A stretch of DNA of 64,000 nucleotides from contig CM068756.1 of assembly GCA_035084275.1 (NCBI GenBank), positions 7,626,001-7,690,000 on the forward strand, given 5' to 3'. This document shows, piece by piece, positions 1 through 64,000 of the stretch (position 1 is its first letter; each line of letters starts with the position of its first letter). A program made the translations under genes and the position numbers. The DNA is from Hydrolagus colliei. Lineage: Eukaryota. Under the pieces are notes generated by a model that saw only the letters and a program-made list of their open reading frames with translations, searched no databases and had not been told where the DNA came from.

Positions 1-12033: not shown

Positions 12034-15000
12034 CTGCTGATGAAGCAGAATATACCATAATGCATGAGATTATAGTGTGGAAAGATTTAAGAAAATAAGA
12101 GAGCATTATTAATATTGACGTACACAAATTAAATATATAATATGGTATGCTTGTATAAAGTGTATTTAAATATTCTCCAACCCAGTCGTAGAACAGAAAT
12201 TAACAGTGTAAATATAAATACCCCTTGCAAATAAAATGTCATAGTCAAGAAAATTATATTTCAATAAAAAATGTTTGCAGATAATTAACAGAAATTTAAG
12301 ATGTGGAGCATTGAAAACATAATGTAGTCAAACATCACTTGTAACAACAAATAGCTATTTGAAGTATTCAAAAAATGCTTTTTAAAAAAAGATTGACTTA
12401 TTCAGTTTGGGTTCAGCTAAATGCTGGATCATCGCCTCTCAAAAAGAAACATTAAATCCTACCAATTTTTAGATTAAGATCAAACAGGATAATATATTGA
12501 AGTTTAATTATTTTTATTGGGAAATTACATTTAGCACATTTTTTTTATTGAAGGAACTGCATTAAACTGAATGCAACCAGTTTGTGATTGTTAAGCAAAT
12601 CAAGAGTTTGTATTCATACAACTGTGTAAGATTCGAACTATCTATGCTACAACCTGTCTTGACATGAAGAATTCTAATTTCCTACATTTTACGTAATTTA
12701 TAATAACCATACAATCAAATGTATTTCAACTCAGTTATGTTACAAGTGCAGTGGATCTCATTTATTAATTCAATATACTAACAATAAAGTTACATTCATA
12801 CAAAATGTTGAAACATATTTACTACAAGCGCAAGTCAGGTTTTACGAAAAACAGTCACACATCAAGCAATCACCAAATTATATTCTGGTAAATATGCACT
12901 AAACATATTTCAGAGGTTATAGAATTTTACAGGATTAAAAAGAAAAAGGCTTGCTGTGTTTTAGAACAATAAGATTCAGCGACTTTCCAACTTGTACATT
13001 GTTATCTGCTTTTGACCTCCTGGAGCTCCGACCTTTATGACCTTCTCGAGCTGTCATTTGTCTGACTTTGACAGCTGATTGTATCAAATGCCAAGAACTC
13101 CATATGTGTGAAAACTTTCAATGGGATTAATTTTCAACAGTGTCAACAAACAATAACTATGCAAGATGTATGGAAGTTTCATCAAATATAAATAAAACTT
13201 ACAAGAACCAATTTAATTCTCCCTCACTGATCACATCAACTGAATGACAAGACCAGACAAATTTTATTTTTAAATTCACTATTACCTTTTCTAAAATTCT
13301 AGTATGCCAATTATAATTAATTGAATTCTGATACTTTTTCGCAATATGCACAGTGTTATCTTGACTAATAGCTTACCTTCTACATCAATACTACAACACC
13401 ACTCACAGCACTAAAAAAAAGCCTGAAATACATCATTGAATTTGTAGAACAGGGCAAATCATTTTCTGTGCTTCCTATCTGCACACTATGCAAAACAATT
13501 GCACAGGGAAAATGTGGTCCCTGAATGTACATCCCACCACTATTAATGTATATAAAGGCAATGGGTGTCTGGGAAGATTTCTTGGAAAGCCTTCTACTTC
13601 CTGGCTCACAAACCATGACATCATTCACTTTATGAAAACAACAGGGCAACACTAGCACACTATGTGGTGGTAAATGTCACACTATGGTCTTCTGGTCTCT
13701 TTCCCTTGTGAAAACAATAACTGTCCGTCCCCCTTTAAGGTATAAAGTATTGACACATCTGGTATTAGTCTGTAGGACCCAGTACATGCACAAATAGGGA
13801 AGATTTTACATTGAGTGTGGACATGGGTGAGTGTGTTTGAGGGATGGTGGGGGGGAGGAGAGATGGAGAGGGGGGGTGGCCTGACAAACCTGAAGCTTCA
13901 TTTGTGGCAAAATTAATCTGTATTGTGTACAAGTTCTGTGCATTCAAAGCCAACAACACTTGAAGAGTTAATTTTTCACTGTTATACTATTTTCCAATGA
14001 TGAAATGGGTAGCACTGTGAACATTGGGGGATATTACAATCTGGTACAACTGGGATCAGCTGTTCTTTTCTACTTTATTAAGAGGTTAGATCATTTAAAT
14101 GAGAACTCTGGCCTATTTAAAAATGACTGGTTTAATTAATTTACTCTCATCTGCAATCTTCTGCTATGCTTCCTGAACAATGTGGTACTGCGGCAATAAT
14201 ATATGCAGTCTAACATTGTATTCTCTTGCTTCATGCAGTGTCTTCTGACGTATAGTGACTGATTCCTGTGTAACAATACTATGTAAAAAGTTGCCATGAT
14301 GTGAGTTGTTATTCAGATAACTAAGTTGCCAGATATATACTCAACCAATAAACTATAGATGTTGATTTGAGTATTTGCTTTGAGACGTCGATAAGATGTG
14401 AAAAGCGCTATATTAATTGCAAAGATCATTATTATTATTATAGGACCTTATTTTGTAAATATAAATATTATATATTTATATTTACAATATAAATATATAA
14501 TATTTATAACATCCCAAGCTGCAAAATGGCTATCAACATATATTGGATATAACATAAAACTATAGCAATTCCTGAATGACATTTGAACGGAGCAGCTATA
14601 TGTATTGGAATAGTTAGGAATCCTTCCCTATAGCCAATTATTAATTTGCATGGATATCCATTGATACCAATTTGTCAACTTGTTTCTCATGTGTTACTTT
14701 GTCAAAAGGCCTTTTGGAAGTACTGTATTGGCAAATAAAAAAGTCTATTAGGTCAGACAAGATTTTAACCTTCTGTATTATAGTGGCTATGAGTTATTAG
14801 GTTACTTTCACACTCTTTCCTTTCCATACTCTTCCATTTGGCTTGCTCATTATGATTAATTTTCCAGTTATTGAGGTCAGGCTGATGTGCTTGAGGTTAT
14901 CAGGAATAGATATATTTCTTTCATGTAGATGTTGCGATTAACCATACAAATGAACATACAAGTACTAACTCTATACTACCAATAAAATCCAAATCTACAC

Positions 15001-15825
15001 ATTAAACAATTTGTTTGGATAATGAGGCATGTCTGTAGTCACTGATACTTGCAGTATTTTGTATAGCAAAGACATGAGTGTCTAGAGTCTAATCATACCA
15101 ATAAAATTACAGCAGAACAAACTGTTAAGTAACGAGTTTGTTTTATCAGCTAAATGAAGCTATTACTGAATTTTCTATTTTCAGCCTTCATTTTGAACAT
15201 CATAATTTCCTAATTTATGTAACCATGGTAATGACATGCAATATGTTTCTGATCACAGCTTGAAAAAATTGGCAATTTTTGAACTCAACAGGAAAAGAAG
15301 ACAAAGTTATAAGTGAAAATCTTGTCAGCTTAAATAAAAATGTACAATATTATCTCAAGTTATAAATTAATGCATTGAACTGCTTCAATTTATATATTTT
15401 TAAAAGTTAACTCTGATTTAATCGGATAATAGAATAAGTCTGGTTCTCCAGCAGTTTGGTTCTAATCAATACTTAAATATATTTCAGGATTTTAATCACT
15501 AACTCAGTACTTTGCCACATATTTAACCAAGCACCCCTTTATTGTGAAAATATTAGCAATGCTTGTTACATTGTAATTTAGCTCTTAATACAGTCAGATT
15601 GTTTTTTCCCCTACAATAAGAGTGAAACTCGACAGTGGGAGATTTATCAACTTAACAAAAAGGCTCTTAGAGGAGACCATCCCGGTTAAATATCACAAGA
15701 TTGGTTTGGATAAAGAAGGCCCTTCACACTGATCTGAACCTTCCGGAATACCCACCACAACAAAAGCTATTCAGTTTGTTTATTTAAATAAATTTATTTA
15801 TTCATTAAATGTTTATTTAAATAAA

Positions 15826-16165
15826 CTATTTAGCACCCTTCATGTTGGAAGGACTTGCCAAGGTGCTGAACAGTTAAGAGTTTGCACCCAAGCAGGTGGT
15901 TCGAATTAAGAGTGGTGGAGGGTGGGGTTTGGGAAGGTGGTTGAAGGCACAGCCAAAGAGGAAGATCTTGAAATGCGCCTTAAACGAGGCAAGGGAGGGG
16001 GCGAGGCAGAGGGATTCTGAGATGGAATTCCAAAGGATGGGGGCAGAAAAGCTGAATACCTAACCACCAATGATGAGATGGGTTAGGAGGGGGACATGGA
16101 GCAAATCAGTGCTTGCCCAGCGGAAGGGAGAGGAACAGGTTAGTGTAGTGTTAATAGGTTGCAGA
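15826..16165 (-). mobile_element. L2 LINE 3' fragment
   Basis: Similar to the 3' part of the 21105-21835 copy (gatggaattccaaaggatgggggcagaaaagctgaa). Confidence 0.8.
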
Positions 16166-16174
16166 GGTGGGAGT

Positions 16175-16345
16175 TGCATGGTCAAGCCGTGGAGTCTTCT
16201 TGACCTGTCATGTTCTGGTGGACGTTAAAGATCCCATGAAACTTATTGAGAAGAGAAGGGTGCTTCCCGTCCGTGCCCTGGCCATCAATCATCCAGATAA
16301 AGTGAATCATTTATTTGATGGCCATCTGCAGAACACTACGCAAAG
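16175..16345 (+). mobile_element. DeuSINE-like fragment
   Basis: ggacgttaaagatcccatg...gaagagaaggg...ccctggcca resembles the Deu central domain. Confidence 0.55.
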
Positions 16346-17769
16346 CATTCGATTGAAATAAGTCACTTGAATAGTTTTCACTGTGAATGTTTGCAGTTTT
16401 ATTCCTTGGGATAACACTAAGAAGAGTATTATTATTTCTTCGCTTTGAACTCATCTACTCTGAAAATAATAATGTGTTTCCGATCAGTATGTATTCAGTA
16501 CTCACTGCTCATTCCAGAGGACGCTACAGCTATCTCTCGTGACAATCTCCTGAACTCTCATTGTTTAAACTGCCTTTCAGAAATTTCTAAACTATCCCAC
16601 CAGCAGAAGGAATTATGAAGGTATAGATATCCCCAAGACAACAACCAGAAATGCATCTACATTCTTACTATTGTTAAAGAAAAACTCCATTATCCTGTGC
16701 AATGAGATAGCAACGGAAAGAAATTTGCAACAACCTTATCATATTTCACCTGAAAGAATTTCTCTTTCCAGTATACCTTAACCAGCCATTCGTCTTATTA
16801 CAGCAACTTGATGCCAACCTTCATTAGAGATACCTACGTGTTCTAGGCAAACTTTCAACTTAAGACTGGAAGATCTCCAAATACTTTCTTTTCACAGAAT
16901 GGCCAATTGTCATTCCTTAAATGCATTGACAAATGCAGCACAGGCACAATATTAATTGGAAAGATCTTTTGTGTCAAAATGTCACTATTGGAGTGTCCCT
17001 ATTGTGTGCATTTGCCGGTTTTATCCACAAGATCTCTGCACTTCTTCTCATTAAATACTGACGTGTCCCTGAGTATGACCCTTGTGACTCCCCTGTGGTA
17101 GTGGTACTAATGAAGGAAGGAGGCAAAATGAGAGCATATAATTTGGGGTATAGGGATGGTGGGACATTCAGCAACACTTTCTAACGGCAGGGCAAGTGTC
17201 CCTGAGATGCATAACAGTACCATGTGTAAGTGAATTGATGAACTGATATTTGCTAAAGTAGAGGTTGTGATATATGTTGCATTATACAAAAGTGTAGTGC
17301 ATCGTACAGTCTCTGTTTCTTCAACTGCAGGCAATCTAATTTCATCTACTGAGTGAAAAATAGTAGATATATAAGCACCACATCCACAATCACATCAGCA
17401 ACAAATTAATGTATGTTTAGTGATAATTTATTGTGGGGCATAAAGCATTGGCATTGAACTTCTCTGTTAATAAATCTCAATATTATGATTTTAGAAAATG
17501 TTCAACAAGGGCAAAATATTTTGAGATGATTTTTTACCAAACTCCATAGCAAAATAATGTCAGCTTCCTGCACCTTTATATTTATAAAATATCCTTCACG
17601 CAGGATAATCCTTGCATTTCATATGGCACCTTATATTGTTGAGACATCTCCAAGTGCTTCACAGGATACGTTATGAAGCATGCATATGTAAAGACCTCAT
17701 CACCCACAAAGACTATGTATATTATGTCTGATTAGGTCTGAGCACATCACAAAGCCAGAGTTAGACACC

Positions 17770-18400
17770 AAGCAAGGAGGATAGTGAAAGTTACCATAGG
17801 CTGATTGAAGACGTAGTTTATTAAAGCAGGATTTAAAAACAGACAGAGAGGAGATGCATGGGGTAGAGGAGAGAGTTCTACAGATTTTGTTTTCAGTCCT
17901 TGGTCACATATTTTCTTTATCTTCACTACATTGCCCACTTCTTCCAATTTCACACCAAATCCTGCTGAAACCTTCATTCATGCCTTTGTTGCTCCCTCGA
18001 CTCAAGGGATGGATTTGTGAAAGCTTCATCACTAATGGTGGTGAAGAGGGAACACTGCAGGCCAAAAGTAGTCAAGCGGAGAGGATGAGCAGAAGAGGAG
18101 GGTAGAAGATCACAGAGATAGAGAGATGAGAGGGCATAAAAGGAATTTATGTGAAGTTGATGCATTTGAATCAAGGAGTTTGTGAGGACTGGTATGGTGA
18201 GTATATGGAAATTTTTATGTGTGGGAATCAGTGGCAGAGTTTTGATCAACCACAACTTATAGGTAGAATGGGGGAGGCAGGCAACGAGCTCAGTTGAGAA
18301 GTTGAGTCAGAAGGCAACAAAGACATAAATGAGGGTTTCAGCAGCGATTAGTGTGAAAGGGGGAGGTGGGCTATTAGGCAGGCAGACTTGACCAGGGATT
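17770..18400 (-). mobile_element. Old L2 fragment with an inverted internal piece
   Basis: Purine-rich degenerate L2 3' region; 17895-18003 is plus-strand L2 (AETFIHAFV). Confidence 0.65.
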
Positions 18401-18619
18401 AAAAAAAAGTGTTCTGAAGAATCATACCCCAAAACAACAATTTTCCCTTTGAAATGCTAATTGACCAGATTGGTATATCTAGTACCTATGTTCTTATATA
18501 ATCCTCCTCCATACCAGCTCCAGAATTTGGATTTTCTCGTTACTTTTCGACAAAATATTATTGCAATTGCAAATAGGAGTTAGATGTGTAATTTTCTACT
18601 TGTTTAGGCACGTACTGCA

Positions 18620-18775
18620 ATTGAGGGTCGGGTAGTGGGAAGGAGAGGGGTAGGGGGAAGGAGAGGGGGAAGAGTTAGTGGGGGAGCCGAAGGCGCGGTC
18701 AAAGGGGAAGGTCTTGAGACCGGCCTTGAAGGAGGAAAGGGAGGAAGCAAGGCGGAGGGGCTGCAGGAGGTGGGT
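18620..18775 (-). mobile_element. L2 3' fragment
   Basis: LRLASSLSSFKAGLKTFPFDRAF, same family as the 21.1-kb copy. Confidence 0.85.
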
Positions 18776-18892
18776 CAGAATACTGTTCTGAGAACTAGGA
18801 GTCAAAACAACCCATTTTGTGGTTGGTTGTCTTATCAATCAGTACTGAGGTGTCCCGTCTCTGGTAAATGCTGGGATCCCAAGTGAACATTT

Positions 18893-19172
18893 AATAATAA
18901 TCCTTGCATTTGATATAGCGCTTTTCACATTTTCTAGACATCTCAAAGCACTTCGCAGAATATACTGTAAAGCAAATTCACTGTATATTTTTTGGGTGAA
19001 ATGCGGCAGCCAATTGCGCACAGCAGTGTCCCACAAACAATCGTGGATTGAAATGAGCAATTTTATTATTGTGCTTTTTTTGGAAGGATTATTATTAGGC
19101 ATGTGGAGTAAGGAAACTTGCCCAAGGTTTCGCCCTGACCTGCCTGGATTCAAATACACATCTCACGCTTGT
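18893..19172 (-). mobile_element. tRNA-derived SINE (5' truncated)
   Basis: Highly similar to 10866-11173. Confidence 0.9.
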
Positions 19173-19749
19173 AGAATATAATAGAATATACTGAAAAGTG
19201 AATTGACCTCATATTTGTGGGTGATTTTTTAAAATCAAAATGAACAAAAATAATATCATTTGGCCATTCAATTGGTAGTTGGTTATGGAACTTTACTGTT
19301 ACAAAAATTGATACTGCTTGAGGGAAACAATTGAGATATTTCTAATTGCTAAAACCCTACATAAATGATTTGTTAAATATTATATTTTCAAATGTCAATC
19401 TACACCACAGATGTAGCCCTTTAATGGAATATTCCAGGATAAGATGCAATGTAAAAAAAATCCAAGTTAACAAAAAGTAAAACTTCTTGATGCCTCCGAT
19501 GGCATAACTACAGTATAGTACATAACTTAAGTCACATGGACCCGGAGGATCCTAGACTCAATTGCTTGTCTATACATTAGTTGTTGATTGATTTCTGCAA
19601 AGACAGCAATGTAGACATTTTGCATCACTTTAAAAGGGAAAGAAAAATCAACCAGGGATCCAATTACAACTGCAGGAACAATATATGTGGATGTGAGATG
19701 AGGACAGATTGAACTTGTCTGGGATGATCCCTCTATGGAGTAGCCTGGT

Positions 19750-20145
19750 TAACAACAACAACAAAATTATATTTGTATAATGCCTTTCACCAAGGCGCTG
19801 GACAGTCATTGTTTCGGATCTGAGCTGGGATTGTAGGATGGAGTTCCAGAGGTTAGGGGCAGTGTGGCTGAAGGCTTGCCTGCCAATGGTGAGATGGGGG
19901 ACAGGCCAGAGCTTGCTGAGCAGAACAGTCGAGCAGGTTCATAGGGGGTTAGGAGGTCGCAGAGGTAGGTTGGGGCGAGGTCATGAAGGGTTTTGAATGT
20001 GAGGACCAAGATCTTGAAATGAATCCTCTGGGTGCTGGGGAGCCAATGGAATCAGGTGAGAATGCAGGAGATGAGGTCACGAAGCTTGGAGCGGTTAGAG
20101 GACACGGGCCGCAGTTCTGGATTATCTACAGCCGATGGAGGGAGG
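19750..20145 (-). mobile_element. L2 3' fragment
   Basis: LVLTFKTLHDLAPTYLCDLLTPY; (CAA)n tail on the plus strand. Confidence 0.88.
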
Positions 20146-21104
20146 AACTAACAGTAACTACTGAGGCTCACATTTGAAGAACTGTCATTTGTTTATGATC
20201 CCTGCAGGTGACCAGCACTCTTAGAACCACACTTTCAACATGAGTTAACACCTCAGGAAAAGAGAGAGAAAAAAATCTTTCCAAGCTGTGCTAGGTTGTC
20301 CCTTCAGATATACTATCTAAATGGTGATCCAAAGCTAGGCGTCAAAACATTTCATCATTCAGCCTTGGCTCACAGTTGTTTTTGTTAAGAACTTTCAATG
20401 GAACAAAGATTTCTGGCAGCTGGGCAATGCAACACTACAATTTAAGTAGCCTCGAGCACCTGAAACACAGTGGCTCAGATTCACATTTCAGTCACCACAT
20501 AACGCATTTGTGAAGGCAATTTTTTTTTACAAACACACCAATCAAGGCAATGAATATCAGTGTGAGGGATATTATACAAATTGTATTCATGTCAAGCACC
20601 CAGTATTAATACAAGTACTGTCAGGTCAAAACAAAACTCTCCAACCATACTGTACCACAATGTATTTTATGGTACAATACTGAAGAATAAGCTTTACTCA
20701 ATTAAAGATTGGTGTTCAAGTCACGACAAGAGATTAGAAATGCATTAATCTCAGTTCACGAGTGGCTAAATTATAAACCAGAATATTTAGGTTGGAATTA
20801 AATAGCAACAACAACAAATTACATTTGTATAGCACCTTTCATTTCATGAGGATGTCCTGCATCCACTCCAATACTTCATAACCACCACTAAATATTTATC
20901 TTTTAATTAATAAATGGAATGGGTGGCCCGCAGAATCCATTCTGACATTTGTATGTAATAAGTGTTTCAGTTTTATTGTCACTAAATATCAAATATAAAC
21001 ATTAGTAAATGTGAGCTGTATGGTTTTCAAAATTGTGGAATTGGTATATTATCAGCAGTTCTGCCAGCAGTGTAAAATCTATGCAGTTTTATTTGTCATC
21101 TAAG

Positions 21105-21835
21105 CAACAACAACAACAACAAATTACATTTATAGAGCGCCTTTCACGTCGGGAGGACGTCCCAAGGCGCTGTACAGGAGGCGTGTGACCCGAGCTGAGA
21201 GGGGAGTGTTTGGGAAGGGGTGAAACACGAAGGGGAGGTAAAAGAGTTCGGGGTGGAACAAAAGGCACGATCGAAGAGGAAAGTCTTCAAACCGGCCTTG
21301 AAAGAGGAAAGGGAAGAAACGAAACGGAGGGATTGAGGGATGGCATTCCATAGGGTGGGAGCGGAGAAACTGAAGGCCCGGCCTCCGATGGTGGGGTGGT
21401 TCGGGCAGGGGGCTTGGAGCAGGCCAAGTTCTGTTGAACGGAGGGTCCGGGTGGGCGTGTAGGGGGAGAGTAGATCGGTTAAATAGGGCGGGGCAAGGCC
21501 GTGTAAGGCCTTGTAGGTGAGGACGAGGATCTTGAACTCGATCCTCTGGAGGATGGGGAGCCAGTGGAGACGGGCGAGGGTGGGGGTTATGTGGTCGCGG
21601 AGGCGGGTGCGTGATAGTACACGGGCTGCAGTGTTTTGGATGACCTGCAGCCTGTGAATGGAAGAACTGGGGAGGCCGACGAAGAGAAAGTTTCCGTAGT
21701 CCAGCCGTGAGGTGATGTTTGCGTGCACGAGTGTTTCGACAGCGTGGGGGGTGAGATAGTTGCGGAGCCTGGCAATGTTGCGCAGGTGGAAATAAGCAGT
21801 GCCGGTCAAGGCGCGGATGTGGGGGAGGAAGGAAA
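21105..21835 (-). mobile_element. Young 5'-truncated L2 LINE with intact ORF2 C-terminus
   Basis: 221-codon ORF AYFHLRNIARLR...SRLDYGN...LQVIQNTAARVL...HITPTLARLHWLPI...GGRAFSFSAPTLWN; CpG-rich; (TTG)n tail. Confidence 0.97.
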
Positions 21836-24800
21836 GTCAACTTAGCATTGACTACGGTTTGGTTAACACATCTGCTGCTCTGCAAGAGTAATGGTGATTG
21901 CTTAGATGTCAAATGAAAGTGCATAGATTTTACACTGCTGGCAGAATCTTTGCCTATTCTTCCTTCTACCTGGTATCTTGGGAAGTCATTGAGCCAAATA
22001 ATCAATACTTTTACTGGTCACACCTCTACCTGTCTTATTCCAGTTACGGTAAATTGTGTTGTGGTACAGATTTTTGAACCTGTCTAACTGGAGCTGATGC
22101 AATATTTCTGAGCTACTAACATTTTGTTGCACAACAGTTAGCTGGTCCTCTCAATAGACTGAAAAACCTAGAAACCTTCACCAAGATACATTGTTGGAAA
22201 GTGTCAAGATTGGCTCAGCTGTATAATTCTTACCATATATAAAAAAAAGGACCACTAAATTACATTCCTTTGCAACGGTTCTTTTTAATACTCTTGCAGA
22301 GCAGCAGATGTGTTAACCAAACCGTAGTCAATGCTAAGTTGACACACTGTACAATATTTGCTCCTAAGGTACACTCTCACAATGGCAACCACTATAACTT
22401 ACTAAATTGAGCAACATAACTCATCTTTTCTTTTGTTTAATTGTCAGTGCGAGTCTATAATACCAACATATGGAGCTTTGTAAAATCTTGCATAGCTTCC
22501 AGTGAAAATCTTGCATAGCTTCCATTATCAACTACAATTCATGTTTTCAATCGGTGGAAAATCTTGAATATGATAAACTAATAAATGGAGATGTAAGATT
22601 AAAGAAATATTGTTTCATACAAGGTACTGAAATTAATCTCAAACTGATACAGACCTTGGACTGGTAACAGCAAATAAAAAGAACCTGGAACAGTTTCTAT
22701 TATTTGTTTAAGACTTGCAGATGATACATTTACACAAATTATTAATATCATCTGAATAATTTCTTTAAATATTTCAGTGGAAACTAAAAAGCTACTGTTG
22801 GAGCAACATTTAGAATTAACAATAGGTCTGTTTCCAGATACACAAATACAACCTTGATAGGTCCACAAATACCAATTTTGAAACTGAAAATCAGCAATAA
22901 GAAGGCATTTACATTAGTTTGCAAAAATCTACTAAAGCAAGACAGTCATTTATCTCACAAGACAATTATTATTTTGGTTCCCTAAAATCAACAGTAAAAA
23001 TAAAGAATTAGTAGAAGCAGCCACTTCCGAGCCATCCAATCAGTTATATGCTCATTCTCTGCTTTTCTCCTTCACCGGAGTCTGATTTGGAGAAAACATG
23101 TCTGCTCCACATCAATCCATTTCCACAGCGCAGTTTCTAGTATGACAGGTCATGGGTATGTACATTTTCATTGTAGCACTTATTATACTTTGGGTCATGG
23201 CAGTCAGATGAACAAGCTGGCAGCGCTGTGACATAGTTCACATTGCTTCCAGCAGTGCAGAAATGCAAAATATGCTGAAGTTCCTTCTCGGACTCTAGTG
23301 CTATCAGTAATTCAGCCCTAGAGATCAACTCCCGCAAACTCTTAAGATGTATTTCAGCATGAACATTTCGTTTAAAGGCACCCAAGAAAACAGAAACAAA
23401 TACATTTTACAGTAATTAACAAGGATTTCCCAGAACCCCTTTTCATCCATTTAATTTGCATTGGCACCTTCTGCTTCCATGCTCATTCAAACACACTTTA
23501 ATTGGATTCTTAAAAATATACAGAAACTTCCATCATTTCCAGTGGGTCTCTCCAGACATTTCCAAAAGGTACACCCAGATTGTTCATAATAAATGTAGCC
23601 AGACATCTAATAATGACCTACTCACTAATGAAAAAGCATTGTTGTTGCTGTAATTAACCACATGAAGATTTAAGTGCAAGGAAATTAGATCTATTTACAC
23701 ACAGTAATCTAGCTGATGAAGCTAAAGAAAGCTATGCGGGGAAACTCTTAATTAACCCTGAAGTGCATGATGTTCTTTTGCAGTGCATTTCTCAGCATAC
23801 AGGAGATTAAAAGAAAACTAACTTTGTTCGTATGTTATTGTTTCATACAGAATTTATATTTTGCTCTACATATTTCAAATTAAATATATTCCATTCTAGA
23901 TCATAAAGTGTTAAATAATTACAAGCCTTGTATCCAATAATTGTTTTACTTAAATTTTCATCCTTGTCTTTGCTCCTGAAAGCTAGGACTGATCTAGGAT
24001 ATAAATGCATGGGTGGGCAGATCCGTTTAATTTTTCTCCTCCGTAATCCACACAATTTAGGATTTGTCCACCTGAACAGGCAAATGGTACTTCAGTTTCA
24101 TGAAGGAAGCACTTCTGGCAATGCAATGTACCCACAACGTTTCTCTGGAGTATCAGCCTTGATTCTCCCAACAGGAGATTTTTAAAACAAGTAAAACTAG
24201 GCACCTATAATGCTATGGTTTCACAAAAAAGTCACAAATTCTGGTAGGGTATATTCCTCTTTGGTCCCTTACACCAGTTTGATCTCGTCAATCCTAATTT
24301 CCCAAACAATGAGGATTTTTTGGTTCTGATCTTGTCAACCCCAATCTTTCTGACTGGTTTCTTATCTGAGTGTCAAAGGGAGTGTTAAATTAAGCAGAGA
24401 TTTGTGAGAAAACAAGGTTAAAAACCACCAAATATAATTAGTCAGAGAAGTTTTCGGGTTAGAATCTGGAGACAAATAGACAAGGAGGAATTGCTGATGA
24501 CAAAATGTCTGGCACTTGAACTTTGTGTATTGGGTCGTGCCTTAACCATATATCGGTAAAACAGATTGAGAATTGAGGTGTAAGACCTGTGCGCTTAACA
24601 CAATAAATTTGAAGTGAGGCAAGTAAAGGAATGAACAGCGTTAACACACTTCCCAGAGGAACCAGATAATACTATTTTCTCTATAAAACTACCACTTTAA
24701 TTTTTTTGTCGGTTTACTTTGTACTTGTTGGACAAATAAAATTGCTTGTTATTGCACCATCATTTTGCTAGTCTCTTCCGAATCTTTCTGACTTGCAGAC

Positions 24801-25689
24801 TGAAGATCTGAGCTCAGTTTAGTCGGAGAATAATGTATACCCTGTTTACCAGTAGAGACATGGAAACCTGATTAAGACATCCATCTCCACATTATAGTGA
24901 ATCAGGTCTGTCAAAAACAAATACCCAATTTCAATACTCTGTGCATGCAAGACTGATGCCAGAAAAATACTATACAATCCCTCGGGGATCGTCAGTCAGT
25001 AAATGCAGAGCAAACTCAGTACACTGTTTGTAGGCAAGTAGCAAATATCTTCAGGCTTTAGTTGTAGGGAAAGAACCACTTGCTGTAGTTACTTGCTGTA
25101 GTTACCTGTATCTTAAAATGATTCACATCATGTGCCACCCAACACTGCCATAACTTCTGCATCAGTTCCCAGTTCAATTGAATACTTCAGAGAACAATAC
25201 TCTTTGTGGCTAATTGAAAACAATTTTTAAAAATCCACTTTTTCTCTTTAGGGAAGCATAAAATGCTTGCTTTGTTTTTGATGAGAGAAGACCTAGTTTA
25301 AACACTGATACCAATTGTTGGTACACTTGAATAAACAACAACTTACATTCACATAGGATCTTTCATGTGGGATAGCGTCTCAGAGCTCTTCTAAACTGAG
25401 TGCTCCCAAGAGAAAATAGCACCTGTTGTAGCAATCATCTCAGCCATCAACTTGAAGCATTGAATGTTCCAGACTCTCCTTTTGAATGCTGCACTGTATT
25501 AACACTTACCCTGGACATGGGTGAAACAGATGCTACAGGCATGAACCAGGGCTATGTTTGTATGGGCTGCTAAAAAAAAAAATGTTTAAACCTCCCTTCC
25601 CCAATGTAAGCTATATCCAAAATTGACAATTATGTAGATAATTAGGTCTATCAGAGTTAAAACTAGTGACCCCTATCATTGTTGACTGG

Positions 25690-25978
25690 GCTCTCCTCAC
25701 AGCAGTAACTGCAGCCTTCTCATTGTCCCCCAAATACTCTACTCCACCATCAGCAGTCATGCTTTCAGCCACTACGCCCCAAAACTTAAGAATTCCCATC
25801 CTTTGCCTTATCTTCTCCTTCCCCATCTTCAGGTTGCACTTGAAAACCTTTCTGTTCAAACAAATTTAGTCACCTTTCCCCTTCCTCTGGCTTAGCCTCA
25901 GGCTCTGGCATTGTTAAGCGCACTGAGATGCTGCCCGGCGGCGTGGAGAGCGCTATATAAATACAAGTTATTGTTGCA
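25690..25978 (+). mobile_element. L2 3' fragment
   Basis: FRLHLKTFLFKQ; tail gagagcgctatataaatacaagttattgttg. Confidence 0.8.
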
Positions 25979-28247
25979 GTAAAGTGAGATATTAGTGTAG
26001 AACCTTTACTAATTGGGAGAAGGAGAAAAAAATACTCGCCTTTAATCTTATCTGAGCATTTTCTAACAATCACCCAAATCCTCATTACTAAAGCTTCATC
26101 TCGTACTGGTGCTAATGTCCCTAATCAAAAAGCTTTAACTGCTTTCTCCCTGTAGACCCTTCTGTAACCATGTGAATGACTCTAGAAAAAAAATGTGGGC
26201 AGACACACACACACCAAATTGGGCTAGTTCTTTTATCCAAGCAACCACTAGAGTATACCCTTCGTTTTCCAGTTGCACTGAATGGGTTTCTTGGAATTGG
26301 TAGACCCAGGAGAACTAATCTAGTTTTGCTATCTGGACTATACAGTCTCCAGGAACAGAGTGCAGATTTGAAAGGAATGCGAACCCTCAGGGATCTGCCC
26401 AGGAAGTTTACGTCTTCTCATCAGAACTTCTGGACTAACAGAAAGTCCCAGAGGAAGCAAGGCAATGCTCCCTCATCTCCCCCATAGGAGCATTACATGC
26501 CTGACCACTATCCTTATACTGAACATGTTTAAAGTCAACTAGCTGTACAATAAGTTCTATTCAAGTCATAATGTTGTATTACTTTCAATCAGACATTCCT
26601 GGTGGCTCTGGATAAGCCCTCACAAATGTATCACCATCAGTCTTTCCAGATTTCAATTCCCACATCCCTCATCCACAATTCACAGATTGTCCAGGAGGGA
26701 GAGTCAAGTACCCCAGTAGTAACTCAATACATAAAATATTCACCTAAGAACAGATATCCCATTCATTACTTCTTAAAGAACCAAGCCTGTAGAATTGTGA
26801 GAACAAGTTAAAAATAACAGTACATCTGTGGAATATATTTTTTGTGCTCCAGGAGTAACCAGTGATAGCACTGGAAAGATTCAGTGTGGTTTGAAATGCA
26901 AGCATAAAAGGAGGTATATACAGCACAGTCACCACAGCTAGATTGAAAAAGCAAACTGGATAAAAAAATTACTTACTGTTTGTAAGATTATAGTCAGTTG
27001 AGAACTATCAGTATTTGGCAGAATATATTCATATTAGACAGAATAATTAAACATTTCTGGATAGTTATACTTCTTAAAGTACAGATATGGAGGTGTGAAA
27101 ACCAAAACAGTGCTGTTAATCAGCTAAACACCAACTGTCCAGCAGAATGAGCCAGCGTTTTACATCCAGTCAGCCTCTACACTTTGGCAGCCAGTCCAGC
27201 CAGGAAAAGGAAGTGGGCAGCACATGGAGCAACTGGTAGGAGCTCTGGTTTCTTTGTAAACAAACCTCTCCTCCATAATTATAATCATTACAAGGATTCA
27301 TTTAGTTGCAAAACTCAATCCTATGTGGTAAATACAATTGAAAGGAGCTCCAACCTTTCGTTTTCTGCAAAGTACATTTTATATGTGATGTGAAGTAACT
27401 TTTTTTTAAAATGTTGTTCCAATATTGTTCCTAAACCCAGCTAGTCCTGCCTATTTCTTGCTCTCCAAGCCAACTGGAGAGATAGGTTTGCTGTCACATC
27501 TAACACTTTACAATCCAACTACCCATCAAATCACCGGTGAAATGGATGCAGCTAGTCTGCTAGCCAACTGTACATTCAGTAATACAATAGAATGTGTTTT
27601 CATTCAAGTAATACTGTATTAGGCTTAATTTGTATTTTAATGTATTCCTTCAGAAGGACCCCACATAGTGCAAATACCTCCAATATCTGAACATATGTCA
27701 CACTGTCTACAGAAATTCTGTTTGAACACAATCAAATTTCAGAGTAGAGCGCCTGAAGATCAAAAGGAAGCAATGAGAGAATTCTGCTAAAAATTCCACA
27801 AATTAGATCATATTATTCAAAAAATTTGAATTCTTAGAAAATTAATTTTAGAAATGTAATGTAGTCAATCAGATTAATTGGAGAGAGTTTGGTTCCTTAA
27901 TTCTTTGAGAAATACTAAAAATTACATTTAATACAATGGGGAAAAATTTATCAATTGCAAAAAACCTAATAAAATAAAAACTGGAGACAAGAGCTTAAAA
28001 GAAAACAGGTTAGTTTGGAAACTCATCATTGTAAATATAGTCAAGCAAAATCCAAAATTGTAGCTCTATTATAAATCAATACATTAAGGCCGCATGGTGC
28101 AGCATTCTTATTGTGCTTCTGGCATTTATAAAAGATTTTCTAAACAAAGATTTTCCAAGCAAAGGACCATTATTGATATTTTGAACTATAAATTATTAGT
28201 TTTCTGATATTAAAGAATCTGAGATGACATGAATGACATAATGGTAC

Positions 28248-28307
28248 CTGCTTGTACAGTTGCTGAGTCCCAGGTCAAGTCAAATTCTGAAGATTCACTT
28301 TCTTCAA
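28248..28307 (-). CDS. ZNF423: ZNF423 coding exon 2 (VEESESSEFDLTWDSATVQA)
   Basis: 60-bp exon, acceptor ttttgtttcag|TT, donor CAG|GTACCA, phase 1-1; resembles mammalian [20 protein letters not shown]. Confidence 0.93.
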
Positions 28308-28710
28308 CTGAAACAAAATGCAAAGAGAGCTGGTTATATCATCATTCATACCCTCTGAATGTTTTAAGACCAAACAGATAAAGCATGAAATTCAATGTAC
28401 CATTTTTTGTTTGAATATGTGCACAGTTGCACCTTCAATATCAGATCATCCAAGGTGGAGGAAAATGTGACATTAATCAATAATTAATCAAGAAAACACA
28501 GTCAATAGGTTCTAATTAAACAAACATACTTTCAGTTATTGATAACTATGCAGTCCAAAAAAGTGTCAATAAGCATAAAATGATAATGCTATTTCTTCAG
28601 AGAATAATTCAAAGAAGCTGTCCTGTACCAAGAATATCAGACACAACATAATTCCGGTAGAGATGTTGATGGAATTTCGGATTTTAAAAGCAGTACACAC
28701 TTAGAGGAAT

Positions 28711-28960
28711 CTGTGACACAGAGGGTGGGGGGGGATGTGGAGAAGGTGGTGTGTGGTGGGTGACATGGAGTGGGGGGAATGTGGAGAAGGTGATGTGGTG
28801 GGTGACACTGAGGGGGGGTGGGATGTGGAGAAGGTGGAGTGGTGGGTGACACTGAGAGAGGTGGATGTGGAGAAGATGGTGTGGTGGGTGACATGGAGGG
28901 GGCGGGGGATGTGGAGAAGTTGTTGTGGTGGGTAACACCGAGGTGGGTGGATACGGAGAA
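28711..28960. repeat. G-rich minisatellite, about 42-bp unit, about 5-6 copies
   Basis: Recurrent gtgacac/atg-gaggggg...gatgtggagaaggtggtgtggtgg. Confidence 0.9.
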
Positions 28961-31900
28961 GCGACAATAAATTTATGTTATTTACCTTAATCCTAAGAGA
29001 GAAGCGACATTGTCGCTGGTTGATTGCGACATCGCAACTGGGTCCTAGCGCCAAACACAAGTGCAAAGCGACATCGTGGCTGGTTGATGCAACTGGGTCC
29101 TAGCGCCAAATGCTACTGTTAGTGTTAAAACCCGTGGATAAGCAAAACCCATTGCCGTGGTTAGCAAGGATTATCGCAGAGAGCCAAACATGGATAAGTG
29201 AAATTAGCAGTAGAAAAAAAACATGGTTGGGGCGGGGTACCTGCCCCAAATATACTCTGTTTTGGTTCCTGACCTTCAAGAAATAAGATTTGCTCTCCAC
29301 TCTTTTGGTCCCCTAATTCACATGGATAAGACAAGGAATCTGCTCTACGCCTCTCCAAATGTTACTATCCAATACTGTTAACAATTATTTAAGATTCATC
29401 AGGACGGATTCTACTGATTTAACTTCTTAGCAATGATGTTTCACCAGTTCACTATTCCTTGAACAAAGTTTAAGAATCTCGGTCTCAACTGGTATTTGAA
29501 GTTTGCTTCACCTATTCTTGATTGGACCACAAGATGGAGTGGCTTGCAGCAGCAAAATAACCTACTTCAAAAAATATTTAACATTATGAAACACTATACT
29601 ATGCCATTTTGGTCAAGAGAAGAAATGCTGATTACACCATACAAACAAAACATATTCCCTCCAGATTGAAGGAGAACAGTACACGCAACAGGGAAATAAA
29701 TCTTTGAAGTTGGAAGAAGATTCAAAAGTAAACTAAGCCACAAAATAGTTGAAACAGTATTAATATGCCCATCTCATAATTGAGAGATGCAGGTTGGCAG
29801 AAGTAAAGGCCTTGGGGAACCTGAAAGTGTTCTTGATAAGAAGATACTGTTGAACCTATCTATTTTGCTGAATAGAGATATTTTAGTTTTTTTTAGGCAG
29901 AAACCAAAATAAAGGATAAATACTTAGACAGGAAAAATGAACACATATGCGGGGTTTGGAGGAATGTCCATAAATGATCCAGGTTTAATTCCATAAATAG
30001 AAAAACTCTACAAGACTTAATTTCTTCATTAAAGCATTTTTGACACCGAGGATTGGGGAGGTACAAGTACCTTGAGGTTTGGGGAGCGTACAAAGAGAGC
30101 AAATGAAGCGGCAGAATCCATACTCCAGAATCTATACTAATCAAAGCATGTTTAGGTAGCAGTATTTGTATGATGGTTCCTCCAGATGTCACCCATAGAT
30201 CAACTATCATCCATTCCCTTTTAAACAAAAAGCCAGAATGTTGCAATGTTGCAGAATGGCCCAAATTTCAGCAATTTTCAGAATCCATTTCAAAATAATT
30301 CATAGAAGACACTGTAGACTAACATCAGACCAATCTTCGAATTCTAAAGTCTAATACCTGTCAATCTTCACTGAAGTAAAATAAATCAGAAAGCTTCCTC
30401 AATTGAAATACAACCAGACTGTCAGATCTGAATATACCACACAGCATTCTTCGGTGACTTGTGTTCATTCCTGCAGTGAATTCAATTCTTGAGAACTGTT
30501 TCCTATGCTTACAAATTCAAGTGCAGAAATAGGCAACACAAATAAACATAACTCCCGATTAGTGCTTGGAAATCAGACACTAGAGACATCTGCGACATAG
30601 ACAAATTAAGGAAGTAGTGGTCAACGAACATCCTAGCGGTCAAACACATATCCAAGGGGAAGGCAATGGTGGCATCCTAGAACCAAGTCCCAAATAGGAC
30701 CCAAATAAATATGCTGAAGAGAAATTAGAAGATAGAGATAGATACCCTCAACAGAAAATGAAATTCAATTATACCAGTTTATGCGAATCAGAATTATTTC
30801 TTTAACCCTTAATCTCCTTGCTGATTTACTTAACCACTAAATCACCAACCCAAATATGGATGTTTGGACAAATAGAAGTATGAGATAGCAGGATTTTGCT
30901 GTTCAAAGACGGTCATTTTCAGTCCGGATTCAGTAGAAAGGCACTGTGTAGCTGACACTGGTTATCAAATCAGTCTGCAAGAAGTGACATAGATTGTAAC
31001 AAGACAATCTCTTTTCTACATTTGATACCAGATACAAAAAGGCCTGAACTACAAAACTTCAGCACTTGCTGGTCACAAGAATGTCAGCTGCTCAAATTGA
31101 TTTAATGGCAATCTTTTCGTAATCAAAACAAATTACAATATAAAAAAGCTACAAATACCATCTTAAACAATAAATATGACTAAAGAAAAACACTGCAATC
31201 TGCTTAAAACATAGTATCTGATCGGATAGCATTTAGTTCCAATTACCTGATTGAATAGCAAAAATTAGTTTTTTTTTAAAAAACTGTCCTCAGAATTTTC
31301 TGAGACCATGTAATAAAACTGCAATACTTATTCTAACCCAAATATGAGACACAAAAAACATAAACATCTACAATTAAAAATATTCCCATGTCAGAATGAA
31401 AAATTCCGAGTTGCTAAAGCAGGAGTTCACACTCAAGAATAAAGCAGTTCATGAACTATAAAATACAATGGGTGGATCAAAACAGGATTCTGATCTGCCA
31501 AATGTTTCAGCCCTTTGGAGATTCATATTTTTCTGTTCTGCACTGGATATGGCCCAATGCCATGTGAACTAGGTCTTGTGAACAGCTGCTGGACAGAGTA
31601 AACTAATGACTAATTTCAATGAGTAATTTTTGTGTTGGGGTGGGGAGTGGGGGAAGGGACAGAGAAGATAGAAATACCAATATTCAGTTAAAATGTACTC
31701 AGATCACCTTCAAATTGTGCTAACAAAATAAATGATTATTTATAGAACTTACCTTCGTAAAATGTTCATTTATAGTAAACAGGGTGGAAATTAAGATTAG
31801 AAATGTTGAACGTTTGCTATTTTACATATATAGCATATTTATAATGAATATCTTGCTTCAGATTGTTGGCCTGGACAAAAGAATTCACTCAGGATGTTGG

Positions 31901-32299
31901 GCAGTAATTCAGCCAGAGATTCAAGCAAAACTGGTGTATCAAAAACTTTTAAATTCAAGTTTGTTTCAATTGCATTTCATAAACTGTCAGTGGAAAACAT
32001 AAAGCTGAAGGTTTCTGTCACTTCCTGATCAAATTCCTGTGCGTCACACCAAAGGCTAGGCTGTGGTCTGTAACACAGGTGCTTAAACTGCGATAGCAAA
32101 GTACAAGCTACTTTGACCGCACATGATTTTGATCGGAATTTCATCATACTTTTTTTTCTTGTAATTCTACACAAGTAGATGCATTATAATTCAAAAAAAT
32201 GCAATGTGGGGAATGTTTCTGAAATGACAAAATAAAAATTGAGAAACAATACTCTTGGAAACTATGAGACAATCAAAGAATATTAAGATTATCTACAAT

Positions 32300-32730
32300 T
32301 TGTATTCCTCCTTGGTCTTTTAAAAGGGGTTCAATCTTCATGTACACATCAGCCTTCGCTGTAGTACTTGAGGACACTGATCTTGGGGAAAACAATGTAC
32401 TTTAACATCAGTCTAAGTGAAACTCTTCCCTTTCCCAAAAGAAATCCTTTGAGTAGGAGAATAAAGTCTCAAGTTTCTCTAGTTTAGACGGATGTTTTTT
32501 ATGACACGTCTCTAAAATCTCCGAAGCCATACGTCTTCAATTGTATCTTTGGTCAACATCTTTAAATCTCTTATTGCCCTGTCAAATGTCTACCCAACAC
32601 TTGTTCCTTTATAGCAAATTGTTGAGCATTTCCACTACAGTGCGCCACTTAAAAAGACAACCAAAGAATAGGTCACTATTTCCTTCTAGGATTGTTATCC
32701 AATCCGTCAAGAACACTGGGTCCCTTGAGT
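32300..32730 (+). mobile_element. Highly decayed L2/CR1 RT remnant
   Basis: HVSKISEAIRLQL...IQSVKNT loosely resembles the L2 HI..I...FHLRNI...LQ.VQN region. Confidence 0.35.
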
Positions 32731-33289
32731 AAATTCTGCTGATAAAGGGGGACATGATGGTCTCTAGCTTATAGAGACCCTGCAGGGTCTCTATAAGCTA
32801 GGGTCTCTAGCTTATAGAGACCCTGCAGTTTTTTTTTATCAATTAAACCAACTTTTTCAGTCAGTTCCAAAACAATTCTTAGCCTCTGCTAATACCATTT
32901 TACAGTGCAAATTTTCCAGGTCGTTGATTACAAGAAATAAAAGCTTAATCAGCTTTTTCTAACAACCTGAAATAAATTGAGATAGTTAGCCACACAAAAA
33001 AAAGTGCATTGTGGTTTGTTTATTGAAAATATTCGATGGTGAATCATTGCAGCACATTAAGTCATTTGACCAATGCTATCTAATGCTAACTTGAACCAGG
33101 TTCTCAGGAAAATTAAAATTTTATGTGGTATTTCTGTAATTCAATCAGGGCCACTCATTTCACCCTGTGTCCCTTTTGTGAATTTGCAGGCCACTTTTAC
33201 AGCACACTTCTTCCTGTTTGCAAAATGTTTATTTTCTGGAACCCCTTCCCAATATCCTACTCTTATTCCAAGATGGAGCGCTGACTGCA

Positions 33290-33716
33290 ATCATTCTAAT
33301 TATTTTTGCATTTGATATGGCACCTACGGCATCTAAATAGTTCTCACTACTTCACAGGTAATTGCTGTCAGGTGTAGTATCTATTCGCAGGTCGACGTGA
33401 CAGCCAATTCATGCATAGGAATGTTTTACAAACAGCCAGTCTTCAAGTGAACTCAATTTATCTGGAACAGGACACTGGGAGAAAATCCTTTCTTTTCAAA
33501 AGTGACGCTAGATCTTTAACATTTACCTGATTAGGCAGAGGATTTAATGTCTCACTCAAAAGATGGCTCCTCTGTCAATGCACTGTTCACCCAGCATGAA
33601 ATATGTCAGCGTAGATTATCAGATCAAAGTCCTCACGTGGGGCTTGAACCCACCTCTTTCTGATCTATATCCAATGCCAATCTACATCCAATGCCAATGT
33701 CAACAGAGCCAAGCTA
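33290..33716 (-). mobile_element. DeuSINE-like SINE
   Basis: Reverse-strand tRNA-like head (ggggcttgaaccc), Deu-like middle (agatctttaacatttacctga) and L2-like tail. Confidence 0.65.
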
Positions 33717-36700
33717 ATATCTTAGAATAGCTGCTTGGGAAGAATACCCACATATCAAGTAACATTGAGGTCATCCTGATTTTTCAGTGTTTGACCACTA
33801 ATCTGGTCAAGATCCCATAGGATGTCTGTGGCTTGATCAAACAGTCAAGGATAAGTTTTCATGTGTTGAAAGTGTGTGTGTGGTTGAGGACATATACCAA
33901 AGGAATCTTTCAAAGGAGTGAAGAGTACATTACTTGCTGAATCTGAATTTTCACTTGCAAAACTTTTGTTGCAGCGAAGCTTCAGTGCCCAGGTCTATTT
34001 CGTGCTGCGTCATTTTTATTTAGCCTTGATCAAGTACAGAGTCAATGCCAAGGCAGGCAACACAAAAGACTATCTGAGGAGGCAAATTGCCTGAGTGCCA
34101 GTGAAAGGCTCAAGTTGCTCTGGTCACCAGCACCAACGGTGACAACCCCATTTCTTATACCCATGAAAACCATTGCGGAGCACAGTTTTATCATTTCATC
34201 CAAAAGGAAAGGAGGGGTGGGGTTTTGCTGAGCAAGGAGAAAATGCTCAGTGTGAGGAAGAAATCGAGTACCAGAGGGAGGGGAAAAAGTGGCAGAAGTG
34301 AACAGATGAAAAGTAGAAATGCAAGGAATTAAGAAATATTCTGGCATTTTGAATAACAGATAGATAAACAAGCATTATATTGGAATCACAAGCTCATAAC
34401 TGAATATTGCAGCTGAAGTTTAATTTATGTTCTGAAACAATTACATAGGATCATTGATTTACAAATTACATATTGCACTTGAAAGGACACTTCTTTCTTT
34501 CATAATGTTGTTGGTGACTGAAACCTTGCGTCTTTCCTGCTGAGTAACATGAATAATAAAATAGACAGGAGTTGCCACCCAATAGTCACTGTGAGAAGAT
34601 TGACAGTAAAAAAAAGCTAAGTAAGAAAGGGACAAAATATGAGAATGAAATAAGAAAAACAAAAAAGAAACAGGAACATTTTCAAAACCTGACCATCAAA
34701 TTGGATGAAGTCAGCTTTGAAAATTATTAATTGTACTTAGACACAAATCTGAAATCTCAGTGTATGATTAGTCCAATGCTTTATTTTCTGGCCTTAACAA
34801 TGCACATTAATAAAACAGTAATTTTGTTTTTAATCAGCACAGAAGCACTCTTAATGTAGCCCAGGGAGTACTTGCAACCCACCTCCCTTTCTTTACCTGT
34901 GGTTCACGTTCCTCCATGCTTTCATTCATACCCTTCACTACTATAGGATTTTGAGGTCAAATTCAATGCCATTTCCTCATTTTAAGGTCTCATTAACAGG
35001 AAATACTCTTCAGTGGAGCACAAGTGATGAAGCTATCACAATATCAAGAGAATAAGTGAAAGAGGTATTAACCAATAGTTTGCAGAAAGCTATTGATCCT
35101 ACAGTCACTGTCCTCTTCTTATAAAGAAGGGCCTTCCTCTATTTGGCAACCAGCCAGTCGCATCATTGGAATCAGGAGCTCATCACGAGGGGAATCTTAA
35201 GAGACACAGACTTATTATCCCTTTACCCCATTATGTAGTTAGTGAAAGTGGCACTGAAATAAAACAGTTTGTGAGAGTGGTGCTCAAATGCTTTACTGCA
35301 TCTCAAAGGAACCAATTTCATATCAGATGGTATACAATAAACAAGAGCGACCCATTAAAAAGCAACTGAGGTTACTAACTCTGCAGTCAGGTTTCGCCAA
35401 ATGGACTAGTTGTGAGCTAAAGATACTGGATCTTTTCAAAATTAGCAAGTTAACATGATGAAAATGGGTGATGGTACGTTGGCAAAGGTAATAATTTGCC
35501 TAAGTACTAACTCCCATTTTCATCATACATGGTAATTACCATTGACATGTAAAATAGAGATAACATATTTGATTTTTTGATTTTTTTTCAAATATCAACT
35601 TTTCCATAATCATTGAATGGTGTATTTGACAGAAGATGCTTACTTATAAGAGTAATACATCTGTCATTGAAAATATCAGTTTCTCGTACTACATTCACAT
35701 TGATACAAGTAACACCAACACAAGTAGAACAGTGTCCTATAATGGATTTTGGAAGTTCTGGTTTGAAAGGAAGACATTTATTCTGGAGTGCAATCATTTA
35801 ATTGTCCAAGCTATTTCCAAACTATTGTTTTACTGAAGATCGCTATGAAAGGTTTATGAAAACGTGAAAGAAGTGCAAAATCTTCAATAGGTGAAGCCTT
35901 CCAAAACCCAGTTAGGAGTTGTACTTAAACCCAAAACCCATCCTGGAATAGTATACCAGGATTGAAAATGTAATATTCAGTAGCTTTATTTACAAATAGC
36001 AACTCCTACAGTTAGCCAGATGTGTATCATACTAATCCGTGAGAATTCAAATTTGAAGTAATCTACTTTTGGAACAGAGTTCCAGTGAATCAGTCTTATG
36101 CACTTCCAGTTACCAGTATGCATCTCTATTTGCAAAAAGAGGTATAGAATATCACATTTTCACCCACACAGTCATACCTTCATTATAGCAAGGAGGGATG
36201 AGTGAACCAGCCTTGGTTTAAAATTGTCATATCAGTTCAACACAAACTGACTTCAGTCCATCACAAACTTGAACCTAAATCCTAACTATAACAATTAGAA
36301 AGTAATATTGAAGAAATAACTTGGCTTGGACAATATTTTTTGGCAAATTAGGTTTGGATTTCTATAAAAACAGAATTCGGTCACTTTTCAGTAAATCCGA
36401 AATCAGGCAAGTTCTAGATTATCAGCCTGGTACCACACTCACCCCCAACGCCAAGCAAGCTAGACTAGCCATAAGCCTACACAGCAAGTTTACAAGCTCG
36501 CCTTACCTGCTTGTAGCATGGTTCAGGTCAGATTTAGCTACAGTATGGAGTCACCCCTGTGAAGGCTGTTGGTTGTACCCTGAAACGACTACATGTGTGA
36601 ACACAGTATTAGGAACCCATATTCAGGGTAGTTCTTCCACCACAATATGAACAAGGATAATATGTGCACCATATAATGAAACATTCCGATTCATCAAAAT

Positions 36701-38199
36701 TACCCAAACTGTTATAGTACACATAGTACTATATGAGATATGTATATGAGATCTAATAGTAAGTTATGATTTCACCCAATTTTAGGTTAAATTTAGAATT
36801 ATTCTGGAAATGTGGCATCCACTGAAACTGGATTCAATGACAATTACTGTGTAATTATTTTAAATAACAGATGCTCAAACCATTTTAAAACTGCTAACAT
36901 CATGTCAAAGATTTTACTTGAAAATGCATTTTTAGATGTAAAGCAAATCTATGGTGGTAGATTTGCACTTCCGTTGTATTTCATAATCTTCAACAATAGA
37001 CATCACTGAAATTAACGGGAACTTGACTTTATCATAGCAGATTTGGTTGAACAAAAGATTGTGCAAGTTTTAATTCACAATAACCAAACTTATAAAACTG
37101 AATGATCTAGGCTATTGCGTTTTTGTCCACTCTTTAACCCCATTCTGAGAAGAAATAAAAAGGATCCGCTTGCTCACATCTTCAAAAAAAATTTCCAGAG
37201 AGGGATCATCTGTATCAACTTTCACTATCTATTATCATAGCCAGATTTACAGACTACAAAATAATTTAGAATCTTCAAATTCTTTCCAGACTGCACTATC
37301 CCAGTTCTTTAGGATTATTATATCTATATTGCTTTCAATTGCTTGTCCTTACACATGGTGGAAGCTTGTATACAATTAATAGCTTGTGACGAGGTCAAGC
37401 CACAAGAGCAAAACTAACTTCTGCAATCAGGGTGCCTGAGAAGTTACAGCTTGCAACAAGCATCTTTAATTCATTTTCTTTATCTGTCCTGTCTGAGTCC
37501 ATATTTTGCTTAACAATCAGTTTTTCCATTATCACCATAAAAGGCAAAGCTAAAATGTTAAGAGACAATATATATTTTTCTACCAACACAGAAAATTAAA
37601 TAGGATGTGTTAACCAGAATATTCATTATTCTACCTGCACTACACAGGATTCTGAAATTTCAGTAAAGTTCAGAGAGGAGCTAATACAACAAATCCAATA
37701 TGATTTTTCAGGATCCTCAGTACTTTACAACAATGTTTAAATGAGATGAAGTTTTGTACCATGTAAAAAAGTATTTGTATTCACATAGTATTTACCTTGC
37801 TCATTTTAATCAACTTTCCCCTCAGTGCCATGCAGTGTAGACTAGGCACAGTGAAATCAATAGGACTCTATGGTAATGGAAAGTGTTTTCCCTCAGGAAG
37901 CCATTCTCAGTCACATTGTGCAATTGAGACTGGCCTCTGGAGGGAAATATTTTCCATTTCAAATTTACCTGCAATATTATGTTTTTTCATTTCCCTATAA
38001 TTAAGACAAAAATAAGAAATTTAGCTTTTTCTGAATTCTGAGAAATAATTCTAAAATGCTTAATGGGAAACTATAAAATATTGGAGTGTCAAATTCTAAG
38101 GATTCTCATTTCTTTCCCCAGCTTTTCCAATACCTTTAGCATTGATTTGCCCTAAAGTCTGGATTAGGTTCAAATCTCCAATTGTTGAAACTCTGATGT

Positions 38200-38650
38200 G
38201 TGGTCAGTCCATACTTAGAAATGTCATGTGGAAATCTGGTTGCCACAACATAAACTTTCACTTGATAAACCTTTTTAAACATACCACCCATAGACCTCCA
38301 TTTATGATTCTCATAACACAAGCATATCATGATTACCAAAAATTGCAAGACCAAAGAAAGATGGTAACCACAATTGTTTTCGTAGTGTAAATGTATGACT
38401 ACATGGATGAGCAGCAGGTAATTACCAGCAGACATAGTCACCAATGTCCAAGAGAATGTGAACAATTTTTCATTAAAATTTTCAATATGTATGTTAGTTT
38501 GGAGTCTCGGTATGTACCACTATACCAAAACAGACTGCTGAAAAAACATTCTCCTTCTATGACTAAGCTCATAGGCTGTATGCTTTGTGTCAAGATTCCT
38601 AAGGTATTTAAAGGGGTTTTAAAAAAAATCTACAATCATTGCACTCTTAA
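38200..38650 (+). mobile_element. Possible decayed LINE RT remnant
   Basis: GNYQ...SK, YQNRLLKKHS and VKIPKVFKGV occur in the order of the RT motifs NYRPIS, QSGFR..HS and DLSKAFD; very degenerate. Confidence 0.3.
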
Positions 38651-40165
38651 CACATACCTGTGTTCCTGCAGGAAAAAGTATATTTATAAACCATAACTTC
38701 TTGCAGTGAGAAGTTGGAATCTAGCTTCTTAATCTACTTATCTAATAACAATGATATTGAGCATTCAGGCTTCTATAGTGGAATTATTGTGTTTAGCAGG
38801 GAAGGCATTTTGGAGCCGCCAATTTGTGGTAATAAACGTAGACATTCTACAAGAACACAATCCCAATATCTTCAGCACTTGCCCATCCCCACCCCCCACC
38901 ACCACCCATTGCTGTACCATCAATTGAATGCTCCAGAACAACTTACTACAGTGGCAAATTACCTGATTGTGATTTAAGCTGTTGTCTCCATAAACATTTA
39001 CACATTGGTATACCACTGCAAATTAGATCCACAACAGACATTCATATACACTATATATAATCAGGTTAGATATTTGTAAAATATCCGTTAGTAAGGCATG
39101 TACACAAGGCATGTACAATACCATAAACGCACATTCTATATTATTTAAATGACTTGAAGGATTTCAAATGTAAAAAAAAGCCTTTCAAAGAAAGCAGTAG
39201 GTTAGTAAACTTTAAATTCAATATTTAATATAGTACATAAAATAGTAGTTATAATCATTGAATGATGAATGGGTTGTAACCTTAGAATGTTCAGATCTTT
39301 AGAAACAACTCGAGCTTTGTTCAGGGTTCTATAATACAAAACCTCTAATTAGTTTCATAAACATAATAGAGGAGTATTATTTCCTCGTAATACACTAATT
39401 AATTCTAGTGAACCAGTGCACTCAGGCAGCCGCCCTTTCAAAACCGATAGAGTATCATGTCTAAAGATGTATGGTCCAGGAAGGAGGGGATGGGAAGGGA
39501 GACAGGTGGTAAGCTTCATCTCCCCGGGATTCAACTGGCCAGGCAGATCTATAATAATCCACAAGCACTGTTGATGATCAAACAATTTAATAATGAAACT
39601 TGAAAGTGGACATTTCCTTCAAATCAAAACCCTTCTCTCCAGCTAAGAGTGCAATTCTAGCTTTTCTAGTACAATTGCAATTCTAGTACAGTTTTCATTT
39701 GTTTCAAGTTACAGGTGGCCCACAGCAACTGAAAAAAACTCAAAAGTTTTATCAAGAAATGGAAATAAAATAATTTTTAAAAAGTCGTGTAATTCAGGGA
39801 ACTGTAAACCACTCATGCTTTGATGTTAATCATTTGTATTGTACACTTAACCACTCAGTAAGATTTATGAAATTATTTCTACCCAATTTTCTCAAGTTTG
39901 CATATACAAAACTTAACTGCATTTGTGGCAGTCAATTGGAGATCATCAATTGATAAATCACAGTGATTAAATTGCAGTCCTTAATCTTTGGTAAGGACAT
40001 CATCATACATCAGCTTTGTAGATCTGCCTGGACTATTCCTTCAGAAAGGCAAAGAGAGGGGAAAGGGCAAACAGCAGCAAAACTATTCATACCTGGAGGA
40101 AATAATATGTTTGTATATATATATGTATGTATATATATAGATATATATATATGTGTGTACACACA

Positions 40166-40376
40166 CAGTAAAAGCCTGTTTATCCGGCACCCGATCAACC
40201 GTAACTTCCGTATAACCGGCACCTCAAAAAAGGTCCGCATTAGATTAACTGGAATTTATCCGGATTTTTTTTTTTTTTTTCCTATTTTGTTTGTGTATTT
40301 TCGACCGAATATCTGGCACGCGCTTTAACCGGCATTGGCCAGATCCCGAGGGTGCCGGATAAATGGGCTTTTATTG
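40166..40376. mobile_element. Tigger/pogo-like MITE within a TA/CA microsatellite
   Basis: TIRs CAGTAAAAGCCTGTTTATCCGGCACC / GGTGCCGGATAAATGGGCTTTTATTG; same family as 56737-57404. Confidence 0.88.
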
Positions 40377-41319
40377 TGTATATATACACACACAAACACA
40401 ATATATGCATATATAAAATAAATTCAAAATCTCAAGCGTTAAAAAGAACTCAAACATCCATTTCACCACTGTAGCCCACCAGTTCCTCTTCACCACTGTT
40501 GACACTCACCTGGACACCACACTGACCATATTCCAGTTTTAAGGTGTCCCCCATTTTTACCTATATGCTACAACAAAACAGTAAAGGATTAGTAACAAGC
40601 GTATATATAATTTCCTAGGATGTTTTGGTTGGACCTTGTTACTGAACTGCAGTATTGTAAAAAAAAACTGGTAGGTATTTCCATGCCCCTCTGGAAATTG
40701 CCCCTCTGCCAGCTTCTAATCTCCATCAGTGCAAAGGTTCAAGGGGACTTACCTGGAATTGAGGAAAGACTTAACGAAGATAAGAGAGGAAAGGGCATGG
40801 AATGGGGAGAGCTGGAATGGGGGCAGGACAAAAATAACTCACTTGGGGGCGGGGGAGGGGGTGCGAAAGAGACTCATCTGGGAGCATGTGTGTGGGTGGG
40901 GGGGTGGTGGGAGGTTACATGACACCTTCAGAGACCCATCACCATGCTTAAGAATATCCAAACCCAACAGAGAATTAACTCCCTACATTTTACCTACGTA
41001 TGAGAATCCTAGAGGTAGATTGCTGGGATGAAATGCACTCTCTCGCTGCCTCTCTGGAGGAGCACATCCCGCTCCCCTAATTCTGGAAAAAAAAAGTATT
41101 AAGTCCAGATTGGCAAGAGCCAAGGTTTGGGTGGGTGGCAGGGGAGGCCTGGGGATGCCCAGAGTGTACATTGGACTAACTGCTGAAGTCTAACCATCTT
41201 TAAAACACATAGCTTGCCATTGCCATGGCTGGTCGGTCTGTCAAGCATTCGGGCTGCTTGTCCTGCTAAGGACCAGCCTACCCATCAAGGGGTTACACAG
41301 GGGGTGGCTTCCACATGTG

Positions 41320-41470
41320 ACCAGTTCCAACCGTCAACGAAATTGAATCAGGCCGCGTGCTGAGGCCGGAGGTCAAGCAACCAATCGGATTGCAGAGTTT
41401 GGAGGGCACGTGGTCGGGCGCGTGGGCGGGACAGCTCTTCCCGCCCCCCGCCTGCGCACTGTTTACCGTG
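41320..41470. promoter_or_regulatory. Promoter-like motif cluster at the start of ZNF423 intron 1
   Basis: CCAAT, CACGTG E-box, GGGCGG and CCCGCCCC GC boxes within about 80 bp, CpG-rich. Confidence 0.45.
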
Positions 41471-41732
41471 CAGGGAGAGGAAAGGTGGGGGAGGGAAGCG
41501 ATAGCTGAATACACAGACTCCCTGTTGCTGGCTGGCTGGCTAACTGACACGCTGCAAGGAGAAGGAGGGGAGCAACAACAGCGGGAGGAGGAGAGGGGGG
41601 AGTCAATCCCTGAAACAACAACAAACCCTTTTTTTTCTTCTCTCTACCCTCCCCACCCCCTCCAAAAAAAATTGTACCCGCACAAAACAAAACGGCACCA
41701 AAAAATAATAATAATAACAATCCGCTGCTCAC

Positions 41733-41772
41733 CTTTAACGGCCCGAGGTTTAGACTGTTTCCGTCTGGACAT
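41733..41772 (-). CDS. ZNF423: ZNF423 coding exon 1 (MSRRKQSKPRAVK + 1 nt)
   Basis: ATG at 41772-41770; encodes the NuRD-binding N-terminal motif MSRRKQxKP shared by ZNF423/ZNF521/SALL/FOG; donor AAG|GTGAGC, phase 1; lies in a CpG-rich region. Confidence 0.95.
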
Positions 41773-42463
41773 GTCCAGCTTTTCACTCTTCCGAAAGAAT
41801 GGCTTCTCTCTGAGGCCAGGTGCCGTGGTCAGGTCCGGTCCAGACTTGTCTGGCGCTTTCCTCACATAAATCTGCTCGGTGGACGACGACGACCTCCTCC
41901 TCTCACCTCTTCTTGCTACCCCGTTGCAATGCGGCAACTTGAACCTCTCGGAGTGGACTGGACTGCGTGTGACGTCTCCCTCCCCCCCCCCCCCCGCCCG
42001 TACTTTTGTCCACTGGTGCTGGAAACTAATGCCGGTCAGTCAGTCAATCCCCTCTGTGGTCTCTCTCTCTTATTTCTTTCTCGCCCCCCCCACCCTCCCC
42101 CCCAACTCCTTCCTTCCCTCCCTCGTCTTCTCTTCCCTTCCCGTTCTTCTCCGGCAACAACTTCTTTGCAACTGGTGGACGGACGCAAGTGACTCGTGGA
42201 GATTATGTGTGTGTATATGTATATATATATATATATATATAAAAAGAGAGCGAGAGATATCTTTTTGCACCGAGGATCCACTCGATAACGTGCTTCTATT
42301 GTTGTTTGCACCAAATATTTTTTTTCACGACACGCCAGTCTTCCTCTCCTCCTCCTCCTCCTCCCCCCTCTTTCGTTGACCTCCACCTCCCGGAATCGGT
42401 AGCAAAAAAAATTGTTCAAAACAGCCGAAGACTCGTACTCTCACTCTTTCTAACAACACTGTT

Positions 42464-42495
<32 letters not shown>

Positions 42496-43130
42496 GAAAA
42501 AAGTTAACAAAAAAAAGCCGGGACGCGATCGTGACTACCTTATTTACTAACTAACAACAAAAACTTAACAAACGGGGATCACCTGTTCAGCCAGAAATCT
42601 ACTGAGGGTGCGAGATGTCCCTTGTTTATCCTGCCCTGAAAGTGGCACGATCTCTCCCTTTTATTGCCACGCATAGAAATAATGTTGTGGTTGTTTCGCC
42701 TGGGCTTGCGTTCAGAAGAGCACAAGAGCGGCCGGCACGCTGTCACGGTGTGAGAGAGGCATGCACTGTGCTGGGGAGTAGATCTCTGCCATTGCGGTCC
42801 GGCTTTCCCGATCAGCGGCACAGCCAGCTCTTCTTTGTGGTGGGAGCGGAGCTGGCTTCTTAAGAACTGCGTTAGCGCGCAGTGCAGACACATAATAAGC
42901 TGGGAAATTCAAGTAAGGCCCAAACCCATCAGGACCTCTCCACGGGGGAGCTTTCCCGCAGGGAGACGCGCCACACGTAATCACGGAGGAAATCGCTGTC
43001 CAAGTGCAGAGCACGCATGGTGAATAATGAAAAATCTGAGTGCTCGATCGTGCCAAAAGCATGGAGCCATGGACAGACTGGATCGGACTCCACACAATGC
43101 AATGCAGCCTTATCGAGCGTCTTCGGACAT
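41773..43130 (-). promoter_or_regulatory. ZNF423: ZNF423 5'UTR and CpG-island promoter
   Basis: Locally high GC and CpG density directly upstream of the ATG; CRE-like GTGACGTC near 41969; poly-C/CT tracts; TSS not determinable from sequence. Confidence 0.75.
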
Positions 43131-44345
43131 CCAATCTCTAAATGAAGTACAGTACTTCAAATCTCCCCCGCACCCCCAACACATACACACACACACACAC
43201 CTTCCAAAACTGCTAATCGTATATTGCTAACTATTATTTTGCCACACGGTCTGAAAATTAACTACTACATCGAGTTTATTTCTAAATCCTTTTTTAAAGA
43301 AACAAATGTTTTTTTTACCCCCTGTCTTACAAAGAAAGCGGAGTAACCGTATGAAACTAATTTAGAGCCATATTGAGGAAAAAAATAGTTTCAAATCGCT
43401 AAAGTAAACGTGGTAACGGGTATAATTACAAGCGTGTGGCGATAAACAATCATTCGAAAACTCCAGTTTGATTTGAGAACAGTCTTTCCTAATTATTGCA
43501 ACAGTATTAAAAAATGTCCCCGAAATAAGGAAAGAAATTATGAATGTTGAATTAATGTTAAGGCTGGTAATAGGCAGTACGGCATCAACCTCCTGTCCAT
43601 TTAAGTAAATCGCTTCAAATGAACCACAAACTGCTTTAATGTTGCCATTACTGTACATCTCCTTTGATTCGCAGAAGCAATCTCTCACTCACAGTTTTTA
43701 ATAACCTAATTCCTATCGAACAATGGAAATTCTTTAGCTTCCAGCACGTAACTCCCTGCAGGGCACAGTGAATTTCAAAAATATCCATAATGATACAGTG
43801 GAATTAAAAGGGTATTAGTGTTAGTAATTCGTTTACATCTAATTATAAACTGATGGAATTATGCCTATGTGGCTAACAAATATAATCGGTTTGAATTTAT
43901 TTATTTGTATGTGTGTGTGCTGAAACGTGGTAAGACAACCTCTACGTGGTTTTAAACACAATTTACAGATAAGGGTAAAAAATATGGCAAGGAAAAGGAC
44001 GGGTTAACAACATAATCTCTAAATGGCTTGAGCATACAGCCAGTTTGTATTTTATTGCGGGGTCGGGGGGAGGGGGGGACTGTATATGAATGACGGAATT
44101 CTGCCCATATCTGGTTTATGTTTGTGTATCCGGCGTGAATCGCATGGATGAATTTGAACTCGGGTCTGGAAAAAAATATTGTAACTTGTAAAATAGTTTC
44201 CACTCGTATTTAGAGGTTATAAAATCGTAGTTTTTGTTCCAACAGAAATATTTACGAATAATGTACAGACCTGAAGACAGTTCTTACATTCTGTGCAATG
44301 CTGATGCTGGCGAGGGATATTGTCCGATAGGTGTTCAGGTGGCTT

Positions 44346-44359
44346 GCGCCCCCTGCTGG
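44346..44359 (-). promoter_or_regulatory. CTCF core motif CCAGCAGGGGGCGC
   Basis: Exact match to the CCASYAGRKGGCRS consensus, in an otherwise AT-rich stretch. Confidence 0.75.
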
Positions 44360-45329
44360 TGAAACGTTAAATCAGTGCCTTTATCTTACTGAGGTAAGAG
44401 TACTGTATTGGCATTTCAAGAATAATAGTGTAATTTAAAATTATCCATCTGAAAGTATTATCTTGCTTAATAAAAGCAAAGTTTTACATTTTTTTTTGCT
44501 ATAGAATGTTAATATCATTTCAAAAACAATGATGCGCAGGCTCTTTTTCTTGAGTTAGACATATCTCTTGCGCTTAAAAGTGAATTCCACATATTCATGC
44601 CACCTATGCCTGGAAATTTCCCTTTGTCTGGAACGTGCATGCACTGTCCCCAGAGAGATGCACCTCCCTTACCTAATTTTGGAAAGTATTAAGAGGCAGG
44701 TTAACAATAGCCAAGGCTTGAGGACTCAAGGGTGCACATTGGGCAGCTGCAGTTTTACCAACCAAAGCATGCAAGTTACCCATTGGGAGTACTCTGGCAA
44801 GCTACCCACTACTTGTTCAACTAGAATACCATGCCCATTAGTGCTTTAGCCTTCAAGGTTAACAGGAGCCTATTGAATTGCCCCAGTGACTAGTCTGCTC
44901 CTCCAAATCCTGTTGATGAGTCAGGCTGACTAGTCTATCATCAACAGTGCCTTGGAGTCCTCCAGATGTGCCTGGTTCTGGAACTGAGCTAGACTGCTAC
45001 GGAGGGTTGACTTGCTTCCGATATTCCATTATTAGATATGTTACCTTCGACTTGATTCAACCCTCAGGCGATTATTTCATTTTATTTCCCGTAGTGCATT
45101 AATAATATTGCTTTAAATACAGTGCTTCAAAAAAGCTTGTCTAGACTAACAGAACATTCTATTCAATACCATGTATAAAATCTATCAGTGTCTCAAATTC
45201 AAATGAAGATGTATTGATTTTTTCCAAATAGTGGGGGAAATTCTCAACTGATAGTATTGTACTTACTTATTTCCTACTACAGTATATGCAATGGGTGCAG
45301 CTACTCTTACAACCAAAGGATGCAATATG

Positions 45330-46352
45330 CAAAGTAGATTTCAGTGATACCACTGACATTCAACACGCTAATACCGTGTGTACACCTTAAGCAAAACTGC
45401 CGTACATGTGCGATGAGCTTGTTTGTGTCACAGCTCATCAATGATAGAAGATCCTATCAAAGCTACAGTAACCAAAAGGGGTTTACAGTGTGATCAGGCA
45501 GGTTATTGCAATGCTTCTGTGCAGTTTTTCCTCCTTCGGCCATGATACGCAGTTTTTATAATGAATCCACACATGAGCACCCAACTTAGAATTGTCCATT
45601 GAAAAAGCATGGTGTATTAAAAGAAAAAGGCCAGCAGACTTTAAGCTCTGCCCCCTGTGCCTTGTTAATTTACATAGCAAAGCACATTCATACAGGGAAT
45701 TGGGAGTCTTTCGAACTCAAACGGGCAGTCACTTGGGATGCAAGGAATGAATACATCTTCCTGACCATCTTCCTTTGAACTGACCAGTCAGAATAGTTGC
45801 TTCTATAACATGTGGCATCAACTGCTTTACCACTAACCTTGTCCTTTCAGCATTCAAGTCCAGCCATGCTGTTCTTTGAGCGGGCAACTCATTTAGTTGT
45901 ATTCTTGCATGCCCTTCTGGGTTGAAGTCCAACCGTGCTGTTCTTTGTTCTCAGTTTTATTTAATCGGCCTTCTGGATTTTGTCTTAACATTTTTATTTG
46001 ACTGTGAAAGGCTTGTTCTTCACTTCTAAGGCATCTTCATCATTGAAGATTAAGAAAATGTGCTGTAGGGAGGACTTAGTGGAAGGGCTCCTGTTGTAGG
46101 ACTCCTTTTGGGAGGACTCCTTGTTGGAGTCCATACACATGTGATGAGCTTGTTTAGGTCAAATGAGATCCCCGAAAATATATATATGCCTATGAGCATA
46201 ACCCACGGAAGACCTTTCCAATGAGTTATAAATCATATCCCTCTACCAATCAGTTATTGCGTTATTGGTGGGTGAGAACAACATTACATTTATAGAGCGC
46301 CTTTCACATCTGGAGAAGACACACAGAGACATTTCATCTTTATTAGTGTAGA
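45330..46352 (-). mobile_element. Non-autonomous Helitron with Pif1-like helicase remnant
   Basis: 5' end A|TCTACACTAATAAAG at 46352; 45845-45560 reads TRLVVKQLMPHVIEATILTGQFKG..EDVFIPCIPSDCPFEFERLQFPV*MCFAM*INKAQGQSLK with stops and frameshifts; 3' end not located; an L2 tail is inserted at about 46277-46316. Confidence 0.85.
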
Positions 46353-47634
46353 TGCTGTGTTCTGGCTTCTTTTATTGAAAATTCAAGTTTTATTCTTGAG
46401 TTGAATGTTATAAACTTACAGTTGATGTTCAGTTTCTTTTCTAATAAACTGACATGTTTTTGTTTATATAGTAAACTCAGTATTTACTGAAGAAATGTCA
46501 CATTTTAAAAGTTGTTTACATTTAGATTCATAAACCAATGAAGAAATTACTGAATTTTTGAATCATAGTACAGGTATTTTCACAATTGTATATATTGTAT
46601 GTGTAAATATAAGTTGTTTAGTTTGTAATGGTAAATTTATCCATTTCAAAATACGCAATCTGCACAGTAGATTCCCTGAAGTCATCTTTTTTTCCCTTTC
46701 GCATACCACATCTTTAGAGATAGTAAAGTAAGTGTGGTCCCAACAGATTTAATGATGTGGTAACCTTTTTTTGACTATATTTTCTAAGGTGCTGAGGTGA
46801 CTGAATAAGAAAGATTTTGTTTGATTCTGGGTACAATAAAAAATTATGGTTTATGAAATTCACATTTATCCAATTTAAGTTTTATTTAAATCTTGTTTGT
46901 CGTCACAAATTTGTTTCTTACAGTGCTGTCCTTGGATACATTGGCACTCAATTTTTAAAAATAAACATTGTACTCATTAGTGGGGGTATTATTTTGTGAA
47001 CAAAATACAATTTGGACACCTAGGGGATGAAACTCTGCGGTTTAGTAGTCACCGCCCTTCCCAATATGCATTTATTGTGAAGGACTGCATTTCATCAAGG
47101 AAGTTTGCTGACGAGTAGAAATGTTTGCCATAGGGTCAACAAAAAAAAAAACACTACCTTGTTAGATTTAACATACTTCGACTTCAAACACACAGAAATT
47201 CACCAGCACTACACTCCTCGTGGTTACCATGCTTAAGAGAGCAGCTTACAAAGCTCCAGTCACCTTTTCTTGTGGAAAAGGCTTATCCAAGTGCACTCTC
47301 CAAGTTAATCGATGAGGCAGTTAGTTGCTCACATGATGTAAATCTTCACTCAGCTGGGTCTTTTAGTGAACCTGGAGAAGTCGCAATTACAATCTTCCCA
47401 GGATATCATCTTTAGAGAGGCCAATTTCTAATTAATGTTAGATAAGGTTTTTCTGCCAGATTACATATTCTTGGGCATCTAAGTCCATCTTATTTATGGA
47501 ACAGTTCAGGCTAAAAACTATTCAATTCTTCAACAATACTGTTCAATTAGTTACACTAAGCAATAAGCGTAGAAAAACATACCGGTACTCAACATTAAAA
47601 TATTTTTTCTCCTAATTTTCTTTAGGTGCTAATT

Positions 47635-48015
47635 TGTGCAAGGATATGGTTCCATGATTGCTGGAAGCCCTTTGGGATCTCACCCAAGTGGCCATTCTTC
47701 ATGTGTGAGCCTAGACAATGAGTGTTGGCAGGCTATTCGACTATGGGGAGGATCACAGCCGAGTGCAATGTTGTTCTCACTCAATGTCCACACATACATA
47801 CTTTCCAGCAGGGGTTACTGGATAGTGATTAGGAGTGGGATCCCTGGCTGAGTTTTCTCTTTCTAGTCCAGGGGAGGCAAGGCCAATTGTAGCACCCCTA
47901 CTGATGCCCTGGCTGCGATCAGCTAACTCAGCACAGACCCAATAATAGAACCTGCATCCTTATGGTTTTGATGGCTCTGAGCACCATTTGAGATACCTTT
48001 ACTCTAGACTATCAG
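47635..48015 (-). mobile_element. Older tRNA-type SINE (second family)
   Basis: gatcagctaactcagcacagacc...gaacc head and cacccaagtggccattcttcatgtgtgagcctagac body; recognised as an interspersed repeat typical of shark-type genomes. Confidence 0.6.
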
Positions 48016-48601
48016 AACTTAAAGGAAATTCTTAATTGCAAAAATACACACATACTTAACATTAAAGAAAATTTGTAACTTAAGAATGTTACCTATGAAA
48101 AGTAGAACACCTTTGTACTAAAATGCAAACAAAACCCCACATAATTATGAGATGGAAGGATTTTTGTCATCCTGAGTAAAATACTGTGAGAAGCATATAA
48201 TCAAACAATTATTAATGGCTATGCACACTTGTCATTTGCATGGCTGTACTTTCAACTGACATTTACACTTGAACACAATGTAAAGCTGAATAGTTATTTA
48301 AGGATTTTTTTAAGACTTGATACAATTGCCTGAAATATATATGTCAATAATATATATATGTTAATGATGTAATCGTACTACATTTTATGAATGAAATCTA
48401 GGAAAATTTAAGGCCAGTAAATTAGGTTTTGAGTTTCAGAAAATTAAGGAAATTATAATGCTGTGCAGGATTCACTTAGATTGAAACCTTGCCTCTTTTA
48501 ATATCAATGATCGTATGGTGCAGTTGTATCTTTAATATTGATGTGATAACATTTTTGAGTAATGCAGGAAAGCAGAATGCAGGTACACTGCCCACTTGCT
48601 T

Positions 48602-48740
48602 TAATAATAATAATAATCTTTACACTTGATATAGCTCTTTCCACGTCTTCTAGCCGTCTCAAAGCACTTCACAGAATATACTATAAACTGAATTGATTGT
48701 ATATATTTTTTGGGTGAAACGCGGCAGCAAATTGCATGGT
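48602..48740 (-). mobile_element. SINE 3' half
   Basis: Same family as 10866-11173. Confidence 0.85.
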
Positions 48741-50221
48741 ATTTGCTCACTTCAACTGCCACTAAAAATTTTAATTGAAGCCCATTTTCCAACTTCAATA
48801 ATGCTTCCAAAGAGTGGGTACCAGGGAAGCCGGATTTACATTTATTGCTCTTAAGTGAATTGACCAGGGACAGGCACATTCAACTGAGCAACCAGTTCTT
48901 CAATAACAGTAAATAAGTTTCCTTAAAAGTTCTTGAAGTTAAGCTTCAGAATCACTCATCTTTCATTCATACTGGACTTAAAATGGCAAACTGCTACACA
49001 AAACTGCTGCATAAAATGGGCATAATCCCAAATAGAGCATGGTGCGTACAAGTAAGAAGCAATACTAAGCTATAACTTCACAGTAGTTGGATGGTTTTGG
49101 ATCACCCACTGGCTAGTCCAAACGGTTCTGTTAAACTAAATGGAAGAGATGTTTCCTCCATGATCCACATCACCAGCGCAATCCAGCAACTGAAAAGGCA
49201 GATCCAGAAGGCCGATTAAATATGACTAAAATATTAATTATTTCTATTTTTTATCTTGAGCTAGGGAATAACACTGCACAAAATATTACAGTACTACATC
49301 TATTCTTGCCTTTAAAGAGTCAAGTGGAGTATCTTGTTGGGAGAACCGTCATTGGCTTAGGAAACACATTTGGAGTCATTCGTCTTTCCTGCCTTAAAGA
49401 GTTTTAGTTATAATTTGAATGGCCCAGAGATGGATAGCATGTATGATGAGTGTTTACTTTTACTTGTGCATGTACACCACGTGTGTGACCAAACACGGTT
49501 CTGGTTTGTGATGCAATTCTTAAAACATTCTTTCTAAATGAAACAAAGTTGCACAGAGATATGGAAATTGTTAGCCTTGTTGGTATAACACTAATTCAAG
49601 TAAGGAAAAACATTTGAAAGCTGAATCTGAATTTAACCTACAAAGGATGCTTTTTTTTATATAGAGATATAGTACTCTTGGGAATGAAACAACTCAAACA
49701 TTTTGAAGCAAAAATCTCTGGGGGGGCTCTAAAAACAGCCTGATCCAAATAAAATATAGAATTGTCATAAGAGCTTTTAAGTTCAGTAGCTCAAAATTCT
49801 AAAGGAGAACAAGAAATCTGAATATTTTATGGTTGGGAACTTTTAGGCCATAAAATGAGGTAGGCTTCAAAACAGCAAACGTATTTATAGAGGACAGGGA
49901 TAAGATTTCACTGATGTGCCAACACACATTTTCCAGGCTCCATTCTTGTACTTAATCAAGAGATGCCCTCCAACAGATTTCCTTATCCCGTAGAAGTTAA
50001 ATCTGATGCAGGATAGGGAGAAATAAGTACATGAGGAAGTGTCAATACCTGTATCAAACTCCATTTACCGACCAAGGAAGATGCGAATACATTTCCTAGA
50101 AGTACTTTTTTGTAACTGAGTAAACAGCTTTATTTTATCAGGAAGCACTAATAGACACTTGGCTGAATATATTATTCAAGTATATAGAACTACAGATCTA
50201 GTTACTGTAAAATGTGTCACC

Positions 50222-50700
50222 AAGCTCCGCAACCACATCACTACCACCCTTGCCCGGCTCCATTGACTCCCCATTCCCCAGAGGATCAAATTCAAGATTC
50301 TCGTTCTCACTTTCAAAGAAATTCATGGCCTTGCTCCTTCCTATCTCTCCGACCTGTTATCCCCCTATGAACCTGCACCCCCCCAGCAGGCTCTGGTCTG
50401 CTGCATGCCTACCGCCCGACTTGCCTTACCATCGGTGGATAGGCTTTCAGCCTCTCTGCCCAGTCTGGAACTCCATCCCACAATCCCTTTGCCTCATTTT
50501 CTCTTTTGCCTCCTTCAAGGCCGGTCTCAAGACCCTTCTCTTCGATCGTGCCTTCTGCTGCCCTCCCAACACTCTCCATCCCCTCTTGACTCTCTCCAGC
50601 CACTTCCCCCTCTTTCTTGCTCGGTTCCTGACCTGCCTGTTCAGCGCCTTGGGCCATCCTCCCAACATGAAAGGCGCTCTATAAATGTAATTTTGTTGTG
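50222..50700 (+). mobile_element. L2 3' fragment
   Basis: HITTTLARLH*LPIPQRIKFKIL...SFKAGLKTLLFDRAF; tail aaggcgctctataaatgtaattttgttg. Confidence 0.92.
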
Positions 50701-52334
50701 TGAATGCCTAGAACAATGCAATCTTGTTCCCTAATAAAAATTTGGATACAGTCACCATTCTATGGAAGACAAAATCAATGTGTTTATAAAGCATAATAAT
50801 TTCACTCATCTCTCAATTTTACCAAGTTTGGAAGAGAAAAGAATGGAGAATTCTCTCTAATATCCCCAAAAGCCAATGCCAATGGTACTTGGTAGAACAC
50901 CTCAGCACACTGCTTTTCATTCAACTGCAGTGTGAGATTACACCCAACTGAATTCAATGTTTAAATAAAAGCACCATTGCAAAGTAACACAGGATTATTT
51001 ATTTAGTTTAAACACCTACCTATTACGCAAAGATACAGAATACATCCCCCTTTCCTTCAAACACCCCAACACATTGCAAAATATTGAGAACTGAGGTTTC
51101 TGAAATGATTATTGTGAGTTCCTCTCCAAATAACCGGAAATTTTATTGGTTTCAAATACAGTAAAGAAATTGTATTACTTTAATTGAGATACTAAACATT
51201 GCTTTTATCAAATCAATGCAGCACTTTTACAATGCTCAGTACAAAAAAGCAGTCAAGTGAACAACAGTTTTACAAATCTGGATAAGATAATACTGTAAGA
51301 TGATATTTGTTGAACTTTCAATTATACATGGTTTACACACCAATTGAGAGGGCAATCTTATTTATCTTCTGACTCTGTAAAAAATATCACCGTACAATAA
51401 AATCTTACTAAAAAAGGATCTCAGAAACAGAATGGAGGGAATATCAATGAGCATCTAACAAGTCAAATAATAAACAACCAACTCTAAAGATATAGAGCAA
51501 GACGAGAATTTTTCCTAACTTTTTAAAACCATTCACGGTGGCATTTAAAAATTACAAAAATTGTCCTTACACAAGAGTGTGGGCATACATCTTCAAAAAG
51601 AAATTTTTGAACTTTACAATGGGATTTATTTTAAATACTAAAATACTACAAATCAGTCTGTGACAATTCATCAAGGAGTCCTGTGGTATTGGCTTGGCAT
51701 CATACTTGTGGTGCTCTTCAAATATTGTTGTGTTGGTCTTACAAACTCCGCTCCAAAGCAGCGTGCATTCGGATATTTCATGTGGCTGTTGCTTACTGTG
51801 GCTGGGGCCTAGTACCTAACTTTAAATGAGCTGTGTTGGAACAAATAAAAATTATTTGCTGTGCAGGATACCGAGATCCAATATAAAGTTCACAACTATA
51901 GTTTGCAATAAGGTGAGAGCTTAGTGAACAACAAGCAAAATAGGATGAAATTCAAATTCAGAAAGAAAAATTAAAACAGGCCTGCAACTAAGAAGCAGCT
52001 TTTAACAAATTATGGGCACTCAAAAGGATCCCACATTCAAGCTCCTCCCTTGTTCTGCTAAAATATCATTATTATTATCATTCACAAAATGAAGTGCTGT
52101 GCAGAAGCATTACATTATAATTAGAGAGTTTTAAATCTCCACAAATCACATATGGAAATGGAGAAAACCAAGAAGCAATTTAGTTCTTGGCTATTATGGT
52201 GATGTCAAATTTGTTCATGTGTTAGCAATGAGAAGATGGTTTTCCCACCTAGCTTAACCCATTTTGGTTAATTAGTCCATGATTAAATATAAAATAATAT
52301 AGTAACACTAAATTGACTGTTAAAATAACCTGCA

Positions 52335-52340
52335 TTTATT
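52335..52340 (-). other. Candidate polyadenylation signal AATAAA for the NCOA5-like gene
   Basis: TTTATT on the plus strand about 630 nt past the stop; further candidates at 51142-51147 and 50998-51003. Confidence 0.35.
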
Positions 52341-52970
52341 TTAACCTGCAACCAACAGTGGTTGAGCTCAAATATGAGAAAAGAATGTTCCAGGCTAGAT
52401 AAACATGTGGTACTTTTTCCATACAATGTGCACATGGGTGATTTTTCCCCCCAGGGATGTGAAGGTCAATTCTAGATTTTCTAACTACCATCTCGCTAAA
52501 ATCAGTTACTCAGAAAAGACGGGAAATTAACCTGTCAATCTGCAATGGTTTTGTTCTACACCGGTGAAGGATCGGGATGCTGTTCTACTGAACCGTTAAA
52601 TAACTCAAAGCACAGGTTTTTTTAATATAATTTCTCAACTGCTGTACAAAATGCACAAATGTGACACACCAGCGGTTTGAAAACCTAATTTCAGAACAGC
52701 AGTCCTCAAACGTATTAGAAAGAGGTTAGTTAGTTCAATGAACTGGATTTCCCCTCAAATTATGTAAATAAGTATTCCCAGTTTTGTTTGTTTAATTATG
52801 CTAAAGACAGAAACAACAACACTTTAATTGTGATTTTAATAACATTACTCAGGAATCACAACATCACTGTCATGCAAGTTTGAATACACTGAATAATATT
52901 CAGAAATGTTGATAATGCATTAACCTTTACCGAAAAAAAGTTTGGTTTAGTATAAAACTTCAATTGTATA

Positions 52971-53173
52971 CTAACTTGGAACAGGCAGAAGAGCTCTTAT
53001 TGGGCGATCACCCAAGAGTGGAGCTTTTTTCTGAGTAAGTGGTGCTTGACCCAAAAGTGGTGGCCTGCTTGGTGTTGGGAGAAGGGGTTTAGGCTTGCTT
53101 GAGCATTGTGAAACTGTGCCTTGATCATAGTAATTCTCAGCCGCAACAGTTGCTTGAGCAGCAGCAGCAATAC
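52971..53173 (-). CDS. NCOA5-like probable last coding exon (Pro-rich, PLL repeats)
   Basis: Acceptor ccattgtag, phase 1; GIAAAAQATVAAENYY...KPLLPTPSRPPLLGQAP...APLLGDRPIRALLPVPS*; total CDS 1011 nt in frame. Confidence 0.7.
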
Positions 53174-54046
53174 CTACAATGGCGGGAAAATATATATTTA
53201 TAAAATACACGCATCATAACAATATAAAATAACATTAAGAGCAGTAAGATCAGTACAGTGTAATTATAAAACTTATATTAAGGAATACATTTGCAGCGAA
53301 TTGCATACCAATGAATGGGAAATCATTATCAATATCATTTTCCATTTCAGCTATTCTTTCCTGAAACCAAAATTCAAATAACTGAAAACTGTTGTGGCAA
53401 TTCTGCTCTGAGCCAAGTTATCTTATCCTTGTCACATGTTAGTTGTGCCCAATAGCTGCAGTCTTTGCCTCCAAAACATTCATTGTTAATCATTTTATCT
53501 TGTAAATAATTTATACTTTGTAAAAGGCAACTTACAAGAGTAAATTGTAGTTAAAAACCATTGAAAATATATGTACCCTTTAATTCAAAAACCGTTTAGT
53601 TCATTAAGGGTAATTAATATAGGGAACCCTGTTATAATGCAGTTATCATTGGTGGCTGGTCATCTTTTTGATAAACTTCAACCAACTAGCCAGTTACCAC
53701 GGAAATGGACCTTCGCATATTAAATGCCAGTTTAATGATTTCTGTAATCCAGTTTTGCATGGAAGGAAAGAGCTTGCAGTCACATCAGACTCTATGCAAG
53801 TGTGTCTGGGTTGTTATCAAATATCACATGCCACTTAAAGCATCAGGTTTTCATTGCTTCATTGAAATTTTTTTATTGCATTTGGTCGAATTCAAATACT
53901 TCATTTAAAACATTTAGATGCAACTGCAAATGTGTTAACTTTTGTCTCAAGTGCATTTAAAAATAAGTGCATTTGCAATTGGACGCAAGTCTGGTCACTC
54001 CCATTGAAATTAATTAATCTAAAGCTAACTACTATAAATGCAGTTA

Positions 54047-54417
54047 CCGTAAATCTCTGCGTATAAGGCACACTTTTTTTCATGTCGTAAAGTCTCGAAA
54101 GAGGGGGGGGTGCGCCTTATACGCAGATACAAGGAAAAGACGACCAGCCCCCAGAAGTACGTCATCAAACTGCGCCGCCAGTACGACTACCCGCTCTCCA
54201 GGATCGGCAATGCAGACCAGGCGCTACTCACCTTCGATGTCTGGTAATTCTTACTGCACCGCCGCTGGATTTTTTTTTTTGGTGCAAATCTTTTTTTCGA
54301 TAATATCACCAGCGGGAAAAAAAATTCCACTGGCAATATCATCGAAAATGCTTTCATTTTTTTTCGCCACAAGGTGGTCAAAAGTGGGGGGTGCACCTTT
54401 TACGCGGGTATTTACGG
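54047..54417. mobile_element. Tc1/mariner-superfamily (pogo/Tc2-like) MITE
   Basis: TA-CCGTAAATCTCTGCGTATAAGGCACAC ... GTGCACCTTTTACGCGGGTATTTACGG-TA; CpG-rich. Confidence 0.88.
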
Positions 54418-54465
54418 TAAGTGTTTTTTATTCAATGGATATAATTATTATATTTCATCACAAAC

Positions 54466-54747
54466 CCGCTTCATACTGCTCCTTTCTCTGGCCCAAGTAC
54501 TCAGCTAATTTCTGCATCTCTTCAGGATAAAGATGTTTTCCATCACCCAGCAGAAACAGAAGATGGCGAACGTGGCTTGGCACAATGTGGGTTTCCTCAT
54601 AATATTCACGATGTAGGTAATCATCAGCCAAGCTAGCTGCTTTGTATGCAATCTCAAGTCGTTCTTTTTCTTGTTGTTCACCATAAACACGTTTGTGCTC
54701 ACGAGAAATGAGGTCCAAAGCATCATCCAAAGGCATATTACGATGCT
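54466..54747 (-). CDS. NCOA5-like exon containing the LxxLL NR box
   Basis: EHRNMPLDDALDLISR...EKERLEIAYKAASLADD...HLLFLLGDGKHLYPEEMQKLAEYLGQRKE matches NCOA5 EHRNMPQADAMVLVAR...SLINLLADNRYLTAEE; acceptor is clear, donor GG|GTTTGT is weak. Confidence 0.9.
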
Positions 54748-55266
54748 CTATAGAAAAAGGGCAACATTGACAACAAAATTACTCTTGTAATAAGAACTCC
54801 TTCACGTTGGGAGGTTGACCTTAGGCCCTGGACAGTCATTGTTTCAGACTCGAGCTGAGGGGTTGAGATTGGGGAGGATGCAGGGCAGAAGGAGAGGAAT
54901 CGAAGGCATGATCTCTTTGTCATAGCTATAACTTACACTGAAATTTGTGAAGCAGAAACAGTTGCTCATGTAGCTACAAGAATGTGAGTGGAAGTTTTAA
55001 AATATGTACAATTTCTGAACATAATTTATCAGGAGCACAATATAATGCAGAAAAATTATGTTCATAGGAAATTATTTGAAAGGGATTTTAATAATATATA
55101 CAGCATGCAGAACGTGATGCATAAAAATTAAATAATTAATTGAATTTTGACCCAGGTCAAAAAGTAATTGACTTTAAACTGTTCCACTCACAACTGAGTG
55201 ATAATTCAGAATTAACATGTACAATGTTTTGATCCAACTTTGGCGATGGAGCAACTCCCTGTCAGA

Positions 55267-55280
55267 CCACTAGATGGCAC
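55267..55280 (+). promoter_or_regulatory. CTCF core motif CCACTAGATGGCAC
   Basis: Exact match to CCASYAGRKGGCRS; upstream AGCAACTCC resembles the CTCF upstream module. Confidence 0.7.
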
Positions 55281-55511
55281 AGTGTAGGAAATGTATTCTC
55301 CAGTTCAGAACTGACCCAACTCAAGTTGTGGCTTCCCAGAGAAGTTTGGCAGTAAATGTAACAAACATCCTGTGTACAGTTGGAGATATAATTTGCCCAT
55401 CACTCCATGGGGAAAGTTTGTGTGCAGCCCAAAAACAAGGTTGCCTACCAGCATTCTGTCTTCAAATTAGCACATTGCAATAGTATACAAATGTTATACA
55501 TGTGGTGGCAG

Positions 55512-55720
55512 TAATAATAATCCTTGCATTTGATATAGCGCTTTTCACATCTTATCAACTTCTCAAAGCGCTTCACAGAATATACTGTAAAGTGAAGATT
55601 GTATATTTGTGGGCGAGACACGGCAGTAAATTGTGCACTGTAGTGCCCCACAAACAGTCGTGGATTGAAATGATCAATTTTATTATTGTGTTTTTTTGGG
55701 ACGGATTATTATTATGCCTG
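55512..55720 (-). mobile_element. SINE (5' truncated)
   Basis: Same family as 10866-11173. Confidence 0.88.
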
Positions 55721-55965
55721 TGGAAGTATTATTATTAGGTACAGTAGCTTAAAAGAGAATTAGCTTTGAAGCCCACTTTCTAGGTTGGGTAACATATGGA
55801 ATCATATGTCTGACTCATACCATTAAAGTGGTAGGAAGGAGATGCATTCCCTAAATTTCTTATGTTGAATTAGTTTGGCCAGGTGGTCACCATCAGTGTT
55901 AAGCAAAGCAGAGATGGAAGTCTACCTATAAAATATGTTTTCCTACAGCCAGAAACCAGAACAAG

Positions 55966-56272
55966 TAATAATAATAATAATAATCCTTGTATTTGATATG
56001 GCGCTTTTCATGTGTTCTAGACGTCTCAAAGCACTTCACAGAATATCCTGTAAAGTGAATTGACTGTATAATTGTGGGCGAAACGCAGCAGTCAATTGCG
56101 CACTGCAGTGTCCCACAAACAGTAGTGGATTGAAATGACCAATTTTTTTTGAGGGATTATTATTAAGCGTGTGGAATACGGAAACTAGACCAAGGTTTCA
56201 CTCTGCCTGGAATTGAGCCTAGGTCTATCACTTGTAAGGTGAGTGCTCTAAATACAGAGCTACAGGACTCCC
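55966..56272 (-). mobile_element. Full-length tRNA-derived SINE
   Basis: Same family as 10866-11173. Confidence 0.9.
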
Positions 56273-56422
56273 CAAGTATGACCAATTACCCTGCTAATCT
56301 TCAAGTGGCAAATTTGTTTCTTTTATATAAACTTTCAAGGAAAATACAAATTGAACAAAATGTATTACTGGCAGTATATGTTTATGAAATTCTCTATCTT
56401 TTCTATATGGAAACAAACATAC

Positions 56423-56622
56423 CTTTGTGGCCACCGCATAGAATGATCACTGTGCATGATGATAGAGACTGATGTTCTGCACTTATAACAACACAAAAGG
56501 GCGAACCTTCTTCTTTAACATCTTTCAAAGCAGCTTCAAGTGCTAACTCCAATTTAAGGTACATAAGGTCAACAAGAAGCCCCAGTTCTTGCACTCGTCG
56601 TCCTACTAGTTTGGCATAATCC
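56423..56622 (-). CDS. NCOA5-like exon, anticodon-binding-domain-like core
   Basis: 200 bp; DYAKLVGRRVQELGLLVDLMYLKLELALEAALKDVKEEGSPFCVVISAEHQSLSSCTVIILCG resembles NCOA5 DYAESVGRKVRDLGMVVDLIFL...GSPFAIVITQQHQIHRSCTVNIMFG; canonical AG/GT. Confidence 0.93.
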
Positions 56623-56736
56623 CTTAAAATACAAAACATAGGATACATGCGGTTATTCAGATCAGCAACAAATATAAATCTAATGGATATGAATATTTCA
56701 CAAATGATTCAAAACAACAACATCAACAGTTATGTA

Positions 56737-57404
56737 CAGTAAAAGCCCGTTTATACGGCACCCGCGGGACCTGGCCAATGCCAGTTAAAGCACCTGCCGC
56801 ATATTCGGGCGGACGAAAACCCATCACAGAAAAATTAAAAGTTCTTTATACAAGAATATTGTATTGGTACTTATTGTTAAAACTAGTTTCTTGCATTTCT
56901 CACCTTTATTAGTTGAGGTTTATAGTCCAGTGATTCTTTTTAAAATGGAAGACGCCAAGCGTGTGGAAAAAAAAGGCAGCGCAACTTTAAAGCTTTACTA
57001 GCGGCACACCAATAATGCTAGACTCTACTAGTGGCAAGCCGAAATACTGCACCTGCGCAACAATGTGGGTTATCAGTTTGCCGCTAGTATGGCTTTAAAG
57101 TCGTGCTCCGTTTTTTTCACCCGCTTGGCATCCTCCATTTTAAAAAGAATCACTGGACTATAAACCTCAACCGCAGCATCATGGCTTCAGGCGCAGGATC
57201 TACCAGTAAAGGTGAGAAGTGCAAGAGAGTAATTTTAACAATAAGTATCAACACAATATTCTGTTATTATTTATGCATTTACAAATTCTCCACCGCTATT
57301 GTTCTGGATAAGTTCCGGTTTATCGAATGGGGACTTTTTTTGGGGGCATGCCGGTTAGACGAAAATGCCGGTTCACCGAGTCACGGATAAACGGGCTTCT
57401 ACTG
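56737..57404. mobile_element. Tigger/pogo-like MITE with long internal palindrome
   Basis: TA-CAGTAAAAGCCCGTTTAT ... ATAAACGGGCTTCTACTG-TA; internal inverted arms. Confidence 0.9.
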
Positions 57405-57558
57405 TATTAATAATTGTTCTACGTCAAAACTAAATTTCAGAACTACTTTAGTCATACAAATTGCTGCAACCATCCTATGCAAGATAGGAAGCTGCATGTA
57501 TCAAACTATGACCTTGCCCATTTATACTTATGAAAGAAATACCCTTGGAAATACTTAC

Positions 57559-57685
57559 CCTTGTTGCTTGCTTAGAGCTATAACCACACAATCTGCGTAC
57601 TTTTCTTTACTGTAGTCATCCTCTATCTCCTTATAGAACTGCTGATAAAGTTCATCTCGACGGCCATCATCTGGTCTGTAGCTCT
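57559..57685 (-). CDS. NCOA5-like exon (ESYRPDDGRRDELYQQFYKEIEDDYSKEKYADCVVIALSKQQ)
   Basis: 127 bp, donor AGG|GTAAGT; aligns by eye with NCOA5 RREELYRQYFEEIQRRFDAERPVDCSVIVVNKQ. Confidence 0.9.
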
Positions 57686-57859
57686 CTGTCATACACAAGA
57701 TAGGTCATTTTACACAGCTTAATCCACACCTACATTTTAATCTGTTACAATTAACTGCTATCAACAAAGATGCCAAAGAAAATATCCAAACTCATAATTC
57801 CATTAGTATTGTTTGCCACAAACATACATAGAATATATTTCTAACATTTTAGTGGAACG

Positions 57860-58225
57860 TTGTCAGTCTGGCTTAGTTGACAGCACTCATCTGCATGAAC
57901 CATAAATATGTGGTTTCAGGCATCAGGTGAACTCTAATATAGACACTCCATTCTTGGAAGGTGCCATTCCCTGATGAGATGTAAAACAAATGTCCAGTCT
58001 GGCTGTTGAGGTGGACATTAAAAGTTCCCACAGCACGATTTGTAGAAATGGGAGTTTCTCTTGTGTCAATACTTTTCCCCCGTCATTTGTGGGATATGAC
58101 TATTTGTGTACAAATTAACTGGGACATTTTATCCCAAAATACCACACTGACTACACTTTACAATTTGTCCCTGAAGTGCTTTGAAACTTCCCCCAACATG
58201 AAAAGTGCTATACCAAATTTAGGGA
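57860..58225 (+). mobile_element. DeuSINE-like SINE
   Basis: ggtggacattaaaagttcccacagcacgattt Deu-like domain; L2-like tail gaaaagtgctatacc. Confidence 0.6.
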
Positions 58226-58324
58226 TTTCTCTCCCCCCACTCCCCAGTAATTTTATTTGTACTTTCTATACAATTATTCTTGCAAAAATTCAAGGAAATT
58301 GGAAAGGTTAATGGTTAGTCATAC

Positions 58325-58401
58325 CAGGCCAAGTATAGTTGTATTCTTCTGCATTATAACCTTCAGGATACCCACTGTAGTATTCCATTACTTCATTAGT
58401 T
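58325..58401 (-). CDS. NCOA5-like exon (RTNEVMEYYSGYPEGYNAEEYNYTWP)
   Basis: Acceptor gttattttag, donor CTG|GTATGA; 77 bp open, phase 2 to 1, exactly bridging the neighbouring exon phases. Confidence 0.72.
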
Positions 58402-59061
58402 CTAAAATAACAAGAACAGACAAATTAGTTCATTCAAACAATTCACCAAAACAACTCACCACTCTTCTTCACCTAGAAATCTAACAGCAATCATGAATGT
58501 TAAAAGGAAACAGCCCACAGTTAGCAACACAGTTATTTGAACCACATCTTCTGAAACAGAGGTTTTGTTGCAAACATCAAAGTAGACTCAAAACAAGTGA
58601 AGCTTAGCAGCTACATATAAGGCCTTTAACTCCCACCTATTGGTCACAAAAATAAAAAAAAGTTGTAGAAAGTCACATTGAAATCTCCCATGTGGAAAAC
58701 AAGACTGAACTTGGACTCCAAAAAAATCTTTGAGAACGATAAATTAAAGAGCACAGAGAAGTGGAGAATTTCTCCTACTCTTATAAAGCACCAACTAACA
58801 CTCCTGAGTTAAACAAAACATGGGATAGATGGAAGTGCATCAATCTTTATCTGTGCAACACAGTGGAATCCGCTTTAGGCGGACGCCAATTAACCCGGAC
58901 ACCGGGTAAATCAAACAAAATGCCCGCCCCCGTTACATTTGTATTCTTACCAGTTTTAAAAACTGGTTGATCCAGACAAAAATCTCATGAATTTGTGCCA
59001 AATACCACATTGATTGCTGTTATTCTTCTATGTGTCGATTCCCTCCATTTAGTCATGAGGG

Positions 59062-59571
59062 CCTCCCAGATGGGAATGGGATTAACTCTTATGATTGATT
59101 GACAGCAGACTCCAGCCATTGACAAGTGGCTGGAGATGGCCTCGCAATCAGTGAAGAGGTGGAGGAAAAAGACATGGAACGTGAGGAGTCAAATCACGAT
59201 TGATTGACAGCTGGAGTTGGCTTGAAGTTGTTTGACAGCAAAACAAAGGTAAATATTTCACTGAACTCTTTGAGAGTTGGAGTCCTATTTGGTTAGTTAA
59301 CATTGCTGCGTGAAACAACATTATGGAGTCGGCCGGGCTACTCTGCCAGTCGGAAATGGTGGGCGGTGCCTCAGAACATTTAATAATATTGGAGCCATGG
59401 GGAGGGTAACCAGAAACGGGGTTGACCTGAGGATTCACATTAAACATTAGCAGCGGCACAGTTCTTCCCTGTTCCTCCACCCCTTCACTGATTGATAGTC
59501 CATCTCCAGCCACTTGTCGATGACTGTAGTCTGCAGTCAATCAAACTTAAGAGTCAATCCCATTTGGGAGG
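59062..59571. mobile_element. MITE with about 110-bp imperfect terminal inverted arms
   Basis: cctcccagatggga...gacaagtggctggagatgg...aatcagtgaagaggtggaggaa is mirrored by ttcctccaccccttcactgatt...ccatctccagccacttgtc...catttgggagg. Confidence 0.8.
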
Positions 59572-59776
59572 GGGCGAGGTGAAGGGGTTGAGGAATAGAA
59601 TACAATGTAAAAACATAACTATCCAAAGTGGGTAGAGAAATTTAGTACTGGAATTACAATCTTTGCAAGTCAGCAGCTAATATCCACTTAACACTACTAT
59701 TGTCCCAAATAATCCATTCCTTACCAACAAATTACAAATGTTTTAGTACTGAACTTGAAAAAAGTTTTTTCCATAC

Positions 59777-59839
59777 CTGTAAAGGTCAACCCTTTCACTT
59801 CTCAAAGGTGACCGATCTCGTTCTTGAGAAGATGTGGCA
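59777..59839 (-). CDS. NCOA5-like exon (SATSSQERDRSPLRSERVDLY)
   Basis: Strong polypyrimidine acceptor, donor CAG|GTATGG, phase 2-2; RDRSP motif as in the NCOA5 N-terminus. Confidence 0.8.
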
Positions 59840-60453
59840 CTATTAAAAGAAAAAAGAGAAAGGTTATTGAACTAATTTCTTAAAATACCTCAGATAAGTT
59901 GAAGTTTACTTAAACTAGAAATATGACGTGGGGTTGATGGTGTACCCCTGAACCACTGAACATGATTGTGCAGCTCAGCCACAAAAAACTTGAATAAACA
60001 CCAATGTGTCATGTAAAGTGGTATCAGATTTTATTACATACCAGATTTTATTTCATTACATACAATAGGGCCATTTCTGTTTTTCACAACAGCTGAGGAA
60101 AATACCCCACAATAATCGCTTAAACATTTTTTAAACAGCATAAACTTGAGATAATATGCTAATTTTAATATTTCTGTGAAATCAGTAATCAGACATGCCT
60201 GAGGATTTTATATTACACTTTTGAAACACACATATCAACAGCCTTGAACAGCCAACTAATATCTTAATTTAATGAAGAACTTGTAGAATTTTAGATTGGA
60301 ATGCCCCAAATCAACCTTCAAATTGTATATTTATTCAAATATCTGAAAATGTTAGCTCAAGTCTTTAAAGTGAACAGTACTACAAATTACATAGTTGGGT
60401 ATATTTAAATTGTTTATACATTTCAATATACAAAATAAAGAAGTTCTTCTTAC

Positions 60454-60512
60454 CTTTCGTCTGTACTGAGTCTATGTGAGGGACCTACCCTGGAATTTAA
60501 CCAAGCAGACAT
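60454..60512 (-). CDS. NCOA5-like first coding exon (MSAWLNSRVGPSHRLSTDE)
   Basis: Acceptor ttttatttctgtag at 60519, ATG at 60512, donor AAG|GTAAGA in phase 2; a short phase-2 start exon as in NCOA5. Confidence 0.75.
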
Positions 60513-61725
60513 TTTTACCTACAGAAATAAAAGAATTGTTCTAGCAATCTAAATTTAACAGCCACAACAACTTGGAATATTAAAACAAAATATGTGTTCT
60601 ACACAAGCATACAGTCACATTCATCCATACCATGTTGCTCTATTTGGTGGACAGCTACATAAAAACCTCAAAATGTTTGCAAAGAAACACTATACAAGGC
60701 AATATGTGGAATGCAAGGATTTTAATGTAATGTATAAGTTTACTTTTGATGTTGGTAAAATAAATATAAAAACATTTTCTTTTGGCTTGGAGCAAATCCA
60801 TGGTAAAAACAATATACATAATAATCCTTGCATTTGATTTGGCACTTTTCATGTCTTCTAGATGTCTCAAACATTACATTTAATACAGTGTAAATACAGT
60901 GTAAGTTAACTGTATTCTACACTAAGCTTATTCTATACAGGAATAGATAATTTAAAAAGATTGCATTTAAAGTGATATTCACTAGCTCACTTGACTAAAA
61001 TCTAATATCAATAAAAGATATTGCCTGCACTCGTTATTCTGATTGTATGTCTTCTCACACAACACATTCTTTATATACAATGTGTGAAATCAAGTACAAA
61101 ATAAGCAATTTAGCATGCAGTTATTCTACTGAAATATTTTGGAAATTTCCCAATTTCCCAACGCAGTAGAAATCTTATTCAAACCAAGTTGACTCTTAAA
61201 CTTTCAACAGCAGCCATTCTTATGACCTCTTCAACGACTGCCACTAACGTGGAACTAAATTATTTGCAGTTCTGAACTGTGAACCACAAGAAAATGAGTT
61301 GAATTTGCCAAAATACATTTAACAGACAATATTTGAGAGTAGAGAGAAAACTTTCATTTAATTAATTTGTTCTGTATCTCAGCAAAATGACTATGTACAA
61401 TATAATATCACTGTAACACTTAATCTCAACCATAATACTACATCAAATCACCTATAACCATATGGTACAATGTATTGGCAAATTAAGATATTCTTTTTTA
61501 AAAAAAACATTTGTGGGCATTCACACACAATCCATGCACTTTACAGCAAATCCTGTGACATGCTTTGGGGCATCTTGAGACCCTATACAAAATCCAAGTA
61601 CTGTATTATTATATAATAATCCTTGCATTTGATAAGTTATTTAAACAAAATTCTTATGCATACAAGAAATACAAAGGATTATACTGTACAATCAATAATG
61701 ATTAACCACTGACTAATTCCTATTT

Positions 61726-62171
61726 CAGTGTTCTCCACGACCACTTTTGACATGTCCGGCCGACTTGTTTAAATTTAGGGCCGACACATTTTAAATTTCC
61801 AGACACTTTAAATTTTTCTAAACATGTTTGGAAAATATTTGTCAGAAGGATTATTTCAGCGGAGTGAATGGTAAGGAGAGAGTGGCCGGCGCGTCGGGAA
61901 GATGAGAGACACGGGGAGAGAGAGAGAGAGAGTGAATGCCATGTGTGTGTGTGTAGGGCTGGAGGCGGGATGAAGTTGTGGAGTCTTTGCCTCACATTAG
62001 TCACACTCACAGGTCTTGTTTTTAATATTACTGATCATGATATGATCAAGTGTCGAGTGTGTAGTGAGTTTGCTGCATGCGTGTGACGTAGTGACGTAGT
62101 GCTCTGACGTCATGCTGCTGATGTCGAACATAGCTGGAGCACCTTTTAATTTCAGGTTGTGGAGAACACTG
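61726..62171. mobile_element. Non-autonomous DNA transposon with 13-bp TIR and 5-bp TSD
   Basis: TATTT-CAGTGTTCTCCAC ... GTGGAGAACACTG-TATTT; subterminal TGACGT repeats. Confidence 0.85.
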
Positions 62172-62696
62172 TATTTGAATTGTTAAAATACAGCACCAAT
62201 TTGCAGAATTAGGATTGCAAATCCTCAATCTTCGCACCATCAATTTTCCAATCTCAACAATGAAGAACTGAAATGGATTAAGATTGCATTGCCAGTTTGC
62301 AATATTCTATGAGATTTGAAGATTCAAGGTTTTTGAGCCAAGAGATCAACACCTTATCTTGTTTATTAACAAAGGCAGAGCGATTGATTGGCAGATACAT
62401 TCTACTATTGCTTTTAAACAGTTTATTAGATCTTTCAAGAAACTTTCCAACTCTTCTACATATTCAATCCTTACAGAAAATAATACCCCAAAAAATAGCA
62501 ATTACTACAAGTAACTGAGTTGGGGGGAAGGGACGACAATGACGGACTTGCTGACCTGACTTTGCTCTAGAAGTACTGTACCAAGAAATTCAGCGGTCAC
62601 TTCCCATACATTTCTGTATTTTTATATTTTTCAAAGGATATCTAAATTGCCTATTCTGCTAACTGACTATTCATTATGTTACAACTGACATGGCCC

Positions 62697-63007
62697 TAAT
62701 AATAACAATAATCTTTGTATTTGATTTAGCACTTTTCACGTCTTCTAGCCACCTCAAAGCGCTTCACAGAGTATTCTGTAAAGTGAATTGACTATATATG
62801 TGGGTGAAACGCAGCATCCAATTATGCAGAGCAATGTCCCACAAACTGTTATCGATTGAAATTACCAATTTATTATTGTTTTTCTTGACTGATTATTATT
62901 AGGCATGTGACATAAAGAAACTTGCCCAAGGATCCATCCTGCCTGGAATCAAATCCAGGTCTCTTGATTGTAAGGCAAGTGCTCTAACCACTGAGCTATG
63001 GGACTCC
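62697..63007 (-). mobile_element. Full-length tRNA-derived SINE
   Basis: Same family as 10866-11173. Confidence 0.9.
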
Positions 63008-63764
63008 ACAAACTATGTGTCACCACAACATTCCACCTAATATTCAATGTGTTCTAAATGTGTTTACCATTAACATTCTGTTTACCATTGTGTTCCCTTA
63101 CACCATTAAATTTTTAATCCTTCACAAGAAGCAGAGTGCTTCCACCATGGGAAGTAAAGTGTTCCTCCACAAAATGAACAAATCACATGTGGCAACCCAG
63201 CTAGAGAAGAAAAAAAAATCACCACCATATATCCCAAGAAATACAGTAATTACACAGCATCCACTTAGAACAAGTCCAAGAGTCACATTCCTCAATCTTT
63301 TCCACAACCCGCAGGAATGTTATTTTAATCTAAACGTCTGTTCAAAAGGTGCTCGTTTTCCTTCAGTCATTGATATAAATGGAGTTAACAAAACACTGAA
63401 GAGAATATTCAATTTTGAATTGGGCAATATAACAACCTATTCGCTGTGGATTCAAGTCACCATACAAATAGTTGCCATTCTCAAATGTTGTTACTCTTCT
63501 ATCATTTATTACTTTGCACCTACAGAAACAGGCCATACAACTTGCCATGAACAAGAATCAATTAGAAGACTGGTTATACTCCATATCATAGAATGCCAAG
63601 TTATACTTCCCGTAATTCATTCCTTAAAATGCAACCTAGCAGCACTATATTCACTGCAAAGCTTGTCAATATGTTTGGAAAAAGCATTCTGTCTAACTAA
63701 AATCTAAAGAGATCAATAACTACAGTATTAATAAAGGAACTTTTACAAAACATTTGTACATTCT

Positions 63765-64000
63765 CCTGTAGCTCAGTGATTAGAGCATTTTCCTTACAAG
63801 TGTGAGACCTGTGTTTGAATCCAGGCAGATCTAGGCGAAACCTTGCTAAAGTTTCCTTACTCCACACACCTAGTAATCTCTCCATCAAAAAAACACAATA
63901 ATAAAAATAGGTAATTTCAATCCACAAATGTTTGTGGGACACCGCTGTGCATAATTGGCTGCCGAGTTTCGCCCACAAATATATGGTAAGTTAACTTACA
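63765..64000 (+). mobile_element. tRNA-derived SINE (runs off the window)
   Basis: cctgtagctcagtgattagagcatt head and family body. Confidence 0.9.

What the first reader, a model, noticed from the sequence alone, without database searches (positions are those of the whole stretch)
52971..60518. Compact NCOA5 paralog directly upstream of ZNF423, probably an ohnolog absent from mammals
Seen: seven exons splice in frame to 336 aa; five of them are missed or truncated by the ORF track. The protein keeps the NCOA5 core (class II aaRS anticodon-binding-like fold) and the NR box (LLFLL) but is clearly divergent. The long Arg/Asp repeat region shrinks to a single RDRSP, there is a Tyr-rich exon, and the tail carries repeated PLLPTP/PLLG motifs. 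Known: human NCOA5 is on chr20, and human ZNF423 is flanked upstream by CNEP1R1/HEATR3. Inference: this is a poorly characterised second NCOA5 family member retained from whole-genome duplication. I recall a similar unnamed teleost gene beside znf423 but could not verify it.
Basis: partly seen in the sequence, partly recalled or inferred. Interest (0 to 1): 0.7.

Follow-up and report, generated by a model that had tools for sequence, protein, structure and literature searches.

The report
Second NCOA5 gene with splicing-adaptor tail
This is a real, database-annotated but apparently unstudied sister gene of the gene regulator NCOA5; it likely arose in an early vertebrate genome doubling, is present from sharks to dogs and hamsters (so it is not missing from mammals), and has replaced NCOA5's tail with short repeated motifs predicted to grip splicing regulators such as hnRNP L.

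Summary
The model is 97% identical to Callorhinchus milii XP_007887624. The same genome holds canonical NCOA5 on another contig, with matching intron phases. A tree gives two well-supported jawed-vertebrate clades (NCOA5-like 100/99, NCOA5 97/94), and three more paralog pairs link the two contigs, so an ohnolog origin is likely. 'Absent from mammals' is wrong: orthologs are annotated in monotremes, marsupials, xenarthrans, carnivores, bats, camelids, pig and hamsters; no primate, mouse or bird name appeared among the listed hits. The gene is annotated as 'NCOA5-like' or si:ch211-216l23.2; my searches found only one passing sentence in print. New here: this copy lacks the ancestral RRM and both ancient C-terminal motifs, and carries a conserved tail of LLPTP and LLGxxP motifs. 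These resemble peptides by which SETD2 and Raver1 bind RRM2 of hnRNP L and PTB. Binding is untested, and the window's LLGxxP motifs miss the strict PTB consensus. An ordinary lost-and-kept ohnolog with one testable mechanistic lead.

The parts
60454..60518 (-). Coding exon 1 (ATG at 60512); begins at a splice acceptor, so a non-coding exon lies upstream
   Evidence: matches P0001 residues 1-19
59777..59839 (-). Coding exon 2 (63 nt, phase 2-2), single RDRSP; likely the shrunken counterpart of the 141-nt Arg/Asp exon of NCOA5; this segment is missing from several shark and skate isoform models
58325..58401 (-). Coding exon 3 (77 nt, phase 2-1), Tyr-rich, predicted disordered
57559..57685 (-). 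Coding exon 4 (127 nt; 124 nt in NCOA5), helix leading into the anticodon-binding-like domain
56423..56622 (-). Coding exon 5 (200 nt, same length as in NCOA5), core of the anticodon-binding-like domain
54466..54747 (-). Coding exon 6 (282 nt), end of the domain, long helix and helical hairpin
54548..54562 (-). LLFLL (LxxLL), aligned with the NCOA5 NR box, within a predicted helix
52976..53173 (-).
53070..53090 (-). K-x-LLPTP motif, resembling the SETD2 peptide that binds hnRNP L RRM2
53001..53060 (-). Two P-LLGxxP motifs, PRI-like but with Pro at position 1
51793..51830 (-).
51142..51630 (-). Candidate AATAAA signals at 51630 and 51147 in the presumed 3' UTR (inferred, no reads)
41733..41772 (-). 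Neighbour: first coding exon of the zinc-finger gene read as ZNF423, about 10 kb downstream on the same strand, in a CpG-rich stretch; the name is recalled from sequence and fits the CNEP1R1 adjacency

Best explanation
This is an intact eight-exon paralog of NCOA5, kept in most jawed vertebrates including many mammals, that likely arose by early vertebrate whole-genome duplication and likely works as an adaptor whose new tail is predicted to dock on RRM2 of hnRNP L-type (and perhaps PTB-type) splicing regulators. Shown: gene structure; a separate canonical NCOA5; two clades; shared paralog pairs on the two contigs; retention of the anticodon-binding-like core and LxxLL; no RRM signature and neither ancient C-terminal motif; a conserved LLPTP/LLGxxP array. 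Inferred: whole-genome rather than block duplication (about 0.8); that the core still binds the partners NCOA5 binds; that the Leu-Leu pairs insert into the helical back of RRM2 as those of SETD2 and Raver1 do (about 0.4); that the outcome is control of alternative splicing in the nucleus. The confidence below is for origin and mechanism together; the paralog identity alone is about 0.98.
For: Only two matches in the genome for each of two core exons: this gene and C26. The six junction phases before the tail are 2,2,1,2,1,1 in both genes, with a 200-nt exon in common (my arithmetic). Tree of 48 chosen rows, 194 columns: NCOA5-like 25 rows 100/99, NCOA5 8 rows 97/94, invertebrates apart 100/98; AU p 1.3e-8. 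C23 carries a PX-TPR gene 330 kb away whose only match is a gene 58 kb from NCOA5 on C26, an MMP2-like and an SLC12A4-like gene; C26 carries MMP9-like and SLC12A5-like genes. Tail motifs in 77 chosen orthologs: LLP[T/A]P in 64 (about 1 expected from shuffled tails), LLGxxP in 63 (about 6 expected); 0 of 6 canonical and 0 of 4 cyclostome tails. Of all 155 listed ortholog representatives, 127 have LLPTP and 127 LLGxxP. The tail is predicted disordered (pLDDT under 50). SETD2's LLPTP peptide binds hnRNP L/LL RRM2 through its Leu pair (passages, bioRxiv 10.1101/2021.05.22.445248). This genome encodes the hnRNP L RRM2 segment that lines that pocket almost unchanged.
Against: No binding, localisation or expression data. 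The window's two LLGxxP motifs have Pro at position 1 and fail the PRI consensus [S/G][I/L]LGxxP: 0 of 13 cartilaginous-fish rows meet it; 48 of 155 orthologs meet it and 12 of 155 the refined high-affinity form. The best-conserved copy has Arg at position 6, where a polar residue weakens PTB binding (PMC3420021 passages). SETD2 needs flanking residues for full affinity (KD 12 uM for the short peptide). Teleosts have largely lost the motifs (LLPTP 1 of 10, LLGxxP 3 of 10) and 3 cricetids have at most one. Two of 10 invertebrate tails also hold strict PRI matches. Orthologs are related, so motif counts are not independent, and I picked the motifs after seeing the window's tail. The MMP2/MMP9 calls rest on small score gaps (239 vs 227 and 193 vs 189 bits). 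The LBP/BPI/CETP family gave 15 of 15 matches on C26 and none on C23, so that expected pair gave no support. Cyclostome placement is unresolved.
Confidence: 0.45

Rival explanations
1. Same origin, but it is simply a second nuclear-receptor coregulator acting through the LxxLL box like NCOA5/CIA, and the tail is a generic Pro-rich linker or a ligand for other domains.
For: LxxLL is kept in 148 of 155 ortholog representatives, more faithfully than in canonical rows (4 of 8). NCOA5 is described as a coregulator of ER, RVR and LXR (PMC5746116 introduction passage).
Against: The motif also stands in 7 of 10 invertebrate rows and is broken in teleost and frog NCOA5. It lies in a confidently predicted helical hairpin, so it may be structural; burial was not computed. 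It does not explain the position-conserved Leu-Leu motif array.
Confidence: 0.33
2. The copy arose by a segmental (block) duplication in early vertebrates and not by one of the whole-genome doublings.
For: Only four paralog pairs on two contigs were examined; no third or fourth copy was found; the LBP/BPI/CETP pair gave no support.
Against: Timing falls between amphioxus and the cartilaginous/bony split. The pairs span 2.3 Mb of C23 in a different order from C26. The human 16q/20q paralogon is recalled as a 2R product (not checked by a call).
Confidence: 0.12
3. The gene is a dispensable relic drifting towards loss.
For: Long stem branch (0.48 vs 0.16 for NCOA5); faster change in eutherians; gapped partial models in two cetaceans; no primate, murid or bird name among listed hits.
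Against: Open frame and motif order kept from chimaera to carnivores; core 79-82% identical between this genome and shark or skate; 0 of 24 differences in a second DNA data set fall in the 1044 coding bases (chance about 0.06; weak).
Confidence: 0.08
4. It is this genome's NCOA5 ortholog, merely diverged.
For: RefSeq names the C. milii protein 'nuclear receptor coactivator 5' without '-like'.
Against: A separate gene on C26 is 77% identical to vole NCOA5 in the core, against 43% for this gene, and sits beside an SLC12A5-like gene; tree and AU test.
Confidence: 0.01

Closest known systems
NCOA5 / CIA (nuclear receptor coactivator 5; domain structure PDB 1v95)
   Same: Anticodon-binding-like domain, following helices, LxxLL position, six intron phases, 47% core identity to this genome's own NCOA5.
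   Different: No RRM signature (0 of 155, against 10 of 20 canonical, cyclostome and invertebrate rows), Arg/Asp exon cut to 63 nt, the FDNP-type C-terminal motif absent (0 of 155 against 18 of 20), tail replaced by LLPTP/LLGxxP repeats.
Database entries 'NCOA5-like', si:ch211-216l23.2, Xenopus LOC100145527, dog LOC487290, C. milii XP_007887624
   Same: These are the orthologs of this gene.
   Different: Automatically named; my paper searches found no study of them beyond one sentence noting an extra NCOA5-like gene in carnivorans and some cetartiodactyls.
SETD2 SHI motif bound to hnRNP L / LL RRM2 (PDB 7evr, 7evs)
   Same: K-x-LLPTP in a disordered region.
   Different: SETD2 has one motif with an upstream flank needed for full affinity; this protein has one exact LLPTP in the window species and up to five in frogs, with a different flank. 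Binding untested.
Raver1 / Matrin3 PRI motifs bound to PTB RRM2
   Same: Several LLGxxP motifs in a Pro-rich disordered C-terminal tail.
   Different: Window motifs start with Pro and fail the consensus; no RRMs of its own, whereas Raver1 has three and Matrin3 two.
Class IIa aminoacyl-tRNA synthetase anticodon-binding domain (PF03129; ThrRS, HisRS, GlyRS, ProRS)
   Same: Fold of about 98 residues, rmsd about 2-3 A; Pfam E 6e-4, just under the cut-off for P0001.
   Different: 10-23% identity, no catalytic domain; tRNA binding not tested.

Membership tests
NCOA5 family | Anticodon-binding-like core domain | tested here: met
NCOA5 family | LxxLL with overlapping hydrophobic corepressor-type motif | tested here: met
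   by sequence only; 148 of 155 orthologs
NCOA5 family | Shared exon-intron phases | tested here: met
   six of six junctions before the tail
NCOA5 family | Binds and regulates ER, RVR or LXR | not testable with these tools
   function known for human NCOA5 only
NCOA5 ortholog group | Falls inside the NCOA5 clade, no second copy | tested here: not met
NCOA5 ortholog group | Long Arg/Asp region, conserved C-terminal motifs, RRM in non-mammals | tested here: not met
Vertebrate WGD ohnolog | Duplication after amphioxus, before the cartilaginous/bony fish split | tested here: met
Vertebrate WGD ohnolog | Both copies lie in paralogous blocks | tested here: met
   three further pairs of four families tried; the fourth gave no C23 match
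Vertebrate WGD ohnolog | Assignable to 1R or 2R through cyclostome copies | tested here: inconclusive
   five hagfish and lamprey rows unresolved
SETD2-type hnRNP L RRM2 ligand | LLPTP in a disordered region | tested here: met
SETD2-type hnRNP L RRM2 ligand | Upstream flank that raises affinity | not tested
   importance read; no comparison made
SETD2-type hnRNP L RRM2 ligand | Direct Leu-pair-dependent binding | not testable with these tools
   needs ITC or pull-down
PRI-bearing PTB cofactor (Raver1, Matrin3) | [S/G][I/L]LGxxP consensus | tested here: not met
   window protein and 0 of 13 cartilaginous-fish rows; met in 48 of 155 orthologs
PRI-bearing PTB cofactor (Raver1, Matrin3) | Binding to PTB RRM2 | not testable with these tools
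   needs experiment
Class II aminoacyl-tRNA synthetase | Catalytic domain | tested here: not met
   only the roughly 98-residue anticodon-binding part aligns

The most novel reading that the evidence does not exclude
After duplication this NCOA5 copy dropped its own RRM and gained a multivalent array of Leu-Leu motifs that recruit hnRNP L/LL and PTB through the back of RRM2. It would be an unrecognised vertebrate-wide splicing cofactor that links an anticodon-binding-like, nuclear-receptor-contacting core to exon choice, and that primates, mice and birds have each lost.
Probability: 0.25. Interest if true: 0.68.

Novelty: new variant of a known kind. Interest (0 to 1): 0.36.

Why it matters
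Ohnologs kept in some vertebrates and lost in humans are common, and this one is already in the databases, so its existence would not surprise a specialist. It matters in three modest ways. It corrects naming: several species' 'NCOA5' entries are this gene. It shows that the family's ancestral form had an RRM, which points the family towards RNA biology. And it offers a cheap test of whether a hidden paralog became an hnRNP L/PTB cofactor; few proteins are known to bind those RRM2 surfaces. If the losses in primates, mice and birds hold, that would explain why it went unstudied.

Tried and rejected
RNA support: no RNA holder listed; the one run listed is contigs that span the introns, so it says nothing on junctions. 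Pfam on single exons: 0 families in 5 of 5. Fold search of the exon-6 helical part: best Z 5.9, generic helices only, uninformative. ESM Atlas: no usable hit for the Xenopus tail, no name for the ZNF423 exon. PxLxP (MYND-type ligand, recalled) as the tail signal: 0 of 13 cartilaginous-fish rows, set aside. An extra exon in intron 6 for the segment that sharks have: no tblastn match. A complex prediction with hnRNP L or PTB RRM2 was not run: the domain is split over short exons in this genome and no intact partner protein was held. Paper searches: NCOA5+paralog, 25 of 30 listed, none on this gene by title or abstract start; ch211-216l23.2, 0; NCOA5L/NCOA5LP/NCOA5-like/coactivator 5-like, 2 papers, one read as a passage; four locus ids plus NCOA5P, 1 paper, which names the neighbouring .1 gene; NCOA5+YLPM1 and NCOA5+splicing+interactome+PTBP1, listings only, nothing used, listings only apart from PMC5746116. 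Sauve 2001 and Gillespie 2015 are not held. Earlier findings of this scan: nothing. I recall a human pseudogene symbol NCOA5LP on 16q12; no call confirmed it.
Full report
Observation. The closest database protein, Callorhinchus milii XP_007887624 (P0001), continues 11 residues further. Those residues are encoded at 51828-51796 behind a good acceptor, and a donor follows base 52976. The eight-exon model is 347 aa and differs from P0001 by 10 substitutions and a poly-Ala gap. Shark and skate orthologs end alike. The genome is thus a holocephalan close to C. milii (inference from identity). The ATG exon begins at an acceptor. A CpG island 1.5-2.5 kb beyond the window's end holds minus-strand donors, CCAAT and ETS-like motifs about 200 bases from the CNEP1R1 start, so a shared two-way promoter is likely but unshown.

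Expression. No RNA run of this species was listed. In relatives, Xenopus has a curated NP_ record, and several full-length orthologs come from Logan contigs of 1.5-2.1 kb, too short to hold the introns, so probably spliced transcripts (inference). In a second DNA data set, 0 of 24 differences in covered sequence fall in the 1044 coding bases; chance is about 0.06, weak support.

Paralogy. Each of two core exons finds exactly two places in the genome: this gene and C26:6.75 Mb. The C26 gene is canonical NCOA5: 77% core identity to vole NCOA5 against 43% for the window gene; the two copies share 47%. The junction phases are the same for six junctions and one exon is 200 nt in both, so this is a DNA-level duplicate. 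I chose 48 rows from the several hundred proteins held. The tree (194 columns) gives NCOA5-like 100/99 and NCOA5 97/94, each running from cartilaginous fish to mammals, with invertebrates apart at 100/98; five hagfish and lamprey rows are unresolved. Forcing the cartilaginous-fish copies of both genes together is rejected, p 1.3e-8.

Synteny. On C23 the order is a C2H2 zinc-finger gene (ZNF423 by recalled sequence), this gene, then CNEP1R1 head to head; the next two genes look like HEATR3 and TENT4B by recall only (no Pfam match). A PX-TPR gene 58 kb from NCOA5 has its only match 330 kb from this gene (41%; SNX21/SNX20 by recall). C23 also holds MMP2-like and SLC12A4-like genes, C26 MMP9-like and SLC12A5-like genes, the latter next to NCOA5 (MMP score gaps are small). 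The LBP/BPI/CETP family matched C26 only. Timing plus paralogous blocks make a whole-genome duplication likely; 1R versus 2R is open.

Distribution. Listed hits (best 120 of 249, best 120 of 160, 20 of 20; cluster members) include sharks, rays, bichir, gar, teleosts, coelacanth (UniRef label Si:ch211-216l23.2), all three amphibian orders, alligator, turtles, tuatara, squamates, platypus, echidna, marsupials, armadillo, sloth, tamandua, shrew, mole, fruit bats, pangolins, carnivores, camelids, pig, hippopotamus and cricetid rodents. 'Absent from mammals' is therefore false. One preprint sentence agrees (10.64898/2026.05.21.726804, one passage). No primate, Mus, Rattus, ruminant, horse, afrotherian or bird name appeared. 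That is weak evidence of loss: rows show cluster representatives, candidates come from a word index, and some rows are unnamed.

Anatomy. The P0001 model has a confident core at about 71-290 and disordered ends. The core matches 1v95 (E 4e-12, rmsd 1.4 A) and class IIa synthetase anticodon-binding domains. LxxLL is kept in 148 of 155 ortholog representatives, but also in 7 of 10 invertebrate rows, and it is broken in 4 of 8 canonical rows. It lies in a predicted helical hairpin, so it may be structural as much as a receptor-binding box. This copy is the derived one: an RRM signature occurs in 10 of 20 canonical, cyclostome and invertebrate rows (Pfam-confirmed in manta ray and amphioxus) and in 0 of 155 orthologs; the FDNP-type tail motif in 18 of 20 against 0 of 155.

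The new tail. In 77 orthologs that I chose across clades, LLP[T/A]P occurs in 64 and LLGxxP in 63, against about 1 and 6 from shuffled tails; canonical tails have 0 of 6, cyclostomes 0 of 4, invertebrates 0 and 2 of 10. The motif order is kept from chimaera to carnivores; teleosts and cricetids have largely lost it. SETD2 binds hnRNP L and LL RRM2 through the Leu pair of an LLPTP peptide, and the authors call LLPTP the motif hnRNP L seems to prefer (bioRxiv 10.1101/2021.05.22.445248; passages and section 10; its supplementary figure 7 may bear on this and was not seen). This genome keeps that pocket segment nearly unchanged. Raver1 and Matrin3 bind PTB RRM2 through [S/G][I/L]LGxxP (PMC3420021 and PMC4365034, passages). 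The window's motifs miss that consensus at position 1; 48 of 155 orthologs meet it and 12 the refined form. So hnRNP L is the better candidate, PTB the weaker one.

Mechanism and verdict. I commit to an adaptor that keeps NCOA5's core and uses the tail to dock on hnRNP L-type RRM2 domains and influence splicing. Identity, loss of the RRM signature and the motif array are shown; binding, nuclear location and any splicing effect are inferred. The main rival is a plain second nuclear-receptor coregulator (NCOA5's role as read in the PMC5746116 introduction). The gene is annotated across vertebrates, and my searches found no study of it. It is an ordinary pattern of ohnolog retention with one new, cheap-to-test lead: interest 0.36.

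Noticed in passing
G000:C26:6740954-6741061 (L006): Canonical NCOA5 in this genome has an RRM-type exon; manta ray, frog, teleost and amphioxus NCOA5 have an RRM while the vole protein starts after it, so mammalian NCOA5 seems to have lost an ancestral RRM.
   Followed up: partly
proteins P0319, P0320, P0325, P0327, P0335: Hagfish and lamprey hold at least two, perhaps three, NCOA5-family lineages, all with the ancestral tail motif where the tail is present.
   Followed up: partly
protein P0017 (Metynnis hypsauchen): A gene model fuses a SPRY/RING protein (RSPRY1 by recall) to NCOA5-like; probably two neighbours merged, hinting at teleost gene order.
   Followed up: no
proteins P0297, P0301, P0296, P0299, P0303: Two cetacean models are partial with internal gaps, and cricetid rodents have eroded the tail motifs; possible ongoing decay.
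   Followed up: no
window 58480-58460 (minus): A 13- or 21-nt stretch in intron 2 has plausible acceptor and donor sites; either form would bring a stop between exons 2 and 3 (possible poison exon or chance).
   Followed up: no
window 62112-62010 (minus): A CRE-like palindrome, two half-sites and a good donor in the presumed first intron; possible alternative 5' exon.
   Followed up: no
window 55200-57500, 60600-60980, 21147-21836: Very high-copy short repeats in the introns (summed contig depth up to 3.8 million) and LINE-like reverse-transcriptase-tail remnants (type recalled).
   Followed up: no
G000:C26:7953000-8047000 (L053-L058): Tandem array of six LBP/BPI-family genes.
   Followed up: no
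L008:5431-7041 (G000:C26 about 6.725 Mb): An uninterrupted 537-codon TRIM frame (RING, B-box, PRY-SPRY) just upstream of canonical NCOA5.
   Followed up: partly
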